Source: an uncultured Bacteroidales bacterium (GTDB lineage Bacteria > Bacteroidota > Bacteroidia > Bacteroidales > VadinHA17). From it: DNA of 64,000 bases. Shown here piece by piece: positions 1-64,000 of the stretch. A program made the position numbers and the translations under genes. The notes beneath the pieces are model-generated. The model was not told where the DNA came from. It worked only from the letters and a program-made list of their open reading frames with translations, and did no database searches. Within the stretch, counting starts at the first letter, position 1. Each line of letters begins with the position of its first letter. The stretch lies in assembly GCA_963772705.1 (NCBI GenBank), contig CAVYYH010000005.1, forward strand, positions 218,939 through 282,938, given 5' to 3'.

Positions 1-567
1 TTCATGTCTCCCGGTTACAGGTTCGTTTCCATCTCAGACGACCTTACAACCGGCTCGTCAATAATGCCGCACAAGAAGAACCCCGATCTTTTTGAGCTGA
101 TAAGAGCCAGGTGCAACAGGCTGCAGGCTGTTCCCGGAGAGGTGACGCTCATTACTGCCGGACTCCCTCCGGGATATAACCGCGACTTCCAGGAACTTAA
201 GGCAATCATATTTGATGCATTCGATGAGACTGATGAGCTGGTGGCCGCCATTGGCATTGCTGCGGCCGGACTGGTCATAAGAAAGGATATTATGAACGAT
301 CCGGGATATAATGATGTCTTCTCGGTTGAAGAGGCTAACAGGATGACTATGAGAGGGGTCCCGTTCAGGGAAGCGTACAGGGCAGTTGCATCAAGGGCAG
401 GGTCGGGTGATTTTAAAAAAACCAGTCCTGCCGATTATACTCATATCGGCAGCATAGGAAATACGGGAACAAATCTCATTCGCCTCCGGATTGAAAAGAT
501 CATGGAAGGGTTTACACCGGGGTCATCACCCGGGGAATTATTTCAATCAGTAAAAGGCAGATTGTAA
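1..567 (+). CDS. argH: argininosuccinate lyase, C-terminal part (5' end lies outside the window)
   Basis: Frame 1 is open from base 1. Fumarate-lyase family signature 'GSSIMPHKKNPD' and argH-like C-terminus; stop at 565-567. Confidence 0.9.
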   Translation, partial: FMSPGYRFVSISDDLTTGSSIMPHKKNPDLFELIRARCNRLQAVPGEVTLITAGLPPGYNRDFQELKAIIFDAFDETDELVAAIGIAAAGLVIRKDIMNDPGYNDVFSVEEANRMTMRGVPFREAYRAVASRAGSGDFKKTSPADYTHIGSIGNTGTNLIRLRIEKIMEGFTPGSSPGELFQSVKGRL

Positions 568-576
568 TTATCCCGT

Positions 577-604
577 GTAGAGACGTTGCATGCAACGTCT
601 CTAC
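577..604. terminator. perfect 28-bp palindrome between convergent argH and carA (candidate bidirectional terminator hairpin)
   Basis: GTAGAGACGTTGCA|TGCAACGTCTCTAC read directly; overlaps the carA stop codon; no clear T tract. Confidence 0.4.
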
Positions 605-1683
605 ATTGATTTGGCAATATTATCAATAAACACGTCGAACAGGAAATCGGTGTCTGTTGGCCCGCCGGAGGCTTCCGGGTGAAACTGTGTTGAGAAGAAG
701 GGCCTGGAGACATGCCTCATCCCCTCGTTGGTGTTGTCATTGACGTTGATGAACAGTGGCTCCCAGCCTGCCGGGAGGGTGTTGTTGTTTACCGCGAACC
801 CGTGGTTCTGCGATGTGATGTATGCCCTGTCGGTGCCTACCATCTGTACCGGCTGGTTATGACTCCGGTGTCCGTAACGCAGCTTATAGGTATCGGCACC
901 GGCGGCAAGGGCCATCAGCTGGTTGCCGAGACAGATGCCGAAGATGGGCTTGTCACCGTCAAGTGACTTCCTGATATTGTCAATCGCCGCACGGCACATC
1001 TTCGGATCACCCGGCCCGTTCGAAAGGAACAGTCCGTCATATTCTTCACTGCTGTAGTCATAGTCCCACGGCACCCTGATTATTGTAGTATCTCTCTTCA
1101 TCAGGTTGCGGATGATGTTGTACTTCACTCCGCAGTCAACAAGTACAATGCGGTACCTTCCGGTTCCGTAGACCTGTCTGGTGCCGGTGCTGACCTCGGC
1201 CACAAGGTTAACTTTGTTGGGGTCATAGAATTCTGTTGCCGTGCCGTCAGGCTCAACCTTGCCGAGCATTGCCCCCTTCTCGCGTATCCTTTTTGTCAGC
1301 GCCCTCGTGTCAATGCCGTATATCCCCGGCACATTGCTCTTCTTCAGCCACTCATCTAGGCTTTGACTGGCATTCCAGTGGCTGTATTCAAATGAGTAAT
1401 CTGAAACGATTAATGCTGAAATATGGACCCCTGAAGATTCATAAAAGAGATAGAGATCATCCTGTTCGCTCTTTCCCGGTGCCCCGTAATTGCCTACGAG
1501 CGGATAAGTCAGGCAGAGCACCTGGCCCCGGTAGGAGGGGTCAGTGAGACTCTCAGGATAACCTGTCATGGCGGTATTGAATACCACCTCACCGGCTGCT
1601 GCCACCTGTGCCCCGAATGACCAGCCCCTGTATACGGTACCGTCCTCCAGGGTAAGTTTGACACTTATTCTCTTTTCTGTCAT
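601..1683 (-). CDS. carA: carbamoyl-phosphate synthase small (glutaminase) subunit
   Basis: N-terminal CPSase small-chain motif 'VFNTAMTGYPESLTDPSY'; class-I amidotransferase 'PIFGICLGNQL' and 'HGFAV'. Confidence 0.93.
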   Translation of the reverse strand: MTEKRISVKLTLEDGTVYRGWSFGAQVAAAGEVVFNTAMTGYPESLTDPSYRGQVLCLTYPLVGNYGAPGKSEQDDLYLFYESSGVHISALIVSDYSFEYSHWNASQSLDEWLKKSNVPGIYGIDTRALTKRIREKGAMLGKVEPDGTATEFYDPNKVNLVAEVSTGTRQVYGTGRYRIVLVDCGVKYNIIRNLMKRDTTIIRVPWDYDYSSEEYDGLFLSNGPGDPKMCRAAIDNIRKSLDGDKPIFGICLGNQLMALAAGADTYKLRYGHRSHNQPVQMVGTDRAYITSQNHGFAVNNNTLPAGWEPLFINVNDNTNEGMRHVSRPFFSTQFHPEASGGPTDTDFLFDVFIDNIAKSM

Positions 1684-1687
1684 CTTC

Positions 1688-2854
1688 TTAACCGTTTATT
1701 GCGCTCTCAATCTGTTTCAGTGCCTTATTAACAACCGACGCGGGGCATGCTACGTTCATCCTCATGAATCCTTCACCTCCGGGACCGAAGAGCGATCCCT
1801 CGTTCATCCCCACCCCTGCCTTCTCAATGAAGAACCTGTGGAGATCCTTCCCGCTCATTCCCATCTGCCGGCAGTCGAGCCATATCATGTAGGTAGCCTC
1901 AGGAGTGACCGGCTTAATCACCGGAACATGTTCACTGCAGTAAGTGACTACTCTGTCAACGTTGCCCTGGATATAGAGCAGCAGGTCATTGAGCCACTCA
2001 TGGCCGTGAGTATATGCAGCCTCCGATGCCACGTTGCCAAAGATGTTTCCCAGGTGAAGATGAAGCCCTTCAAGCACGTTCCTGTATTTCTCCCTCAGTG
2101 TGGCATCAGGTATTATCATTGATGACGTTGAGAGCCCGGCAAGGTTGAAGGTCTTGCTTGGTGCCATGCATGTCACGGTTATTGACGCTGCCTTCCCGGA
2201 CAGGGAGGCGACAGGTATGTGGCTGTTGCCGGGAAGGATAAGATCAGAATGTATTTCGTCAGAAAGGATTACTATTCCTTTTTCGTAACAGATATCAACC
2301 AGCCGTTCGAGCTCAGCTCTCCTCCATACCCGGCCAACCGGATTATGAGGATTGGAGATGATAATCATCCTGGTTGCCGGAGTGATCATTTTTTCAAGAC
2401 CATCGAAGTCCATCACCCATCCGTCGGGTGTCTCCAGCAGGTTGTTGTACAGCAGTCGTCTTCCATGATCCTTAACTGCGCCGTGAAAAGGGGTATATAC
2501 CGGTGGCTGGATGATTATTTCAGAGTCGTGGTCTGTGTATGCAAGCGTACATATATTGAGAGCAGGGACCACTCCCGGGCTGAATTCGATCCAGTCGCGC
2601 GTGAGAGCCCAGCCATGCCTCGCACCGATCCAATTAATCAGTGCATCAAAATAGGGTTCGGGCCTGAACGAGTACCCCAGTATCTCATGTTTCAGTCTTT
2701 CTGAAATTGCATCAATCACAAATGAGGGCGTCCTGAAGTCCATGTCTGCCACCCACATCGGTATCAGATCGGATCTTCCGAAGATCTTTTCTCTCCAGTC
2801 GTATTTAATGCTGTTGCTGTTTTCCCGGTTGATTTCCTCGTCAAAGTTCCACAT
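1688..2854 (-). CDS. PLP-dependent aminotransferase class I/II, MalY/PatB-type (cystathionine beta-lyase-like)
   Basis: 388 aa; PLP-lysine context 'APSKTFNLAGL'; 4 nt upstream of carA on the same strand. Confidence 0.8.
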   Translation of the reverse strand: MWNFDEEINRENSNSIKYDWREKIFGRSDLIPMWVADMDFRTPSFVIDAISERLKHEILGYSFRPEPYFDALINWIGARHGWALTRDWIEFSPGVVPALNICTLAYTDHDSEIIIQPPVYTPFHGAVKDHGRRLLYNNLLETPDGWVMDFDGLEKMITPATRMIIISNPHNPVGRVWRRAELERLVDICYEKGIVILSDEIHSDLILPGNSHIPVASLSGKAASITVTCMAPSKTFNLAGLSTSSMIIPDATLREKYRNVLEGLHLHLGNIFGNVASEAAYTHGHEWLNDLLLYIQGNVDRVVTYCSEHVPVIKPVTPEATYMIWLDCRQMGMSGKDLHRFFIEKAGVGMNEGSLFGPGGEGFMRMNVACPASVVNKALKQIESAING

Positions 2855-3045
2855 TCAGGGTCTGTCTGTTTGTCCGGGATGCAAATATATGGAAAATAGT
2901 ATGAACAACGCCGGACCCCTTGCTGTTTATCTTGAGTGGGTCAGATGGCATGTCTTTTTCCAAAATATATTCATCAAATATGTTAACTTGGAAAATTAAT
3001 TGTTTTAATTTTACAAATCTAAATAAAGGCACAAAAAGCAGATTT

Positions 3046-3867
3046 ATGAAAAAGAGTTACACAAAGATCCTGGTTGCTGTAATGATAGTTGCGGCTGCCG
3101 GTATGTACTCCTGCAAGAACAGGGGTGAATCAAAAAAGCAACCTGAGTCTAACGTAATTGAGAAGGAGATCATTGAGGACAAGCTGCAAGAGAATGTTTA
3201 TCCGCTTCCCACCTCGGCCGAGGTCATCAAGCAGCTTAGTGACCTTGATCTGGGTTATATACTTGGTGTAACCAATCCGTCATATAATGCAAAGAAGTAC
3301 GTTACCAGCTACAGCAGGTCAGTGAATCTCGGGGTTTACGGTGCCGATCTCAGCTATGTGACGGTTTATAACATGCAGCAGGAAGTGATCAATTATCTGG
3401 ATGCTATGCGTATCCTGGCAAACGACCTGAATCTTGCGAAGATCTATGATGAGACTCTTTATGAAAAGATCAGGAATAATTTTGACGACAGGGATACGCT
3501 TGTAACCATTCTTACCGATGTTTTTGACCGCACCTATGCATACATGGTTGACGCCGGTCAGGCAAACATTGCCATGCTTATGATCGGAGGTGCCTGGCTT
3601 GAAGGGATGTATCTCACACTCGCTGTATCAGAGTCAGGAGCACATCTGACGGGATTTGAACAGGTACTTATTGATCAGAAGAAATCTTTTGATATGTTCC
3701 TCGAGATTGCCAAGCCTCACGCTGATGATGCCCTTGTAACCAAGATGATGCAGGATCTTAAGCCTATCAATGACATCTACGCGACACTCAGCACCAGCCT
3801 CACGATGCAGAATATCGAAGACCTTAAACGGGCTGTCGGTGCGGTCAGGGCAGAGATGGTAAAGTAA
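3046..3867 (+). CDS. hypothetical all-alpha lipoprotein
   Basis: In-frame ATG at 3046 gives 'MKKSYTKILVAVMIVAAAGMYSC', a signal peptide plus lipobox Cys. No recognisable catalytic motif. Confidence 0.6.
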   Translation: MKKSYTKILVAVMIVAAAGMYSCKNRGESKKQPESNVIEKEIIEDKLQENVYPLPTSAEVIKQLSDLDLGYILGVTNPSYNAKKYVTSYSRSVNLGVYGADLSYVTVYNMQQEVINYLDAMRILANDLNLAKIYDETLYEKIRNNFDDRDTLVTILTDVFDRTYAYMVDAGQANIAMLMIGGAWLEGMYLTLAVSESGAHLTGFEQVLIDQKKSFDMFLEIAKPHADDALVTKMMQDLKPINDIYATLSTSLTMQNIEDLKRAVGAVRAEMVK

Positions 3868-3885
3868 TTTCATTCAACTCTTTTC

Positions 3886-3916
3886 AGACCGCAAAACACA
3901 TTTGCGGTCTTTTTTT
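3886..3916 (+). terminator. rho-independent terminator
   Basis: AGACCGCAAA-acaca-TTTGCGGTCT followed by a T7 run, 19 nt after the lipoprotein stop. Confidence 0.7.
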
Positions 3917-3922
3917 AAGACA

Positions 3923-6900
3923 ATGAGGGAATCAGTATTACATGCACTGATACATATTTTTGCCATTATCTCTACTGTCAATCCGGGAGGAGTGACATCC
4001 AGAGGCAAAAAGATACTTCGCAGTTACCTGCGGCGGTATCTCAATCAGGAGCTTGAAGCCGAATACTTCAAGCTTTATGAGAACAATCTCCATTTTTATG
4101 AGCGTGAGCTCAAGACAGTGGATGAGGGAGAACTCTCTGATGAAAATTCCCTGATTACATTCCAGATCACAAACATCTGCAGGCAGATCAAGAAAGGGCT
4201 CTTCATCGAGGAGAGGATGATAGTCTTCCTGCAGCTTCTTGAGTTTGTCTACGAAGACGGCTCTATTTCAGAGCAGGAGTCTTCCATTGTAGATATCGTA
4301 GCCCGTACTTTCAATGTCTCACAGGAAGAGACAACGAATGCTTCAGCCTTCATGCTCGGGATGAGGTTTGACAAGGTAAATCCTGACCGTCTTCTTGCCA
4401 TTGAGGGTGACGACAATATCGGTGGGCCTGCCTCGAGGTATGCCAACTACCACGAATGGCACCATATGGTCGTCAGGGGTCTTAAAGGCACTATCTATGT
4501 CCTCTACATCGAGAGCTCAGGCCATCTTCTTTTCATGTATGAAGGCAACGCTGCTCTCCACTTCAAGGGCCGTAATGTAGTACCGCTGAGACCATACCTC
4601 CTTGACCCGGGGGTTAATATCCGGGGGGCAGGCATGTCTCCTCTTTATTATACAGCCATATACCGCAAGTTCATCAGGGGGCAGTTCAGCGAAGACATCC
4701 TCTTCGAAGGACAAAATATTGAGTTCCATTTCAAGGGTTCAGATAACGGTGTTCAGCCACTCAGTTTCAGTGTCAAGTCAGGAAACCTGGTTGGAATAAT
4801 GGGGGGCAGCGGCGTTGGGAAGAGCACCCTGCTCAACATCCTCAACGGGAAGCTGACTCCCGAGAGCGGCTCAGTTTATATCAACGGATATGACCTCCAC
4901 AAAGAACCGGAAGCACTTACCGGACTCATTGGGTATGTCCCGCAGGATGACCTCCTTATTGAGGAGCTGACAGTATACCAGAACCTCTATTATAACGCCA
5001 AGCTTACGTTTGGAGGTTATGACATAAAACAGCTCGATGAAGTTGTTGTTGCCGTACTGAAACAGCTCGATCTCTTTGAGATCAGGGACCTGCTTGTTGG
5101 TGATCCGCTGAATAAGAAGATAAGCGGAGGACAGCGAAAAAGACTGAACATAGGGCTTGAGCTGATGCGTGAACCGGCTGTGCTCTTTGCCGATGAGCCC
5201 ACCTCAGGCCTCTCCTCTCATGATTCGGAGAAGGTGATGGAGCTGCTGAAGGACCAGGCCACAAAGGGGAGGCTTGTCTACGTGATCATACACCAGCCCT
5301 CCTCCAATATCCTGAAGATGTTTGACAGGCTCTGGGTGCTTGACAAGGGGGGGTATATGATCTATGACGGTGACCCCGTAGAGGCGATAGTTTATTTCAA
5401 GACCGAAACATCACAGGCCAACGCAGCAGAGAGCGAATGCCCTACCTGCGGTAACGTAGAGACTGACGAAATACTTCAGATTGTTGAGGCGAAGCTGGTT
5501 GACAACAGCGGCAACAAGGGGTCCGAGCGACAGGTATCCCCGGTTGAATGGTATCACAGGTACAGGCAGAAGATGGAGCCCGCCATAAGCGGCAGGCCCG
5601 AGATGAAACCGCTGCCTCCGAGCAATTTCAAGGTTCCTGACAAGCTGAAACAGGCTCGTACCTTTGTGAAGAGAGATCTTGTAAGAAAATTTGCCGACAG
5701 GCAGTACCTTATAATAAACCTCCTTGAGCCACCGCTGCTGGCCTTTATACTGGGCTATTTTTCAAAATATGTGACCGACGGGGTATACCTCTTCTCTGAA
5801 AACAAAAACTACCCGGTGTTTCTCTTTATGAGCGTCGTCGTAGCCCTTTTCCTGGGTCTGACGGTGAGCGCGGAAGAGATATTCAAGGACAGAAAGATAC
5901 TCGAAAGGGAGAAATACCTTAATATCAGCCGCTGGAGTTATTTGCAGTCAAAGATTACTCTCCTTTTCGGTCTGTCAGCCGTGCAAACACTAATGTATGT
6001 GGTTGTAGCACAGTACATCCTCGATGTTGAGGGGATGATGTGGCGGCACTGGCTGATCCTCTTTACCACCTCATGCTTCGGAAATATGACCGGTCTGAAT
6101 ATTTCAGCCGGAATGAAATCAGTGATTAACATTTATATCCTCATTCCGCTCATCCTTGTTCCACAGCTGCTTCTCGGAGGGGCCATGATAAGATATGATG
6201 ACCTGCATGAGACCATGACGAGAAAGATTTATGTCCCTGTCATCGGAGACCTCATGACAACAAGATGGTCATATGAGGCAATGGCTGTTGAACAGTTTCG
6301 TTCAAGCAGTTACATGAAGCCATACTTCAATAATGAGGTTAACATAAGCAGATATGACTGGCAGTCTGCGTTCCTGATACCGGAGCTAAAAAAGAAAAGC
6401 AATGAATGTTTCTATGCCTGGGACAAACCCGAGCTGAGTGAAGCGTATGACAATAATATCAGGAAGCTGACATGGCATATAACCAAGCTCAGTGAAGAGG
6501 AGGGTTTAGATGCTTCCCCGGTAGTGAATCTTTTAGGGAAGAAACCCTATGATGCCGATACATACCATTTTGTGGAAAACTATCTTGATTCTCTTCAGAA
6601 GGTGATCAGGGCGAAATATATCCATTATACCAGGGTCAAGGACCAGATTACCGACAGTCTTACAAGGACCATGGGAAGGGATGAGCTGGTAAGGGTGCGT
6701 GAGACCACCCACAATGAAGAACTGGCAGACCTGCTCCTTAACCGTCTGGTTCTGAAGAAGACTTATGAGACCAGGAGCCGGATCATCCAGAAGTCTGACC
6801 CGGTACTCATGGAGCCCGGGTCTAACTATGGCAGGGCTCATTTCTATGCACCGTTCAAGAAGCTGGGTAACTGGCGTATAGGAACATTATGGTTCAATAT

Positions 6901-7045
6901 GGCAGTGATCTGGGTGCTTAACCTGCTTCTCTTTGTGACACTCTATCTTAACCTGCTGAAACGGCTTCTGAATTTGACCGAACGGATAAAAATACCGGGA
7001 TTCGGACCTGACAGACTGGTACCTCCATGGGAGACGGTAAAGTAA
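3923..7045 (+). CDS. fused ABC transporter ATPase/ABC-2-type permease with a long N-terminal accessory region
   Basis: Walker A 'GGSGVGKST', signature 'ISGGQRKRLNIG', Walker B 'VLFADEPTSGL'. Multi-TM C-terminal half. N-terminal ~270 aa are non-ABC; the part 'LLEFVYEDGSISEQESSIVDIVARTFNVSQEE' weakly resembles TerB. Confidence 0.8.
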   Translation: MRESVLHALIHIFAIISTVNPGGVTSRGKKILRSYLRRYLNQELEAEYFKLYENNLHFYERELKTVDEGELSDENSLITFQITNICRQIKKGLFIEERMIVFLQLLEFVYEDGSISEQESSIVDIVARTFNVSQEETTNASAFMLGMRFDKVNPDRLLAIEGDDNIGGPASRYANYHEWHHMVVRGLKGTIYVLYIESSGHLLFMYEGNAALHFKGRNVVPLRPYLLDPGVNIRGAGMSPLYYTAIYRKFIRGQFSEDILFEGQNIEFHFKGSDNGVQPLSFSVKSGNLVGIMGGSGVGKSTLLNILNGKLTPESGSVYINGYDLHKEPEALTGLIGYVPQDDLLIEELTVYQNLYYNAKLTFGGYDIKQLDEVVVAVLKQLDLFEIRDLLVGDPLNKKISGGQRKRLNIGLELMREPAVLFADEPTSGLSSHDSEKVMELLKDQATKGRLVYVIIHQPSSNILKMFDRLWVLDKGGYMIYDGDPVEAIVYFKTETSQANAAESECPTCGNVETDEILQIVEAKLVDNSGNKGSERQVSPVEWYHRYRQKMEPAISGRPEMKPLPPSNFKVPDKLKQARTFVKRDLVRKFADRQYLIINLLEPPLLAFILGYFSKYVTDGVYLFSENKNYPVFLFMSVVVALFLGLTVSAEEIFKDRKILEREKYLNISRWSYLQSKITLLFGLSAVQTLMYVVVAQYILDVEGMMWRHWLILFTTSCFGNMTGLNISAGMKSVINIYILIPLILVPQLLLGGAMIRYDDLHETMTRKIYVPVIGDLMTTRWSYEAMAVEQFRSSSYMKPYFNNEVNISRYDWQSAFLIPELKKKSNECFYAWDKPELSEAYDNNIRKLTWHITKLSEEEGLDASPVVNLLGKKPYDADTYHFVENYLDSLQKVIRAKYIHYTRVKDQITDSLTRTMGRDELVRVRETTHNEELADLLLNRLVLKKTYETRSRIIQKSDPVLMEPGSNYGRAHFYAPFKKLGNWRIGTLWFNMAVIWVLNLLLFVTLYLNLLKRLLNLTERIKIPGFGPDRLVPPWETVK

Positions 7046-7803
7046 GAGCAAAAAAACACTTAGGCCAGCACTTTCTCAGGGACAAGAGGATTGCAGCATC
7101 AATTGTTGATGCACTCAGGGCTGACAGGTGTGATACAGTCATTGAGGTGGGACCCGGCATGGGGGTCCTGACACAATTTCTTATTGAGAGACATTTCCCC
7201 TCCCTCAAGGTCGTCGAGATAGACCGGGAATCAGTTGAATATCTTGAAACTAATCTGACAGGCATTGGAGAGATCATCAGGGGTGATTTCCTGGAGATGG
7301 ACCTTCGTCCGATGGGAGAGACGATCGCCCTGATCGGCAACTTTCCCTACAACATCTCGAGCCAGATCTTCTTCAGGATACTGGAGAACCGTGACAGGGT
7401 GACAGAAGTCGTATGCATGGTTCAGAGAGAGGTGGCTGAGCGGATATGCTCTGACCCGGGAAGCAGGGTTTATGGCATCCTGAGTGTCCTTCTGCGGGCG
7501 TGGTATGACATCGATTATCTCTTCACGGTGAGTGAGCAGGTCTTCTCTCCCCCGCCAAATGTAAAATCTGCTGTAATAAGGCTTGAAAGGAACAGGAGAG
7601 AGAAGCTCGATTGCGACGAGAAACTATTCTTCAGCGTGGTAAAGCGTTGCTTCAACCAGCGGCGCAAGATGATACGCAATCCTATTAAGATGATGATAAA
7701 GCCTGATGCCGGATCAATGCCATTACTGTCCCTGAGACCGGAGCAGCTCTCTGTCGATCAGTTTGTGGAGCTCACCAGGTGGGTTGATGCCCACAGGCAA
7801 TAG
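7027..7803 (+). CDS. rsmA: 16S rRNA (adenine1518/1519-N6)-dimethyltransferase
   Basis: 'HLGQHFL', SAM motif 'VIEVGPGMGVLT', 'GNFPYNISS'. Confidence 0.92.
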   Translation: MGDGKVRAKKHLGQHFLRDKRIAASIVDALRADRCDTVIEVGPGMGVLTQFLIERHFPSLKVVEIDRESVEYLETNLTGIGEIIRGDFLEMDLRPMGETIALIGNFPYNISSQIFFRILENRDRVTEVVCMVQREVAERICSDPGSRVYGILSVLLRAWYDIDYLFTVSEQVFSPPPNVKSAVIRLERNRREKLDCDEKLFFSVVKRCFNQRRKMIRNPIKMMIKPDAGSMPLLSLRPEQLSVDQFVELTRWVDAHRQ

Positions 7804-7826
7804 CAGGATCCCTGAAAGAGGGACTG

Positions 7827-9098
7827 TCAGAATGAATAGCCTATTGCCTCCACAGGATTCATCTTTGAGGCTGTAGAAGCCGGGGCAAAGCCTGCAACTA
7901 TTCCAATTACCCCTGATATGGTTATCGCCAGGATAATGTTTCCCGCCGTTAGATACATCTCAAGGTTATAGAGATAATTGACAAAGAGGGTTGCAATGAA
8001 GATGATAATAAGTCCGACAATGCCACCGGTTATCGATAGCAGCACCGATTCAATCAGGAACTGAAGCAGGATAAACCTTCTCTTGGCCCCGAGTGCTTTC
8101 TGTATTCCTATTATGCTCGTTCTTTCCCTGACAGAAACAAACATGATGTTGGCGATGCCGAATCCTCCGACGAGGATTGAAAAGCCTCCGATGATCCACC
8201 CGGCAATATTTATTCCCGCAAAGACAGGTTCAAGGCTCTGTGTCACCTGGCTGGCCTGGTTGACCGAAAAGTTGCTTATCTCCCCCGGACTCAGCCTTCT
8301 TGCTGCCCGGAGGATCATGGTTACCTCATCCGAGAGCTGCAGAACCGATACTCCTTCTTTGCCTCTTATCATTATGTCAGAGTTGAGGTTTCGGTTCCGG
8401 AAGTTGACGAAGTTACTGATGAAGTTAAGCGGAACAACCATCAGTTCATCCATACCGCTGTCACTGAATCCCCCCTTGCCCTCCTTTTTGAAGGTGCCGA
8501 TGATCACTGCCCTGTACCCGCTTATCGTTATCTCCTTCCCCAGGGGCTCGGCCTTATCAAAGAGCCTCTGCGCAACTTCTGCACCGATGATCGCCACCGG
8601 TTTGCCGGCAGCAGACTCAGACAGCGTAAAGTAGCGCCCTTTATCCAGTTCAAACGATCTCACCTTGTCAAAGTCATGGGTCACACCCGAGATATATGTG
8701 TCATTCACTGAATTACTGCGGTACTTGACAGTACGCGGAGCAAAAACCGTAAAGCAAACCGCCTCGGTTGAAACAGACCTTCTCTGAATAGCCTCAAAAT
8801 CTTCGGGTGACGGAGCAGGCCATCTGATCATGTCCCACCACTTCATGTCAGGCGAAGGAGTCCAGGGCATCTTCTCAACATATATAGTATTATCTCCCAG
8901 TGATTCAATCCCCGTTCTGATCCCGTTTTCCATCCAGTCAAACACAGTGAAGACAGAAATTATGGAAACAATGCCGATAGTGATGCCAAAGAGCGACAGA
9001 AATGTCCGCAACTTATTGACTGACACTGAACTATAAGCAAACAGAAAACTCTCTTTCAACAATCTGATCCACATGCCAATGTAATTAATCAAGGCCAA
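7827..9098 (-). CDS. ABC transporter permease, FtsX/MacB-like
   Basis: 423 aa. N-terminal TM, large periplasmic domain, three C-terminal TMs with the FtsX-type 'IGIQKALGAKRRFIL' segment. Confidence 0.85.
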   Translation of the reverse strand: MALINYIGMWIRLLKESFLFAYSSVSVNKLRTFLSLFGITIGIVSIISVFTVFDWMENGIRTGIESLGDNTIYVEKMPWTPSPDMKWWDMIRWPAPSPEDFEAIQRRSVSTEAVCFTVFAPRTVKYRSNSVNDTYISGVTHDFDKVRSFELDKGRYFTLSESAAGKPVAIIGAEVAQRLFDKAEPLGKEITISGYRAVIIGTFKKEGKGGFSDSGMDELMVVPLNFISNFVNFRNRNLNSDIMIRGKEGVSVLQLSDEVTMILRAARRLSPGEISNFSVNQASQVTQSLEPVFAGINIAGWIIGGFSILVGGFGIANIMFVSVRERTSIIGIQKALGAKRRFILLQFLIESVLLSITGGIVGLIIIFIATLFVNYLYNLEMYLTAGNIILAITISGVIGIVAGFAPASTASKMNPVEAIGYSF

Positions 9099-9231
9099 AG
9101 GTAATCAAATAAGAAACATCATTAACTCACCGATAATTCACGAATTCAAATAATTAATATAACATTGCTTATCAAAAAAAATATCTATTTTTAACGGATT
9201 GCTTCTTCCGGGGTATCTGCAATCTAAGTCA

Positions 9232-10761
9232 ATGATAATGAGAGATATAAAAATAAAGAGTGCCTTTATTTCAGTCTATTATAAGGAGGGGCTGGAGCCA
9301 ATCGTTAAGAAGCTGAAGGCACTGGGTGTCAGCATTGTCTCGACAGGAGGATCATACGATTTTATTACCGGGGCAGGCGTTGAGGCTGTCAGGGTTGAGG
9401 ATATAACCACTTATCCCTCGATTCTGGGAGGCCGGGTCAAGACACTTCATCCCGGCATATTCGGAGGGATCCTTGCAAGAAGGGATAATGAGACAGATAT
9501 GAAGCAGGTTGCCGAATACAATATCCGGCTTTTTGATCTGGTTATTGTTGATCTGTACCCCTTTGAGGAGACAGTAGCTTCGGGAGCTGCTGATCAGGAA
9601 ATAATTGAAAAGATTGATATCGGCGGCGTTTCACTTATCAGGGCAGGGGCCAAGAATCATGCTGATGTGCTGATAGTCTCTTCCAGACTGCAGTATGAAC
9701 CCCTTATGCAGATACTGGACAGGAATGACGGAGTTGTCAGGGGAGAGGAACTGTACAGGTTTGCCGTTGAGGCCTTTGACCTCACCTCGCATTATGATAC
9801 GGCCATTTTCAGCTGGTTCAACCGAAATGATCAGGTCACTTCGTTCAAGAAGAGCATTCTGACGGGAGAGTCTTTGCGCTACGGAGAGAATCCGCATCAG
9901 AAGGGGATGTTTTTCGGTAACCTGAAGAACATCTTCGATCAGCTTCACGGTAAGGAAATATCCTATAATAACCTTCTCGATATTGACGCAGCAATAGCAC
10001 TTATCGATGAGTTTGATGAGACTACCTGCGCAATTCTGAAACACAACAATGCCTGCGGCATTGCATCACGCAGCACTGTCAGGGAATCGTGGGATGCTGC
10101 CCTGGCATGCGATCCGGTATCTGCCTATGGCGGGGTTGCTGTGACAAACAGGGAGATTGACACTGAGGCAGCGACAGAGATGGACAAGATCTTCCTCGAG
10201 GTTGTGATGGCACCCTCATATACAGAGAAGGCAGTTGAGATACTCAGGCAGAAAAAGAACAGGATAATACTTCTTCGCAAACAGTCAGAAGCTGACAGAG
10301 TGACGTTCAGGTCGATGCTGGGAGGAGTGCTGTGGCAGGAGCGCGACAGGGCCAATGAGTCGGCTGCCGATATGAAGCCTGTCACCGTCAGGCATCCCTC
10401 TGAAGATGAGTATCAGGATCTGGTGTTTGCCAACAGGATAGTGAAGCACAGCAGGTCAAACGCTATCGTCCTTGCCAGGGGAAAACAGCTTTGCGCAAGT
10501 GGTATAGGCCAGACATCAAGAATTGACGCCCTGCGTCAGGCAATAGAGAAGGCGCACAGCTTCGGATTGTCGATCGAGGGAGCAGTGATGGCCTCTGACG
10601 CTTTCTTTCCATTCCCTGATTCAGTCACAACGGCCCATGAGGCAGGTATCACTGCTGTGGTTCAGCCGGGAGGCTCTGTGCGCGACCAGGAATCTATAGA
10701 CTACTGCAATAAAAATAATGTTGCAATGGTTTTTACAGGTATAAGACATTTTAAACATTAA
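9232..10761 (+). CDS. purH: bifunctional AICAR transformylase / IMP cyclohydrolase
   Basis: MGS-like N-terminus 'ALISVYYKEGL'-type, 'ILKHNNACG', 'VVQPGGSVRD'. The first ATG in the ORF is at 9232. Confidence 0.93.
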   Translation: MIMRDIKIKSAFISVYYKEGLEPIVKKLKALGVSIVSTGGSYDFITGAGVEAVRVEDITTYPSILGGRVKTLHPGIFGGILARRDNETDMKQVAEYNIRLFDLVIVDLYPFEETVASGAADQEIIEKIDIGGVSLIRAGAKNHADVLIVSSRLQYEPLMQILDRNDGVVRGEELYRFAVEAFDLTSHYDTAIFSWFNRNDQVTSFKKSILTGESLRYGENPHQKGMFFGNLKNIFDQLHGKEISYNNLLDIDAAIALIDEFDETTCAILKHNNACGIASRSTVRESWDAALACDPVSAYGGVAVTNREIDTEAATEMDKIFLEVVMAPSYTEKAVEILRQKKNRIILLRKQSEADRVTFRSMLGGVLWQERDRANESAADMKPVTVRHPSEDEYQDLVFANRIVKHSRSNAIVLARGKQLCASGIGQTSRIDALRQAIEKAHSFGLSIEGAVMASDAFFPFPDSVTTAHEAGITAVVQPGGSVRDQESIDYCNKNNVAMVFTGIRHFKH

Positions 10762-10792
10762 TGATTATAAACAGAATTAGCAGAACAGATCC

Positions 10793-11815
10793 ATGGGCTT
10801 ATTTTCATTTCTTTCACAGGAGGTTGCGATAGACCTCGGCACAGCCAATACAAGCATAATTGCCAATGATAAACTTGTTGTTGATGAACCATCGATAGTG
10901 GCTATCGACCGTAATACGGGCAAAATGATAGCCATAGGGGAGAAGGCACGCCAGATGCACGGCAGAACGCACGAGAACATTCGTGTTATAAGGCCGCTGA
11001 GAGATGGCGTTATTGCTGACTTCAATGCGGCGGAACTAATGATCAGGGGCATGATAAAGATGATCAACACGGGGCCAAAATTCTTTTCACCTTCACTAAA
11101 AATGGTCGTTTGTATTCCGTCAGGAAGTACCGAAGTGGAGATAAGGGCTGTAAGGGACTCGTCAGAACATGCCGGAGGCAGGGATGTCTACCTGATATAT
11201 GAGCCGATGGCTGCTGCAATAGGGATTGGCCTTGATGTCGAGGCACCCGAGGGATGCATGGTGGTTGATATCGGAGGTGGTACAACGGAAATAGCAGTGA
11301 TAGCCCTCGGAGGAATAGTTTGCAACAAGTCGATACGTGTTGCTGGAGACGGCTTTACATCTGATATTCAGTCATATATGAGGCATCAGCATAATATCAA
11401 GGTTGGTGAGAAGACTGCAGAGGATATCAAAATAGCCGTTGGCGCAGCCCTGCCCGATATTGATAATCCACCCGCCGATTATATAGTCCGTGGTCCGAAC
11501 CTCATGACTTCACTGCCGATTGAAATACCTGTCTCATATCAGGAAATCGCATATTGTCTTGACAAGTCTCTGACCAAGGTTGAGGCTGCCATACTGCAGG
11601 TGCTCGAGCAGACACCTCCGGAGCTCTATGCTGATATTGTTACCAGGGGAGTGTTCCTTGCTGGTGGCGGTGCCCTTCTCAGGGGGCTCGACAAACGTCT
11701 GACCGACAAGATCAATATACCGTTCATAGTGGCCGAGGATCCGCTTCATTGTGTCGTAAGAGGCACAGGCGTAGCACTGAAGAACGTGGATAAGTTTCAG
11801 TTCCTGATGCGATAA
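10793..11815 (+). CDS. mreB: rod-shape-determining actin homologue MreB
   Basis: 'AIDLGTANT', 'VVDIGGGTTE', 'LAGGGALLRGLD'. Confidence 0.95.
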   Translation: MGLFSFLSQEVAIDLGTANTSIIANDKLVVDEPSIVAIDRNTGKMIAIGEKARQMHGRTHENIRVIRPLRDGVIADFNAAELMIRGMIKMINTGPKFFSPSLKMVVCIPSGSTEVEIRAVRDSSEHAGGRDVYLIYEPMAAAIGIGLDVEAPEGCMVVDIGGGTTEIAVIALGGIVCNKSIRVAGDGFTSDIQSYMRHQHNIKVGEKTAEDIKIAVGAALPDIDNPPADYIVRGPNLMTSLPIEIPVSYQEIAYCLDKSLTKVEAAILQVLEQTPPELYADIVTRGVFLAGGGALLRGLDKRLTDKINIPFIVAEDPLHCVVRGTGVALKNVDKFQFLMR

Positions 11816-11828
11816 GAAGATTGCATGA

Positions 11829-12656
11829 ATGAGAAGTCTGCTGAACTTCCTCCTCAGGTTTAAGACCCTGATTTTGTTCCTGATACTGGAAGCAGTGGCC
11901 CTGGTCATGATCTCCTCTTCCCACAACTATCACCAGTATGTGACCTTTGGTGCCGCACGGACTGTCTCAGGATATTTTGCAAACAGACTGGAGAACGGAC
12001 GTTCTTATTTCAGACTGAGACAGATAAATCAGCAGCTTGTAACAGAAAACCAGATACTGCGAAGACAGATAGAAGCGATGCGGCTGCTGCCCCAGTCCGA
12101 GTTTGTCACTGTCACCGATACCGTAAGGGGTTCAGGTTACAGTTACCTGTCTGCTACCGTTATAAATAACTCCGTAAATAAGCAGAAGAACTTCATTACC
12201 CTTGACAGGGGTTCGCGTCACGGGGTAACCACAGGGATGGGAGTAGCATCGGCAGAAGGTATTGCAGGGGTGATTGTGGGGGTATCACGTAACTATTCGG
12301 TAGCTATGTCTCTTCTTAACACAGATTTCCGCCTCAGCGCCAGTATCGCCCGGAATGATTATTTCGGCTCTCTTGCCTGGGATGGTAAGAACTACAGGTT
12401 CGCCCAGTTATCGGAGATACCGCATCATGTGGCTGTTACACCTGGAGATACAATTGTGAGCAGCGGCTACTCGGCCATCTTCCCCGAAGGGCTTGTGATC
12501 GGAACCCTTACCGGGGATCAGAAAAAGGGAGGCGACTTTGTAACTCTGAAGGTGGAGTTGTCTGCTGATTTCAAAAAGCTTACCAACGTGTACATCATAA
12601 GCAACCTCTCGCGTGACGAGAGAGACACCATTGAAGCGGAGGTTGTTAATGAATAG
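11829..12656 (+). CDS. mreC: rod-shape-determining protein MreC
   Basis: N-terminal TM, coiled coil 'NQQLVTENQILRRQIEAM', beta-rich C-terminus; positioned between mreB and mreD. Confidence 0.85.
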   Translation: MRSLLNFLLRFKTLILFLILEAVALVMISSSHNYHQYVTFGAARTVSGYFANRLENGRSYFRLRQINQQLVTENQILRRQIEAMRLLPQSEFVTVTDTVRGSGYSYLSATVINNSVNKQKNFITLDRGSRHGVTTGMGVASAEGIAGVIVGVSRNYSVAMSLLNTDFRLSASIARNDYFGSLAWDGKNYRFAQLSEIPHHVAVTPGDTIVSSGYSAIFPEGLVIGTLTGDQKKGGDFVTLKVELSADFKKLTNVYIISNLSRDERDTIEAEVVNE

Positions 12657-13152
12657 GGGACTGAACTATATCGCTTCATTTGTCGGACTGATATTACTTC
12701 AGCTGCTTATCTTCAATAATATCCAGCTCAGCGGCTATGTCAACCCTTATATTTATGTGATGTTCATTCTGATACTGCCGTTGAACATACCATCCTGGAT
12801 TCTTCTTCTTCTTTCATTCATGACAGGTTTTGTGGTTGACCTTTTCTCCGGCACATTTGGAGTACATACTTTTGCCACCGTGATGGCCGGATTTGCAAGA
12901 CCCTGGGTACTTTCACTAAACGTTGCCCTTGAAGCATCTGATCCCGGCAGCTCTCCTTCGTCACATATCGGCGGCAGGAGATGGTTCATGATCTATGCAA
13001 TGACGGTGGTGCTTATACACCATCTCAGCCTGTTTTATGTTGAGGTATTCAGTTTCACAGGCTTCTTCCGTACTCTGCTCAGGGTACTGTTCAGTACAGT
13101 CGTTACAACTTTCTTTATTTTTATTTTCGATCTTCTCAGACCACGCAAATAG
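12649..13152 (+). CDS. mreD: rod-shape-determining protein MreD
   Basis: Small polytopic membrane protein. ATG at 12649 overlaps the mreC stop. Operon context supports the call. Confidence 0.7.
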   Translation: MNRGLNYIASFVGLILLQLLIFNNIQLSGYVNPYIYVMFILILPLNIPSWILLLLSFMTGFVVDLFSGTFGVHTFATVMAGFARPWVLSLNVALEASDPGSSPSSHIGGRRWFMIYAMTVVLIHHLSLFYVEVFSFTGFFRTLLRVLFSTVVTTFFIFIFDLLRPRK

Positions 13153-13161
13153 GGAGCAGGA

Positions 13162-14997
13162 ATGAAAGATCGTTTTGCAAACAGGAAGTATTTCATTATG
13201 GCTCTGGCAATAGCTGCGGCTGTGATCCTTATCCTGAGGCTCTTCTATATCCAGATCATTGACAAGACTTACCGCACCTCTGCCGCCAACAATGTTCTGA
13301 GGCACATTACCCAGTACCCGGCCCGTGGCCTGGTCTATGACCGCAACGGAGAGCTGATTGTCTATAATCAGGCAGCATATGACCTCCTGGTGGTCCCTGT
13401 TCAGACCAGTGCCTTTGATACTGCAAGATTCAATGAGATACTGGGTATCAGCATGAAGGACTTCCGTGACCGGATGAAGGCAGCTGTCTCATATTCGAGG
13501 CGCGCCCCGTCTGTATTTATGAAGATGATCTCTTCTGAAACCTATGGGTTTTTACAGGAGGAGCTCTACAAATTTCCCGGGTTTTATGTTCAGGCCAGGA
13601 CTCTCAGGAAATACACCAGGCCGGTCGGAGCACATCTGCTGGGGTATGTGGGTGAGGTGGATGATAAGCTTATAGGGCAGGATAAATATTACAGGTCAGG
13701 CGATTATATCGGGGTAAGCGGTATTGAGAAGTCTTACGAGGAGCACCTGCGAGGGAGAAAGGGGGTCAATATATTCCTTGTAGATGTACACAACAATATA
13801 AAAGGGTCCTATGCCGACGGCAGATTTGATACGACGTCTGTCCCGGGCACCAACCTTTGGTCAACCATTGACCTCAGTCTGCAGGAGTACGGTGAGAGGC
13901 TGATGCGCAACAAGACAGGTTCAATTGTGGCTATTGAACCCTCTACAGGGGAGATACTGGCTCTCGTCTCCTCTCCCTCATATGACCCCTCGCTGCTTGT
14001 AGGAAGGGTCAGATCATCGAATTTTACAAGGTTGCAGGCTGACACTGTCAAGCCGTTGTTTGACAGGGCACTCATGGCTTCATATCCGCCAGGGTCAACA
14101 TTCAAGATGATGAATGGCCTCATTGGCCTGGAAGAGGGGGTTATACGCCCGACCTCTCTCTTTGGGTGCAGCATGGGTTATCATGCCGGTTCGCTGACGG
14201 TAGGATGTCATTCGCACAGCTCTCCGCTTGATCTGCCTGGTGCAGTGATGAACTCATGCAACGCATGGTTCTGCAATGCTTTCAGGAGCATTCTTGAGAA
14301 CAAGGGATACAATTCCATCCAGGAGGCCTATGACAGGTGGAGAGAGTACCTGGTGGCCTTCGGTTTTGGTAACAAGCTGGGCATTGACCTTCCCAACGAG
14401 TTGTCAGGTTTTATTCCAACCAGGTCATATTACGACAGGTATTATGGCAAAGACAGGTGGAAGGCCCTGACAGTGATTTCGCTTGCCATCGGACAGGGAG
14501 AGATTGGCGCAACACCCCTGCAAATGGCCAATATGGCGACGGTAATAGCCAACAGAGGATCATTCTTTATACCTCACATTGTCAAAAAGATAGGTGAAGA
14601 CGGAGGTCCGTCATCTGTCTTTTCGCAGAAGTACACCACGGGCATCTCAGCTGAGAACTTTGAACCCATCATCGAGGGAATGGAAGGGGCTGTCAACGGC
14701 GGTCCAGGTGCCACCGCCCGCGGTGCCAGGCTCGACAGTATTATCATTTGCGGTAAGACCGGAACGGCACAGAACCCACACGGTAAGGACCATTCAATTT
14801 TCGTGGCCTTCGCCCCCAAGGACAATCCTCAGATCGCCATCGCGGTCTACGTAGAGAATGCAGGCTTCGGATCTACATTCGCAGCGCCTATTGCCAGTCT
14901 GATGATTGAGGAATATCTTACCGGCAAGATAAAGAGACAATACCTTGAAGATTACGTCCTGAAAGTAGTGATAGCCCCTGATGGAAAAGAACAGTAA
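13162..14997 (+). CDS. mrdA: penicillin-binding protein 2 (elongasome transpeptidase)
   Basis: SxxK 'STFK', SxN 'SCN', 'KTGTA'; N-terminal TM anchor. Confidence 0.9.
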   Translation: MKDRFANRKYFIMALAIAAAVILILRLFYIQIIDKTYRTSAANNVLRHITQYPARGLVYDRNGELIVYNQAAYDLLVVPVQTSAFDTARFNEILGISMKDFRDRMKAAVSYSRRAPSVFMKMISSETYGFLQEELYKFPGFYVQARTLRKYTRPVGAHLLGYVGEVDDKLIGQDKYYRSGDYIGVSGIEKSYEEHLRGRKGVNIFLVDVHNNIKGSYADGRFDTTSVPGTNLWSTIDLSLQEYGERLMRNKTGSIVAIEPSTGEILALVSSPSYDPSLLVGRVRSSNFTRLQADTVKPLFDRALMASYPPGSTFKMMNGLIGLEEGVIRPTSLFGCSMGYHAGSLTVGCHSHSSPLDLPGAVMNSCNAWFCNAFRSILENKGYNSIQEAYDRWREYLVAFGFGNKLGIDLPNELSGFIPTRSYYDRYYGKDRWKALTVISLAIGQGEIGATPLQMANMATVIANRGSFFIPHIVKKIGEDGGPSSVFSQKYTTGISAENFEPIIEGMEGAVNGGPGATARGARLDSIIICGKTGTAQNPHGKDHSIFVAFAPKDNPQIAIAVYVENAGFGSTFAAPIASLMIEEYLTGKIKRQYLEDYVLKVVIAPDGKEQ

Positions 14998-16396
14998 CAT
15001 ACTTAACAGGCTCGACTGGCTGACGGTACTCCTCTGGGGCACGATGATGATAATGGGGTGGCTTAACATTTATGCTGCCGTATACAATGAGGAGTATACA
15101 AGTATTTTTGACATGTCACAGCGTTACGGCAAACAGCTGTTATTTATTATTGCCGCTGTTATTCTTGCCATTTTTGTCCTGGTGACAGACAACAAACTGT
15201 ATTACTTCTTCGCATGGTTCATATACGGGATATTCGTTTTTCTCCTGCTGATGGTCCTTGTTGTCGGCAAGGAGATAAACGGTGCGAAAGCCTGGTTTGA
15301 GTTTGGCCCGTTCGGTATTCAGCCTTCCGAGTTTGCAAAATTTGCTACGGGCCTCGCACTTGCCTCATATCTCAATTCAAAGAGACAGGCGTTAGGATTC
15401 AGAACCATGGCAACGGCGACATCAATCATCATGGCCCCGGTCATACTCATTGCGGTTCAGCCTGATATGGGTTCGGTCATTACATATTTTGCGTTTTTCA
15501 TTGTGTTGTTCCGTGAGGGAATGAGCATCTATGTCTTTATCTCAGCATTGCTTGCCGTGATATTGTTTCTCCTTACCCTGATCTTCGGAACTGTCCCCGT
15601 GGCTCTCGGACTGATAATCCTGTCATTTGCTGCACTCTGGATCTTTATCCGTAATACACAGGTGCTGACAGCCCTGGGAATAATGGCGGGAGCGGGCGCC
15701 CTGAGCTACCTTGCAGGTCACTATATCTTCGGGGCAGGGCTCGATTTAATAATAGTATCATCAGTGGTGCTCTCCGGTGCGATATATGCATGGTATCTTT
15801 ACAGGTACAGGCTTAAGATGGCGGTAATAATATACAGCTTCCTCCTGGGAGGCATACTTTACCTCTTTACTGTTGACTACGCCTTTCATGAAATACTCAA
15901 GCCTCATCAGCAGACCAGGATAAACATTATGCTGGGGATGGAGGATGACCCTTACGGTACAGGATACAACCTCAATCAGTCACTCATATCCATCGGGTCG
16001 GGCGGATTTGCCGGCAAGGGCTACCTGAACGGAACGCAGACCAAGTTCAAGTTTGTCCCTGAACAGAGCACCGATTTCATCTTCTGCACGGTGGGAGAAG
16101 AATGGGGTTTCGTCGGGTCTGTGGTTGTCATAGGGCTGTTTGTATTGCTGCTGCTCAGGCTTGTGATGCTTGCCGAGAGGCAGCGGACAACATTTGTCCG
16201 CGCATATGGCTATGGTGTCTTCGGACTCTTCCTCGTCCACTTCTTCGTTAATATAGGAATGACGATAGGGGTTATGCCTGTCATCGGAATACCCCTTCCC
16301 TTCTTCAGCTACGGAGGGAGCTCCCTCTGGGGGTTCACCATATTGCTGTTTGTTTTTCTCAGGCTCGACGCAGGAAGAGCAGAGTACCTCGGATGA
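14981..16396 (+). CDS. rodA: SEDS-family peptidoglycan polymerase RodA
   Basis: Polytopic; 'PSEFAKF', 'ISIGSGGFAGKG', 'PEQSTDFIF'; 17-nt overlap with mrdA. Confidence 0.9.
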   Translation: MEKNSNILNRLDWLTVLLWGTMMIMGWLNIYAAVYNEEYTSIFDMSQRYGKQLLFIIAAVILAIFVLVTDNKLYYFFAWFIYGIFVFLLLMVLVVGKEINGAKAWFEFGPFGIQPSEFAKFATGLALASYLNSKRQALGFRTMATATSIIMAPVILIAVQPDMGSVITYFAFFIVLFREGMSIYVFISALLAVILFLLTLIFGTVPVALGLIILSFAALWIFIRNTQVLTALGIMAGAGALSYLAGHYIFGAGLDLIIVSSVVLSGAIYAWYLYRYRLKMAVIIYSFLLGGILYLFTVDYAFHEILKPHQQTRINIMLGMEDDPYGTGYNLNQSLISIGSGGFAGKGYLNGTQTKFKFVPEQSTDFIFCTVGEEWGFVGSVVVIGLFVLLLLRLVMLAERQRTTFVRAYGYGVFGLFLVHFFVNIGMTIGVMPVIGIPLPFFSYGGSSLWGFTILLFVFLRLDAGRAEYLG

Positions 16397-17008
16397 TCAG
16401 AACGGCATCCTGATGCCCGGAGACAATACAATGCCGAACTCATTCTCAACATAGTTTATCAGTTCGGGGAAAAACTCCATGAAGTCCTCTTCAATTGAAT
16501 AGTACTGTTTCTTCCATACCCTCATGGCCCACCTCGTCTCCCTGGGCAGCGAAGTAACCGTGCTGAGGGTCTTGAGTACTCTCCTTATCCCATTCATGGT
16601 CTGGTATGTCTCGAGCCAGTTGTCAATAATGAAGAAGGGCATCTTCTCACGTACCATCTCAGGAAGTATCTCGAAGTTATTGACCATGGCCCTGTAAAAG
16701 TTATAGGTAACACTCTCGAGAGGCCTTCGGGAGAAGAGATCCCACTCTTTCGTCAGGTAATGGTCATAAAGAATATCGACAATAACGCCTGCATATAGCC
16801 TGTACCTGCCTGTGAAATGCATTTTACTGCGGTGTACAACAGGATGCCTGTCGGTAAAGGCATCGATATGACGATGAAGGATGATTCCCTTCCTTATAGC
16901 TTCCGGGTATTTCAGATAATCACGCCCCTTGACATAATCGCCTATATAGTTCCCAATAATGATATTATCCGAGTCACCTGACAGATATATGTGAGCGAGG
17001 ACGTTCAT
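16397..17008 (-). CDS. acpH: acyl carrier protein phosphodiesterase (AcpH family)
   Basis: 'MNVLAHIYLSG...GDYVKG...HRHIDAFTD' matches the AcpH N-terminal pattern. Confidence 0.75.
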   Translation of the reverse strand: MNVLAHIYLSGDSDNIIIGNYIGDYVKGRDYLKYPEAIRKGIILHRHIDAFTDRHPVVHRSKMHFTGRYRLYAGVIVDILYDHYLTKEWDLFSRRPLESVTYNFYRAMVNNFEILPEMVREKMPFFIIDNWLETYQTMNGIRRVLKTLSTVTSLPRETRWAMRVWKKQYYSIEEDFMEFFPELINYVENEFGIVLSPGIRMPF

Positions 17009-17182
17009 CCGGGATGTGTTACTACAAAGATTCTGCCAATAAGAACAGAAAAAAAATATTAAGACCGAAATTCTTTAACAATATCCTGCTGATTTACTAA
17101 CTGTCATATTATCAAAATATTATATAAAACAGCAGTTTTTTAGAATATGTTTAAAATCAGCTTCCAATTCAGTTACAAATTA

Positions 17183-17190
17183 TAAATTTG
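17183..17190 (+). promoter_or_regulatory. candidate Bacteroidota-type -7 box (TAnnTTTG)
   Basis: TAAATTTG lies in a 247-bp AT-rich spacer, 66 nt upstream of the 17256 ATG. No clean -33 TTTG. Confidence 0.3.
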
Positions 17191-17255
17191 CCGGACATAA
17201 ATACAATGATATCCGGATAATAAATTATAAAAAACAAAAATAACAAGGAGGTTTT

Positions 17256-18593
17256 ATGTTAAAGAGGAATGTGATCATTATTGGAGCTGCCGGCAGGGAT
17301 TTCCACAACTTCAATACTTATTTCCGTGACAACGAGATTTACAATGTTGTGGCTTTTACAGCAGCTCAGATACCTGACATTGACGGCAGGAAGTATCCGG
17401 CTGAGCTTGCAGGCAAGCTTTATCCTGCAGGAATCCCCATTTATTCCGAGAATGATCTGCCGAAGCTGATCAGGGATTTGAATGTGGCGGATTGTGTCTT
17501 TGCCTACAGCGATGTAACATATCAGAAAGTAATGTCAATGAGTGCTATTGTCAACGCTGCAGGTGCTAATTTCATCTTGCTCGGATGGCGTGAGACAATG
17601 GTTAAGAGCACGAAGCCGGTAATAGCTGTCGGAGCCATACGAACCGGATGTGGCAAGAGCCAGACATCAAGAAGGGTCATTGAGCTGCTCATGAAAAGAG
17701 GGCTGAAGGTCGTTGCAGTACGCCACCCTATGCCTTACGGCAATCTTGTTGAACAGAAGGTTCAGCGCTTTGCGGTAGTCTCTGATCTTGCAAAACACAA
17801 ATGCACGGTTGAAGAGATGGAAGAGTATGAGCCTCATGTTGTCAGGGGAAATGTGATCTACGCAGGCGTAGACTACGAAGCTATCCTGAGGGCCGCCGAG
17901 AAGGATCCGTCAGGATGTGATGTTATCTTGTGGGATGGAGGTAACAATGACTTCCCGTTCTACACTCCTGATCTTATGATAACTGTCACCGATCCGCACA
18001 GGGCAGGTCATGAACTCAGGTATTACCCCGGTGAAGTAACGTTAAGGATAGCTGATGTGGTTGTGATAAATAAAATGGACAGCTCGGCACCTGATGACAT
18101 TCAGACAGTCCGCGAAAGCATTGAGCTTGTAGCTCCCGGGGCTGTTGTGGTTGACGGGGCATCACCGATAAAGGTTGATGATCCTTCCATAATCAAGGGC
18201 AAGCGTGTGCTGGTTGTGGAGGATGGCCCGACTCTTACGCACGGAGAGATGAAGATTGGTGCAGGGGTTGTTGCTGCGAGGAAGTTTGGCGCCTCAGAGA
18301 TTGTTGATCCGAGACCTTATACTGTAGGGAGACTGACCGAGACCTTTGAGAAATATCCCGGCATAGGCACTCTGCTGCCTGCAATGGGATACGGTGACCA
18401 GCAACTGAAGGATCTGGAGACAACGATAAATAATACCGATTGTGATTCAGTTGTGATCGGCACGCCGATAGACCTTAACCGCATTATTAAGATCACCAAG
18501 CCTAACACCAGGGTCTATTATGATCTGCAGGAGATTGGCAATCCCAATCTTGAAGAGGTGATAGACGAGTTTGTGAAGAAGCATAAGCTTTAG
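17256..18593 (+). CDS. COG2403-type predicted P-loop GTPase / cyclic 2,3-diphosphoglycerate synthetase-like protein
   Basis: 'IIGAAGRDFHNFN', P-loop 'GAIRTGCGKSQTS', 'VRHPMPYG'. Strong SD AAGGAGG at 17245-17251. Confidence 0.65.
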   Translation: MLKRNVIIIGAAGRDFHNFNTYFRDNEIYNVVAFTAAQIPDIDGRKYPAELAGKLYPAGIPIYSENDLPKLIRDLNVADCVFAYSDVTYQKVMSMSAIVNAAGANFILLGWRETMVKSTKPVIAVGAIRTGCGKSQTSRRVIELLMKRGLKVVAVRHPMPYGNLVEQKVQRFAVVSDLAKHKCTVEEMEEYEPHVVRGNVIYAGVDYEAILRAAEKDPSGCDVILWDGGNNDFPFYTPDLMITVTDPHRAGHELRYYPGEVTLRIADVVVINKMDSSAPDDIQTVRESIELVAPGAVVVDGASPIKVDDPSIIKGKRVLVVEDGPTLTHGEMKIGAGVVAARKFGASEIVDPRPYTVGRLTETFEKYPGIGTLLPAMGYGDQQLKDLETTINNTDCDSVVIGTPIDLNRIIKITKPNTRVYYDLQEIGNPNLEEVIDEFVKKHKL

Positions 18594-18617
18594 GCAATAG
18601 TCCGGTCAAAAGACTAC

Positions 18618-18670
18618 AGTCCTCAGTCAGCAGTCCTGTAAAAGGCTGAACAGACTGAGGACTTTTTTTT
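18618..18670 (+). terminator. rho-independent terminator
   Basis: 11-bp stem AGTCCTCAGTC / GACTGAGGACT followed by a T8 run. The 5' arm is itself heptamer-periodic. Confidence 0.8.
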
Positions 18671-18713
18671 ATTGCAGGATTGCTGCTGGCTGCTGACTAC
18701 CGGCAGGCTGCTG
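18618..18713. repeat. heptamer-periodic low-complexity block (AGTCCTC/AGTCAGC/AGTCCTG ... GCTGCTG-type)
   Basis: Read directly. Related to the GCAGTCCT units at 63525-63576. Confidence 0.5.
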
Positions 18714-18745
18714 AATTTTTCTATCTTTACGGCAGAAACTGAGTT

Positions 18746-19750
18746 ATGCCTGAACTTAAAGCTGCTGATGTAACCATTGTTGGCTCAGGAAGCTGGGCCA
18801 CCGCAATAGCCATGGTGCTTACCTCAAACGGTAAAAGAGTTGCATGGTATATTGACCGGCCGGACATCTTCCGTCACGTGAGACGATATCATCAAAACCC
18901 CCGCTATATTACTTCGGTAAAGTTCGATCCTGACCTTATTGAGCCACTTGATGACATCAGTGAGGCAGTCAGAGCGTCAGAGATCATCATACTTGTCACC
19001 CCTGCCGCCTTTCTGAAAGCGGAACTGGAAGGACTGGATGGCGAAGCATTCTCAGGTAAGACAGTATGCACTGGCATCAAGGGTATTGTACCGATTGATA
19101 ATACCGTAGTAGGGGAATTCATACATATGCAATACGATGTACCCTATGACGATATAGTGATAATTACCGGCCCCAGTCACGCCGAGGAGGTGTCAATGGA
19201 GAAACTGACATATCTGACCTTTGCGTCACCAGGAAGAAAGAAGGCGGAAACTGTGGCAAGCCTCTTCTCCAACAGATGGATAATGACAATTATTTCGAGG
19301 GATATCTTCGGTACCGAGTATGCAGCAGTAATGAAGAATATCTATGCCATCGCGGCAGGCATTGCTCACGGACTGGGATACGGTGATAACTTCATTGCTG
19401 TTCTGCTGGCAAACGCTGTCGGCGAGATGAGGCGCTTTGTAGAGGCTATTTCACCTGATATCCGCGACATAACAGACTCACCTTACCTTGGTGACCTGCT
19501 TGTGACCGGCTATTCACAGTTCAGCCGGAACAGGGCACTCGGCCACATGATAGGAAAAGGGTTCAGCGTCAGCAGTGCGCTTCTTGAGATGACACAGGTG
19601 GCTGAAGGTTATTATGCCTCGAGTTGTATCAATGAGGTAAATGTACGGCAAGGTGTTGACATGCCGATAGCCAACGCAGTTTACAGGATACTATATAAGA
19701 ACGCCTCGCCTTTGCAGGAGATAAAAAGCCTTACAAAAAGACTTAAGTAA
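18746..19750 (+). CDS. gpsA: NAD(P)H-dependent glycerol-3-phosphate dehydrogenase
   Basis: 'VGSGSWATA' dinucleotide fold and GpsA-like C-terminal domain 'AEGYYA'. Confidence 0.92.
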   Translation: MPELKAADVTIVGSGSWATAIAMVLTSNGKRVAWYIDRPDIFRHVRRYHQNPRYITSVKFDPDLIEPLDDISEAVRASEIIILVTPAAFLKAELEGLDGEAFSGKTVCTGIKGIVPIDNTVVGEFIHMQYDVPYDDIVIITGPSHAEEVSMEKLTYLTFASPGRKKAETVASLFSNRWIMTIISRDIFGTEYAAVMKNIYAIAAGIAHGLGYGDNFIAVLLANAVGEMRRFVEAISPDIRDITDSPYLGDLLVTGYSQFSRNRALGHMIGKGFSVSSALLEMTQVAEGYYASSCINEVNVRQGVDMPIANAVYRILYKNASPLQEIKSLTKRLK

Positions 19751-19751
19751 T

Positions 19752-20372
19752 TTATACAGGTTTGAAGAGACCCTTGATGTCAGCACCTGCAAACCCCGCG
19801 TCGAACAAATATTTCGGCACGTTATTCAGCCTGCGAGCCTGCTGATCGGTCAACAGGGGATAGTGCTTCACCCTATAGGTGTAGTCACCTATGAATTCGA
19901 GATCTTCTTCCGTTGTCTCCCAGTTGCGGTCGTCAAAACGGGACAGGTCGATTACGCGCGAGTAGCTCCTCAGGGTCTTCTGTGAATTAAGGTTGTAATA
20001 AAGATCGAAGTATGACATTGCCAGTTCGCGCAGCGACCTGTACACCGGTTCACGGAAGCGCAGCACGGTAGTATTTGATTTGGCAATGGCGCCCCAGCAT
20101 CGTCCCTCGCGAAAGACAGCGATGATATGATCGTCGTCATTGTCGGCTTCAAGGTCGACTATCAGCGGAGGGTATCCCAGATTGCGCAGCGCAGCTGCTG
20201 CAAACATACCTCCGTCCATGCAATGAGCCATCCGCTCCCTTATCACCATGAGAGGAGACAGGGTTCGTTCTGTAGAATTATAAGGGATGGAATCAAGATA
20301 CTCCTGGATATTAAACGGAGTATCAAGATCTTTTAGCAACCGCTTAAATTCACTATTTCTGTCCTTCTTCAT
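19752..20372 (-). CDS. hypothetical protein, possible transglutaminase-like Cys-peptidase fold
   Basis: 206 aa. 'AHCMDGGMFAAA ... DDDHIIAV' Cys/His/Asp spacing only; no search was possible. Confidence 0.4.
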   Translation of the reverse strand: MKKDRNSEFKRLLKDLDTPFNIQEYLDSIPYNSTERTLSPLMVIRERMAHCMDGGMFAAAALRNLGYPPLIVDLEADNDDDHIIAVFREGRCWGAIAKSNTTVLRFREPVYRSLRELAMSYFDLYYNLNSQKTLRSYSRVIDLSRFDDRNWETTEEDLEFIGDYTYRVKHYPLLTDQQARRLNNVPKYLFDAGFAGADIKGLFKPV

Positions 20373-20373
20373 T

Positions 20374-20429
20374 CTGCTCCTTGCTCACTGCTCCTCTGCT
20401 CCTCTGCTCCTCGCTCCTTGCTCCCTGCC
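20374..20429. repeat. tandem CTGCTCC/TTGCTCC heptamers filling the whole spacer between lysS and the downstream gene
   Basis: About 8 units read directly. This is the reverse complement of the GGAGCAG/GGAGCAA units at 27290-27338. Confidence 0.85.
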
Positions 20430-21950
20430 TAAAATTTGCCTGCTTCCGGCTTCATCTGCGGGAAGAAAAGTACATCCTGTATCGAGGGCTGGTTTGTCAT
20501 GAACATGGTCAGCCTGTCAATGCCTATCCCCATTCCTGAGGTGGGAGGCATACCATATTCGAGAGCCCTCACGAAATCCATATCGATAAACATAGCCTCA
20601 TCGTCTCCCTTCTCTGAGAGACGCAGCTGCTCCTGGAAGCGGTCGAGCTGATCAATCGGATCATTAAGTTCTGAGTATGCATTTGCCACCTCCTTGCCGT
20701 TCACCAGCAGCTCAAACCTCTCGGTGAGCCCTTCCTTGCTGCGGTGCTTCTTGGTAAGCGGTGATGTCTCCTGAGGGTAGTCAATGATAAACGTAGGTTG
20801 TATGAAGTGATGTTCACACTTCTCTCCGAAGATCAGATCAATCAGTTTTCCCTTGCCCATTGATGGCGAGTTGCCTATTTCAAGCCTGTCACACTCGCTG
20901 CGCAGCTCCTCCTCACTCATTCCGTTGATGTCAATGCCTGCATATTCCCTTATCGCATCAGTCATCGATACTCGTCTGTATGGACGCGCGTAATCGATAA
21001 CATGTTCTCCCAAAGGCACTTTGGTTGTGCCGTGAAGATCGGTTGCAACCTTCTCAAGAATCTGCTCGGTGAACTCCATCATCCAGTTGTAGTCTTTGTA
21101 GGCTACATAGATCTCCATCACTGTGAATTCCGGGTTATGGGTGCGGTCCATCCCCTCGTTCCGAAAATCCTTTGCGAACTCATATACACCGTCATAGCCT
21201 CCGACGATCAGCCTTTTCAGGTAGAGCTCATCTGCTATGCGAAGGTAGAGAGGCATGTCAAGTGCGTTATGATGAGTGATGAAAGGACGTGCAGCGGCTC
21301 CTCCCGGGATCGCCTGAAGCACCGGTGTCTCAACCTCAAGATATCCCCTGGCATCAAAGAGCTCACGCATCGACTTCATTATCTGCGTGCGCTTACGGAA
21401 GACCTCCCGCACCTCAGGATTGACTATAAGATCTACGTAGCGCTGGCGGTAACGCATCTCAGGGATCTGTCACAGCGTCATAAATGACACCGTCTTTTTC
21501 CTTGACGATCGGAAGTGGTCTCAGCGACTTGCTGAGCAGCGTCAGTTCGGTCACATGAAGGGTTATCTCTCCCATCTGTGTCCTGAAAACAAACCCCTTT
21601 ACGCCGATGATATCACCTATGTCAAGGAGTCTCTTGAAAAGTGTGTTATACTGTGTTTTATCCTCTCCGGGGCAGAGGTCGTCACGGCGTACATATATCT
21701 GTATCCGACCGGAAGAGTCCATCAGCTCGGCAAAAGAGGCGTTGCCCATTATACGGCGGCTCATGATGCGCCCTGCCAGGCAGACAGCCTGGTAGTTCTT
21801 CTTCTCATCGCTGAAGCCGGCAAGTATCTCTGCTGCCGAAGCATCTACCGGATACATGGCTGCCGGATATGGGTCTATGCCCAGCTTCCTTATCTCGTCA
21901 AGAGACTGCCTGCGTATCTGTTCCTGTTCGCTCAGGTGGTTGTTTGTCAT
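20429..21950 (-). pseudogene. lysS: lysyl-tRNA synthetase (class II), reading frame broken once (+1) at 21459-21464
   Basis: The N-terminal OB/anticodon-binding ORF (21459-21950) ends '...AVTDP*'. The catalytic ORF (20429-21457) starts '[11 protein letters not shown]'. Skipping one base in GAT CCC TGA GAT G restores '[11 protein letters not shown]'. Confidence 0.9.
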
Positions 21951-21986
21951 CTGCTGTTAAAATTTTTGCAAAGGTAATATTTGAGA

Positions 21987-22094
21987 GGCAGCAGGCAATA
22001 GGTCAGGTGTCAGAAGACATAAGACGGAAGACCGGGGACTTGTAATCTGAAGGTGTACCCTTTGCCCCACGCTCTATGCCCCTTGCCCCCCTGC
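21987..22094. repeat. degenerate short-repeat block (GGCAGCAGGC, AGACGGA-type, CCCCTTGCCCC-type)
   Basis: Read directly. Shares the unit types GAAGACG and CCCTTGC with 27276-27540 and 63605-63673. Confidence 0.6.
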
Positions 22095-22095
22095 A

Positions 22096-22968
22096 TTAAG
22101 CCGGCCCCTGTGCTTGCCGAAGGGCCATTGCTTCAACCATTTCCCTGAAAAGCCTTTGCACCTTTTTGGTTAACGTTCCCGGTACCCCTTCCCCGATAAC
22201 AATATCACCGATCTTTATTACAGGTACCACCTCGCCGGAAGTGTTTGTAAGAAAGGACTCGTGCATGTATGAGATCATATCGGCAGGGACAGCCTCCTCA
22301 ACCAAAGCAATATTATTATCGGCAGCAAGCGAGATAACGTTCTTGCGGGTTATGCCCGAGAGGATAATGTTTGATTCAGGATGGGTATATAGTGTTTCAT
22401 TCCTGACGAAAAAAATGTTGGAATGTGCCCCTTCAGTCACAAAGCCGTCGCGTATGAAACACACCTCTGCAAATCCGTTGTCATGTGCAGTCTGGTATGC
22501 CAGGATGTTTGCAAGGAGGGCGGTCGACTTGATGTCACAGCGGTTCCAGCGCGGGTCAGTGACCGGTTCTATGCTAATACCTCTTTCCCAGGTGAGGGTG
22601 TCGAGGCTCTGGCGGCGGGCAAAAGCGTAAACTGTTGGAGGGACTGGCGGGTCGGGAAATGCGTGAGTGCGCGGTGACGCTCCCCGGGTCACCTGGAGAT
22701 ATACAAGCGAACAGCCGTCATTGAATGAGTTTTTTGTTATCAGTTCACCGGCAACATCCGGAAAAGCATCGACCTCATTCCATGTGATCCGTGTTTCGGC
22801 AAGGCTTCGGCGCAACCGGGTCATGTGCCCCTCCATATCGAAGAAGAATCCACCATAGCACCTCACAACTTCGTAAACGCTGTCGCCAAAGAGAAAGCCT
22901 CGGTCATCAGGGCTTATCCAGGCGTTGTCACGGGACACGAACTGCCCGTTCAGATAAACAGTTTCCAT
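22096..22968 (-). CDS. fold-type IV PLP aminotransferase (D-amino-acid / branched-chain family)
   Basis: 290 aa; 'FLFGDSVYEV', 'EGAHSNIFFV', 'ILSGITR'. Confidence 0.8.
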   Translation of the reverse strand: METVYLNGQFVSRDNAWISPDDRGFLFGDSVYEVVRCYGGFFFDMEGHMTRLRRSLAETRITWNEVDAFPDVAGELITKNSFNDGCSLVYLQVTRGASPRTHAFPDPPVPPTVYAFARRQSLDTLTWERGISIEPVTDPRWNRCDIKSTALLANILAYQTAHDNGFAEVCFIRDGFVTEGAHSNIFFVRNETLYTHPESNIILSGITRKNVISLAADNNIALVEEAVPADMISYMHESFLTNTSGEVVPVIKIGDIVIGEGVPGTLTKKVQRLFREMVEAMALRQAQGPA

Positions 22969-22978
22969 ATCAGGTATT

Positions 22979-23776
22979 TCAGAATTTTATTTTCCCCAGT
23001 TCTTCTATCTGGCTGTCAGTTAGCCCCTCAGGCTCTTTCCCAGCTGAGCGGCATAAAAAATATATTGAGGCTGACCTTGTCAGTATATCGATAAGGTCAA
23101 ATGTCTCATGAGGGTTGGGCCCGATGGCAAAAACGCCATGCTTCTCCCACAGAGCGACATCGTGTTTCTCCAGTGCCCTTACTGTCGCCTCTCCGAGAGC
23201 AGTTGTTCCCGGAATGAGATAGGGTACAAATCCTATTCCTTCCGGCACCAGCAGCTTTGTCTCGGGATGCATCCCCCATAAGAGAGAGTTCAGTCTCTCT
23301 TCATTGCACAGCTCTTTTATCTGTGTAAGGGCTATGAGTTCCCTGGCATGAGTGTGCATCACAACCCGGTGTGCTGTTCCCCGCCTGATGATCAGTGAGT
23401 GGATGGCGAGATGGGATGCCAGTTCGCTGGTGGGTCTCAGATCAGTTGGCTCTATGTGAGAGATGATATTATATGCTGCTCCGTCGTCAGTCACCTTGAT
23501 GATTAGGGCATTTTCCATCGGTTTGCGGGCCAGGTCACGCATCCTGTGGTTTGTTGCGGTAATGAAGAAGCTCATCCCGGCGACATCAGAAGCTCTCTCC
23601 GGCAGCGGATAATCAGTCCTCTGATAATGTGCCGGAAGATCTGACTTAGGCACATCCTTAAGGCAAACCGAAATGTTTCCTGCGTTTCTCTCCGCCCAGC
23701 CACGCTGCCATAGAAACCCGGCCACCTCGGCAACTTCACTGATGATTCCTGTCAGGGTCAGAGCAGGTTCTGCCAT
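22979..23776 (-). CDS. class II aldolase/adducin family protein, rhamnulose-1-phosphate aldolase-like
   Basis: 'WQRGWAERNAGNIS', 'PTSELASHL', 'VVMHTHA', 'WEKHGVF' are collinear with RhaD. Confidence 0.78.
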   Translation of the reverse strand: MAEPALTLTGIISEVAEVAGFLWQRGWAERNAGNISVCLKDVPKSDLPAHYQRTDYPLPERASDVAGMSFFITATNHRMRDLARKPMENALIIKVTDDGAAYNIISHIEPTDLRPTSELASHLAIHSLIIRRGTAHRVVMHTHARELIALTQIKELCNEERLNSLLWGMHPETKLLVPEGIGFVPYLIPGTTALGEATVRALEKHDVALWEKHGVFAIGPNPHETFDLIDILTRSASIYFLCRSAGKEPEGLTDSQIEELGKIKF

Positions 23777-23907
23777 TGCTATTCACTCACTGGTTTATTA
23801 TTCAAAGATACACTTTCATTTTTCCCGGGAGATGAAAGTCAGGCCTCTCTCTTTATCTTTTATTGCTACCTTTGCGTATTGTATTGATACAGGGGAGCAA
23901 TAAGTAT

Positions 23908-24816
23908 ATGCCGGGTAACAGGAGATTGCCATTATGGCTTAAGATGCAGAGGGCCAGCGGGGAGAATTACACCATGGTAAAGCGACTGGTGGAGGAGAAC
24001 CGCCTCCATACGATCTGCACCAGCGGTAACTGCCCTAACATAGGTGAGTGCTGGAATGCCGGCACTGCAACACTGATGATACTGGGAGACATATGCACCC
24101 GCTCATGTAAATTCTGCGGTACGGCAAGCGGTCACCCCCTGCCACCTGACCCCGATGAGCCTGAAAGGGTGGCGTCAGCGGTAAAAACAATGGGGCTGAA
24201 ACACTGTGTCATCACCTCGGTTGACCGTGATGACCTGCCTGACGGCGGGGCACATCACTGGGCTGAAACGATACACCGCATAAAGAAGGCTAACAATAAG
24301 GTTACAATTGAGACCCTGATACCTGATTTCAGGGGAGATTTTTCGGCCGTTGACCTTGTCATTGACGCCGGACCGGATGTCATCTCCCATAACATAGAAA
24401 CGGTGAAAAGACTCACTCCCCTGATAAGGTCCGTGGCTAAATATGATGTCAGCCTCAGTGTTCTGCGGCATATCTCTTCAAGAGGGATGGTCGCCAAGTC
24501 AGGGCTGATGCTTGGACTGGGGGAGACAAGGGAAGAGGTTATGGAGTCATTGCATGACCTTCATGCAGCCGGATGCAGCATTGTAACACTGGGGCAATAC
24601 CTTGCACCTTCACTTAATCATATGCCTGTGGTTGAGTATGTCACTCCGGAGGTGTTTGAAGAGTACAGGCTCAGGGCGCTGGAGACAGGTTTCAGGTTTG
24701 TCGAAAGCAGCCCCCTTGTCAGAAGCTCGTTTCATGCGGAGAAACATGTTGGCAGGGAGCATGGAGCATGGAGCATGGACAGGGGGTACATAACATGGAG
24801 AAGGCTTCAAATCTGA
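23908..24816 (+). CDS. lipA: lipoyl synthase
   Basis: 'CTSGNCPNIGEC' plus radical-SAM 'CTRSCKFC'. The C-terminus after 'SSFHAEKHV' is extended by about 20 codons that read through the (GGAGCAT)3 repeat. Confidence 0.92.
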   Translation: MPGNRRLPLWLKMQRASGENYTMVKRLVEENRLHTICTSGNCPNIGECWNAGTATLMILGDICTRSCKFCGTASGHPLPPDPDEPERVASAVKTMGLKHCVITSVDRDDLPDGGAHHWAETIHRIKKANNKVTIETLIPDFRGDFSAVDLVIDAGPDVISHNIETVKRLTPLIRSVAKYDVSLSVLRHISSRGMVAKSGLMLGLGETREEVMESLHDLHAAGCSIVTLGQYLAPSLNHMPVVEYVTPEVFEEYRLRALETGFRFVESSPLVRSSFHAEKHVGREHGAWSMDRGYITWRRLQI

Positions 24817-24864
24817 TGCCCCATGATCCAAGCCCCATGCCCCAAGCCCCAAGCCCCAAGCCCC
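24756..24864. repeat. (GGAGCAT)3 and (CCCCAWG)5 heptamer arrays spanning the lipA/lipB junction
   Basis: Read directly. Five C4 tracts with 3-nt loops lie at 24833-24864. Confidence 0.9.
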
Positions 24865-25553
24865 GCTCCACAGTTATATATGATGATTTAGGGTTCAAGG
24901 ACTATAAGGAGACCTGGGATTACCAGGAGCTATTTTTCAATGCAAAGGTGTCTGAGAAGCTCAGCAGGGACGGTGACGGAACAAGGACTCCTGACAGGCT
25001 GATCTTTGTTGAACATAACCATGTCTATACACTCGGTAAAAGCGGGTCAGAGCAGAACCTGCTCCTTGACTATATACAGCTCCAGGCACGTGATGCAGCG
25101 TTCTACCGTATTGACAGGGGAGGGGATATCACCTATCACGGCCCCGGACAGCTTGTAGGATATCCGATCTTTGATCTGGAAGGTATGGGGGTAGGACTCC
25201 GGGAATATATTAACCTCCTTGAAGAGTCGATTATCAGGTGTGTAAGTCACTTCGGCATCGCCGGAGGACGGCTTGGCGGAGCAACCGGTGTCTGGCTTGA
25301 CCCGGGAGTGCAGGGACGTGCAAGAAAAATATGTGCAATAGGCGTGAGAGCATCAAGGTACGTGACAATGCACGGTTTTGCTCTTAATGTCAGCACAGAC
25401 CTCTCTTATTTTGACCATATAAACCCCTGCGGCTATACTGACAAGGGTGTGACGAGTATCGTCAGGGAGACAGGAATGAAGGTCAGCATGAGTGATGTGA
25501 AGGATGTGATGCGTAAAAAGATGAGGGAGGTCTTCGGATATGAATATTATTAA
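24816..25553 (+). CDS. lipB: octanoyltransferase (lipoate-protein ligase B); start at 24816 or 24837
   Basis: 'RGGDITYHGPGQLVGYP', 'KICAIGV', 'NPCG'. The only in-frame ATG/GTG/TTG codons upstream of the conserved core lie inside the heptamer repeat. Confidence 0.88.
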   Translation: MPHDPSPMPQAPSPKPRSTVIYDDLGFKDYKETWDYQELFFNAKVSEKLSRDGDGTRTPDRLIFVEHNHVYTLGKSGSEQNLLLDYIQLQARDAAFYRIDRGGDITYHGPGQLVGYPIFDLEGMGVGLREYINLLEESIIRCVSHFGIAGGRLGGATGVWLDPGVQGRARKICAIGVRASRYVTMHGFALNVSTDLSYFDHINPCGYTDKGVTSIVRETGMKVSMSDVKDVMRKKMREVFGYEYY

Positions 25554-25564
25554 AATACAATATA

Positions 25565-27274
25565 ATGGAAAAAAGGTGGCTCTTAAGAGAGAGGGGCGAC
25601 GAGTCTGTCGTCACGACCCTGGCGACAGAGATGGGTGTGCCTGTCCCTGTTGCCAATCTCATGGTGCAGCGTGGCATCACTACAAAAAACCAGGCTGAAG
25701 ATTTTTTTAATCCCTCGCTGAAATCCCTGCATGATCCTTTTCTTATGAAGGACATGAACAGGGCAGTTGACCGTATCTCTACGGCTATTTCACGCAATGA
25801 GAAGATACTGGTATACGGCGATTATGATGTCGACGGCACTACTGCCGTGGCAATGCTCTATTCCTTCCTCAGGGAGAGACATACAAGCCTGGACTACTAT
25901 ATACCTGACAGGTATCACGAAGGCTATGGGCTCTCACTGAAAGGGATTGACTATGCTGCTTCTGGCAACTGCAGGCTGATCATTGCTCTCGACTGCGGTA
26001 TCAAGGCGGTTGACAAGGTTAAGTATGCCAGGTCAAAAGACATAGATGTCATCATATGTGATCATCATCTTCCCGGTGACGAGATACCCGCTGCAACAGC
26101 CGTGCTTGACCCGAAGCAGCCCGGATGCAACTATCCCTATAAGGAACTGTCAGGCTGCGGTGTAGGATTTAAGCTCATACAGGCCTATTGCCAGTTGCAC
26201 AGTATCCCGTTTGAAAAGATATTCCCGTACCTTGACCTTGTGGCGGTAAGTATCGGGTCTGACATCGTCCCCATGAACGGAGAAAACAGGGTGCTGTCAT
26301 ACTTCGGTCTGAAGCAGCTGAATGAGTCGCCGCGTCTGGGGATAAAGAAAATAATCGATAAGGCGAAGATCCGCATGCCCCTCTCCATTGAAGATATCGT
26401 TTTCCGTATAGGACCGCGTATCAACGCTGCAGGAAGGATGGAGTCAGGCAGCAAGGCTGTGGAGCTTCTGGTATCGCAGGATGCGCAGGCCGCCCTGACA
26501 ATCTGTGACGCCATTGACCGCAGCAACGATGACAGACGCAAGAAGGACACTGAGATAACGTCGGAGGCACGCCGTATGGTCAGCGAAGATGAACGGATGG
26601 GAAACAACCGTACCACCGTCCTCTTTCATCAGGGGTGGCATAAGGGTGTCATCGGCATTGTTGCCTCAAGACTCATTGAGACATACTATCGTCCGACTAT
26701 CATTCTTACCGAGTCAAAGGATGGCTTTGCCACCGGCTCGGCAAGAAGCGTCCCAGGGTATGATCTGTACCAGGCTATCGAATCGTGTTCTGACCTGCTT
26801 GAAAGCTTCGGAGGACATATGTTCGCCGCAGGGCTTACACTCAAGCAGGCGAACCTCCCGATGTTCCGGGAAAGGTTTGAGAAATTTGTAAGTGACACTA
26901 TCAAGGAAGAACACCTTGTCCCATCGGTCAACGTTGATGAAGAGATACCACTTGAGGATGTGACCTGGGACCTCCTGAAATACCTGGAACGGTTTCAGCC
27001 CTTCGGCCCTGACAATATGGCTCCGGTCTTTGTCTCAAGGAGGGTGAAGACACTCACCTGCCAGCCGGTGGGTAACAATGGCACCCATCTCAAACTGAGC
27101 TTTGCCCGCAATAACATGGAACCTGTCGGAGCAATTGCTTTCGGTCAGGCCGACACCATGGAAATCTTCAGAGAGGAAGGGGGGGTGGTAGACATAGCCT
27201 ATTCAATTGAGATGAATGATTTTAAGGGGCGGAGCACCGTGCAGCTCAATATCAAGGATATCAAGGGAGCATAA
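25565..27274 (+). CDS. recJ: single-stranded-DNA-specific exonuclease RecJ
   Basis: DHH motifs 'GDYDVDGTT', 'ICDHHLP'; DHHA1 'GGHMFAAG'. Confidence 0.92.
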   Translation: MEKRWLLRERGDESVVTTLATEMGVPVPVANLMVQRGITTKNQAEDFFNPSLKSLHDPFLMKDMNRAVDRISTAISRNEKILVYGDYDVDGTTAVAMLYSFLRERHTSLDYYIPDRYHEGYGLSLKGIDYAASGNCRLIIALDCGIKAVDKVKYARSKDIDVIICDHHLPGDEIPAATAVLDPKQPGCNYPYKELSGCGVGFKLIQAYCQLHSIPFEKIFPYLDLVAVSIGSDIVPMNGENRVLSYFGLKQLNESPRLGIKKIIDKAKIRMPLSIEDIVFRIGPRINAAGRMESGSKAVELLVSQDAQAALTICDAIDRSNDDRRKKDTEITSEARRMVSEDERMGNNRTTVLFHQGWHKGVIGIVASRLIETYYRPTIILTESKDGFATGSARSVPGYDLYQAIESCSDLLESFGGHMFAAGLTLKQANLPMFRERFEKFVSDTIKEEHLVPSVNVDEEIPLEDVTWDLLKYLERFQPFGPDNMAPVFVSRRVKTLTCQPVGNNGTHLKLSFARNNMEPVGAIAFGQADTMEIFREEGGVVDIAYSIEMNDFKGRSTVQLNIKDIKGA

Positions 27275-27275
27275 A

Positions 27276-27540
27276 GCAGGGGCAAGGGCAGGGAGCAGGG
27301 AGCAAGGAGCAGGGAGCAAGGAGCAGGGAGCAAGGAGGATTTGCGATTTGCGATTTGCGAATTGACCGCCGAAGCCGGTCCCTGAGCCGGTCCCTAAGCC
27401 GGACCCTGAGCCGGTCCCTGAGCCTGTCGAAGGGTGTCGAAGGGGTCGAAGGATCGCAGGGGGTGGCTGCGCTGCATAAGGCTCTGTGACTGAAGACGGA
27501 AGACGGAGGAAGAATACCGAATACCGATTACCGAATACCC
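27276..27540. repeat. mosaic of six different short tandem-repeat arrays
   Basis: Six arrays read directly: GGAGCAG/GGAGCAA (27276-27338), GATTTGC x3 (27339-27364), GCCGGTCCCTGA x4 (27374-27424), GTCGAAGG x3 (27426-27452), GAAGACG x3 (27492-27512), AATACCG x4 (27513-27540). Confidence 0.95.
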
Positions 27541-27657
27541 TCTTAATGGGTGGTGGAAAAAAACACATCTTCACTCTTTACCTCTTGATTTTTCCCCGCC
27601 CAACACTTGACTTTCATTCATCCCTGTCATAACTTTACTTTGTAATTATGTCCGGTA

Positions 27658-28473
27658 ATGCTGCGTTGTATTGCGGTGGTATTGCTGTTTGTGGAAGCTG
27701 CCGCCGGTATAAATGCCGGCGAACCTGTTTATGTGCCCCACGGAGCCGGTGAGCTGGGTATGGCATTTGCATCCTCCGCTTTTCCGGGTCACTGGAGCTG
27801 TTTTCATAACCAGGCACTGCTGGCAAAGCAAGTGACAACAAGCGCTGCAGTAGCCCTCGAAACACGCTATATGCTTTCCTCATTGTCATCGAAGGCACTC
27901 AGCATTACCGTTGCCGGCAACATGGCCCCGCTCGGCATCATCCTGACCCACTATGGCAACGGAGACTATTACCGCATCTTTTCCGGGGCGGGAAGCGCAG
28001 TGAAAATAACAGACGGCCTGGCCCTGGGGATTCAGGTGGATTATATAACGGAAAGGAGTGTCGGAGACTACAGGGACCAGTCACATATAACATTTGAAGC
28101 AGGAGCCATAATGGACATCGCATCTGATGTGACAGTCGGACTGCACATCCTCAATCCTCTCAATTCTCTGAATTCAATCCCTTCGGCAGTCAATGCAGGT
28201 ATTGCCTGGCGACAGTCTGACGATCTGTGTATTGCTGCTGAACTAAACAAAGTGACAGCTGAGCCACTCTCATTTCACGCAGGGATAGACTGGAATATCA
28301 TGGATAAACTGGTACTCCGGTCAGGGTACATGAGCTCACCCTCTTCCTTTGCTGTCGGATCAGGATTCAGATCAGGCAAGATGCAGGTTGACGCAGGATT
28401 TCTGATTAACAGTGTTACTGGAATAACCTCTTCTGTATCATTTATATGGACCATCGGCGGGAAAGAGGGCTGA
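27658..28473 (+). CDS. small outer-membrane beta-barrel protein, PorQ/PorV-like (tentative)
   Basis: Signal-like N-terminus, alternating beta-strand pattern, 'GAGELGMAFA' opening typical of that family. No search was possible. Confidence 0.45.
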   Translation: MLRCIAVVLLFVEAAAGINAGEPVYVPHGAGELGMAFASSAFPGHWSCFHNQALLAKQVTTSAAVALETRYMLSSLSSKALSITVAGNMAPLGIILTHYGNGDYYRIFSGAGSAVKITDGLALGIQVDYITERSVGDYRDQSHITFEAGAIMDIASDVTVGLHILNPLNSLNSIPSAVNAGIAWRQSDDLCIAAELNKVTAEPLSFHAGIDWNIMDKLVLRSGYMSSPSSFAVGSGFRSGKMQVDAGFLINSVTGITSSVSFIWTIGGKEG

Positions 28474-30416
28474 TACTCTGCTTCACCCTGATGCTGGTAT
28501 TTGCGGAGCATGATATTCTGTGCCAGGAAGAACTTGGTGCTGTGGTCGAGTCTGCTGGTGAGATAATGGCTCTGAGTGAGGATTACGAATCTGCCGTTGT
28601 CCTTGAAAAGCTGGCGGAACTGTCAGAAAGGCCTGTGCTCATCAACAGCGGTGACGAGAATGAGATTGCCCGCCTCTTCTTCCTGACGGAGTTTCAGGTC
28701 AGGGTGCTTATTGACCATACAAGGCGCAACGGGAGTGTTGCATCGATCTACGAGCTGGCACTCCTGCCTGCCTTTGACCGCAGTCTGGTCATGCTTATGG
28801 AACCATATATAAACCTTAGTCCTGCACCCGTCAATGACCAATACCATGCGGGGAAGACGACAATAACACTGACTGCCGCAACACGCACATCTGATCGGGA
28901 TGAAGATAATGCCGGTACAAGGACCCTGCTTCGTCTGAGGCATGAAGGCACTGCCTTAAGCTACGGGTTGACAGCGGAGAATGATCCGGGTGAGCCCATC
29001 ACTTTCCGCGGAGCATGGGGCGCTGATTTTCTTTCTGGCCATGTGATGTATAACAGAAGCGGACTGTTAAGACGTGTCATCATAGGTGATTATTCGCTCA
29101 GATTTGGTGAGGGACTGGTTTTCAATGCCGGTAACTGGCAGGGGGCCTGGCTCAGCGCTCCCTCATTCATGACGGGAAGGATGGCTGTAGCGCCCTATAC
29201 GTCGACTGAAGAAAACCGTTTCCTGCGCGGTGCAGCCTGTCTGTTCGGCAGCATGACAGCCGGAGCTGTCTTCTTCGGATCGGTAAACATGACAGACGCG
29301 AGGATCATACTTGACACTGACAGCAATGCAGTTGCCGTGAGCAACCTGGTTAATGGCGGCGTTCATGTCGGCAACTCATCGCTTGAGGCCCGCAACAGTC
29401 TGACAGAGAGCATCTTTGGTATGCATCTGACCCTTAGCGGGGAGAAGGTAAGAGGGGGAATAACCTCATCTGCCGCATGGTTCTCCCTGCCATTCAGACC
29501 TGACATGTCAAAGCCATGGAATATCAACTCTTTTGCCGGCAGCAGGCTCGTGAACCTCTCTTTCGATATCAAGGCCGGCACCGGTCCGCTGCTCTTCTTT
29601 GCTGAGGCGGCATGCAGCTACCCCGGGTCATGGGCTGCCATCGGCGGGTGGCGTGCCAAACCTTCTGGCAGGCTGACGCTGAATATGATGGCAAGACATT
29701 TCTCTGCCGGCTATCATTCCTTTCATTTCGGGGCTTTCAGGGCAGGCAGCGGATCATCAGGCGAGACAGGTATGGCTGCCTCACTCCACCTTGAAGCAGC
29801 CCGCCATCTCTTTGTTAGTGCCGGGGCAGACCATTACCGGATACCGGGGCCCCGTTACCGGTCTTCATCATCTTCATACGGAAACAGGATTGAGGTAAAA
29901 GGTGAATATCTTCCATCCGACGACCTCTCCTTCAGGCTGACATATACCTTTTTTTCAAGAGAATATGATCTGCCTGTAAATACAGGGGTGTCTGATTCGC
30001 AAGTCTCAGGCAGGAGGGGGATATCGATGATGTTTTCATTTGATCCAACAGACTGGATACATCTTGCCACCCGGGCCTCGGCATGCAGCACAGCTCCGTC
30101 AGGAGAGAATGGGTATATGCTATGTCAGGATCTGTCATTTACTCCGCGGGCGCTGCCGGTGACAGTCTGGCTCAGGTATGCCCTGTGCACCAGCGACGGT
30201 TACGACAGCCGCCTTTATGCCTGGGAGAATGATCTGCACTCTTACTTCAGCATCCCGGCACTCTACGGCGAATGCAGCCGGTCATACGTCATGGTCTCGT
30301 GGAAGCCTGTGGACGGGGTGGAGCTGAGGGGGAAGTATGTGATCACCACAACGGGTCCGGAATTTTCCGGCGCTGCGAAGCAGGAGTTCAGGATTCAGGG
30401 CAGGATTGTTTTTTAG
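28446..30416 (+). CDS. large outer-membrane protein with N-terminal ComEA-like helix-hairpin-helix module
   Basis: Signal peptide. 'INSGDENEIARLFFLTEFQVRVLIDHTRRNGSVASIYELALLPAF' follows the ComEA HhH pattern. About 520 aa are beta-rich and end in '...RIVF', an aromatic C-terminus. Confidence 0.55.
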   Translation: MDHRRERGLILCFTLMLVFAEHDILCQEELGAVVESAGEIMALSEDYESAVVLEKLAELSERPVLINSGDENEIARLFFLTEFQVRVLIDHTRRNGSVASIYELALLPAFDRSLVMLMEPYINLSPAPVNDQYHAGKTTITLTAATRTSDRDEDNAGTRTLLRLRHEGTALSYGLTAENDPGEPITFRGAWGADFLSGHVMYNRSGLLRRVIIGDYSLRFGEGLVFNAGNWQGAWLSAPSFMTGRMAVAPYTSTEENRFLRGAACLFGSMTAGAVFFGSVNMTDARIILDTDSNAVAVSNLVNGGVHVGNSSLEARNSLTESIFGMHLTLSGEKVRGGITSSAAWFSLPFRPDMSKPWNINSFAGSRLVNLSFDIKAGTGPLLFFAEAACSYPGSWAAIGGWRAKPSGRLTLNMMARHFSAGYHSFHFGAFRAGSGSSGETGMAASLHLEAARHLFVSAGADHYRIPGPRYRSSSSSYGNRIEVKGEYLPSDDLSFRLTYTFFSREYDLPVNTGVSDSQVSGRRGISMMFSFDPTDWIHLATRASACSTAPSGENGYMLCQDLSFTPRALPVTVWLRYALCTSDGYDSRLYAWENDLHSYFSIPALYGECSRSYVMVSWKPVDGVELRGKYVITTTGPEFSGAAKQEFRIQGRIVF

Positions 30417-30417
30417 C

Positions 30418-30427
30418 TAGGCAGGAG
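30418..30427. repeat. left arm of a perfect 10-bp inverted repeat (TAGGCAGGAG)
   Basis: Its reverse complement CTCCTGCCTA is at 30924-30933. Both arms are embedded in GCAGGAG/GCAGTAG-type short repeats. Confidence 0.7.
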
Positions 30428-30470
30428 CAAGAGGCAGCAGGCGAAGGGCTGATCATGTAATAACAATTGG

Positions 30471-30790
30471 ATGGACATGAACAGAATTCATTCGAAACTG
30501 TTAGAATCAAAAAGATGTATGGAATGGTTAAAGATGTATGAATATGCAAACGTGGAAAGACAGCATAGAGATCTGAGACGCTTTTGGCAGCTGATCCGGC
30601 CGATGAAAGAAGGTATTTCAAGTTTGCAGAGCAGCTGCGTACTACTGCAATGAGCATTACAAACAATATTGCAGAAGGCTACGGCCGTTTTCATACACGG
30701 AGTATATGCGAGGTTCCTCCAGTATAGCAGAAGGTCAGCTTTTAAATGTACCAATATACTGTGCCTCTATAATCGACCAGCGAGCTAATT
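30471..30790 (+). pseudogene. degraded four-helix-bundle protein gene (23S rRNA intervening-sequence protein family)
   Basis: Three frames together give 'SKRCMEWLKMYEYAN', then 'ERRYFKFAEQLRTTAMSITNNIAEGYGRFHT', then 'FLQYSRRSAFKCTNILCL'. The 'NIAEGxGR' core is diagnostic. There are at least 2 frame breaks and internal stops. Confidence 0.5.
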
Positions 30791-30923
30791 GATGATATAA
30801 CCTGACAGGATCATCTTACGAGACTTGCAATTGTGAAGAAGATGAGGAAAAATTAATGTCTAATAGCAGACTCTCTTAGGGTAGACAAAAGTGTAAATTA
30901 CCGCTACTGTCTTTACTTTTTGC

Positions 30924-30933
30924 CTCCTGCCTA
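30924..30933. repeat. right arm of the 10-bp inverted repeat (CTCCTGCCTA)
   Basis: See 30418-30427. Confidence 0.7.
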
Positions 30934-30944
30934 CTGCCTTGAGA

Positions 30945-31451
30945 CTAGTTCGTCTTATACTTATACCGCACTGCACCCAGCTCCTCATTGGCCTTGACAA
31001 TCTTTTGCTTCAGCCCCTCCTTGAAGCTTATGGTCTTCTGCATCAGGTCAGGGTCTCCTGTGGCCAGCATCTGTGCTGCAAGAATTCCTGCATTCATGGC
31101 GCCGTCAATAGCCACGGTGGCAACCGGGATCCCGGGAGGCATCTGCACAATGGCTAGCAGTGCATCCAGACCATCCAGAGATGCCATGATGGGAACACCT
31201 ATCACAGGGATGGGGGTCATGGCAGCAATGACACCCGGGAGATGAGCTGCCATACCTGCACCGGCAATGATCACCTTTATGCCCCTGCCGGCAGCTCCGC
31301 GTGCAAACTTCTCTACCTCACCAGGAGTGCGATGTGCTGAGAGAGCGTTCATCTCAAAAGGGATCTCCATCCCCTCAAGTATCTCCGCGGCCTTTTCCAT
31401 TACCCTGAGGTCTGAGGTGCTTCCCATAATAATGCTTATCAGTGGCTTCAT
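30945..31451 (-). CDS. purE: 5-(carboxyamino)imidazole ribonucleotide mutase
   Basis: 'IIMGSTSDL', 'AHRTP', '[13 protein letters not shown]'. Start chosen at 'MKPLISII'. Confidence 0.92.
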
Positions 31452-31534
31452 GTCTTCTTTTTTATAGTTATCCTTGATACTGAGGCAAAAATAAACTTTA
31501 AATTTATAATTTCGCACCATCAACCAATAAGACA

Positions 31535-32071
31535 ATGCAGGAGATAAAAGTTCTTGACAGGAAGTTCTCGGTATACCTCACCGAAGATGAGATACAGAGC
31601 CGCATCACAGCACTGGCAGAAAAGATCAATGACGATCTGAAAGGACGCGATGTTCTTTTCTTCGGAATACTTAACGGTGCATTTCTGTTTGCAGCTGATC
31701 TCTTCAGGCAGATAACACTCGACGCACAGATATCCTTTATCAAGCTGGCCTCATATGACGGCACGTCGAGCTCGGGGAAGATCAAGGAGCTGATAGGATG
31801 GAATGAAGACATCACAGGCAAGACGGTAGTGGTGCTTGAGGATATAGTTGACACGGGCAGCACGCTGGAGAGAATCATTGGAGAGCTGACTCTCAGGAAA
31901 GCCGTCGAGGTCAAGATATGCACACTGCTCTTCAAGCCGGAAGCTTACCTTAAAGATATACCTATTGATTATATAGGTTTTGAGATACCAAACAGCTTTG
32001 TAGTGGGATACGGGCTCGATTATGACGGTTACGGGCGTAATCTGAATGCTATTTATAAACTCATAAAGTAA
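31535..32071 (+). CDS. hpt: hypoxanthine phosphoribosyltransferase
   Basis: PRPP motif 'VVVLEDIVDTGSTL'. Confidence 0.9.
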   Translation: MQEIKVLDRKFSVYLTEDEIQSRITALAEKINDDLKGRDVLFFGILNGAFLFAADLFRQITLDAQISFIKLASYDGTSSSGKIKELIGWNEDITGKTVVVLEDIVDTGSTLERIIGELTLRKAVEVKICTLLFKPEAYLKDIPIDYIGFEIPNSFVVGYGLDYDGYGRNLNAIYKLIK

Positions 32072-32078
32072 TTTCAAC

Positions 32079-32654
32079 ATGATCAATGTTCTTATGTTCG
32101 GTCCTCCCGGCTCCGGGAAAGGGACGCAGTCAGTGACCCTTGCAGAGAAGTATAACCTGCTGCATCTTTCAACAGGAGATATGCTCAGGGCTGAGCTTGC
32201 CGCAAACACCGACCTTGGCAGGAAGATGGCTGCCATCATGGCATCAGGTGAACTGGTGCCTGATGAGGTGGTGATAGATATGATAGCACACAAGATTGAC
32301 GCCACCACCGGCAAGGCAGGATTCATCTTTGACGGTTTCCCCCGGACAGTGCAGCAGGCAGAGGCACTTCAGTCTATGCTTGAGAAGCGCAAAATGAAGA
32401 TTGACATGATGCTTGTCCTCGAGGTAGGCGACGCAGAGCTGACTGACCGTATGAAGAAAAGAGCTCTCATATCAGGACGGGCTGATGATGCTGATGAGGC
32501 GGTGATCAATAACCGCATTGCTGTTTACCGCGCAAAAACAGAACCGGTGATTGAATACGGTCGCAGTGCAGGAGTATGCCATCAGGTTGACGGTGTCGGA
32601 TCAATTGAAGATATTTTCGGCAGGCTGTGCAACCATATTGAAACTATAATCTGA
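32079..32654 (+). CDS. adk: adenylate kinase (short type, no zinc lid)
   Basis: P-loop 'GPPGSGKGTQ', 'LSTGDMLR', 'FDGFPRT'. Confidence 0.93.
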   Translation: MINVLMFGPPGSGKGTQSVTLAEKYNLLHLSTGDMLRAELAANTDLGRKMAAIMASGELVPDEVVIDMIAHKIDATTGKAGFIFDGFPRTVQQAEALQSMLEKRKMKIDMMLVLEVGDAELTDRMKKRALISGRADDADEAVINNRIAVYRAKTEPVIEYGRSAGVCHQVDGVGSIEDIFGRLCNHIETII

Positions 32655-32657
32655 ATA

Positions 32658-33650
32658 ATGGCAGAGACAAACTTCGTTGACTACGTAAAGATATTCGGAC
32701 GCTCAGGGAAAGGGGGCGCGGGCTCTACACACCTGCACCGCGACAAGCTGAATTCCAAGGGAGGCCCTGACGGTGGTGACGGAGGAAGGGGAGGGAACGT
32801 ATACCTTAAAGGTGATGCACAGCTCTGGACACTGCTCCATCTTAAGTACAGAAAACACATATTCGCAGGTGACGGCGGCGTGGGCTCAGCAAACAACAAG
32901 ACAGGAGCCGACGGAGAAGATGTCACGATAGAGGTGCCACTCGGTACTGTCGCCAGGGACGCTGAGACCAACGAGATGCTTTTTGAAATAACGGGCGACG
33001 GAGAGAGGAAGATCCTGGTCAAAGGCGGTCGCGGCGGGCTAGGCAACACCCACTTCAAATCAGCAACATTCCAGACACCCCGCTTTGCACAACCGGGCGA
33101 ACCCTCCGTTGAAGGATGGTTCATACTGGAACTGAAGGTCCTTGCCGATGTCGGACTGGTAGGATTTCCGAATGCGGGCAAATCGACGTTGCTGTCGGTC
33201 GTGAGTGCTGCCAAACCCAGGATTGACAACTATCCTTTCACAACCCTTACCCCTAACCTTGGGATTGTAAGCTATCGTGATGACAGATCATTTGTCATGG
33301 CTGACATCCCCGGAATAATTGAAGGGGCAGCCGAGGGAAAGGGGCTGGGACACAGGTTCCTCAGACACATTGAGAGAAACTCCGCACTTCTCTTTATGAT
33401 CCCTGCTGACGCCGGCGACATAAAAAAGGAATACCAGATACTCATCGAGGAACTCAGGAAGTATAATCCCGAACTTCTCGACAAGAACAGGGTCATGGCA
33501 ATTACAAAAAGCGACCTGCTTGATGAGGAGCTGACCGATGCCATCAGGCCATTACTGCCTGATGACCTCCCGGTAGTATTTATCTCATCAATAGCAGGAA
33601 CAGGCATCACTGCACTGAAAGATCTCCTCTGGAGGGCAATAACCGGATAG
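32658..33650 (+). CDS. obgE: GTPase Obg/CgtA
   Basis: Gly-rich Obg fold '[11 protein letters not shown]', G1 'GFPNAGKST', G3 'DIPG', G4 'TKSD'. Confidence 0.93.
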
Positions 33651-33652
33651 CA

Positions 33653-34210
33653 ATGATTGAGATTGACAAAGACATTTTCCTTTTTCTGAATTCCATACAT
33701 TCGCCCTTCTTTGATGAGGTCATGCGTACATTAAGCCTCAGAACAGTATGGATACCTCTCTATATTTTCATTGCATATTTGCTGGCAGTAAAATATAAAA
33801 AGAAGGTATGGCTGATCCTTCTATTTGCTGCACTGCTTATTACGCTCACAGACCAGGCCACGAATCTTATGAAGAATTTTTTTGAGCGACCCAGGCCCTG
33901 CCATGAGCCTTCACTTGCCGGGCTGGTTCATACGGTGGGCGGCAGGTGCGGCGGGATGTACGGATTTGTTTCGGCACATGCTGCCAATACCTTCGGTGTT
34001 GCTTCATTGACTGCTCCTCTGATCAGGAGGAAGTGGTTTACATGGACTATCTTCACATGGGCAGCGCTTGTCTCCTACTCGCGTATTTACCTGGGAGTTC
34101 ATTATCCCGGCGATGTTCTTGGTGGAGCTCTTCTTGGTTTTGCAGCAGGATCAGCTTTTGCATACGCCTTTGTAAAAACTGAAAAAATGATTGAATCATG
34201 GACGAAATAA
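33653..34210 (+). CDS. PAP2-family phosphatase (undecaprenyl/lipid phosphate phosphatase-like)
   Basis: 'FERPRP', 'SAHAAN', 'SRIYLGVHYPGDV'; polytopic. Confidence 0.8.
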   Translation: MIEIDKDIFLFLNSIHSPFFDEVMRTLSLRTVWIPLYIFIAYLLAVKYKKKVWLILLFAALLITLTDQATNLMKNFFERPRPCHEPSLAGLVHTVGGRCGGMYGFVSAHAANTFGVASLTAPLIRRKWFTWTIFTWAALVSYSRIYLGVHYPGDVLGGALLGFAAGSAFAYAFVKTEKMIESWTK

Positions 34211-34947
34211 AGTCACTGTGGGTATGGGTCTCCAGCCTCATCTTCGTGATGATCGGATTCCCGGTGGCACTGCTGCTGTGGCTTCTGTCGCTGCCGTTTG
34301 ACAGGCGCAGGCTGATGAACAACAGATGGATGGTCATCCAGGGAATTATCCTTACAAAGATGAACTTCTTCTGGAAGGTCATTGTCGAGGGAAAGGAGAA
34401 GATAGATCAGAAACAGGCTTACGTAATTGTTCCGAACCATCAGTCAATGCTTGACATCGTTATCTTCAACATGCTGCATCACAGACTCCGGTGGATCTCA
34501 AAGATCGAGGTATTCAAGATACCTGTCCTGGGGTGGGAGATGAGAATGGTAAAGTATATTGAGCTTGAGAGAGGTAACAAGCACAGTGTCGTAAGGATGA
34601 TGGAGAAGTGCATCAGCTCATTGCGTGAAGGCATATCCATCGTTATCTTCCCCGAAGGGACAAGGTCTCTCACGGGAGCCATCGGCAGATTCAAGACGGG
34701 TGCATTCCAGCTCGCATTGAAGACAGACAAGCCTCTGCTCCCTGTTCTTATAGATGGCACCGGAGATGTTCTTCCTAAGAACGGACTCACATTCCGGATC
34801 AATAAAGTTATCAGGATAAAGGTACTGGATCCTATATTCCCCGGTCAGTTTGGCACAGGCGACCCTGAAGAGCTTGCCGCCAGGGTAAACTCACTCATGA
34901 GAGAGGCCATGGATGAGTTGAGAAGCAGTCCTGACTATCAGAAATAA
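34198..34947 (+). CDS. plsC: 1-acyl-sn-glycerol-3-phosphate acyltransferase
   Basis: HX4D 'NHQSMLD' and 'FPEGTRS'. Confidence 0.85.
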   Translation: MDEIKSLWVWVSSLIFVMIGFPVALLLWLLSLPFDRRRLMNNRWMVIQGIILTKMNFFWKVIVEGKEKIDQKQAYVIVPNHQSMLDIVIFNMLHHRLRWISKIEVFKIPVLGWEMRMVKYIELERGNKHSVVRMMEKCISSLREGISIVIFPEGTRSLTGAIGRFKTGAFQLALKTDKPLLPVLIDGTGDVLPKNGLTFRINKVIRIKVLDPIFPGQFGTGDPEELAARVNSLMREAMDELRSSPDYQK

Positions 34948-35035
34948 CCCTTCCTTAATCACTGTAACTGTCTGACCGGGTGAAAATTCACCATGGTTGT
35001 TGATAAATCGGCACTGCGAGCCTCTCCTAAATCTT

Positions 35036-35043
35036 TATATTTG
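35036..35043 (+). promoter_or_regulatory. candidate -7 box TATATTTG upstream of parE
   Basis: Matches TAnnTTTG and ends 16 nt before the 35060 ATG. No clean -33 element. Confidence 0.3.
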
Positions 35044-35059
35044 CCCAAAATTTGGTATA

Positions 35060-36907
35060 ATGTCAGGAACCTATTCCGAAGAGAACATCAGAACCCTTGA
35101 GTGGAAGGAGCATATCAGGCTGAGGCCCGGTATGTACATCGGCAAGCTGGGTGACGGCTCCTCTCTTGATGATGGCATTTATGTCCTGCTTAAGGAGGTG
35201 ATGGATAACGCGGTTGATGAGTATATGATGGGTTACGGCCGCAAGATTGACGTGAGCATTAACGGGAGGGAGGTAAGAGTCCGCGACTTCGGACGGGGCA
35301 TACCTCTCGGTAAGGTGCTTGACGCTACCTCCAAAATGAATACGGGGGCAAAGTATGATTCCAAGGCATTCAAAAAATCTGTAGGGCTTAACGGCGTGGG
35401 TATCAAAGCCGTAAACGCACTTTCATCATCCTTCATATTAAAATCATTTCGTGAGGGTCAGGTGAAGGAGATTGAGTTCCATGCCGGTGAGGTTGTCAGA
35501 GATGAGCCGCTGAGAGGAGCAAAAGAGGATAACGGTACTGAGGTGACCTTCATCCCTGACGAGGCTATGTTCGGTAATTACCATTACATCTCTGAGTATG
35601 TTGAGAGTATGCTGAAGAACTACTCTTACCTCAATGCAGGGATGGTGATCAACTTCAACGGAAACAGAATCATCTCCAAAAACGGCCTGGTAGACCTGTT
35701 GAATGACAACATGAACCGTGAGGGACTCTACCCGATAATACATCTTAAGGGGGAGGATATCGAGATAGCTGTAACACACGGGTTTCAGTACGGAGAGGAC
35801 TATTACAGTTTTGTGAACGGTCAGCATACCTCTCAGGGGGGAACACACCTGACAGCGTTTCGCGAGGCAATAGTAAAAACGATAAGGGAGTTCTATAAAA
35901 AGGATTTTGATCCATCCGACATCCGGTCATCTGTCATTGCAGCGGTGTCGGTCAAGATTGAGGAACCAATCTTTGAGTCGCAGACAAAAACAAAGCTGGG
36001 ATCAAAGGATATGGGCCCTGAAGGCCCTTCGGTCCGTAACTTTATTGTCGAATTTGTACGGAAGAACCTTGACGATTTTCTTCATAAGAATGGCGAGACG
36101 GCACGCATCCTGCTGAAGAAGATACAGGAATCGGAGAAGGAGCGGAAAGCGATAAGCTCTATCCAGAAGCTGGCACGTGACAGGGCAAAGAAGGTCAGTC
36201 TTCACAACCGCAAGCTGCGCGACTGCCGAATACATTATAACTCGAACGATGAGCGGCGCCTGGAATCGACCATCTTTATTACCGAAGGTGACTCGGCAAG
36301 CGGGTCAATAACCAAATCGCGCGATGTGGAGACACAGGCAGTATTCAGCCTGAGAGGGAAGCCCCTGAACAGCTACGGCCTCACGAAGAAGATAGTTTAT
36401 GAAAACGAGGAGTTTAACCTGCTTCAGGCAGCCTTGAATATAGAGGAGTCTGTGGAAGACCTTCGATATAACAATGTCGTTGTAGCCACTGACGCAGACG
36501 TTGACGGAATGCATATCCGTTTGCTTTTGCTGACATTCTTCCTCCAGTTCTTTCCTGATCTGGTAAGAAAGGGACATGTGTATATCCTTCAGACACCTCT
36601 TTTCAGGGTTAGGAACAAAAAGGAGACCCGTTATTGTTACAGTGATGAGGAGAGGCAAAAGGCAATCAGGGACCTGGGGCCTGACCCTGAGATAACACGT
36701 TTCAAGGGGCTTGGCGAGATCTCTCCGGATGAGTTCGGACATTTCATCGGAAGAGATATCAGGCTTGAGCCTGTCATAATGAGGAGGGCGGATCCTTATA
36801 CCCAGTTTCTTGAGTTCTTTATGGGCAAGAACACCCCTGAGAGGCAGGACTTTATCATTGATAACCTGAGGGTAGAGGAGGAGATCCCCGAAGCTGTCAA
36901 GGGGTGA
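35060..36907 (+). CDS. parE: DNA topoisomerase IV subunit B
   Basis: GHKL 'EVMDNAVDE', 'GLNGVG', Toprim 'EGDSASG', '[11 protein letters not shown]'. Short form, adjacent to the A subunit. Confidence 0.85.
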
Positions 36908-36926
36908 GAGGATATTGTTGAAGCAG

Positions 36927-39470
36927 ATGAAAGAGATCGATCCCGAAGATAAAGATACCGGAGGTAATGCAGAGGAGCCGGGCCAGAAGAAGAACGGCGC
37001 CATACCGGAGGCCCTCCACACTGTTACGGCATTGTCAGGAATGTACCAGGACTGGTTTCTTGACTATGCCTCGTATGTGATACTTGAGCGCGCCGTGCCT
37101 CATATTGCTGACGGGCTTAAGCCTGTACAGCGCCGTATACTCTATTCGATGAAGCGGATGGATGACGGCCGCTTCAACAAGGTGGCCAACATTATTGGTC
37201 ATACAATGCAGTTTCACCCTCATGGCGATGCTTCCATCGGCGAGGCCCTTGTGCAGCTTGGACAGAAAGATCTGCTGGTGGATGCTCAGGGTAACTGGGG
37301 AAATATTTACACCGGCGACGGAGCCGCCGCACCGCGATATATCGAGGCACGTCTGTCAAAATTTGCTCTCGAGGTTGCATTCAACAGCAAGACCACAGAA
37401 TGGATGAGCTCCTATGACGGCCGGAACAAGGAGCCCGTGACGCTGCCCGTCAAGTTCCCTTTGCTCCTGGCCATGGGGGTGGAGGGGATCGCTGTCGGTC
37501 TTGCATCAAAGATATTGCCCCATAACTTCAATGAACTCATTGACGCTTCCATAAGCTACCTCCAGGGAAAACCTTTTGTTCTCTATCCTGACTTTCCGAC
37601 TGCAGGCATGGTTGACGTAGCCAGGTATAATGACGGAATCAGGGGCGGCGCCGTAAAGGTGAGAGCAAGAATAGAAAAGGTTGACAAGAAGGGGCTGGTG
37701 ATAACTGAACTCCCTTTCGGCAAAACAACCTCATCACTGATTGAGTCAATTGTCAAGGCCAACGACAGGGGAAAGATAAAGATCAAAAAGATCGATGACA
37801 ACACCGCCGGAGGTGTGGAGATTGTCATCCAGCTGCAGTCGGGTATTTCTCCCGATAAAACCATTGACGCCCTGTACGCATTTACTGACTGCGAACTGTC
37901 AATATCGCCCAACGCTTGTGTAATCACTGATGAAAACAGGCCTGCCTTTATCGGTGTAAGCGATATATTGCGCTATTCCGCAGACCAGACAAAAAAGCTC
38001 CTCAGACGGGAGCTTGAGATACGCAAGGCTGAGCTTGAGGAAGAATGGCATTTTTCTTCCCTGGAAAAGATCTTTATCGAGAAACGTATTTATCGCGACA
38101 TTGAAGAGTGCGAGACATGGGAAGCCGTTCTTGCAGCCATCGACAAGGGGCTTAAGCCATATAAGAAACTTTTCCGACGGGAAATCACCCGCGATGACAT
38201 CATCAGACTCACGGAGATAAAAATCAAGCGTATCTCGAAGTATGACTCCTCGCGTGCTGACGAACATATCAGGGGAATAGAAGGAGAACTTGCGGAGGTT
38301 ATTAATCACCTCGGGAATATTGTCCCGTATGCAATTAACTACTACCGTCAGATCAAGAAGAAATACGGAAAGAATGTTGAGCGCCGTACCGAAATACGAA
38401 ACTTTGAGACTATTGAGGCCACAAAGGTGGTGGCAGACAATGCAAAGCTTTACGTAAACCGCCAGGAGGGTTTTGTTGGCACGGGCCTTAAGAAGGACGA
38501 ATTCGTATGCGACTGCTCTGACATAGATGATATTATAGTAATCAGGAAGGACGGCACGTACCTAATTACCAAAGTAGCTGATAAACAGTTTGTTGGCAAA
38601 GATGTGATTCATGTTCAGGTGTTTCTCAGGAATGATAACAGGACGATTTATAATGTCGTCTATCAGGACGGACGCGACGGGCCGCTTTATATCAAGAGGT
38701 GTGCACTGACAGGGCTTACCCGTGATAAGGAATACACTCTTGGCCGCAACCCGGAGAGCACCCGCATCCACTACCTCAGCGTCAATCCCAACGGGGAGGC
38801 AGAGGTGATAAAGATATTCCACAAGCCGCGTGCACGGCTCAAGAAGCTGACGTTTGAATTCGATTTCGGAGAACTGGCTATCAAGGGGCGCTCGTCCATG
38901 GGTAATATTCTGACCAGGAATGCTGTGCAGAAGATAACCCTTAAAGAAAAGGGACTCTCGACTCTGGGAGGGAGGAAACTGTGGTTTGACGATTCGGTGA
39001 TGAGGCTCAACGCAGACGGCCGCGGTAAGTTTCTGGGCGAGTTTGCTTCAGAGGAAAGGCTTCTTGTTGTCACAAAAGGAGGGAGCTTCCGTACATCAGG
39101 CACTGACCTCTCACTCCACTTTGAGGATGATATCCTGATGATTGAAAAGTACCGGGAGTCGAAGATCTTCTCCGTCGTATACTGGGATGCTGAGCAGGGC
39201 TTCTATTATGTCAAGAGGTTCATGTTCGAGGAGACGGAGAGGCTTCAGTGCTTCATTGCCGAAAGCGACGGATCAAAACTTGTAAGCATAACGGAGGTTG
39301 AATACCCCCGTTTTGAGATAAGCTTCGGAGGGAGTCATCAGGGAAGAAGAAATGAGATCATAGAGGTTGCCGGCTTCATAGGGGTGAAGAGTTTCCGTGC
39401 AAAGGGAAAAAGACTGTCCAGCTTCAGCGTCGCAGACATCCGTGAGCTTGGAGCCGGTGGTCAGGAGTGA
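36927..39470 (+). CDS. parC: DNA topoisomerase IV subunit A
   Basis: 'LKPVQRRILY', catalytic-Tyr region 'AAPRYIEARL'. The C-terminal tail is possibly truncated by a frame break (see findings). Confidence 0.85.
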   Translation: MKEIDPEDKDTGGNAEEPGQKKNGAIPEALHTVTALSGMYQDWFLDYASYVILERAVPHIADGLKPVQRRILYSMKRMDDGRFNKVANIIGHTMQFHPHGDASIGEALVQLGQKDLLVDAQGNWGNIYTGDGAAAPRYIEARLSKFALEVAFNSKTTEWMSSYDGRNKEPVTLPVKFPLLLAMGVEGIAVGLASKILPHNFNELIDASISYLQGKPFVLYPDFPTAGMVDVARYNDGIRGGAVKVRARIEKVDKKGLVITELPFGKTTSSLIESIVKANDRGKIKIKKIDDNTAGGVEIVIQLQSGISPDKTIDALYAFTDCELSISPNACVITDENRPAFIGVSDILRYSADQTKKLLRRELEIRKAELEEEWHFSSLEKIFIEKRIYRDIEECETWEAVLAAIDKGLKPYKKLFRREITRDDIIRLTEIKIKRISKYDSSRADEHIRGIEGELAEVINHLGNIVPYAINYYRQIKKKYGKNVERRTEIRNFETIEATKVVADNAKLYVNRQEGFVGTGLKKDEFVCDCSDIDDIIVIRKDGTYLITKVADKQFVGKDVIHVQVFLRNDNRTIYNVVYQDGRDGPLYIKRCALTGLTRDKEYTLGRNPESTRIHYLSVNPNGEAEVIKIFHKPRARLKKLTFEFDFGELAIKGRSSMGNILTRNAVQKITLKEKGLSTLGGRKLWFDDSVMRLNADGRGKFLGEFASEERLLVVTKGGSFRTSGTDLSLHFEDDILMIEKYRESKIFSVVYWDAEQGFYYVKRFMFEETERLQCFIAESDGSKLVSITEVEYPRFEISFGGSHQGRRNEIIEVAGFIGVKSFRAKGKRLSSFSVADIRELGAGGQE

Positions 39471-39578
39471 GGCTGCTCCTGCGCCGGCAGCTGCAGAGGA
39501 GGAAGAGACCCTCCCTCCGTCGCAGGTGCTGCCTCACGGGGACGACCCGGCACAGATGAAATTAGATCTTTAGATCTG

Positions 39579-40106
39579 GTGAATATCTACCTGATAGGAT
39601 TTATGGGCAGTGGTAAAAGCACCACCGGCAGGAAAATTGCTGCATCACTGCGCTGGAACTTCGCTGATACTGACAAGCTGGTTGAGGCAGAGTACGGCAT
39701 GTCAGTGCCGGATATCTTCACCCACAAGGGAGAGAAATTCTTCAGGGACGCAGAAGCCGCTGCCCTTCGCAGCGTATCCTCCAGAGCAAGGATGGTGGTG
39801 GCTTGCGGCGGGGGTACCCCTTGTTCGGAAGAGAACATCAGTATAATGAAAGAGACCGGAGTGGTGGTTTACATCAGACTCCCTGTCGCAGCCCTTGTGA
39901 ACAGGCTCGAAAGGTCCAGAACCAGCCGGCCCCTGCTTAAGAATCAGAGAGGCGCAGACCTGGCAGCAACCGTGACAGAACTTCTGAACCAGAGGTCGCA
40001 GTGGTATGAGAGGGCTGATATTGTCGCCGACGGACTGGCCATGACAATTGATGATCTTACGGGACAGCTGGCTGCTTATATAAGGTCTTCGGGAGCTTAT
40101 TTGTAG
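39579..40106 (+). CDS. aroK: shikimate kinase
   Basis: P-loop 'GFMGSGKST', 'VVACGGG'; GTG start. Confidence 0.88.
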   Translation: MNIYLIGFMGSGKSTTGRKIAASLRWNFADTDKLVEAEYGMSVPDIFTHKGEKFFRDAEAAALRSVSSRARMVVACGGGTPCSEENISIMKETGVVVYIRLPVAALVNRLERSRTSRPLLKNQRGADLAATVTELLNQRSQWYERADIVADGLAMTIDDLTGQLAAYIRSSGAYL

Positions 40107-40178
40107 TTATGGCTATTTTTCTTTATCTTGGATGATTGAGTCTGCAATTGCTACGGAGAGTATGAAATACAGTCGGAA

Positions 40179-42500
40179 ATGAAAACCGGGTATCAATGGG
40201 TATTTTGGCTGGCGCTGGCAGTTTCAGTGATCACATCAGCTACCCTTGTACTTGTCCTGGCAGACCTTTCCCTCTTTAAGGAATTCCCGGTTCTTTACCT
40301 GTCCTCACTGGCAGCAATTACCGGAGGTATCATCATCATGATACGCAAGGATCTTATCCCGTTTCTTTCATGGAGACTCAGGCTTCAGGGGAAGATGCTG
40401 GTAACTCCGCTGACATTGCTCCTCTTCTCCGGCCCGGCCGCTCTGGCTTATATCTATTTTGATCTTACCGGGAAAGAGCTTTTCGAACTGGTTATGGTGC
40501 TCCTTGCCTCACTCTCTGCCGTATTCTTCTTCGTGACACTTTTCATATTTGCCATGCCGGGCTATTCTGTAATCAGTGAGTTCTATCCGGGGAAGAAGCC
40601 AGGTCTGCTGATCAGGAGTGAATTAGCCGTCATGACAGCAGTGGCAGCTGCATTAATGTCAATAATTGCCATTGTCATAAATGAGCTTTCAGGAGGTGAG
40701 TCCGCCGGATTTCTGGTGGCGTTGCCGCTCCTTGCATTGATCCATGTAATTCTCAATATTATCCTGGCTGCAAAGTTCAGGAATAAGGTCAGGGAGGGAA
40801 TTAACACTCCGGCTGACAGGATTGCCGCCACTGCGTCTGACCGATCGGGAAGAATGCCATCAGGCGGGTTGCAGAGTCTTATTCTCTTTCACCGTGACTA
40901 CCTTGATTTAATTTCCGGGCGGCTTGACTTTCTCTCCACCGGCGGAGATGATTCGTACGCGTCTGTGATAGTCCGTTCGGCTGAGAGCACTTTTGATCCC
41001 GCACTCGTTCCTGCACTTACTGTAATTGTTAACGGCATGAGGTTCAGTGAGTCGGTAAGGCGTAAGGCTGCCACGGCATTAAGTGATATTGAGACCTTCT
41101 ATTCTGATCCTGTCAGAAACAGGGGTATGCTCAGGCGACCCGGTATCTCTGAGAGTGCTGCTTCAGCGAGGGCAATACTTGTAAACAAAAGGGTACCGCA
41201 GCTGTCTGAGGTACTGAAGTTGCTGAATGATGAAAACCCCGGGATCAGGAAGGCGGGGCTCGCTGCCGCAGGCCGGTTTGGTCTGATCCAGTTGCGCGAG
41301 GAGATCCTTCAGGCACTCGCTGTACCGGAGATTTCCAGGGAAGCCTATTATCTCCTGGTTCATTTTGGCCCTGACATCTATGGTGATATAATTGGCTCTG
41401 CAGTCAAGCCCCAGGGGAATGAGCAGGTAAGCATGATGATCATCAGGCTGCTGAGCCTGATGCAGCCCGGAAAAGCTCTTCCTCACTTGACTCAGCTGAT
41501 GCTGAATGCACCTGTAAGGGTGAAGACGGAGGCTGCCGAATACCTCGCCGCACCCGGATTTGATCAGGATGAAATGCATCTCAGGAAGTCAGCCGATCTG
41601 GTTTCGAGGACTGTATATAATCTTGCCAGGCTGATTGCTTTCCGGATTGTAGCCGAAGAGAAGCAATACCTGATGCTTGCAAAGGCACTGCAGTGGGAGA
41701 GGAAAACCTATGAGAGGCTGCTGTATGCCCTCATCTCACTTCTTTATGGATCGACATGTGCAGAGATGATAGCAGCAAATGCTGATGCCGGAACAGCATC
41801 AGGCTCTGAGATCGCTGCTGAGTTGATTGATACTGCCATCGCAGGTACTCTGCGTAAGCAACTCACTGCTCTTTTGGGTCATCATACAGATGCTGTAAGG
41901 CTGAGGGAGCTTTCATATTGCTTCCCGCTGAGGGAGGTGACTCGTAAAACGCTTACCCACAGCATACTGGCAGCTGACCAGAATATTACGGGCGTATGGA
42001 GCAAAGCATGCGCTCTTCATAAGATAGCTGAAGAGGGTCATGGTACTGAAAGGGAGGTGGTCGTATCCTACCTTTTCAGCGGAAGCCAGCTGCTTCAGGA
42101 AGAGGCAGCAAGGGTGATACGCTCATTAAACCATTCGTGGTTCAGCGAGGTGGAGGAGAGGCTTCCCGAACCTGTCAGGCAAAAGGCAGCGGCACTGATC
42201 AACGGACAGCTCCCTGATATGGCTACCATTTTTGAGAAAGTACGCTTCCTGAGCCTCTGTTTCAAAAGTATTCCTGAGGAAAGGATCATAGACCTGGCCG
42301 CAGGGATGAGCTATACCGAATCATATTATGGCGCCCCTTCAAAGGGATTGCTTAACTGGATTATTCCGTCAGACACTGGAAAAACCGGGCTTTACTCCCT
42401 CCATGTGGACGGTATCACAGAATTTGTCTTCCACTATTCCGAATACACTGATATCTTTGTTGATTATATGGAAGGTCAGGGCAAGGATATTGCCCCATAA
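40179..42500 (+). CDS. uncharacterised membrane protein: ~6 TM helices plus a HEAT/PBS-lyase-like repeat region
   Basis: Six hydrophobic helices in roughly residues 7-198. Repeats such as 'LLNDENPGIRKAGLAAAGRFG' and 'LMLNAPVRVKTEAAEYLA'. Stop lies 11 nt before the next ATG. Confidence 0.6.
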   Translation: MKTGYQWVFWLALAVSVITSATLVLVLADLSLFKEFPVLYLSSLAAITGGIIIMIRKDLIPFLSWRLRLQGKMLVTPLTLLLFSGPAALAYIYFDLTGKELFELVMVLLASLSAVFFFVTLFIFAMPGYSVISEFYPGKKPGLLIRSELAVMTAVAAALMSIIAIVINELSGGESAGFLVALPLLALIHVILNIILAAKFRNKVREGINTPADRIAATASDRSGRMPSGGLQSLILFHRDYLDLISGRLDFLSTGGDDSYASVIVRSAESTFDPALVPALTVIVNGMRFSESVRRKAATALSDIETFYSDPVRNRGMLRRPGISESAASARAILVNKRVPQLSEVLKLLNDENPGIRKAGLAAAGRFGLIQLREEILQALAVPEISREAYYLLVHFGPDIYGDIIGSAVKPQGNEQVSMMIIRLLSLMQPGKALPHLTQLMLNAPVRVKTEAAEYLAAPGFDQDEMHLRKSADLVSRTVYNLARLIAFRIVAEEKQYLMLAKALQWERKTYERLLYALISLLYGSTCAEMIAANADAGTASGSEIAAELIDTAIAGTLRKQLTALLGHHTDAVRLRELSYCFPLREVTRKTLTHSILAADQNITGVWSKACALHKIAEEGHGTEREVVVSYLFSGSQLLQEEAARVIRSLNHSWFSEVEERLPEPVRQKAAALINGQLPDMATIFEKVRFLSLCFKSIPEERIIDLAAGMSYTESYYGAPSKGLLNWIIPSDTGKTGLYSLHVDGITEFVFHYSEYTDIFVDYMEGQGKDIAP

Positions 42501-42511
42501 ACTGTTGCATC

Positions 42512-45500
42512 ATGACTGATTTGAAAGAAGAAACCAGACCGAACCCCTTCCCTGGGCTGAGGGCCTTCAGGCCGGAAGAGGGACATCTATTCTTTGGCCG
42601 GATAGAGAGTACCATGAAAGTGGTTACCAGGCTCAAGGAAAACAGGTTTGTCTCCGTAATAGGAGCATCAGGAAGCGGCAAGTCGTCACTTGTGCTCTCA
42701 GGAGTCATACCCGCCCTTCTGAAAGAAAATGCCGAAGGGAAGAAGTCATGGTCATACCTGGTCTTCAGACCTGCGCTGAACCCGATCGATAACCTGGCCT
42801 CAGAGCTTGCTGCACTGTCTGCAAAAGCCGGATTCAACCAGCTTCCGGTGTCAACAGTTGCTGCTTCACTGCACAACAGGAGCGAAGGGATAACAGGCAT
42901 AGTCAACAAGATAAGAAAAAACCTGAGGCAGCAGATAGTCATTGTCATTGACCAGTTTGAGGAGATATTCAGATACAGCCCGGCATCAACGAGGGGAACC
43001 CTGGGAGACGACGCCACAGACTTCATTGATATGATTGTCAGTGCCGTGACACAGCCCGAACAGGGTCTGCATATACTGCTGACAATAAGATCTGAATATG
43101 TCTCCGAGTGTTCGCGCTTCCACAGTCTTACAAGCCTGATGAACGGCAGCAGCTATCTCCTGCCGCAACTGAACCGTGACACCATTGCTACAGTTATCGA
43201 GGGCCCGGTAAAAGTGTCGGGGGCAGCTATCGACCGTTCCCTTGTCAGGATGATCGTTTCCGACATAACTGACGGTCCTGGTCAGCTGCCTGTTTTGCAG
43301 CATCTTCTGATGAGGCTGTGGAACCACTGGAACAAAACCGGTGACATGAGCCGCCCTCTCAGCCTCACTGACTATGAGGCGGTGGGAAGACTCAAGGGGG
43401 CAATAGCGCAGCATGCGGGACAGGCATTGGAGATGCTTGACGACAGGCATAAATATGTTTGTGCACGCATCTTCCGTACTATCACTCTGAGGACAGATGA
43501 CGGCCGTGAGATCAGAAAACCGGAGCGTATATCGGCTATTGCAGCACAGACCGGTTGTACTCTGGATGAGATCATCCGTGTGGTTGATGTGTTCAGGGCT
43601 CAGGACTATTCCTTCCTTACTCCTCCTGCATATGTACCGCTGGACGAAAACAGCATTATTGACCTCACACACGAGAGCATAATTAAACTGTGGGGTAATC
43701 TGAGGAAGTGGATTGATGATGAGGAGGCTTCGCGAAGGACTTACCTGCAGCTTGCGTCAGCAGCAGCGCTGTACCAGGAGGGTAAGGGAAAGCTCTGGAG
43801 TGCCCCTGACCTGCTCATGGCTGTCCGCTGGAGGGAGGAAAATAAGCCTACCCTGGCCTGGGCTGAGAGACATGACCCGGCCTTTGAAAGAACTATGCTC
43901 TTCCTGAAGAACTCGGAGGAAGAAAATCAGATACAGGAAGAATACAGTAAAAAAGAAGGGAAAACAAGGATCAGACGTTCACGGCTGTTCAGCAGCCTCC
44001 TTGGCTTGCTGGTGCTGCTCAGTCTGCTGGCCCTGGGAGCACTGTACACCATGAGGTTAAAAGCTGAGAGGCAGAAGTCGGTGGCATTACAGCTGAAGGA
44101 TGAGGCTGTTGCAAACATAACTCTGCTGAATGACAGCCTGACTGTTCTTGCTGACACCCTGGAAGCAACAACGGAGGAGGCTGACGCAGCGAGGATAACT
44201 GCATTGGCAGCCGATACAAGGGCAAAAGAGGCAGAGGTGCGGGCCTCAAAGGCTGACAGGATTATGACCGAGGCCGTAAACGAGAAGGCAGCTGCGGTGA
44301 GCAAGGCAACCGAGGAGAACAGAAGTAAAATGCTGACAGTTGGCAAGTCGCTGGCGGTTAGATCTCTCGCTCACTCTGACGACCAGGATATGCAGATACT
44401 GCTGGCATGGCAGGGATATCTCTTCAATGAGAGATACTCCGGCGTTCCGAATGATGCTGACATCTATTCGGCGTTGTATGATATCAGCAAACGCTATGGC
44501 AATGTCTATTACTCGCAGTACAGAATTGAAGGTAATCCTGTCACTGCAATGGCACAGGATCCAGCGGCCGGCTTTTTATATACGGCTGACACCGGCGGAA
44601 GGGTGATGCGCTGGCAGTCTGACAGGCCGGAAAAGGGATACAATGTCATATGGTCCGGAGACAAGGTGATTGAAGCAATGACTGTCAGCCCTGATGCTGC
44701 ATGGCTGGCCTGTGGCACAGCGACATCAGAGATCATAATGATACCCCTGACTGGTGACATGCTCAGTTATCAGATAGAAGCCGGCGGCGGGAAAGTGACT
44801 GCCCTGGTCTTTTCCGGTACTGGTGACCGCATTTATTCATCAACCGCCGGAGGTGCTGTTGCAGTCTGGGATCTTAAAACACACACCTCCTCGGCGATGG
44901 ATAACAACAGCCAGGTAGTTACCTCACTCGATATTTCCCAGAATAACAGAATACTTGCCGGACTGACGGAAGACGGCCGACTTTTGCTGTGGCATACCGA
45001 TGCCCCCGGCAAGCCCTTCGTCCTGGATGCCGGAGGGAGGATAATAACCTCGGTCAGATTCATTCCCGGCGATGAACGTTTTGTGACGGGTGACAGGTCG
45101 GGTATAATAGATATCTGGAACGCGGATGCGCAATCCGCCGGCAGTATGGAAGGCCATTCATCAGGCATCTCAGCGATAGCCTTTGGAAGGATAGAGAATC
45201 AGATGGTCACCGCTGATGAGACCGGAGAGTTGAGACTCTGGTCCATGGCCAACCTCAGTCAGCCACCCGCTGTCATAAATGATTGCAGGGAACGAGTAAT
45301 GAACATTGCATTTACAAACGGAGAAAGATCATTTGTTACCGTAACAGACGCCTCTGTGACCCAGAGACCTGCCCGGGTCAGCAGCATGACCGGCAATCTG
45401 TGCTCAAAGGTAACGCGTAATCTGACTCCGGCAGAATGGTCTGCGTTTGTCGGCAGCGATGTCGGGTATGAACCGACATGCCCCGACAAAACATATAAGA

Positions 45501-45535
45501 TCAGGGTAAAAGAGCTCAGGAGGGGAGGTCAGTAG
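42512..45535 (+). CDS. STAND-type P-loop NTPase with internal TM helix, coiled coil and C-terminal WD40 beta-propeller
   Basis: 'NPFPGLRAFRPEEGHLFFGR', Walker A 'GASGSGKSS' (42662-42688), Walker B-like 'IVIVIDQFEE'. TM 'LFSSLLGLLVLLSLLALGALYTM' (43985-44053) and an Ala/Glu-rich coiled coil. WD signatures 'RVMRWQ','VAVWDL','LLLWH','IIDIWN','LRLWS'. Tail 'LTPAEWSAFVGSDVGYEPTCP'. Confidence 0.8.
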   Translation: MTDLKEETRPNPFPGLRAFRPEEGHLFFGRIESTMKVVTRLKENRFVSVIGASGSGKSSLVLSGVIPALLKENAEGKKSWSYLVFRPALNPIDNLASELAALSAKAGFNQLPVSTVAASLHNRSEGITGIVNKIRKNLRQQIVIVIDQFEEIFRYSPASTRGTLGDDATDFIDMIVSAVTQPEQGLHILLTIRSEYVSECSRFHSLTSLMNGSSYLLPQLNRDTIATVIEGPVKVSGAAIDRSLVRMIVSDITDGPGQLPVLQHLLMRLWNHWNKTGDMSRPLSLTDYEAVGRLKGAIAQHAGQALEMLDDRHKYVCARIFRTITLRTDDGREIRKPERISAIAAQTGCTLDEIIRVVDVFRAQDYSFLTPPAYVPLDENSIIDLTHESIIKLWGNLRKWIDDEEASRRTYLQLASAAALYQEGKGKLWSAPDLLMAVRWREENKPTLAWAERHDPAFERTMLFLKNSEEENQIQEEYSKKEGKTRIRRSRLFSSLLGLLVLLSLLALGALYTMRLKAERQKSVALQLKDEAVANITLLNDSLTVLADTLEATTEEADAARITALAADTRAKEAEVRASKADRIMTEAVNEKAAAVSKATEENRSKMLTVGKSLAVRSLAHSDDQDMQILLAWQGYLFNERYSGVPNDADIYSALYDISKRYGNVYYSQYRIEGNPVTAMAQDPAAGFLYTADTGGRVMRWQSDRPEKGYNVIWSGDKVIEAMTVSPDAAWLACGTATSEIIMIPLTGDMLSYQIEAGGGKVTALVFSGTGDRIYSSTAGGAVAVWDLKTHTSSAMDNNSQVVTSLDISQNNRILAGLTEDGRLLLWHTDAPGKPFVLDAGGRIITSVRFIPGDERFVTGDRSGIIDIWNADAQSAGSMEGHSSGISAIAFGRIENQMVTADETGELRLWSMANLSQPPAVINDCRERVMNIAFTNGERSFVTVTDASVTQRPARVSSMTGNLCSKVTRNLTPAEWSAFVGSDVGYEPTCPDKTYKIRVKELRRGGQ

Positions 45536-45598
45536 GAAAACTTTTCCCTGCCTTTTATGTTCTTCTTCAGGAAGGCGGATCCTTCCGGAGGAATTGTC

Positions 45599-45606
45599 TA
45601 TTTTTG
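45599..45606 (+). promoter_or_regulatory. candidate -7 box TATTTTTG upstream of gpmI
   Basis: Matches TAnnTTTG, 34 nt before the ATG. No clean -33 element. Confidence 0.3.
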
Positions 45607-45639
45607 CATCCTGTTTTGAAATTTAAATTCTGCAACTGA

Positions 45640-47160
45640 ATGAACGATAAAAGAGTCCTGCTGATGATACTTGACGGCTGGGGTATAGGTGACGGATCAA
45701 AGAGCGATGTCATTGCCTCAACCGGCACTCCTAATATTGATGAGCTTAAAAAGAGATACCCCTCTTCCTTTCTTCTTGCCTCGGGAGAGAATGTGGGTCT
45801 GCCTGACGGACAGATGGGCAACTCTGAGGTAGGTCACCTGAACATTGGCGCAGGGAGAGTTGTGTATCAGGATCTGGTGAAGATTAACAGGGCTTGCCGT
45901 ACCGGAGAGATAAGGTCAAACCAGGCGCTTGTTGATGCATTTTCATATGCCCGTGACAAAAAGGTGAAAGTCCATTTCCTGGGTCTGATCTCTGACGGAG
46001 GGGTTCACTCACTCGACACTCATCTTTACGCTCTCTGCGACATGACAATGGATTACGGGCTTAAAGATGTCTTTATCCATGGGTTTGGTGACGGCCGTGA
46101 CACAGACCCCCGAAGCGGCAAGGGCTTCATGACGGAGCTCATCGGTCACCTGAAAAACAGCAATGGAAGGGTTGCGTCATTTGTAGGAAGGTATTATGCC
46201 ATGGACCGCGACAAGCGGTGGGAGCGCATCAGGGATGCTTACGAGCTTCTTGTCGCCGGCAAGGGAAAGGCTGCCGGGAACATAATCGATGCAATTCAGG
46301 AATCATACGATGAGGGTGTGACAGACGAGTTCATAAAACCTATTGTTGTCACTGATGATGCCGGCAAGCCTCTTGCAACAATCACAGAGGGTGATGTGGT
46401 TATCTTCATAAACTTCAGGAATGACCGCGCACGTGAACTGACGATTGTGCTGACGCAGAATGACATGCCTGAATTCGGCATGAAGAAGATGCCGTTGCAT
46501 TATCTGACAATGACCCCTTATGATGACAAGTTCACCGGGCTGAAGGTTATCTTTCCAAAGGATAATGTTGAAAGGACTATTGGTGAAGTGCTCGGAGAGA
46601 TGGGAAAGAGTCAGCTCAGGATAGCTGAGACGGAAAAATATGCTCATGTGACATTCTTTTTCTCGGGAGGAAGGGAGAAGGAGTTCCCGCTCGAGGAGAG
46701 AGTGCTTATCCCTTCACCCAGGGTGGCAACGTATGACCTCCAGCCTGAGATGAGCGCATATAAGGTCAGGGACGCGGTGATTGAAGAGATAGGGAAGAAG
46801 AAGCATGACTTCATTTGTCTGAACTTTGCCAATGGAGATATGGTAGGACATACTGGCGTTTACGGTGCAATTGAGAAAGCTGTCAGGACAGTAGACGAGT
46901 GTGCCGGCGACGTGGTAAGGGCTGCCCGGTCAAACGGTTATGAGGTAGTTATAATCGCTGACCACGGCAACGCTGATTATGCAGTAAATCCTGACGGATC
47001 AGCAAATACAGCCCACTCGCTCAACCCTGTGCCCATATACCTTATCAGTGAAAGGTACAGGAACGTAAAGAGCGGGATACTTGCAGATGTGGCTCCTACT
47101 ATCATGACGATGATGGGGCTTCCGGTACCTCCGGAGATGACTGGTCAATCGCTGGTGTGA
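45640..47160 (+). CDS. gpmI: 2,3-bisphosphoglycerate-independent phosphoglycerate mutase
   Basis: 'LMILDGWG', '[13 protein letters not shown]', 'ADHGNA'. Confidence 0.93.
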
Positions 47161-47166
47161 CGCGTT

Positions 47167-47754
47167 ATGCTGCAGATTGATGACACCATAGTATCACTGG
47201 CGCTCATTGAAAAGAAGTTTGCATGTGACCTGGTTGCATGCAAGGGCAGCTGTTGCCGTTATGGTGACTCCGGCGCCCCCCTGGCAGCAGCCGAGGCGGC
47301 TGAACTGGAAAAGATAATGCCTCAGCTAAAACCATACCTGCGCCCGGAGGGGTTAGGTGCAATAGAGGCCACCGGCTCAAGCATGACTGATATTGAAGGC
47401 GAACTTGTCACTCCCCTTATTAATAACGAGGAGTGTGCATACACGGTCATTGAAGAGGGGATCTACAAATGTGCAATCGAGATAGCCTTTCATGCCGGTG
47501 CCGTCACCTTCAGAAAACCCCTGTCATGTCACCTGTTTCCGGTAAGGGTAAGGCAGTACAGGGACTTCCGGGCAGTGAACTATGAAGAGTGGCCTATTTG
47601 CAGACCGGCAGTGGCAGCAGGTGAAAGAATGCAGGCAGGGCTGTGGGTCTATCTCCGTGAGCCGCTTTTACGGGCATTCGGAGAAGAATGGTATGACAAG
47701 CTGCGGTTTGCAGCCGAGGAATATAATAAAAACAGAGAATTATGGAAGAGATAA
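47167..47754 (+). CDS. Cys-rich hypothetical protein (DUF3109-like)
   Basis: 'CDLVACKGSCCRYGDSGAPL' cluster; recalled family resemblance only. Confidence 0.5.
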   Translation: MLQIDDTIVSLALIEKKFACDLVACKGSCCRYGDSGAPLAAAEAAELEKIMPQLKPYLRPEGLGAIEATGSSMTDIEGELVTPLINNEECAYTVIEEGIYKCAIEIAFHAGAVTFRKPLSCHLFPVRVRQYRDFRAVNYEEWPICRPAVAAGERMQAGLWVYLREPLLRAFGEEWYDKLRFAAEEYNKNRELWKR

Positions 47755-49118
47755 GAAACTACATTCAGGCAAACAGGGAGAGATTTCTCGACGAACTCTT
47801 CGGACTGATCAGAATTCCTTCCGTCAGCGCAGCTGAGGCTAACAGGAATGACATGGTACGGGCTGCGGAATATATCCGTGACTTGCTTCTCAGCAACGGC
47901 GCTGACCGTGCTGAAGTTTATGCCACCGGGGGTCATCCTATCGTATACGGCGAAAGGATAACCGATCGCTCATTGCCGACGATACTGGTCTACGGACACT
48001 ATGATGTCCAGCCTCCTGAACCGCTCGACAAGTGGGTCACTCCTCCTTTCGAGCCAGAGGTAAGGGATGGAAAGATCTTTGCCCGGGGTGCCGATGACGA
48101 TAAAGGGCAGCTCTTCATGCATCTGAAGGCCTTTGAAATGATGAACGCAACAAATACTCTCCCCTGCAACGTGAAATTCATGATTGAAGGTGAAGAGGAG
48201 ATAGGGTCGGTAAACATCGCAGCCTTCTGCTCCGAAAAGAAGGAGATGCTGCAATCAGATGTGATACTTGTCTCTGACACTACAATGATATCAGTTGCTA
48301 CACCTTCAATCACATCAGGCTTACGCGGGCTCTCATACATTCAGATTGAGGTCGAGGGGCCAAACCGTGATCTCCACTCAGGACTATACGGAGGGGCTGT
48401 GCTGAATCCCTGTAATGTTCTGTGCGAGATAGTCGCCTCCCTCAAAGACTCTGACGGAAGAGTGACGATCCCCGGATTCTATGACAATGTTATCGTACCT
48501 TCTGACACTGAGCGGGCTAAGATGGCTGAGAGGCCTTTTGATCCTGAAGCATACAGGAAGTCCGTCGGAGTGGAGGCACTGGCAGAGGAGAAAGGATTCT
48601 CACCCATGGAGAGCGTTGGCATAAGGCCCACCCTCGATATTAATGGCATGTGGGGTGGGTACACGGGCGAGGGAGCAAAAACAATTCTGCCTTCGAAAGC
48701 TTCAGCCAAGATATCGATGAGACTCGTCCCTGACCAGGAGGCGGAAGCGATAGCAGAACTGGCTATTAAGCATATTAAGTCACTGGCTCCGGCAGGGGTG
48801 AAAATAAAGGCTGAATATCTTCACGGCGGACAGGCATATGTAAGTCCTCTTGATACCCCTGAATATCTCGCGGCTGAGAAAGCTTATGAACAGGTATTCG
48901 GTAAGAAGCCCATCCCTGTCAGAAGCGGAGGCAGTATCCCGATCATCTCAACATTTGAGAGTATTCTCAATGTCAAATCGATACTGATGGGGTTTGGCCT
49001 CGAGGCAGATGCCATTCATTCGCCAAATGAAAACTATCCTCTCGAGAACCTTTTTGCAGGTATGGAGGCAATACCGTTATATTTCAGGTATTATACCGAA
49101 ATGAAGAAAAGGGGCTGA
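47742..49118 (+). CDS. M20-family dipeptidase (ArgE/DapE/ACY1/CPG2/YscS group)
   Basis: 'VYGHYDVQP', 'ARGADDDKG', 'GEEEIGS'. Confidence 0.85.
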   Translation: MEEIRNYIQANRERFLDELFGLIRIPSVSAAEANRNDMVRAAEYIRDLLLSNGADRAEVYATGGHPIVYGERITDRSLPTILVYGHYDVQPPEPLDKWVTPPFEPEVRDGKIFARGADDDKGQLFMHLKAFEMMNATNTLPCNVKFMIEGEEEIGSVNIAAFCSEKKEMLQSDVILVSDTTMISVATPSITSGLRGLSYIQIEVEGPNRDLHSGLYGGAVLNPCNVLCEIVASLKDSDGRVTIPGFYDNVIVPSDTERAKMAERPFDPEAYRKSVGVEALAEEKGFSPMESVGIRPTLDINGMWGGYTGEGAKTILPSKASAKISMRLVPDQEAEAIAELAIKHIKSLAPAGVKIKAEYLHGGQAYVSPLDTPEYLAAEKAYEQVFGKKPIPVRSGGSIPIISTFESILNVKSILMGFGLEADAIHSPNENYPLENLFAGMEAIPLYFRYYTEMKKRG

Positions 49119-49120
49119 CT

Positions 49121-50386
49121 TCAGTCATGATCACTCCTGAGCCTCAGCAGCTCGACCTTTGTTGATGAGCTTTTGAGTACCGTGAACAGGTGTCGTCCTA
49201 CCCTGACGTTATCCTTTTGCTTTGGGATATTTCCATGAACGTAAAGAATCAGTCCTGCCAGGGTCGTGTATTCATCGCTCTCAGGCAGGTCGAGGTCATA
49301 TTCCTCATTGAGGTAATCAATGTCGAGGCGCCCGGAGAATACATATTCGTTATCACTTAACTGTTTCTCGACGAGATCGCTGGTGTCATGTTCATCCTCT
49401 ATGTCACCCACGATTTCTTCAAGCACATCTTCAATCGTTATGACCCCTGCCGTACCGCCGAATTCGTCAACGACAAGAGCGATGCTCTTTTGCTCTTCGG
49501 TCAGCAAACGGAGCACCTTGCTGGCTGTCATCGTCTCGGGGACCACAGGCAGTTTTCTCATTCGCGATTCTATCTCCACGGGCTCCCTGAGAATATCCTT
49601 CAGTTCATAATAGCCGGCCATGTTATCAATGTTTTCCCTGAACAGCAAGATCTTTGAGTGGCCTGACTCAATGAATTTATTTCTCAGCTCACTGGCAGTG
49701 CAATCAACCGGAAGAGCATCAATCTCGGTTCTTGGAACCATACACTCGCGGGCTTTGACGAACGAAAAATCAAGTGCATTCTGAAAAATCCTCAGACTGT
49801 CATTCTCCTCTTCTCTCTCTTCTTCGGTCGCAACCATGTCGTTAACGAAATGATCCAGGTCGACACGTGTGAAAATCCTGTTTTCCTGCTCTTTGAGCAG
49901 GGTCTTCAGCCCGAAGAACAGTCTTACGAGAATATTGCTCAGCCAGAGCGAAAGTTTACTGAACGGCAGGAAGAAATAATAGAATGCCGCAGCGGGCAGA
50001 GCAAAGAATCTCAGGAAAATATTCGGGTTCTGCCTGATTACTGACCTGGGGATGAATTCTGCAAAGACAAGAACAATAAGGGCGATGGCAATGATCTGGA
50101 TCACAACGATCACTGCTGCCGAAGCGACTACGCCTGTAATGGTTCTTTCTATGAATGAGGCTGAAAGTATACTGAAGATGACTATGACGAGATTCACGCC
50201 GGTGATCATTGCAACGGTGAACTGTCCGGGATTACGGGTAAAGACATTTATGATACCTGATCCTTTCTGACCTTGTTTGCGGTCAAGCTCCAGCCTGAGT
50301 TTATCTGAAGCGAAGAATGCCAGCTCCATCGCTGAAAAGAATGACGCGAGCAAAAGAGTGACAGCAATGATAATAAGCGGATTCAT
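49121..50386 (-). CDS. CNNM/CorC-type membrane protein (DUF21 + CBS pair + CorC_HlyC), GldE-like
   Basis: Four N-terminal TMs, CBS region, C-terminal transporter-associated domain. Confidence 0.85.
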   Translation of the reverse strand: MNPLIIIAVTLLLASFFSAMELAFFASDKLRLELDRKQGQKGSGIINVFTRNPGQFTVAMITGVNLVIVIFSILSASFIERTITGVVASAAVIVVIQIIAIALIVLVFAEFIPRSVIRQNPNIFLRFFALPAAAFYYFFLPFSKLSLWLSNILVRLFFGLKTLLKEQENRIFTRVDLDHFVNDMVATEEEREEENDSLRIFQNALDFSFVKARECMVPRTEIDALPVDCTASELRNKFIESGHSKILLFRENIDNMAGYYELKDILREPVEIESRMRKLPVVPETMTASKVLRLLTEEQKSIALVVDEFGGTAGVITIEDVLEEIVGDIEDEHDTSDLVEKQLSDNEYVFSGRLDIDYLNEEYDLDLPESDEYTTLAGLILYVHGNIPKQKDNVRVGRHLFTVLKSSSTKVELLRLRSDHD

Positions 50387-50395
50387 CCCGCAAAG

Positions 50396-50578
50396 TTAGC
50401 TATTTTTTCGCTGGCGGTCACGTATCCACGCCAGGGTGAAGGCTGCAACCGACATGACAAGGAAGATCCATGCCCTGCCGAACCCGTTGATAATCATCTC
50501 CCTGACAGTGATAACAAGGCAAAGGATGCCGAGTATGATCCAGATTATTTCAATTGCCAGTAGTGCCTTTTTGTTCAT
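50396..50578 (-). CDS. small two-TM membrane protein
   Basis: 60 aa with two clear hydrophobic helices; nested between the lptC-like and CNNM genes on the same strand. Confidence 0.45.
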   Translation of the reverse strand: MNKKALLAIEIIWIILGILCLVITVREMIINGFGRAWIFLVMSVAAFTLAWIRDRQRKNS

Positions 50579-51132
50579 TGTCTATATATATTGTTGCACT
50601 GACATTTTTAATTTTCCACTTTGTAAGACGTGGATCGGATTCGAAGCCTGTACCCATGATGATCTGATCCTTTCCGGTGATCCTTACGAATCTGTCAGAC
50701 CAAACGCTCTCCCTGGGTTCACTCCAGAACAGAAGCTCCGTTTCAAGAATATCCCCCTCAGTGTTGACTGCAACAACGCTGTCGCGTAACTCCCATTGCT
50801 TGTCCTTTTCGGTATAACGTGCATATTTTGATGAAATGCTTGCCTGGGGCTCTGTCTTCTTGTCATAGAAAAGCACAGTAAGACCTTCCGGAAAGAGGGT
50901 ATGAGGCTCATCACCGCCCGGTATACTGGTTTACCAGTGGTGAGCGTACCACGAGGGTGACCTTACCCGAATCAGAATACATAGTCTCGATGTTCCTGGC
51001 GGAGAGAGACGGCAGTTCTTTTATTGTAAGTTCTTTCAGAACCTCTCTCTTCTTCTCACATGAAAAAAGAAAGACAGTCCCGGTTATCAGGACTGCCGTA
51101 ATAATCTTGATATATCGTCTGTCTGCTGACAC
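50550..51132 (-). pseudogene. lptC: LptC-like (OstA-fold) periplasmic protein, reading frame broken once (+1) near 50911-50922
   Basis: The N-terminal ORF (signal/lipobox 'VFLFSC') ends 'VNQYTGR*'. The continuation '(G)DEPHTLFPEGLTVLFYDKK...' is open in the +1 frame. Confidence 0.6.
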
Positions 51133-51138
51133 AGGCGT

Positions 51139-52467
51139 CTACTCTTTTCTGAACCTGACGGTGGTTGATTCATTGACCCATCCGCCAACCTGGTATGAAG
51201 CTCCTTCGTCGACCAGGCTTCTGAAGAACGCCTCCTCCTTGGTAGGAAAGAGCCTTGAATAGATGGCTATTCTCTCATCTGCCTGCTCCTTTAGCGTGGG
51301 GTCAGTGTTTCGTGCCCTGATGAGGTAATCCACAACCACCCAGTATACAGTCTGGTTGTCGAATGATTCTCCGATTCGCGCACCTGCATATGACTCTGCA
51401 ATTATAAAGAGTGCATTGCCATTTTTATTATCAAGCGAATAGGCTGTTTTGGCAAAATCGCGTGCAGCCGGCTTGTTGTCTGAGGTAAGCTCGAGAGTAG
51501 CCAGCTTGGTAAGCAGCGAAGACTTTGTCAGCGGGTCGGACTCAAGCCCGATGGCCTCGGTATAGTATTTCTCGGCTTCAGTGTATTTCTTGCGCGCCAT
51601 GTTCATCTCTGCCAGTTGGGTGGCCGAGGCTGACGTTCTCTCGAAGTCGTACAGTAATGTCGTTACCTTGAAATAGAGCTCAGATTCTTTGCATCCTGCC
51701 TCAGAAAGAAGGGTACTTACCTTTCTCAGCATTGCAGTGTCATTAGGGTTTGCGTCAACGCCCGACGCGAATATGTTTTCAAGGCTCTGGCAATCTGCCG
51801 CACCGCTTGACTTGAATACGGCATCGATGTTTTTCCTTGCATTGAGATACCGGGCATCGTCAGGCTTGTTCAGAATCTGAGGATTGATGGCCGACATGGC
51901 TTCCGTATAGGCACTGATTACTTCAGGTGACTCAATAACATTTAACGAGAAACACTTGGCTGCAACAGCCATATAGAGTGTTGAATAGGTATGATCAAGG
52001 CTCTGCGGAGAGGTCCTTACCACCTCTTTGATCAGATCGAATGACTTTTTGGCTAAGACCGGATCATTCCCTCCCAGTTCATAAAGAGCGATAGATTTTC
52101 TCAGGTTGTTCGCCGAAGCCTCATTGAAATACTTAGTGCGCTGATCAAGTATCATCATCAGGGTATCTATATAAGCCTTATTGCCTGATTTGCGATAAAA
52201 ATCCTTGTACATGGTCTCACCCTTGATATAGGTGTTTTTTGATGAGCCGGGGCATTCGTTAAAAACCGGCCTCCAGAACTGGACCGCCATGTTATAGTCC
52301 TTGTTATCGTAATATGTGGAATAGAGCGATGTGTTCCGGAGACATCTCAGGCTGTCATCACCACGTCCGAAGGGTGTACCTGTTTCAACGCCTTTCTGAG
52401 CAGGAGCTGTAAGACTTAGCGCTGCAAGGAGTGCTCCCGTTAAGATCGTGCTGGCTGTTATTTTCAT
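51139..52467 (-). CDS. secreted TPR-like repeat protein
   Basis: Signal peptide 'MKITASTILTGALLAALSLTAPAQ'; helical-repeat composition. Confidence 0.55.
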   Translation of the reverse strand: MKITASTILTGALLAALSLTAPAQKGVETGTPFGRGDDSLRCLRNTSLYSTYYDNKDYNMAVQFWRPVFNECPGSSKNTYIKGETMYKDFYRKSGNKAYIDTLMMILDQRTKYFNEASANNLRKSIALYELGGNDPVLAKKSFDLIKEVVRTSPQSLDHTYSTLYMAVAAKCFSLNVIESPEVISAYTEAMSAINPQILNKPDDARYLNARKNIDAVFKSSGAADCQSLENIFASGVDANPNDTAMLRKVSTLLSEAGCKESELYFKVTTLLYDFERTSASATQLAEMNMARKKYTEAEKYYTEAIGLESDPLTKSSLLTKLATLELTSDNKPAARDFAKTAYSLDNKNGNALFIIAESYAGARIGESFDNQTVYWVVVDYLIRARNTDPTLKEQADERIAIYSRLFPTKEEAFFRSLVDEGASYQVGGWVNESTTVRFRKE

Positions 52468-52483
52468 CTCTTTATATGATAGT

Positions 52484-53767
52484 TTACTCGTATTTTGCCT
52501 TGAGGAACCAGAAGTCATACAGACTCAAACTGGCTCCGACCGCTATCCTGGTCTCCTTGAAGTAGGTCTCTTCAACACTGCCCTTGGTTGAAAGATCCAC
52601 GAAGAAGGAGGCCCGTGATCTCGACCTTCTCATCGGTATACCTGCTCCAAAAGTTATGCCGTACTCTTTGACCTGTACCCCCTCATAGAGCGAGTAACTC
52701 TCACCATATCGGCCTCCAATGCGGTACTCAATACGATTGAAAAAACTGTAATTTGAGTACTTGTCAGGGATAAATTCTGCTCCGGCATGTATCGAAATAG
52801 CATCCGTATATGTGCCGTATGATCCTGGCAAAGATGCTTGTGACCATGCTGAGTACTCTATGTCCGCAGCGAAAGTGAATTTCTCGAACTTATTGAATGA
52901 TATCCCTCCGCGCAACGTTCTTGGCAGGATGCTGGTCGTATCAGTCTGCTCATAATAGAGTGTATCAAATGACAGGCTGGAGCTCTGAAGATTTGAGTAC
53001 CTCAATACTATATCATCATATTTGGTCTTGAGATTATACTCGGGGGCATAGGTTATCCCAAAATTGACAGACCTGTTGCCCTGCAGGGGAAGCATGAACT
53101 GACCCGATAACTCGTAGCTGATCCCATTCAGCAACTGGTTCTCCATCTTTCTGGTATTGAAATAGTTATTATCAGCCAGGAAAATGAAGTCGTTATATCT
53201 GTTTATCTCTCCGAAAACGATAAACATGTTTATACCTGCTGAAAAGTATTTCACCGGGCTGAAGGCAGTTCCCATGTAGAACTTCTGATAACCACCTATC
53301 CCTTTGTGCTGTTCAAAAATATCTTCATCATCGCCCGACCCTCCGTCGATGGTTGACCTTTGAACCATGGTGTAGTATGCATTCGTAAACGGCAAAAGAC
53401 CGGTAGAGAATCCCCACCCCTTCATTATCGGGAAGCCAAGGAGAATGTGCCTGAAGTTCATGTTTGAGGAGTAATAGGTGTTTTCATTGTCCTCAAGCTT
53501 TACTCCTGCGATGTCGAGAGCAAAGTCAAAAATAAATGAAGCTGTATCGATTGCGCTGTATGATGCAGGTGTAAGAAAATTCAATGTGGTATTGCTCCTG
53601 ATCCCACTGCTGACACCACCCATTCCTAAAGTCCTTATCGTTCCCTGAAGCTCAAGATTGCCTATGCCGTAACGTGCAAAAGGTGATATGACATCCACCT
53701 GTCCTGACATTATTGCGGTCTGGAACGATACAAGGCACAGCAGGAATAACTTTCTGGTTTTATACAT
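52484..53767 (-). CDS. outer-membrane beta-barrel protein (putative porin)
   Basis: Signal peptide, amphipathic beta pattern throughout. Confidence 0.55.
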   Translation of the reverse strand: MYKTRKLFLLCLVSFQTAIMSGQVDVISPFARYGIGNLELQGTIRTLGMGGVSSGIRSNTTLNFLTPASYSAIDTASFIFDFALDIAGVKLEDNENTYYSSNMNFRHILLGFPIMKGWGFSTGLLPFTNAYYTMVQRSTIDGGSGDDEDIFEQHKGIGGYQKFYMGTAFSPVKYFSAGINMFIVFGEINRYNDFIFLADNNYFNTRKMENQLLNGISYELSGQFMLPLQGNRSVNFGITYAPEYNLKTKYDDIVLRYSNLQSSSLSFDTLYYEQTDTTSILPRTLRGGISFNKFEKFTFAADIEYSAWSQASLPGSYGTYTDAISIHAGAEFIPDKYSNYSFFNRIEYRIGGRYGESYSLYEGVQVKEYGITFGAGIPMRRSRSRASFFVDLSTKGSVEETYFKETRIAVGASLSLYDFWFLKAKYE

Positions 53768-54479
53768 TATAATCCAATAAATAATTTAAACCATCAGTCA
53801 CCAGATCAGGGTAAAATGCCATTTTCCTGTCTGCGAAAGATGATATTAGTTCACCGTCACCTCCCGTGATTACGACTGTGAGGTTTTTGTGTCTTTCTTC
53901 AAACGTGCGAATATACTCATTTATTTCAAATGCGAGACCCATGATCACCCCTCCGGTTATTGCATCTCCTGTTGATTTTCCGGGGAATGTGAACTTCCTG
54001 CCGGGCTCTGCCAGTGGCAGCCGGCCGGTGTACTCATGGAGGGCCCGGAATCTCATTGAAAGGCCCGGGGAGATACTCCCTCCGAGGTATGTCTCATCTG
54101 CCATTACATCAATTGTCAATGCACTGCCGGCATCTATCACCAGGAGATTGGCCCCCGGATGATGAAGCATCGCACCGGCAGCTGCCGCAAGACGGTCAAC
54201 ACCCAGGGTCTCAGGCGTCTTGTAATCGATACGAAAAGGATACTGCGACTGCCATGTCAGGTGATGGACCACCGTGGCTTTGCCATTAAGAAACCTAAGC
54301 AGTGGAGCCGGGTCTGTGTTTACGCTTGATACAATCGCCCCCTTGACTGACCTGTCACCCAGAAAACTAGTGATATGAGCTGTGTCATCTCCTGTGAACC
54401 TCTCCTTCTGAATCATAGCCGTCCCGTCATACAAAGCGGCTTTTGCAGCAGTATTTCCGATGTCAATGACGAGGTTCAT
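53760..54479 (-). CDS. coaX: type III pantothenate kinase
   Basis: 'LVIDIGNTAAK', 'VIDAGSALTID', 'ITGGDG'. Confidence 0.9.
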   Translation of the reverse strand: MNLVIDIGNTAAKAALYDGTAMIQKERFTGDDTAHITSFLGDRSVKGAIVSSVNTDPAPLLRFLNGKATVVHHLTWQSQYPFRIDYKTPETLGVDRLAAAAGAMLHHPGANLLVIDAGSALTIDVMADETYLGGSISPGLSMRFRALHEYTGRLPLAEPGRKFTFPGKSTGDAITGGVIMGLAFEINEYIRTFEERHKNLTVVITGGDGELISSFADRKMAFYPDLVTDGLNYLLDYNV

Positions 54480-57400
54480 GATCTTGTTGCTGAAGACTGG
54501 TTCTGTGTATGAAATGAACGGATCTTATCAAACAGCGCTATTGCCTGAGCAACTGATGTTATCTCACGCACCGTAAGGCTCAGCCTGTTATTATTCTGTT
54601 TCACACTCATATGGCTCTGTTTCCTGTTCACGTAATTCATCACAGAAACAAACAGTGAACTGCGATAGAATTGTGATGAAGGGTCGTTTACAAAGTTAGC
54701 AACAAGTGTGTCATTTTTCAGAATTATCTTCTCGATTCCCGTAGCAGATGCAACCCATTTGAGTCTTACAAGATCAAGCAATGCCATCGCCGGTGCAGGC
54801 ATAGGCCCGAACCTGTCCCTGAGCCGTGTCGCGAAGGAAGCCAGAGCTGTATCATCCCTGATCTCGTTGAGCTCCTTGTAAAGTCGTACTCTTTCCGGAA
54901 TACTTGATACATATTCATCGGGAAACATTATCTCGAGGTCGGTATCGACAGTTACATCACCGGCATATTGCTTCACTTCCGCAGAAACATCAGGCTCCGG
55001 TTTAATTTTATCTTTCCTGAATATATCTCCGAACTCCTCTTCTTTAAGCTCGCTGACGGCCTCGTCAAGTATCTTCTGATATGTTTCATACCCCACGTCT
55101 GCAATGAATCCGCTCTGTTCCCCGCCAAGGAGGTTTCCTGCACCGCGGATATCCAGGTCCTGCAGTGCAATGTTGAACCCGCTGCCCAGTTCGTAGTTCT
55201 CCTCGATGGCCTTCAGCCTTCTTCTGGCTTCATGTGTCAGGGTTGAGAATGCCGGCGCAAGGAGATAACAGAATGCCTTCTTGTTTGATCTGCCCACCCG
55301 TCCCCTGAGCTGGTGTAACTCGGAAAGTCCGAATGTATGAGCATCATTGATGAAGATCGTGTTGGCATTGGGGATATCCAGTCCTGACTCTATTATTGTT
55401 GTGGCAAGCAGTACATCGTAATCGCCCCTGATAAAATCAAACATGACGTTTTCCACCTCCGCACCCTCCATCCGGCCATGAACGACTGCAGTTTTAACAC
55501 CGGGACAGATACGGTTTATCATATCCTGTACCTCCCTGATGTTCTCGATCCTGTTATTGATGAAAAACACCTGTCCGTTCCGGCTCACTTCATACACAAT
55601 GCCCTCCCGTATTATATCTTCATTGAAGCCGTGTATCTCGGTTATTATGGGCATCCTGTTTGGCGGGGGGGTGGTGATGACTGACAGGTCACGTGCTCCC
55701 ATAAGCGAGAACTGCAGGGTGCGGGGGATTGGGGTAGCTGTCAGGGTGAGGGTGTCTACACCGGCCTTCAGCTGCTTTAACCTCTCCTTAATGGCTACAC
55801 CAAACCGTTGCTCTTCGTCAATGACAAGCAGTCCGAGATCTTTGAACTTTACCTCCCTGCCAGTAATCTTATGTGTTCCGACGATTATATCTATCTCACC
55901 ATCAGCAATTTGTTTCAGTATTCTCTTCTGTTCAGCCGGTTTACGGTGTCTGCTTATGTAATCAACCCGGCAGGGGAAGTTTTCAAGGCGGGAAGTGAAT
56001 GTCTTATAGTGTTGCAGGGCCAGGATTGTTGTAGGCACAAGCACTGCCGTCTGCTTGCCGTCAGTGGCAGCCTTGAAGGCTGCCCTTATAGCCACTTCTG
56101 TCTTTCCAAAGCCGACATCACCGCATACAAGACGGTCCATCGGTGTCGGCGACTCCATATCTTCCTTGACCGCAACCGTGCTTGACAGCTGGTCAGGGGT
56201 ATCTTCGTAAATGAATGAAGCCTCAAGCTCACGCTGAAGATACGAGTCAGGTGAAAAAGCGAACCCTCCTGATGCTTTCCTGAGTGCGTACAGTTTGATG
56301 AGGTCGCGGGCAATGTCCTTAACCTTCTTTTTCGTGGCCTGCCTGAGCTTCTGCCAGGCTCCGGTGCCCAGCTTGTTTATCCGCGGCGGCGTATTGTCTT
56401 TACCCTTGTACTTTGATATCCGGTGCAGGGCATGTATCCCTACGAAGAGTATGTCATTGTCTTTGAAGACCAGTTTTATGGCCTCCTGAGTGCGGCCGTT
56501 GACCTCAATCTTCTCAAGGCCCCCGAAGCGGCCTATGCCGTGATCAACGTGCACGATATAATCTCCCGGATTAAGATCAGTCAGCTCTCTCACAGTCATG
56601 CTGTCACGCCGGGTGAAAAAGCCTTTTATCCTGAACTTGTGGTAACGGTCAAAGATCTGGTGGTCAGTGTAAACCGCAATACGAAGGTCATGGTCCGTGA
56701 ATCCCTGGTGCAGGTTAAGCAGCAAGGGGGTGAACTCAGCCATCGGGTCGGTCTCTGCAAATATCTCCTTCAGGCGCTGCTCCTGCAAGGCACTCTCTGA
56801 AATGATGAAGTTGCTGTACCCATCTCTCCTGTTGGATGCCAGTTTTGAAGTGAGCAGGTCGAAATTCTTGTTGAACGAGGGTTGTGGCTCGGTGCGGAAG
56901 GTGACAGGTATGCTTTTGGCCTCACTGCGCCCGCTGCCGAAGGATACCCTGCGGTGTCCGGAGCATAGCTCCTCAAGGTGCTTACCCGTGATAATTATAT
57001 CGCGGCGGTCCTTTATCTCACCCCTGCTGCTCCTGGTGGTGGCCTGTGACCAGATGGAGTCAGTCTTTTCAATTATATAGTCAAAGTTTTCACTCCAGAT
57101 GATTGACGACGGGGGAATAAAGTCAATGAAGCTGTCTGTGTTTTCGTGGAAGGCGAGCTCCTGTATATCAGGTATGACCTGGATCTCTTCATGCATCTGG
57201 AGCGATAGCTGATCGTCGGGACTGAATGACCTGATTGATTCCACCTCCTCACCGAAGAAATCGATACGGTACGGCTTCTCAGCCGAATATGAGAAGAGGT
57301 CGGTGATGCTGCCTCTGACAGAATATTGTCCGGGTTCATACACAAAATCGGCCCTCCTGAAGTTATACTCCCTCAGGACTTCCTCCAGGAAATCAATTGA

Positions 57401-57856
57401 GAGCTTTGTTCCCTTCCTAATGGCAAAGGTGTTCTTCTTCAGGTTGACGCGGCTGATAACCTTTTCCATCAGTGACTCGGGGTATGTGACGATGATGCAC
57501 TTTCTCCGTCCTGAGGTAAGGAAGTTAAGTACCTCTGCCCTGAGAATGATATTTGCAGGTTCTGTCTGGTCATACATCACTGACCTCTTGTATGTCCCGG
57601 GGAAGAAGAAGATATTTTCATCCCCCAGCAGTGATGTAAGGTCATTATAGAAATAGGCCGCGTCCTCCTTCTCAGGCAGTATGACAACGTGTGTCGTAGG
57701 CTGCTGTGAAAGGGCTCCGGCCATGACAACTGCTTTTGCCGATCCTGTGAGGCCGTTGATGACCACCGGTTCACTGGTGTCACCTGCCAGCAGCTCCTCC
57801 AGCCTGCGAAATGAGGGGTGTTGCCTGTAGCGGTCTTTGAAAACGGTGTCGGACAT
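54476..57856 (-). CDS. mfd: transcription-repair coupling factor
   Basis: Walker A 'GDVGFGKTEVA', 'LVIDEEQRFG', TRG and C-terminal TRCF domains. ATG chosen at 57856. Confidence 0.93.
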   Translation of the reverse strand: MSDTVFKDRYRQHPSFRRLEELLAGDTSEPVVINGLTGSAKAVVMAGALSQQPTTHVVILPEKEDAAYFYNDLTSLLGDENIFFFPGTYKRSVMYDQTEPANIILRAEVLNFLTSGRRKCIIVTYPESLMEKVISRVNLKKNTFAIRKGTKLSIDFLEEVLREYNFRRADFVYEPGQYSVRGSITDLFSYSAEKPYRIDFFGEEVESIRSFSPDDQLSLQMHEEIQVIPDIQELAFHENTDSFIDFIPPSSIIWSENFDYIIEKTDSIWSQATTRSSRGEIKDRRDIIITGKHLEELCSGHRRVSFGSGRSEAKSIPVTFRTEPQPSFNKNFDLLTSKLASNRRDGYSNFIISESALQEQRLKEIFAETDPMAEFTPLLLNLHQGFTDHDLRIAVYTDHQIFDRYHKFRIKGFFTRRDSMTVRELTDLNPGDYIVHVDHGIGRFGGLEKIEVNGRTQEAIKLVFKDNDILFVGIHALHRISKYKGKDNTPPRINKLGTGAWQKLRQATKKKVKDIARDLIKLYALRKASGGFAFSPDSYLQRELEASFIYEDTPDQLSSTVAVKEDMESPTPMDRLVCGDVGFGKTEVAIRAAFKAATDGKQTAVLVPTTILALQHYKTFTSRLENFPCRVDYISRHRKPAEQKRILKQIADGEIDIIVGTHKITGREVKFKDLGLLVIDEEQRFGVAIKERLKQLKAGVDTLTLTATPIPRTLQFSLMGARDLSVITTPPPNRMPIITEIHGFNEDIIREGIVYEVSRNGQVFFINNRIENIREVQDMINRICPGVKTAVVHGRMEGAEVENVMFDFIRGDYDVLLATTIIESGLDIPNANTIFINDAHTFGLSELHQLRGRVGRSNKKAFCYLLAPAFSTLTHEARRRLKAIEENYELGSGFNIALQDLDIRGAGNLLGGEQSGFIADVGYETYQKILDEAVSELKEEEFGDIFRKDKIKPEPDVSAEVKQYAGDVTVDTDLEIMFPDEYVSSIPERVRLYKELNEIRDDTALASFATRLRDRFGPMPAPAMALLDLVRLKWVASATGIEKIILKNDTLVANFVNDPSSQFYRSSLFVSVMNYVNRKQSHMSVKQNNNRLSLTVREITSVAQAIALFDKIRSFHTQNQSSATRS

Positions 57857-57936
57857 CTGCCTGGTATGAGGGTGCAAAATTAACAAAGGCGACTGTCACC
57901 GCAAAACAAAAGTGTCTGATTAAGAGAGAAAGAGAA

Positions 57937-58942
57937 TCAGGAGAGCATCTGCTCAAGCCTGTCGGTCATCTCCGGTGATCCGCAATAGAGGGGGCACCTC
58001 TGGTGAAGTGATTCAGGTATTATCGACAGTATCCTTCTCTTGCCGTCAAAGGCTCTTCCTCCAGCCTGCTCAACTGAGGAAAGAAATGGGGTTGCACTCA
58101 TATACCAGTCTCAGTTTACCGTTGGGAAAGCTTACCGAGGGGGGGTAAAGAAAGATGCCACCCTTAAGCAGGTTGCGGTGAACGTCAGAAACGAGAGACC
58201 CGATATACCTTGAGGAGTAAGGCCTGCCCGTTTCAGGGTCATGCTCCTGGCAGTATTTGATATATTTCTTCACACCTTCGGGGAACCTGATATAGTTCCC
58301 TTCGTTGATTGAATATATGCTCCCTGATGCCGGGGTCCTCATATTGGGGTGAGAAAGACAAAACTCGCCGATGGTGGGGTCAAGGGTAAATCCGTTGACA
58401 CCGTTGCCGGTTGAATAAACCAGCATTGCCGATGACCCGTAGATCACATATCCTGCAGCAACCTGTTTGTCGCCTTCCTGAAGGAAGTCCGTTATGCCGG
58501 CCTCTGACTCACGTTCAGATTTGCGTCTGTAAATGGAAAAGATTGACCCGACAGAGACATTGTAATCGATGTTTGACGACCCGTCGAGCGGATCCATGCA
58601 TACCACATACTTGCCTTTGCTGGCAAACGTTTCGGTGAAGATCACCTCCCTCTGGTTCTCCTCCGAGGCAAAACCGCAGCACTCACCGCTCGCCTCGAGG
58701 GCATCGATAAAGACCTCATCAGCATAGCGATCGAGCTTCTGCTGCTGCTCCCCCTGGGGATTCTCCTCACCTGAACTGCCAATTATCTCTACCAGTCCCG
58801 CCCTGCGGATCTTGGCATTGACCATCTTGGCTGCCGTGCCGATATGATGCAGCAGGGATGACAACTCTCCGCGGGCATATGGAAAATCTTTCTGTTTTCT
58901 GATTATGAAATCATTCAGGCTGGTTATATTATAGCTTGACAT
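57937..58942 (-). pseudogene. fbp: class 1 fructose-1,6-bisphosphatase, reading frame broken once (+1) at 58070-58075
   Basis: The main ORF ends '[12 protein letters not shown]'. The next 45 codons in the +1 frame read '(V)EQAGGRAFDGKRRILSIIPESLHQRCPLYCGS...', the canonical FBPase C-terminus. Confidence 0.9.
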
Positions 58943-59002
58943 GCTGTCGGAGTTGGTTAATAACTGAGAGCCCTGTTTAATAGATTAATATTGGCTAAGT
59001 TA

Positions 59003-59010
59003 TAAATTTG
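59003..59010 (+). promoter_or_regulatory. candidate -7 box TAAATTTG upstream of the aspartokinase gene
   Basis: Same 'TTATAAATTTGC' context as at 17180-17191; ends 16 nt before the ATG. Confidence 0.35.
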
Positions 59011-59026
59011 CGCAAACAAATGAAAG

Positions 59027-60277
59027 ATGAAAGTATTTAAGTTCGGCGGAGCTTCGGTAAGGGATGGGGCAGGGATACGAAACCTTTATGATATCATAGC
59101 CGGTGAGAACGATCGTCTCGTGGTCGTCGTTTCAGCCCTGGGAAAGACAACAAACGCTCTTGAGGAGGTGCACCGGGCATGGCGCAGCGGTGACAGCTCC
59201 TTACTGTCAAAATGCAAGGCAATAGCTGATTACCACCTGGAAGTCGCATCGGGGCTGCTGGGTGACAACAGCCCCGACTTAGCGTCGCTGGCCGGGATTT
59301 TGTCATCATTCTCCGAAAACCTCACGGAAAAGAAGCAGGGAGAGTTTGACCATGACTATGATATGATAGTTTCGATGGGGGAGGTATGGTCTACCTTCAT
59401 TGTTGAGGCATACCTCCGCAGTATGGGATTAAGGACCAGGTGGCACGACATACGTAAACTTTTTGTCACCGATGAGAGGCACCGGGAGGCGGGGATACTG
59501 TGGGATGAAACAGCTGCCGCAGTGAAAGGTGCGTTTGATTTTCATGATGCTGACATCTATGTTACACAGGGCTTCATTGGCGCAACGTTATCCGGTGAGG
59601 TTACCACGCTGGGGCGCGAAGGCTCTGACTACACCGCCGCAGTGATTGCGAACATACTTGATGCTGAAAGAGTGGTGGTATGGAAAGATGTTCCCGGTAT
59701 CATGAATGCTGATCCAAAATGGCTTCCCTCAGCCGTGACTCTCGCTCATATCTCTTATAATGAAGCTGTGGAGATGACCTTCTCCGGTGCCAAGGTCATC
59801 CATCCAAAAACAATAAAGCCACTGCATAACAAGAAGATACCGATGCATGTCAGGTCTTTTGCTGATCGTACAGCTCCGGGTACTGTAATTTCTGAAGAGG
59901 CTCCGCTGGGAAAGATGGAACCGGTTCTGGTAAAGAAGGAGGGACAGATACTGATATCCATTCTTCCCAAAGATCTCTCCTTTGTCATGGGGGAGAATCT
60001 GGCAGCCCTTTTTCATATTCTTGCCTGCCAGGGAATCAAAGTGAACCTGGTCCAGGCCGGTGCAGTCAGCATCAATATATGTGCTGATCACGAAGAGCCG
60101 AAGATAGGGAAGGTGCTTGAGGAGTTAAGGAAAGACTACACAATATTGTACAATGACGGTGCCGAGATGCTTACCGTGAGACACTTTACACCGGAAGCCG
60201 TGGATGCAGTGACAGACGGCAGGGAGGTACTGCTGTCACAGACAACCAGGAACTCGGTAAGGATGGTGGTAAGGTAA
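59027..60277 (+). CDS. lysC: aspartate kinase (monofunctional)
   Basis: 'KFGGASV', 'VVVSALGKTT', C-terminal ACT-like region. Confidence 0.88.
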   Translation: MKVFKFGGASVRDGAGIRNLYDIIAGENDRLVVVVSALGKTTNALEEVHRAWRSGDSSLLSKCKAIADYHLEVASGLLGDNSPDLASLAGILSSFSENLTEKKQGEFDHDYDMIVSMGEVWSTFIVEAYLRSMGLRTRWHDIRKLFVTDERHREAGILWDETAAAVKGAFDFHDADIYVTQGFIGATLSGEVTTLGREGSDYTAAVIANILDAERVVVWKDVPGIMNADPKWLPSAVTLAHISYNEAVEMTFSGAKVIHPKTIKPLHNKKIPMHVRSFADRTAPGTVISEEAPLGKMEPVLVKKEGQILISILPKDLSFVMGENLAALFHILACQGIKVNLVQAGAVSINICADHEEPKIGKVLEELRKDYTILYNDGAEMLTVRHFTPEAVDAVTDGREVLLSQTTRNSVRMVVR

Positions 60278-60292
60278 AAACGATCTCTGCAG

Positions 60293-60799
60293 CTATTCCA
60301 CCAGCCTGGCCTGGAATGCCGCCTTGTAGGCATAGACCTTGCCCTGGTTATTGTAGAGTTCATAGCCGAATACCACAGATTTTGTGACTTTCTCCAGCCG
60401 GTTATAGGCAGGGTAATAAAACCAATCCTCTGTAAATGACAGTTTCCCGATCATAGAACGGTCTCCATTGAACTCCTTCTCAGTCTTCCTTATGTCATCC
60501 GCTGAGAGAGCCTCGCCGGTGTGATAATCATATACGGTAAGTGAGCCGTTGTAGATACGGTCAAAGATGCTGTTGATCATTGCTTCTCCCTGGTAACCCA
60601 TTACCTTCTCAGTCTCCCAGGGGTCACCATCGGGATCAGGTCTGACGATTACCTCAGTTACAATGTCACGTGCAATGATAACTGCTCCTTCCGGGGCACT
60701 GCCTGTTCCGTCCCCCGATTTTTCTACCGCATCGGGTTTCTGCCCTTTGCACGAAACAATCAATGCGGCAATAATGATGGCTTTAAATGCGGTTTTCAT
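60293..60799 (-). CDS. hypothetical lipoprotein
   Basis: 'MKTAFKAIIIAALIVSC' lipobox; no motif recognised. Confidence 0.5.
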   Translation of the reverse strand: MKTAFKAIIIAALIVSCKGQKPDAVEKSGDGTGSAPEGAVIIARDIVTEVIVRPDPDGDPWETEKVMGYQGEAMINSIFDRIYNGSLTVYDYHTGEALSADDIRKTEKEFNGDRSMIGKLSFTEDWFYYPAYNRLEKVTKSVVFGYELYNNQGKVYAYKAAFQARLVE

Positions 60800-60813
60800 A
60801 CCCGGACCCGGTT

Positions 60814-62157
60814 TTATCTTTCAAAAATGAGCATCTCACCTGATCTGCTGCCGGTCAGAACACCCTGCTGTACGACCGGTATGCCGTTGACTATCGTTGT
60901 AATCACCCTGCTCCTGAATGTCGTTCCCTCCAGCGGAGACCAGCCGCACTTGTATAATATATTGTCTTTGGCTACTGTCCACGGCGAATCCGGATTTACC
61001 AGCACCATGTCAGCTTTATATCCCGGGCGGATGAAGCCTCTCCTGCTGATACTGAAGACAACTGCCGGGTTATGACACATTTTTCTTACCACGAGTTCAG
61101 GGGTAAACAGGCCTCTGTGGCACAGCTCAAGCATCATCACTAGTGAGTGCTGAATTATGGGGGCTCCTGAAGGTGCCCTGAAATAGGGTTCCGATTTTTC
61201 TGCCAGGGTATGGGGAGCATGGTCGGTGGCGATGATATCTATCTTTCCTTCAGTTACTGCCCTGACAAGGGCCTCGCGGTCAGAAGCCTTCCTGATCGCA
61301 GGGTTCCATTTGATGAGGTTCCCCTTCTCAGCATAGAAGGAATCATCAAACCAAAGGTGGTGCACGCAAACCTCTCCTATGATATGTTTCACAGATGGGT
61401 CATGGCCCGGTGTCAGCAGTCCTGTCTCCTCGGCGGTTGAAAGGTGCAGAAGGTGAAGCTTCGTGCCGCACCTCTTTGCACGTGCAACGGCAGATGAGGA
61501 AGAGGAATAGCATGCCTCACGGCTTCTTATCAAGGGATGGTATGAGGGATCAATGTCATCACCGTACTCCTCCCTGTAGGCTGCCATATTCCTTCGTATG
61601 ATCTGTTCGTCTTCACAATGGCATGCCACCGGCAGTTTCCTGATGCTGAATATTCTGTCAAGCGTCTCTTCGTTCTCAATCAGCATATTGCCTGTCGATG
61701 CCCCGAGGAACAGCTTGAACCCCGGCACTCTGGCCGGATCGGCCTTTGCCAGTTCTCCGGCATTGCTGTCAGTGGCGCCGATATAAAAAGAATAGTTGAT
61801 TACTGACCTTTCAGCGGCAAGCCTGTTCTTATTCTCCCACTCTGAAAGTGACACAGTCTGTGGAACAGTGTTCGGCATCTCCATGAAAGAAGTCACCCCT
61901 CCGGCAGCGGCTGCGGCGCTCTCACTGGCAATATCGGCCTTATGTGTCAGCCCGGGCTCCCGGAAGTGGACATGATCATCAATGATCCCCGGCAGAAGCC
62001 ATAGTCCTGTTGCATCGATTACCTTAACATCACTGGCTGCAGGAGCCTCGCCGGGAGGGTAGATGCCAGCTATCGTGTCTCCGGAGATAAGAAGGTCAGC
62101 CTCTTGTTTCTTCTCTTCATTTATCAGAACTGCGTTTCTGATCAGGATCTGGTTCAT
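60814..62157 (-). CDS. pyrC: dihydroorotase (amidohydrolase superfamily, long type)
   Basis: 'IDDHVHFREPG', 'ATDHAPH'. Confidence 0.85.
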   Translation of the reverse strand: MNQILIRNAVLINEEKKQEADLLISGDTIAGIYPPGEAPAASDVKVIDATGLWLLPGIIDDHVHFREPGLTHKADIASESAAAAAGGVTSFMEMPNTVPQTVSLSEWENKNRLAAERSVINYSFYIGATDSNAGELAKADPARVPGFKLFLGASTGNMLIENEETLDRIFSIRKLPVACHCEDEQIIRRNMAAYREEYGDDIDPSYHPLIRSREACYSSSSSAVARAKRCGTKLHLLHLSTAEETGLLTPGHDPSVKHIIGEVCVHHLWFDDSFYAEKGNLIKWNPAIRKASDREALVRAVTEGKIDIIATDHAPHTLAEKSEPYFRAPSGAPIIQHSLVMMLELCHRGLFTPELVVRKMCHNPAVVFSISRRGFIRPGYKADMVLVNPDSPWTVAKDNILYKCGWSPLEGTTFRSRVITTIVNGIPVVQQGVLTGSRSGEMLIFER

Positions 62158-62184
62158 ATTGTTGCTGTTTGGCTGTTGCCCCTG

Positions 62185-62919
62185 TTACTCCCTTACCCTC
62201 CGGGGCTTGCGGAAGAGGCTGATGATCTTCATTCGCAGCACTCCCCAGAGTGCCTCATTGAAGATACCTCCTGTCATCTTCGACGTACCTTCTTTCCGGT
62301 CAGTGAAAATGATAGGAATCTCCACTATCCTGTAACCCAGGATCCAGGCAGTGAATTTCATTTCTATCTGAAATCCGTACCCTACCGATTTGATATGACC
62401 GGGGTTGATGCTTCTGAGTACCTCGCGGCGGTAGCATTTGAAGCCTGCCGTGGTATCCTTGATGTGCATACCGGTGATCACCCTTACATATATTGATGCG
62501 ATATACGACATCAGTACCCTTCCCAGCGGCCAGTTGACGACGTTGACACCAGAGATGTACCTTGACCCGATGGCAAGGTCAGCGCCGTCACGGTCACAGG
62601 CCTCAAAGAGCCTGACAAGGTCATCGGGGTTATGCGAGAAGTCAGCATCCATCTCGAAGATATACTTGTAGTCACGCTGCAGAGCCCAGTCGAAGCCTGC
62701 AATATAGGCCCTGCCAAGGCCCATCTTGCCGGGTCGTTCAACAAGGTGCAGGTTGGGGAAGGCAGGCATCATCTCCTTTACCAGTGTGCCGGTGCCGTCA
62801 GGTGAGTTGTCATCGATGACAAGTATGTCGAACGGAACGGGGAGGGAGGATATGGCTTTTACCAGCCGGGTGATATTCTCCTTCTCATTATATGTAGGTA
62901 TGATTACAAGGTTGGCCAT
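62185..62919 (-). CDS. GT2 polyprenol-phosphate mannosyltransferase (Dpm1/Ppm1-like)
   Basis: 'IIPTYNEKENI', 'VIDDNSPDGT', 'EMDADFSH'. Confidence 0.85.
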   Translation of the reverse strand: MANLVIIPTYNEKENITRLVKAISSLPVPFDILVIDDNSPDGTGTLVKEMMPAFPNLHLVERPGKMGLGRAYIAGFDWALQRDYKYIFEMDADFSHNPDDLVRLFEACDRDGADLAIGSRYISGVNVVNWPLGRVLMSYIASIYVRVITGMHIKDTTAGFKCYRREVLRSINPGHIKSVGYGFQIEMKFTAWILGYRIVEIPIIFTDRKEGTSKMTGGIFNEALWGVLRMKIISLFRKPRRVRE

Positions 62920-63065
62920 GGGGAAAATTGATGATGCGAATTTAATTTATTTTTTATTAAGGTCAGACATTTTCATAATTGCCTCTGGCTCATCCCCGGG
63001 TAAGGGTTTCGAAGTGTTGATGAGGTGTCCGGCAGATGGGAATGATAAAATATTTTCGAAAATAT

Positions 63066-63096
63066 TTTGCATGTTAAAATGTAACCATTAATTTTG
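63066..63096 (+). promoter_or_regulatory. Bacteroidota-type promoter (TTTG-N19-TAATTTTG) upstream of the tRNA pair
   Basis: -33 TTTG at 63066-63069 and -7 TAATTTTG at 63089-63096; 53 nt upstream of tRNA-Ile. Confidence 0.45.
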
Positions 63097-63149
63097 CCAC
63101 CCCAAATGATTTATAAATCATTGGATGTTCTTTATAGTGTGCGCTTATC

Positions 63150-63223
63150 AGTCCCATAGCTCAGTTGGTTAGAGCGCTACACTGATAATGTAGAGGTCCC
63201 CAGTTCAACTCTGGGTGGGACTA
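63150..63223 (+). tRNA. tRNA-Ile (anticodon GAT)
   Basis: Hand-folded 74-nt cloverleaf: acceptor AGTCCCA/TGGGACT, anticodon loop CT-GAT-AA, T-loop TTCAACT. No encoded CCA. Confidence 0.93.
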
Positions 63224-63298
63224 CCGGGATTTTCGATTGTCGATTGTCGAATTGCGATTTAAATCGCAAATTGCAAATTGCAAATCGCAAATTACATC
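63224..63298. repeat. inter-tRNA spacer built from TCGATTG and GCGATTT/AAATCGC heptamers with a central palindrome
   Basis: 'TCGATTGTCGATTGTCGAATTGCGATTT|AAATCGCAAATTGCAAATTGCAAATCGCAAATT' read directly. Confidence 0.85.
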
Positions 63299-63372
63299 GG
63301 GGAATTAGCTCAGTTGGCCAGAGCACCTGCCTTGCACGCAGGGGGTCAAGGGTTCGACTCCCTTATTCTCCA
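63299..63372 (+). tRNA. tRNA-Ala (anticodon TGC)
   Basis: 74-nt cloverleaf: acceptor GGGGAAT/ATTCTCC with the G3:U70 identity pair, anticodon loop CT-TGC-AC, T-loop TTCGACT. Confidence 0.93.
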
Positions 63373-63376
63373 CCTT

Positions 63377-63426
63377 CGCCCGCCATAGCTCCGAATTCAT
63401 AAGGAGCGACGGCGGGTTTTTCTTTT
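63377..63426 (+). terminator. rho-independent terminator after tRNA-Ala
   Basis: CCCGCC...GCTCC-loop-GGAGC...GGCGGG compound hairpin followed by TTTTTCTTTT. Confidence 0.7.
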
Positions 63427-63469
63427 ATAAGCAGAACTGGTTTGAATAGGTCGGGTGGGCTTTGGCGGG

Positions 63470-63673
63470 CAAATCGCAAATTGCAAATCGCAAATCGCAC
63501 ATTCTCCTTTATTCGCTCCGGAATGTCCTGCGGTCTTGCAGTCTTGCAGTCCTGCGGTCATGCAGTCCTGCGGTCCACACTACTGCCTACTGCCTACTGC
63601 CTTTCCCCATGCCCCTTGCTCCCTGCTCCTTGCTCCCTGCCCCTTGCCCCTTGCCCCTGCCCCCTGCCCCCGC
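63470..63673. repeat. second mosaic of short tandem-repeat arrays
   Basis: Four arrays: GCAAATC x4 (63470-63500), GTCCTGCG/GTCTTGCA 8-mers x6 (63525-63576), TACTGCC x3 (63581-63601), CCCTTGC/TCCCTGC-type block (63605-63673). Confidence 0.95.
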
Positions 63674-63751
63674 TTGACTTTAATTGATTAATAGCTTAAA
63701 TTTGATTGACATTCAGACAGTACGGGAAAATTCTTTAAATGAACATATACC

Positions 63752-64000
63752 ATGGCAAGCATTATCCCTGGTTACGAGTATGACATCTTCATAAGCTATC
63801 GTCAGAAAGACAACAAATATGACGGCTGGGTCACTGAGTTCGTCGATAATCTGAAAAGAGAACTAGACGCAACTTTCAAGGAAGATATCTCAATTTATTT
63901 TGATGAAAACCCTTCCGACGGGCTGCTTGAGATCCATAATGTGGATAAAAGCCTGGAGGCAAAGCTTAAATCACTGATTTTTATTCCGGTGATCTCTCAG
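63752..64000 (+). CDS. TIR-like domain protein, N-terminal 83 codons (3' end lies outside the window)
   Basis: Not in the ORF track because no stop is reached. ATG at 63752 gives 'MASIIPGYEYDIFISYRQKDNKYDGWVTEFVDNLKRELD...SLIFIPVISQ'. The 'YDIFISYRxxD' opening is typical of bacterial TIR domains. Confidence 0.65.
   Translation, partial: MASIIPGYEYDIFISYRQKDNKYDGWVTEFVDNLKRELDATFKEDISIYFDENPSDGLLEIHNVDKSLEAKLKSLIFIPVISQ

Follow-up and report, generated by a model that had tools for sequence, protein, structure and literature searches.

What is a 265-bp intergenic mosaic of short tandem repeats placed directly 3' of recJ, and how did it come to be there? We addressed this question in the window, by which we mean the whole stretch of 64,000 nucleotides from an uncultured Bacteroidales bacterium that was analysed. 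We are confident that the mosaic is real, non-coding, hypervariable SSR DNA. The reading that we favour, at a probability of roughly 0.6, is that this slippage-driven long-SSR DNA is the expanded and decayed remnant of an array-built recJ terminator and is now without sequence-specific function.

Six tandem arrays directly follow the recJ stop codon

The recJ gene is the last gene of an apparent lipA-lipB-recJ co-directional run. Its protein has orthologues at 52-94 % identity, all in uncultured Bacteroidales or Bacteroidota MAGs, and the nearest RecJ loci are on the MAG contigs L014 (94 %), L001 (87 %) and L002 (85 %). TRF resolved the 265 bp directly after the stop codon (27275-27539) into six back-to-back tandem arrays (Table 1), which bears out the mosaic of six abutting arrays that the original prediction had read from the letters. 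Two non-repetitive gaps interrupt it, one of 8 nt (27365-27372) and a longer one that is also found in the related metagenome contig L083 and is missing from L082. Array 1, first counted as about 4 copies of GGAGCAG/GGAGCAA, has that number only when read as a 14-mer super-unit (GGAGCAGGGAGCAA, 3.6 copies in TRF); as heptamers, about 9 are present. The array matches its consensus at 97 % as a 14-mer versus 85 % as a 7-mer, and the super-unit points to recent two-unit duplications. The sense strand of array 1 is 86 % purine.

Table 1. Coordinates of the recJ spacer, its flanking features and related array loci in the window.
Feature	Coordinates	Strand	Description
recJ	25565..27274	+	Single-stranded-DNA exonuclease; Pfam DHH, DHHA1, RecJ_OB; stop TAA 27272-27274
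Array 1	27275/27278-27337	+	GGAGCAG/GGAGCAA; TRF heptamer AGGAGCA, 8.7 copies
Array 2	27338-27364	+	GATTTGC, 3.9 copies (TRF)
Array 3	27373-27428	+	12-mer GCCGGTCCCTGA, 4.7 copies (TRF)
Array 4	27425-27452	+	9/10-mer GTCGAAGG(G), 2.9 copies (TRF)
Non-repetitive segment	27453-27487		35 nt
Array 5	27488-27507	+	GAAGACG, 2.9 copies (TRF)
Array 6	27512-27539	+	GAATACC, 4.0 copies (TRF)
Conserved non-repetitive block	27540..27606	+	A7 run 27557-27563, pyrimidine-rich stretch, TTTTT 27589-27593
Promoter-like block	27607..27650	+	TTGAC 27607-27611, TAACTT 27630-27635, TAATTATG 27643-27650
Downstream gene	27658..28473	+	271 aa, lineage-specific, no Pfam family, hydrophobic N-terminus
Related array locus	20373-20428	-	GGAGCAR array; fills the whole 56-nt spacer from the stop of the aaRS-core ORF to the next ATG
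Related array locus	22011-22095		TRF-based
Related array locus	24752-24864	+	GGAGCAT and CCCCATG/CCCCAAG arrays, lipA/lipB junction
Related array locus	30419-30447 with 30903-30939		TRF-based
Related array locus	63228-63293	+	GATTGTC array and inverse (GCAAATT); hairpin between tRNA-Ile and tRNA-Ala, z = -2.8
Second mosaic	63469-63670	+	GCAAATC, 4.4 copies; 8-mer GTCCTGCR, 6.5 copies; CTACTGC, 3.3 copies; CCTTGCC/CCCTGCT, 10.3 copies

The negative part of the original classification stands with one restriction. The units are 7-12 nt long and abut without spacers, unlike a CRISPR, in which repeats of 23-50 nt are separated by unique spacers of similar length. A MITE is likewise the wrong description, because inverted repeats are lacking and because the unit families recur while the mosaic as a whole does not. 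The statement that the mosaic is not a simple microsatellite holds only in the narrow sense of units of 1-6 nt, since it is a compound long-unit SSR.

The arrays exceed chance and are reproduced in independent assemblies

We counted 11 period-7 arrays in the window versus 0.22 per dinucleotide-preserving shuffle, which is far above chance. In 924 kb of other Bacteroidota loci, there are 36 such arrays versus 1 expected from composition.

It is highly improbable that the mosaic is an assembly artefact, or that the 123-aa antisense ORF across it is a real gene for a repetitive peptide, given that the arrays are reproduced in three independent assemblies. The Logan short-read contigs L081 and L102 stem from run ERR10755939, which is the same strain as the window, and they encode a RecJ and a downstream protein identical to the window's. 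A Logan contig matches positions 27331-27657 except for 2 SNPs and a 12-nt gap that equals exactly one array 3 unit, so an independent short-read assembly of the same strain carries the arrays and the mosaic is not an artefact. The same mosaic is present on two JGI metagenome contigs whose proteins are 92 % (L083) and 95 % (L082) identical. The rival can point to the short-read contigs that frequently terminate inside the spacer downstream of recJ; the Logan contigs themselves break at both edges of the GGAGCAR array, one ending at 27284 and the other starting at 27331. It can also point to the minus-strand ORF, which does span the region. This ORF matches no Pfam family, runs into the 3' end of recJ and is a low-complexity translation of the arrays, and its frame would be broken by the 7-nt unit indels that separate the strains; the original prediction was right to treat it as spurious. 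Arrays of this kind break short-read Bacteroidales MAG assemblies at predictable places, and they mislead gene calling, which then yields spurious ORFs and false extensions at N- and C-termini.

Close strains differ by whole units and whole arrays

In an alignment of the window with L083 and L082, the 120 nt before the downstream start codon are about 95 % identical, and the mosaic region differs by whole units and whole arrays. GGAGCAR is present in about 9 copies in the window, about 2 in L083 and about 2.5 in L082; GATTTGC in about 4, about 3 and 5 copies, respectively; and the 12-mer of array 3 in 4.7 copies in the window and about 3.5-4.5 in the other two. GAAGACG (2.9 copies in the window) has one unit fewer in L083, where the gap is exactly 7 nt, and is absent from L082, as is GAATACC, which has 4.0 copies in the window and 4 in L083. 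A TCAGACC(C) array is present in both L083 and L082 and absent from the window, and the array 4 family has expanded and diverged in L082 to about 7 units, forming a GNCGAAGG array. These unit-sized differences look like signatures of slippage in the register of the unit. The order of the arrays is largely kept among the three mosaic strains, which could reflect shared ancestry or weak constraint.

Orthologous spacers contain a hairpin built of heptamer arrays

In more distant relatives the spacer has another form. In L087, L092, L094-L098, L001, L002 and L014, a single long hairpin spans the segment from the recJ stop codon to TTGAC. Heptamer arrays make up both of its arms, a purine-rich one on the 5' side and the reverse complement of that array on the 3' side, and 7-9 U come directly after (fold z from -4.2 to -10.6). 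The unit families of these hairpins differ (AGGCAAT/AGGCAGT, GGGGCAT, GGAGCAR) and the arms stay complementary, sometimes via G.U pairs, so that structure is conserved and sequence is not. The GGAGCAR family of array 1 is retained in L014 as the left arm of the hairpin, with the U-run after it. L093 and L091 still have both arms and the T-run, and their loops contain new arrays (AACCGAT, ACAGACA and GATTGCAC), which makes these two spacers candidate intermediates between the simple hairpin and the mosaic. Comparison of orthologous spacers, suggested at the outset as a check, thus returned unit-sized copy-number differences in close strains and an array hairpin with a U-run in distant ones.

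A hairpin and U-run set between a stop codon and a promoter-like block is the layout of an intrinsic terminator, and this architecture suggests that the orthologous hairpins terminate transcription. The stems, at 15-30 bp, are long for intrinsic terminators. The U-run is 3' of the stem in 11 of the 13 orthologous hairpins. Folding of the sense strand was better than that of the antisense strand in 7 of the 13 (p = 0.95; the energies of the trimmed-short L092 are not meaningful). Because the sense strand folds no better than the antisense strand, the G.U asymmetry gives no support for selection at the RNA level, and selection or generation at the level of DNA palindromes could account for the hairpins. 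The case for termination therefore rests on directional evidence, namely the side on which the U-run lies and the purine-first polarity of the arms. When 177 kb of close-clade DNA, a sample centred on recJ, were scanned for other terminators built of heptamers, only the recJ spacer was flagged.

The hairpin is lost in the window

The stem-loop and U-run that follow the recJ stop codon in 10 orthologues are absent in the window, where there are no inverted repeats in 27200-27700. The putative left arm is still there in the window, L083 and L082, and the right arm is missing from all three. What is left at the corresponding place is the conserved non-repetitive block after array 6, which is about 95 % identical among the window, L083 and L082. 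Its pyrimidine-rich stretch occupies the position of the lost right arm, and its TTTTT, just upstream of TTGAC, falls in the alignment column where 17 orthologues have the T7-9 run after their hairpin.

A surviving long-range terminator stem was considered and rejected: the duplex of array 1 with the pre-promoter stretch is matched by 28 % of random genomic 52-mers. A structured RNA was rejected as well, as Rfam returned only 2 tRNAs at the gathering score in the window and nothing at E <= 1 in 27150-27750. G4Hunter scores reach 1.72 locally in the mosaic (27442), -2.76 at 63.6 kb (- strand) and -2.44 at 24.8 kb. As a unifying explanation, G-quadruplex formation was set aside because most arrays have no G-runs and only some qualify.

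We think it improbable that the mosaic is still a recJ terminator, insulator or RNA-processing site acting through long-range pairing over 250 nt, a G-quadruplex or other non-B structure, or Rho. The conserved TTTTT has been kept at the position of the ancestral T-run, and the MFE fold joins the 5' G-rich array to the 3' pyrimidine-rich stretch. Against this, the mosaic RNA folds no better than shuffles (whole-region z = -0.30), the duplex of the two arms has z = -0.57, and no terminator-like site was called at the mosaic. For a Rho-dependent site, the sense strand is G-rich rather than C-rich, and rut sites are C-rich. A quadruplex would find some encouragement in the G4Hunter values of the region and of its sister arrays, and the capacity of G-rich heptamer repeats to form G4 has been studied in Xanthomonas and Nostoc (PMC4692102). 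G-runs are missing from four of the six arrays here (GATTTGC, GAATACC, GAAGACG and the 12-mer).

The arrays stop upstream of a conserved promoter-like block

The arrays end 67 nt upstream of the TTGAC block. Orthologues of the downstream gene were found on 20 metagenome contigs, and the TTGAC, TAAnTT and TAATTATG columns are invariant in 20 orthologues at only 55-95 % protein identity, which suggests that the block from TTGAC to TAATTATG is the promoter of the downstream gene. A scan with the sigma-70 consensus did not call a promoter at 27607-27650; Bacteroidetes promoters differ from that consensus and have -33 TTTG / -7 TAnnTTTG.

The downstream 271-aa protein looks like a surface or secreted protein, and its hydrophobic N-terminus and the unit-sized copy differences between strains, seen even between two assemblies of one strain, would suit a contingency (phase-variation) locus in which slippage switches or tunes the gene. 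In other bacteria, intergenic SSRs are reported to drive phase variation (PMC11868660, PMC12721329). We consider this quite unlikely here. An SSR that drives phase variation lies in the ORF, between promoter elements or in the 5' UTR, and the recJ arrays are not in the ORF and precede the invariant TTGAC..TAAnTT of what is itself a putative promoter. In addition, similar arrays follow housekeeping genes in the window (aaRS, lipA, tRNAs), and their density of about one locus per 10 kb far exceeds the usual number of contingency genes.

Related arrays share their placement and polarity

The mosaic is not the only locus of its kind, as similar arrays occur at six or more non-coding loci in the window (Table 1), among them a second mosaic that abuts another promoter-like block, TTGACTTT..TAAATTTG. 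Neither of the two outcomes named at the outset as refuting the observation, an artefact or a single locus, has therefore come about. On a greedy ORF map of the window, period-7 arrays fall in non-coding DNA or at the very ends of ORFs. They were found only in spacers that follow the 3' end of a gene, and none of the 6 divergent (- +) spacers has one. Arrays directly after a stop codon have a sense strand that is 75-86 % purine, and the purine-rich version comes first after the stop in 5 of 5 cases (recJ, the aaRS core, an aminotransferase, lipA and a 656-aa gene).

Of the pairs of arrays of one family that lie within 600 nt of each other, counted over all loci, 8 are inverted and 1 is direct, which indicates that the palindromic organisation is general, and the purine-rich array is first in all 8 inverted pairs. 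The two arrays at the lipA/lipB junction overlap ORF ends and pair as a hairpin (z = -5.0) without a T-run, and other array hairpins that likewise lack it lie between tRNA-Ile and tRNA-Ala (z = -2.8) and around small PF05635 genes (z = -8.0, -3.4 and -2.4). Since array hairpins without a T-run exist inside operons and around IVP genes, termination is not the general role of the arrays and is probably only one use of array palindromes.

The six units, described at the outset as unrelated to one another, are not all peculiar to the recJ spacer: GGAGCAR and GATTTGC recur elsewhere in the window and in relatives. The GGAGCAR family occurs at 27.3, 20.4 and 63.6 kb in the window and twice in L014, the GATTTGC family has three occurrences in the window (including 63261-63293 and 63469-63499), and the AGGCAGT family is shared by the window, L001 and the distant L061.

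Recurrence of unit families at unlinked loci and in distant genomes, together with the strict purine-first polarity relative to transcription, would be expected if the arrays were binding platforms, with one OB-fold/S1-type (CSP-like) ssNA-binding protein or repeat-reading regulator per heptamer. Such a platform would act on the recJ 3' UTR or on the DNA before the next promoter, and its copy number would tune mRNA stability or promoter activity; the arrays do stop just upstream of the conserved promoter-like block. CspB has been reported on heptamer direct repeats with one protein per unit, and TAACTGA repeats have been proposed as regulator sites (PMC4679880). This is unlikely on the present evidence. 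Six unrelated units share one spacer, entirely different units stand at the same place in orthologues, and whole arrays come and go among strains whose flanking proteins are 92-95 % identical. The arrays also lie upstream of the putative promoter and not in the 5' UTR of the next gene, and no candidate binding protein was found.

Proposed history of the recJ spacer

The decayed-terminator reading accounts for these observations by a series of steps. In the ancestral state, the recJ terminator would have consisted of a purine-rich heptamer 5' arm, a reverse-complement 3' arm and a U-run, with the next promoter after it. The sub-lineage to which the window belongs would have gained five further arrays, of unrelated units, in the hairpin loop, and array 1 may be the orphaned left (5') arm of the ancestral hairpin, grown to about 9 units. 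The 3' arm would have decayed so that only TTTTT is left. Replication slippage probably lengthens and shortens the arrays by whole units, and the present role of the mosaic is most likely no more than that of a length-variable recJ 3' region or of a spacer before a conserved promoter. Three parts of this history are inferred, namely that slippage generates the arrays, that the ancestral hairpin terminated transcription and that the mosaic is now neutral.

Slippage alone fails to explain why the same unit families occur at unlinked loci and in distant genomes, and why the purine-rich array invariably leads, both after the stop (5/5) and in inverted pairs (8/8). There are further regularities beyond slippage: the units keep a 7-nt register, the arrays pair in inverted orientation and they are associated with Avd/IVP-like genes. 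A broader and tentative reading, which we hold to be possible though doubtful, is that gene-end hairpins are modular in the present Bacteroidales clade and perhaps in Bacteroidota at large. They would be built of 7-nt units with the purine-rich array first, and their arms would co-evolve by concerted gain, loss and replacement of units. Those with a U-run would terminate transcription and the others would serve as processing or stability stems in operons and between tRNAs, while the loops would be nurseries for arrays and landing sites for Avd / 23S-IVS-protein-like genes. If true, this reading would imply a dedicated mechanism or selection in the 7-nt register, not generic slippage, and the heptamer bias of bacterial SSRs would gain a concrete functional context.

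STRR (1990) and the SSR survey of 2007 brought an excess of 7-nt tandem repeats in bacterial intergenic DNA to light, and it has no accepted cause or function. The putative evolutionary series, from a simple hairpin with U-run, through hairpins with new arrays in the loop, to the 265-bp mosaic with its 3' arm lost, would link heptamer arrays to gene 3' ends, to palindromes and to a fixed polarity relative to transcription, and would thereby narrow the hypotheses.

Comparison with known repeat systems

The mosaic belongs to a known class that has not before been characterised in Bacteroidales MAGs. Repeat-built terminator hairpins, accretion of arrays in the loop and purine-first polarity had no description in the searchable literature, subscription journals aside, and the repeat-built terminator context and the purine-first polarity appear to be undescribed.

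The class is that of the heptanucleotide long SSRs (LSSRs). Many bacteria have an excess of them in intergenic DNA, their length changes from one close relative to another, and their proposed origin is a polymerase that slips in a 7-nt register (Mrazek 2007, as summarised in PMC4679880 and PMC4692102). In the features given in those summaries, LSSRs and the window arrays are alike: head-to-tail units of 5-11 nt, a sharp preference for 7, a purely non-coding location and a frequency above chance. LSSRs are tandem in three or more copies; the six arrays have 2.9-8.7 copies and periods of 7, 7, 12, 9-10, 7 and 7, the 12-mer of array 3 being just outside the range of 5-11 nt. The mosaic also has the excess, the confinement of units that are not a multiple of 3 to non-coding DNA and the instability of copy number that mark LSSRs. 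It differs in that the window spacer strings several unrelated units together, and window-type arrays are tied to gene 3' ends with the purine-rich version first and, in relatives, form inverted pairs with a U-run. Bacteroidales are not highlighted by the Mrazek survey as far as these summaries of it go.

In Bacteroidetes such mosaics have had a passing mention as "larger assemblages of heptamer repeats" in intergenic DNA, with contigs that end inside them (MacGregor 2015, PMC4679880). The assemblages of Gramella, Aequorivita and Elizabethkingia resemble the recJ mosaic in setting several different heptamer arrays side by side in the same phylum, in having close relatives with shorter, array-free spacers and in contigs that often end within the repeats. 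They differ in that they were found via TAACTGA, which is at least 3 mismatches from the window units, and in Flavobacteriia rather than Bacteroidales. They were described without any hairpin or terminator organisation, and the proposed roles were translational regulation or gene rearrangement (PMC4679880).

The original prediction named the cyanobacterial STRR class as the closest analogy. Its members include STRR1 CCCCA(A/G)T, STRR2 TT(G/T)GTCA and STRR3 CAACAGT of Calothrix and Nostoc, next to the G-rich repeats GGGGA(C/T)T and GGGAATC (PMC4692102). The analogy is fair functionally, since STRRs too are intergenic tandem heptamers with many loci per genome, with length and sequence that vary between strains and with some inverted pairs. 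It does not extend to membership: the mosaic units are at least 2 mismatches from STRR1-3, TAACTGA, GGGAATC and GGGGAYT in any rotation or on either strand, and the host belongs to Bacteroidales, so the mosaic is not an STRR member. The single case of 1 mismatch is elsewhere, in CCCCAAG at 24.8 kb, and is within chance for 99 comparisons. STRRs also differ in phylum and in usually having one unit type per locus versus six here. The GGGGA(C/T)T and GGGAATC repeats, as quadruplex formers, are marked by four or more G-runs of at least 3 in register across the array, and they differ further in this G-quadruplex potential, which is not general in the window arrays.

With intrinsic terminators, the orthologous spacers share a stable G+C-rich hairpin followed by 7-9 U and placed between a stop codon and the next promoter. 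They differ from them in that their stems are tandem 7-nt modules with periodic mismatches, and the window differs in that its hairpin is gone.

Arrays at gene starts and gene ends

The 56-nt spacer between two co-directional genes on the - strand (20373-20428) consists throughout of a GGAGCAR array, the heptamer family GGAGCAG/GGAGCAA, whose end, GGAGCAGA, lies directly 5' of an ATG. Every unit of this array contains a Shine-Dalgarno-like GGAG; Shine-Dalgarno sequences are generally little used in the phylum of the host. Beside it, a class II aminoacyl-tRNA synthetase of the Lys/Asn/Asp type (20429-21950, - strand) is divided into two ORFs separated by 1 nt; the split stems either from a frameshift that made the gene a pseudogene or from an indel introduced by faulty assembly.

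At the lipA/lipB junction (24752-24864), the lipA ORF extends 21 codons beyond its conserved end (...SSFHAEKHV), across a GGAGCAT array, and the only in-frame ATGs of lipB fall within a CCCCATG/CCCCAAG array. Stop and start codons thus come from the arrays, as do low-complexity tails. Together the two arrays form a hairpin (fold z = -5.0) that is not followed by a T-run.

Upstream of the gene that follows recJ, the block GTAATTATGTC (window 27648-27650 region) is identical in 20/20 aligned orthologues. An ATG within this block precedes the annotated start (27658) by 10 nt and is in a different frame. The block may belong to the promoter, with TAATTATG as a -7-like element, or may serve as an alternative or upstream start. 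Within the spacer that separates recJ from this gene lie the start or end points of many short-read contigs (L081, L084-L086, L090-L092, L097 and L102, of which L081 and L102 are from the same strain as the window). Short-read assemblies of the clade are systematically fragmented by the arrays.

Arrays around tRNA genes

A tRNA-Ile(GAT) and tRNA-Ala(TGC) pair, which is usually located in the spacer of an rRNA operon, stands alone at 63150-63425, with no rRNA anywhere in the window. The two tRNAs are separated by an inverted heptamer-array hairpin (63229-63292, z = -2.8) and followed by a classical terminator, a stem at 63375-63420 and then a T-run. After the mosaic at 63.5-63.7 kb, an ORF (63752-64000) starts with MASIIPGYEYDIFISYRQKDN, which we take to resemble the N-terminus of a TIR domain; a Pfam search of the 83 residues preceding the window end gave no match.

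PF05635 genes inside array pairs

Small PF05635 genes, encoding the 23S-rRNA-intervening-sequence protein (IVP) or Avd-like four-helix bundle, have a purine-rich heptamer array on one side and its reverse complement on the other in the window and on two further contigs, L014 and L084. In the window, the gene appears to have decayed or to carry a frameshift. In 5/5 cases (1.08 Mb covered), an array lies within 250 nt of the IVP-like match.

Coordinates of the split synthetase and of the loci that hold array-flanked PF05635 genes
Feature	Location	Strand	E value	Flank pairing z
Synthetase, OB anticodon-domain ORF	21459-21950	-		
Synthetase, catalytic-core ORF	20429-21457	-		
PF05635 gene between arrays	L014:4034-4562		3e-21	-8.0
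PF05635 gene between arrays	L084:2921-3449			-3.4
PF05635 gene between arrays	window 30419-30939			-2.4

This layout echoes that of the original rRNA intervening sequence, in which a gene occupies the loop of a stem that RNase III cleaves.

Follow-up and report, generated by a model that had tools for sequence, protein, structure and literature searches.

Strain-variable heptanucleotide repeat arrays in the intergenic spacers of an uncultured Bacteroidales lineage

The region shown above contains a mosaic of short tandem units, and the question it raises is whether such units form a genome-wide modular repeat system with its own means of generating arrays, as an earlier note on this DNA had proposed, or belong to a class of repeats already known from other bacteria. 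The window analysed here is the whole 64,000-nucleotide stretch of an uncultured Bacteroidales contig, and the analysis covered ~100 kb of this species in all. The mosaic at 63469-63673 was confirmed by reading of the sequence and by TRF. On the plus strand it opens with 4.4 copies of GCAAATC/GCAAATT (63469-63499, TRF and sequence; three exact units and one variant), followed by a non-repeat linker, cattctcc...ggaat, recognised from alignments to paralogues in the related strains L208 and L209 (63500-63524, plus strand). There follow, again on the plus strand and as reported by TRF, 6.5 copies of the 8-mers GTCCTGCG/GTCTTGCA (63525-63576), 3.3 copies of CTACTGC (63580-63602) and about ten C-rich heptamers of the forms CCTTGCT, CCCTGCT, CCCCTTG and CCCCCTG (63600-63670). 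The C-rich array runs up to the -33-like TTGAC of a promoter-like sequence, TTGACT...TAAATTTG (63674-63704, plus strand; TTGACT-17-TAAATT in a promoter scan), which adjoins the array end and lies upstream of a TPR-protein gene starting at 63752; by our own reading this sequence would match the Bacteroidetes -7 motif TAnnTTTG. A TIR domain in the gene at 63752 was considered and rejected, Pfam reporting TPR repeats only.

Tandem arrays, mostly of period 7 and occasionally of period 8, 10 or 12, were found at seven to eight non-coding sites in the window and were absent from shuffled sequence. TRF reported 13 non-overlapping period-7 arrays, and a periodicity scan gave eight period-7 runs against 0.0 in shuffles, the only other periods between 4 and 15 to show runs being 8, 12 and 14 (twice 7). 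The core GCAR, repeated four times at 7-nt spacing, matched nine times in the window compared with 0 in 100 dinucleotide shuffles. The arrays therefore consist of head-to-tail 7-nt units, in at least three copies, well above chance, and with units of 7-12 nt that are contiguous and without spacers they were rejected as a CRISPR array, in which repeats of ~23-50 nt alternate with unique spacers. The families GGAGCAR, GATTTGC, CCCCWWG and CTACTGC occur in both orientations in several spacers, so that the modular recurrence described in the earlier note was borne out by TRF and by sequence reading. Arrays are strong at 20373-20428, 24752-24784 with 24816-24864, 27275-27539 and 63228-63293, and weak or degenerate at 22011-22094, 30381-30447 and 30921-30939; what the note had taken for a further array at 18618-18713 is an ordinary 11-bp hairpin with T8 followed by a GCTGCTG-rich stretch unreported by TRF.

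No period-7 array lies inside an ORF other than at its edge, two of them reaching into the lipA and lipB termini, and both in the window and in related strains arrays start 0-4 nt past stop codons. Among spacers of at least 50 nt, arrays are present in 0 of 6 that are divergent and in 7 of the 13 others (hypergeometric p ~0.03). The arrays have their place after the stop codon or terminator and before the next promoter. On the minus strand, 7.6 copies of GGAGCAR-type 7- and 8-mers (20373-20428, TRF) make up the entire 56-nt spacer from the stop codon of an aminoacyl-tRNA synthetase to the next start codon, the array itself stopping 3 nt short of the ATG. Weak, degenerate minus-strand arrays at 22011-22094 (TRF) are GGGGCAA-type and then TCTTCCG-type on the sense strand, and TCTTCCG reaches more than six copies in L208. 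At the lipA/lipB junction (plus strand, TRF), GGAGCAT in three to four copies (24752-24784) and CCCCAWG in five to seven (24816-24864) lengthen the lipA ORF and contain candidate lipB start codons. Immediately past the recJ stop codon lie nine copies of GGGCAAG/GGAGCAR and then 3.9 of GATTTGC (27275-27364, plus strand, TRF and sequence reading); modules of the mosaic at 63469-63673 are the reverse complements of these GGAGCAR and GATTTGC arrays, just as the earlier note had observed. The same recJ-downstream spacer holds, on the plus strand at 27373-27539 (TRF), the 12-mer AGCCGGTCCCTG x4.7, the 10-mer TGTCGAAGGG x2.9, GACGGAA x2.9 and GAATACC x4. An inverted pair, GATTGTC/GATTTTC and then AAATCGC/AAATTGC (63228-63293, plus strand, TRF), fills the spacer between tRNA-Ile and tRNA-Ala and is retained with variants in L209, L213 and L216. 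An ordinary terminator-like hairpin with a T-run follows tRNA-Ala outside the arrays (63377-63426, plus strand, direct reading); it is absent from the list given by a simple terminator scanner, and an Rfam scan of the whole window at gathering thresholds returned two tRNAs only.

Orthologous loci were compared across strains, as the earlier note had suggested, by setting the window strain against L002, L205, L208, L209, L003 and L004, and array composition was found to vary. Arrays lie in the same spacers of related strains with different copy numbers, different modules and sometimes different unit families; position is kept, and length and sequence vary among close relatives. Between the window strain and L002, two genomes that are 96% identical (95.9% over 21 kb), all indels of at least 3 nt fall inside arrays, which makes the arrays hotspots of indels and of the slippage envisaged earlier; the indel lengths (47, 45, 24, 23, 29 and 10) are not all multiples of 7. 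Four strains of a single 90%-identity RecJ cluster, themselves 98-99% identical where a figure exists, differ radically in the modules that follow recJ: L002 has a 47-nt deletion, L205 and L208 carry other module sets, and the 12-mer is present once in L205 and L208 and four to five times in the other two strains, which shows that the array was born from, or collapsed to, a single-copy seed. At the 20373-20428 position the GGAGCAR family is replaced in L208 and L003 by AGGCAAT/AGGCAGT units. Since indel lengths depart from multiples of 7 and whole unit families are swapped (GGAGCAR vs AGGCAAT), simple slippage is insufficient as an explanation. The mosaic at 63469-63673 differs from its counterparts in L209 and L210 in every module, the neighbouring protein being identical; the GCAAATC/GCAAATT array has other copy numbers and variants there, and the C-rich array is reduced to about two units beside a gene that is 100% identical. 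The strain comparison shows arrays that change copy number, arise from or collapse to seeds and swap modules between flanking genes that are 96-100% identical. Part of the variation in homopolymer length (C4 vs C5) may be long-read sequencing error. No arrays were found in 21.7 kb of L005 (82% RecJ identity), and a lineage factor would therefore be required for arrays.

It has to be asked whether the arrays could be an artefact of assembly or sequencing, or coding repeats that have gone unrecognised, since the window and several relatives resemble long-read assemblies with frameshifted genes and an 81-codon ORF runs across the mosaic at 63469-63673. However, arrays are present in the independent short-read assemblies L208, L209 and L210; L209 and L210, which come from different samples, are identical over the displayed region from the tRNA pair through the mosaic; and short Logan contigs terminate within the first GGAGCAR units. 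On these grounds the artefact reading is effectively refuted. The 81-codon ORF has no Pfam match and the length differences between strains are unlike whole codons, and artefact or coding repeats together are hardly credible as an account of the arrays.

The mosaic, with its non-repeat linkers, is also a copy of a composite element that is dispersed. At least three paralogous copies with common linkers occur in both orientations in ~75 kb of one species: the segment at 27275-27364 is paralogous to the mosaic in the opposite orientation, and the 8-mer module is found reverse-complemented downstream of recJ in L208. Both the linker motif and the junction GGCAGTAGTGTGGACCGCAGGAC (minus strand, 63565-63587; unique within the window) are found in L208 and, in two copies, in each of L209 and L210. 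Alignments reveal dispersed copies that have non-repeat sequence in common, and they show whole mosaics to be paralogous at several loci. Two direct copies of the mosaic lie on either side of a 2.5-kb TPR-gene insertion that is absent from the sister strains L213 and L216, each of which has one mosaic copy. Because direct copies bracket an insertion missing in sister strains, the view that the arrays can act as recombination substrates is supported, in line with the recombination hotspots that the earlier note had put forward. The dispersed paralogues with their common linkers, and the insertion between direct copies, might also be expected of a small MITE-, REP- or BIME-like element, mobile but non-autonomous, that has internal arrays and transposes between spacers. 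This is doubtful, however: a scan of JGI metagenomes for the linker motif returned the same strain and three chance matches in high-GC coding sequence, with no further contexts; most arrays, those in the lipA/lipB, tRNA synthetase and aminotransferase spacers among them, are not copies of the composite; and homologous recombination explains the flanking copies equally well.

Some arrays enclose genes. The window contains an IVP remnant, a pseudogene with degenerate arms (HMM match 30569-30724), that has a weak purine-rich array of CAGGAGTT and GGCAGGAGCAAGAGGCAGCAGG on its left flank (30381-30447, plus strand, TRF) and 2.7 copies of TGCCTAC on its right (30921-30939, plus strand, TRF), the right-flank array being inverted relative to the left. 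The intact gene in L208 (13358-13720; PF05635, E = 4e-38) lies between TAGGCAG x4.6 and CTACTGC x3.3, arms that are perfect reverse complements, and L004 has two IVP genes between complementary arms, so that PF05635 ORFs with complementary arms on both sides recur in this lineage. At the lipA/lipB site of L002 and L205 there is an IVP gene with other heptamers on its flanks. Namesakes of the IVP genes are located in intervening sequences of 23S rRNA that are excised by RNase III; the cassettes described here sit between protein-coding genes. IVP genes were rejected as the cause of arrays, most arrays having no IVP gene nearby and two other IVP loci having no arrays. Array-flanked IVP genes were seen in this lineage and in Faecalibacter.

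The earlier note had also supposed that arrays of opposite orientation could pair in cis, and this is upheld by prediction, neighbouring opposite-orientation arrays giving fold z scores of -2 to -7. The strongest case is in L003 downstream of recJ, where inverted AGGCAAT/CCTACTG arrays (-49 kcal/mol, z -7.2) are followed by U7; the lipA/lipB arms (24752-24864) are imperfectly complementary and give -52 kcal/mol (z -3.1), the mosaic at 63469-63673 has a z of -3.3, and the inverted pair in the tRNA spacer is predicted to form a hairpin of -19.8 kcal/mol (z -2.0). It is possible, if tentative, that complementary pairs are selected as RNA hairpins forming 3'-end, processing or termination structures, the repeats merely serving to build the stems; candidate forms are intrinsic terminators, RNase III sites, mRNA stabilisers and processing stems of tRNA precursors. 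The position of IVP genes in the loop of inverted arrays would fit this, and a heptamer-SSR hairpin processed by RNase III provides a precedent (PMC12721329). Nevertheless, many arrays lack a complementary partner (that at 20373-20428 folds no better than shuffles, z 0.04), every stem unit has a mismatch or bulge, and arm sequences are wholly swapped between close strains. Only 3 of 34 inverted pairs, in a count that includes some non-independent contigs, are followed by a T-run, and with L003 as the one good case the arrays as a group were rejected as canonical intrinsic terminators. A GC-rich hairpin followed by a U-run was found in the recJ-downstream region of L003 and in the non-array hairpin at 18621-18674, and with the simple scanner no excess of terminators emerged.

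Arrays of GGAGCAR are also found in Nostoc, Calothrix, Fischerella, Tolypothrix, Moorena, Planctomycetes, Gemmatimonadales and other Bacteroidota, and in heptamer-rich taxa there are 456 arrays of period 7 and at most 131 of any other period. In counts that again include some non-independent contigs, 21% of neighbouring arrays are reverse-complementary compared with 1.8% in a control, a 12-fold enrichment that would also be expected of selected hairpins; inverted neighbours have the G-rich array first in 23 cases against 2, and the order G>C outnumbers its opposite by 84 to 7 among all adjacent pairs. At 120 GTDB loci, some of them likewise on non-independent contigs, the ratio of G-rich to C-rich arrays on the sense strand is 88:30 downstream of genes and 19:62 upstream (p = 1e-12); the corresponding figures for this lineage, 8:5 and 2:4, are not significant. 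The G-rich-on-sense rule downstream of genes would suit G-quadruplex or i-motif elements acting in regulation or instability. Of the five canonical G4 motifs that the window contains, three are inside arrays (27279-27300, 24840-24864 and 63647-63671, the last a regex match on the minus strand of the C-rich array), 1.1 motifs being expected, and formation of G4 by GGGAATC and GGGGAYT repeats was demonstrated by Rehm 2015 (PMC4692102). Whilst every unit of these three arrays contains a tract of three or more G, the GATTTGC, GAATACC, CTACTGC and 8-mer families have none, and neither these (GTCCTGCR included) nor GGAGCAR, with GG only, could form a canonical G4; such a role for the arrays as a whole is very unlikely.

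In IMG/VR, GGAGCAR was found at 78 loci and control heptamers of the same composition at 56, 25 and 14, and the two commonest heptamers in the comparison both contain GCAR; GGAGCAR is preferred, not exclusive. A GCAR core common to many units might be read as the site of a protein covering ~7 nt per subunit (cold-shock, S1-type or nucleoid) that tunes neighbouring transcription or translation. Several arrays do adjoin a start codon or promoter (20373-20428 and 63600-63670), and comparable roles have been proposed both for the TAACTGA repeats (PMC4679880) and in Nostoc, where heptamers precede recF and recO (bioRxiv 10.1101/2022.06.06.494920). The proposal is quite unlikely all the same, as the diverse units swapped at the same gene between close strains are ill-suited to a sequence-specific binder, the orthologous genes of L005 have no array at all and no candidate protein was identified.

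The most likely explanation is slippage and recombination acting on hairpin-capable, transcribed spacer repeats. The arrays would be hypervariable heptanucleotide members (with a few of 8, 10 and 12 nt) of the intergenic heptameric SSR class, slippage and recombination being their origin, and they would occupy the non-essential part of co-directional spacers; a probability of roughly 0.7 is given to this explanation as a whole. Arrays would lengthen and shorten through slipped-strand mispairing or unequal exchange, and mosaics would spread and trade modules through homologous recombination among copies. The arrays may well be transcribed as 3' or intergenic RNA, in which an arrangement with the C-rich complement coming after the G-rich array could be favoured by selection or by a hairpin-dependent mutational process, and the long imperfect hairpins formed by such pairs might be substrates for RNase III-type enzymes. 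For the most part the array sequence is probably filler that is tolerated, and not a dedicated device. No evidence was found of machinery dedicated to the arrays, and nothing points to the array-generating system of the earlier note; the arrays are real, strain-variable recombination sites and not a new kind of system. Nevertheless, the strong G-first asymmetry and the enrichment of inverted pairs argue for something more than neutral slippage, either selection or a structured mechanism. Mrazek 2007, in the account given by PMC4679880 and PMC4692102, ranks heptamers first in frequency among the long SSRs, a class of 5-11 nt units in that work, and proposes polymerase slippage as their cause; copy-number change of a heptamer SSR in H. 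influenzae requires transcription, hairpin folding and RNase III, a result which its authors consider to conflict with pure polymerase slippage (PMC12721329). A more radical proposal, highly improbable at present, is that the mosaics are self-propagating transcribed hairpin modules that expand by RNase III-type processing or hairpin-templated synthesis and act as portable sites of cassette recombination. Small cassettes, for which the Avd-like IVP genes are candidates, as is the 2.5-kb TPR gene beside the rRNA operon, would then be inserted and lost at intergenic hotspots, and a common logic in cyanobacteria, Planctomycetes and Bacteroidota would explain both the sharing of GGAGCAR and the 12:1 G-first rule.

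The lineage constitutes a natural experiment, with many close strains in public metagenomes and arrays at fixed spacers. It displays array births, expansions, module swaps and a recombination-mediated gain or loss of a gene beside a sister lineage that is apparently array-free, and comparison of strain genomes and transcriptomes could reveal the lineage factor and provide a test between polymerase slippage and the RNA-hairpin/RNase III model. There is a practical side too, in that arrays break short-read assemblies and yield spurious ORFs and gene fusions in annotation.

Heptanucleotide repeat arrays have reportedly been known since 1990, the year in which Mazel et al. are said to have described STRR heptamers of several families dispersed in the non-coding DNA of Calothrix PCC 7601. 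Like these, the arrays described here are dispersed, non-coding tandem heptamers, and GGAGCAR arrays occur in cyanobacteria as well; unlike the STRR hosts, which are heterocystous cyanobacteria, the relatives and the proteins of the window are named as Bacteroidales MAGs, and there are no tandem dimers of STRR1 CCCCAGT, STRR2 TTGGTCA or STRR3 CAACAGT in the window. Like the present mosaics, the BIME/REP mosaics of E. coli and MITEs are modular composites dispersed among intergenic sites in either orientation, often downstream of genes; REP units, however, are palindromes of ~35 nt and not tandem heptamers. The TAACTGA repeats of Beggiatoaceae, cyanobacteria and five Bacteroidetes (MacGregor 2015, PMC4679880) are comparable intergenic heptamer direct repeats with a patchy distribution across phyla, and in Gramella and Aequorivita other heptamers occur in TAACTGA-bearing spacers and close relatives are without them (PMC4679880). 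TAACTGA repeats sometimes lie directly upstream of start codons (PMC4679880), whereas the arrays here begin mostly at stop codons, and TAACTGA x2 has no match in the window. The (ATCTTTC)n repeat in the hmw 5'-UTR of H. influenzae resembles them in that one arm of a long RNA hairpin is a heptamer array, the second arm being complementary and purine-rich and the hairpin being tied to RNase III and copy-number change (PMC12721329). It is a single phase-variable locus of a pathogen with the pyrimidine-rich arm first (PMC12721329), in contrast to the many loci here, where the G-rich arm comes first. The Xanthomonas and Nostoc SSRs (Rehm 2015, PMC4692102) share over-represented intergenic tandem 7-nt units, occasional inverted pairs and retention at the same gene pairs with length and sequence variable in close relatives. 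The strand rule reported for them, by which G-rich units lie on the coding strand past an ORF and on the opposite strand ahead of one, is seen at the 120 GTDB loci, the counts for this lineage falling short of significance. The present arrays differ from the Xanthomonas and Nostoc SSRs in their uncultured Bacteroidales host, in the absence of GGGAATC and GGGGAYT from the window, in the many unit families and 8-, 10- and 12-mers joined into mosaics, and in whole mosaics that are paralogous and bracket a gene insertion. With these differences, they belong to the known class of intergenic heptanucleotide repeats found in cyanobacteria, Xanthomonas, Beggiatoaceae and a few Bacteroidetes (PMC4692102, PMC4679880).

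The arrays of the window are intergenic heptanucleotide simple-sequence repeats (SSRs), a known class, here in an uncultured Bacteroidales lineage. The composite termed mosaic 2 is built of modules contiguous over 63469-63673, namely GCAAATC/GCAAATT x4.4 (63469-63499; TRF and sequence), a 25-nt non-repeat linker, and then, from TRF, the 8-mers GTCCTGCG/GTCTTGCA x6.5 (63525-63576), CTACTGC x3.3 (63580-63602) and about ten C-rich heptamers, CCTTGCT, CCCTGCT, CCCCTTG and CCCCCTG (63600-63670). The mosaic downstream of recJ (27275-27539) consists of GGGCAAG/GGAGCAR x9 and GATTTGC x3.9, followed by 12-mer, 10-mer, GACGGAA and GAATACC arrays. Its first two families are reverse complements of mosaic 2 units; the earlier note was correct that modular units recur in both orientations. 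Strong arrays also fill the whole 56-nt spacer at 20373-20428, occupy the lipA/lipB junction (24752-24784 and 24816-24864) and form an inverted pair between tRNA-Ile and tRNA-Ala (63228-63293), and weak or degenerate ones lie at 22011-22094, 30381-30447 and 30921-30939. A further proposed array with a repeat-built terminator stem, at 18618-18713, was rejected, the site being an ordinary hairpin followed by T8. Period 7 is specific: a periodicity scan found eight period-7 runs in the window against none in shuffles, with other periods nearly empty, and GCAR x4 at 7-nt spacing matched nine times against none in shuffles. An Rfam scan of the window returned the two tRNAs and no other RNA family.

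The arrays start 0-4 nt past the stop codons of recJ, the tRNA synthetase gene and the aminotransferase gene, and their ends adjoin conserved promoter-like sequence, e.g. TTGACTTT...TAnnTTT; they occur in none of six divergent spacers but in 7 of 13 other spacers of at least 50 nt in the window. Both large mosaics end at a common CTTGACTTT motif with TAnnTTT(G/A) about 20 nt later (27603-27650 and 63672-63704), an arrangement conserved in the orthologous loci L002-L004 and read as a putative Bacteroidetes-type promoter. The lipA open reading frame extends 21 codons into the GGAGCAT array (24700-24940) and candidate lipB start codons fall within the CCCCAWG array; in the related locus L208 the two genes are joined through arrays into a single 560-aa frame, and in L003 a short lipA-lipB fusion occurs naturally. 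The class II aminoacyl-tRNA synthetase gene (Asn/Asp/Lys type; 20429-21950, minus strand) is in two frames through one extra A near 21465; it is intact (506 aa) in L002 and split elsewhere along its length in L004 and L205, reflecting either long-read error or pseudogenisation. In relatives of the glycosyltransferase/tRNA end (L213, reverse complement of 1-960; L216, reverse complement of 1-720; L209, 1-560) the tRNA pair and mosaic are followed by a 16S rRNA gene, just past window position 64000, and the two 'spacer' tRNAs therefore lie upstream of 16S, outside any 16S-23S spacer. L213 also carries an insertion immediately behind tRNA-Ala (reverse complement of 900-1430). It closes with part of the tRNA 3' end in duplicate, resembling an attachment site used by an integrated element.

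The window proteins are recorded on a contig of 464,682 bp, and their cluster members and homologues are named in the sources as uncultured Bacteroidales MAGs. Public metagenomes contain many RecJ homologues of 78-99% identity, from which the orthologous loci were drawn: L002, L205 and L208 belong to the same 90% RecJ cluster as the window, and RecJ identity is 86-87% for L003 and L004, 82% for L005 and 66% for L006. Loci L002-L004, L205 and L208 carry 3-5 period-7 arrays per 10 kb in the same spacers as the window, L006 has two, and there were none in the 21.7 kb of L005. Over 21 kb the window shares 95.9% identity with L002, and all indels of at least 3 nt lie within an array or its spacer. 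Downstream of recJ, the four strains of the 90% cluster have GGAGCAR at x9, x1.5 or x4.5; the GACCCTCA array and the 8-mer GCAKGACY array are present in some and absent in others, and the 12-mer AGCCGGTCCCTG occurs once in two strains and x4-5 in the other two. The tRNA synthetase spacer has GGAGCAR-type units in the window and AGGCAAT/AGGCAGT in L208 and L003. Every module of mosaic 2 differs between the window and L209/L210, despite an identical adjoining glycosyltransferase (62185-62919; 96-98% identical in L213 and L216). Comparison of orthologous loci thus found positions kept while copy numbers, modules and unit families differed; the arrays are conserved in position and hypervariable in content, and the suggestion that they are slippage hotspots is supported. 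Since L209 and L210, from separate samples and short-read assemblies, are identical over the region compared, the arrays are real, and stable enough for assembly to reproduce them. Part of the homopolymer-length variation may be long-read error, as several assemblies carry frameshifted genes. The first GGAGCAR units are break points of short Logan contigs.

Recombination hotspots, also proposed in the earlier note, gain support from paralogous mosaics, of which there are at least three copies. Read in reverse complement, mosaic 2 can be aligned over its full length with the L208 mosaic downstream of recJ, and the alignment takes in the non-array linkers (...GGCAGYAGTGTGGRCYGCAKGAC..., ...AAGGAGAWT..GATTTGCGATTTGCG... 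and CCGCCRAAGCC). L209 and L210 each contain two copies of the junction motif of mosaic 2, which is also present in L208; the second L209 copy, nearly the same as mosaic 2 across about 170 nt, lies just downstream of a 733-aa TPR gene (L209 752-2953, minus strand) whose 5' end is at window 63752 (window part 63752-64000). This gene and its promoter form a segment of about 2.5 kb between two direct mosaic copies. L213 and L216 lack the gene, a single mosaic leading directly to the rRNA leader and 16S gene, and the segment is thus an indel with direct mosaic copies on either side, the pattern expected if mosaics recombine with one another. When JGI metagenomes were searched for exact matches to the junction motif, the same strain alone came up, apart from chance matches in coding sequence. 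The N-terminus of the TPR protein (DIFISYRQKD) looked TIR-like, but Pfam gives TPR repeats only.

Intergenic spacers also contain small 23S_rRNA_IVP genes (PF05635; weak match to bAvd), which lie in the loop between inverted heptamer arrays (window 30480-30800; L208 13358-13720; L004 8888-9262 and 14745-15113; L205 8886-9263). The window copy is a pseudogene, and L002 and L205 have such a gene in place of the window's lipA/lipB arrays. In Faecalibacter rhinopitheci (L092 4846-5560) one lies between very long same-orientation arrays, TCCCTAG x21.6 and TCCCTAA x16.6, which shows that the association recurs in a cultured Flavobacteriales species.

Pairing in cis of opposite-orientation arrays is plausible. 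Predicted folds have z-scores of -7.2 downstream of recJ in L003 (-49 kcal/mol, followed by U7), -3.3 for mosaic 2 (in which a GCAA/UUGC core joins GCAAAUC to the 8-mers), -3.1 at the lipA/lipB junction (-52 kcal/mol), -2.5 for the recJ mosaic and -2.0 in the tRNA-Ile/tRNA-Ala spacer (-19.8 kcal/mol); the single array at 20373-20428 gave 0.04 and no structure.

Beyond this lineage, at least 120 GTDB species carry GGAGCAR x3, as do 78 IMG/VR contigs. Carriers among the GTDB matches listed include many heterocystous or filamentous cyanobacteria, Pirellulales, Gemmatimonadales, Haliscomenobacter, Saprospiraceae, several Bacteroidales MAGs and Faecalibacter. In IMG/VR, control heptamers of the same composition formed arrays at 56, 25 and 14 loci, so that GGAGCAR is favoured without exclusivity. 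In the 120 listed GTDB loci period 7 is the commonest, with 456 TRF rows where no other period exceeds 131, and a locus typically has several unit families side by side, as in the viral loci. With GGAGCAR-like units excluded, 15 of 72 adjacent arrays (within 300 nt) in the listed loci were reverse complements, against 1.8% by chance. The G-rich array came first in 23 complementary adjacent pairs against 2, and in 84 against 7 of all adjacent pairs of opposite skew. A comparison of gene ends found arrays nearest a 3' end to be G-rich on the sense strand (88:30) and those nearest a 5' end C-rich (62:19; Fisher p = 1e-12), p-values being approximate because the GTDB loci are partly non-independent.

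A dedicated system generating arrays is not shown. Most probably, arrays form through slippage or unequal exchange, and paralogous mosaics spread and reshuffle them by recombining with one another; they are tolerated where co-directional spacers leave room, and selection or a hairpin-dependent process shapes them into G-first complementary pairs. Of general interest are why the period is 7, why arrays occur in some lineages and not in close sisters, and what puts the G-rich array in front.

None of the published heptamer unit sequences occurs in the window. Mrazek et al. (2007), as cited in PMC4679880 and PMC4692102, found that no class of long SSR is more abundant than heptanucleotide repeats and proposed polymerase slippage. 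TAACTGA repeats were described in Beggiatoaceae, cyanobacteria and five Bacteroidetes, in spacers that also hold other heptamers, and close relatives lack them (MacGregor 2015; PMC4679880). A Nostoc study suggests regulatory effects of heptamer repeats (bioRxiv 10.1101/2022.06.06.494920), and an (ATCTTTC)n array of H. influenzae folds into a hairpin in the 5' UTR that RNase III cleaves, changes in the array's copy number requiring transcription, folding and RNase III (PMC12721329). The intergenic GGGAATC repeats of Xanthomonas and GGGGAYT repeats of Nostoc (Rehm et al. 2015; PMC4692102) follow a G/C strand rule by gene end, form inverted pairs and vary in length and sequence between relatives at conserved positions. 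For the strand rule, the counts in this lineage are 8:5 downstream and 2:4 upstream, which is not significant, and the rule is significant in the GTDB loci. The present arrays are alike in inverted pairs and in variation at fixed positions, and the other features of the intergenic heptanucleotide SSR class are all found here.
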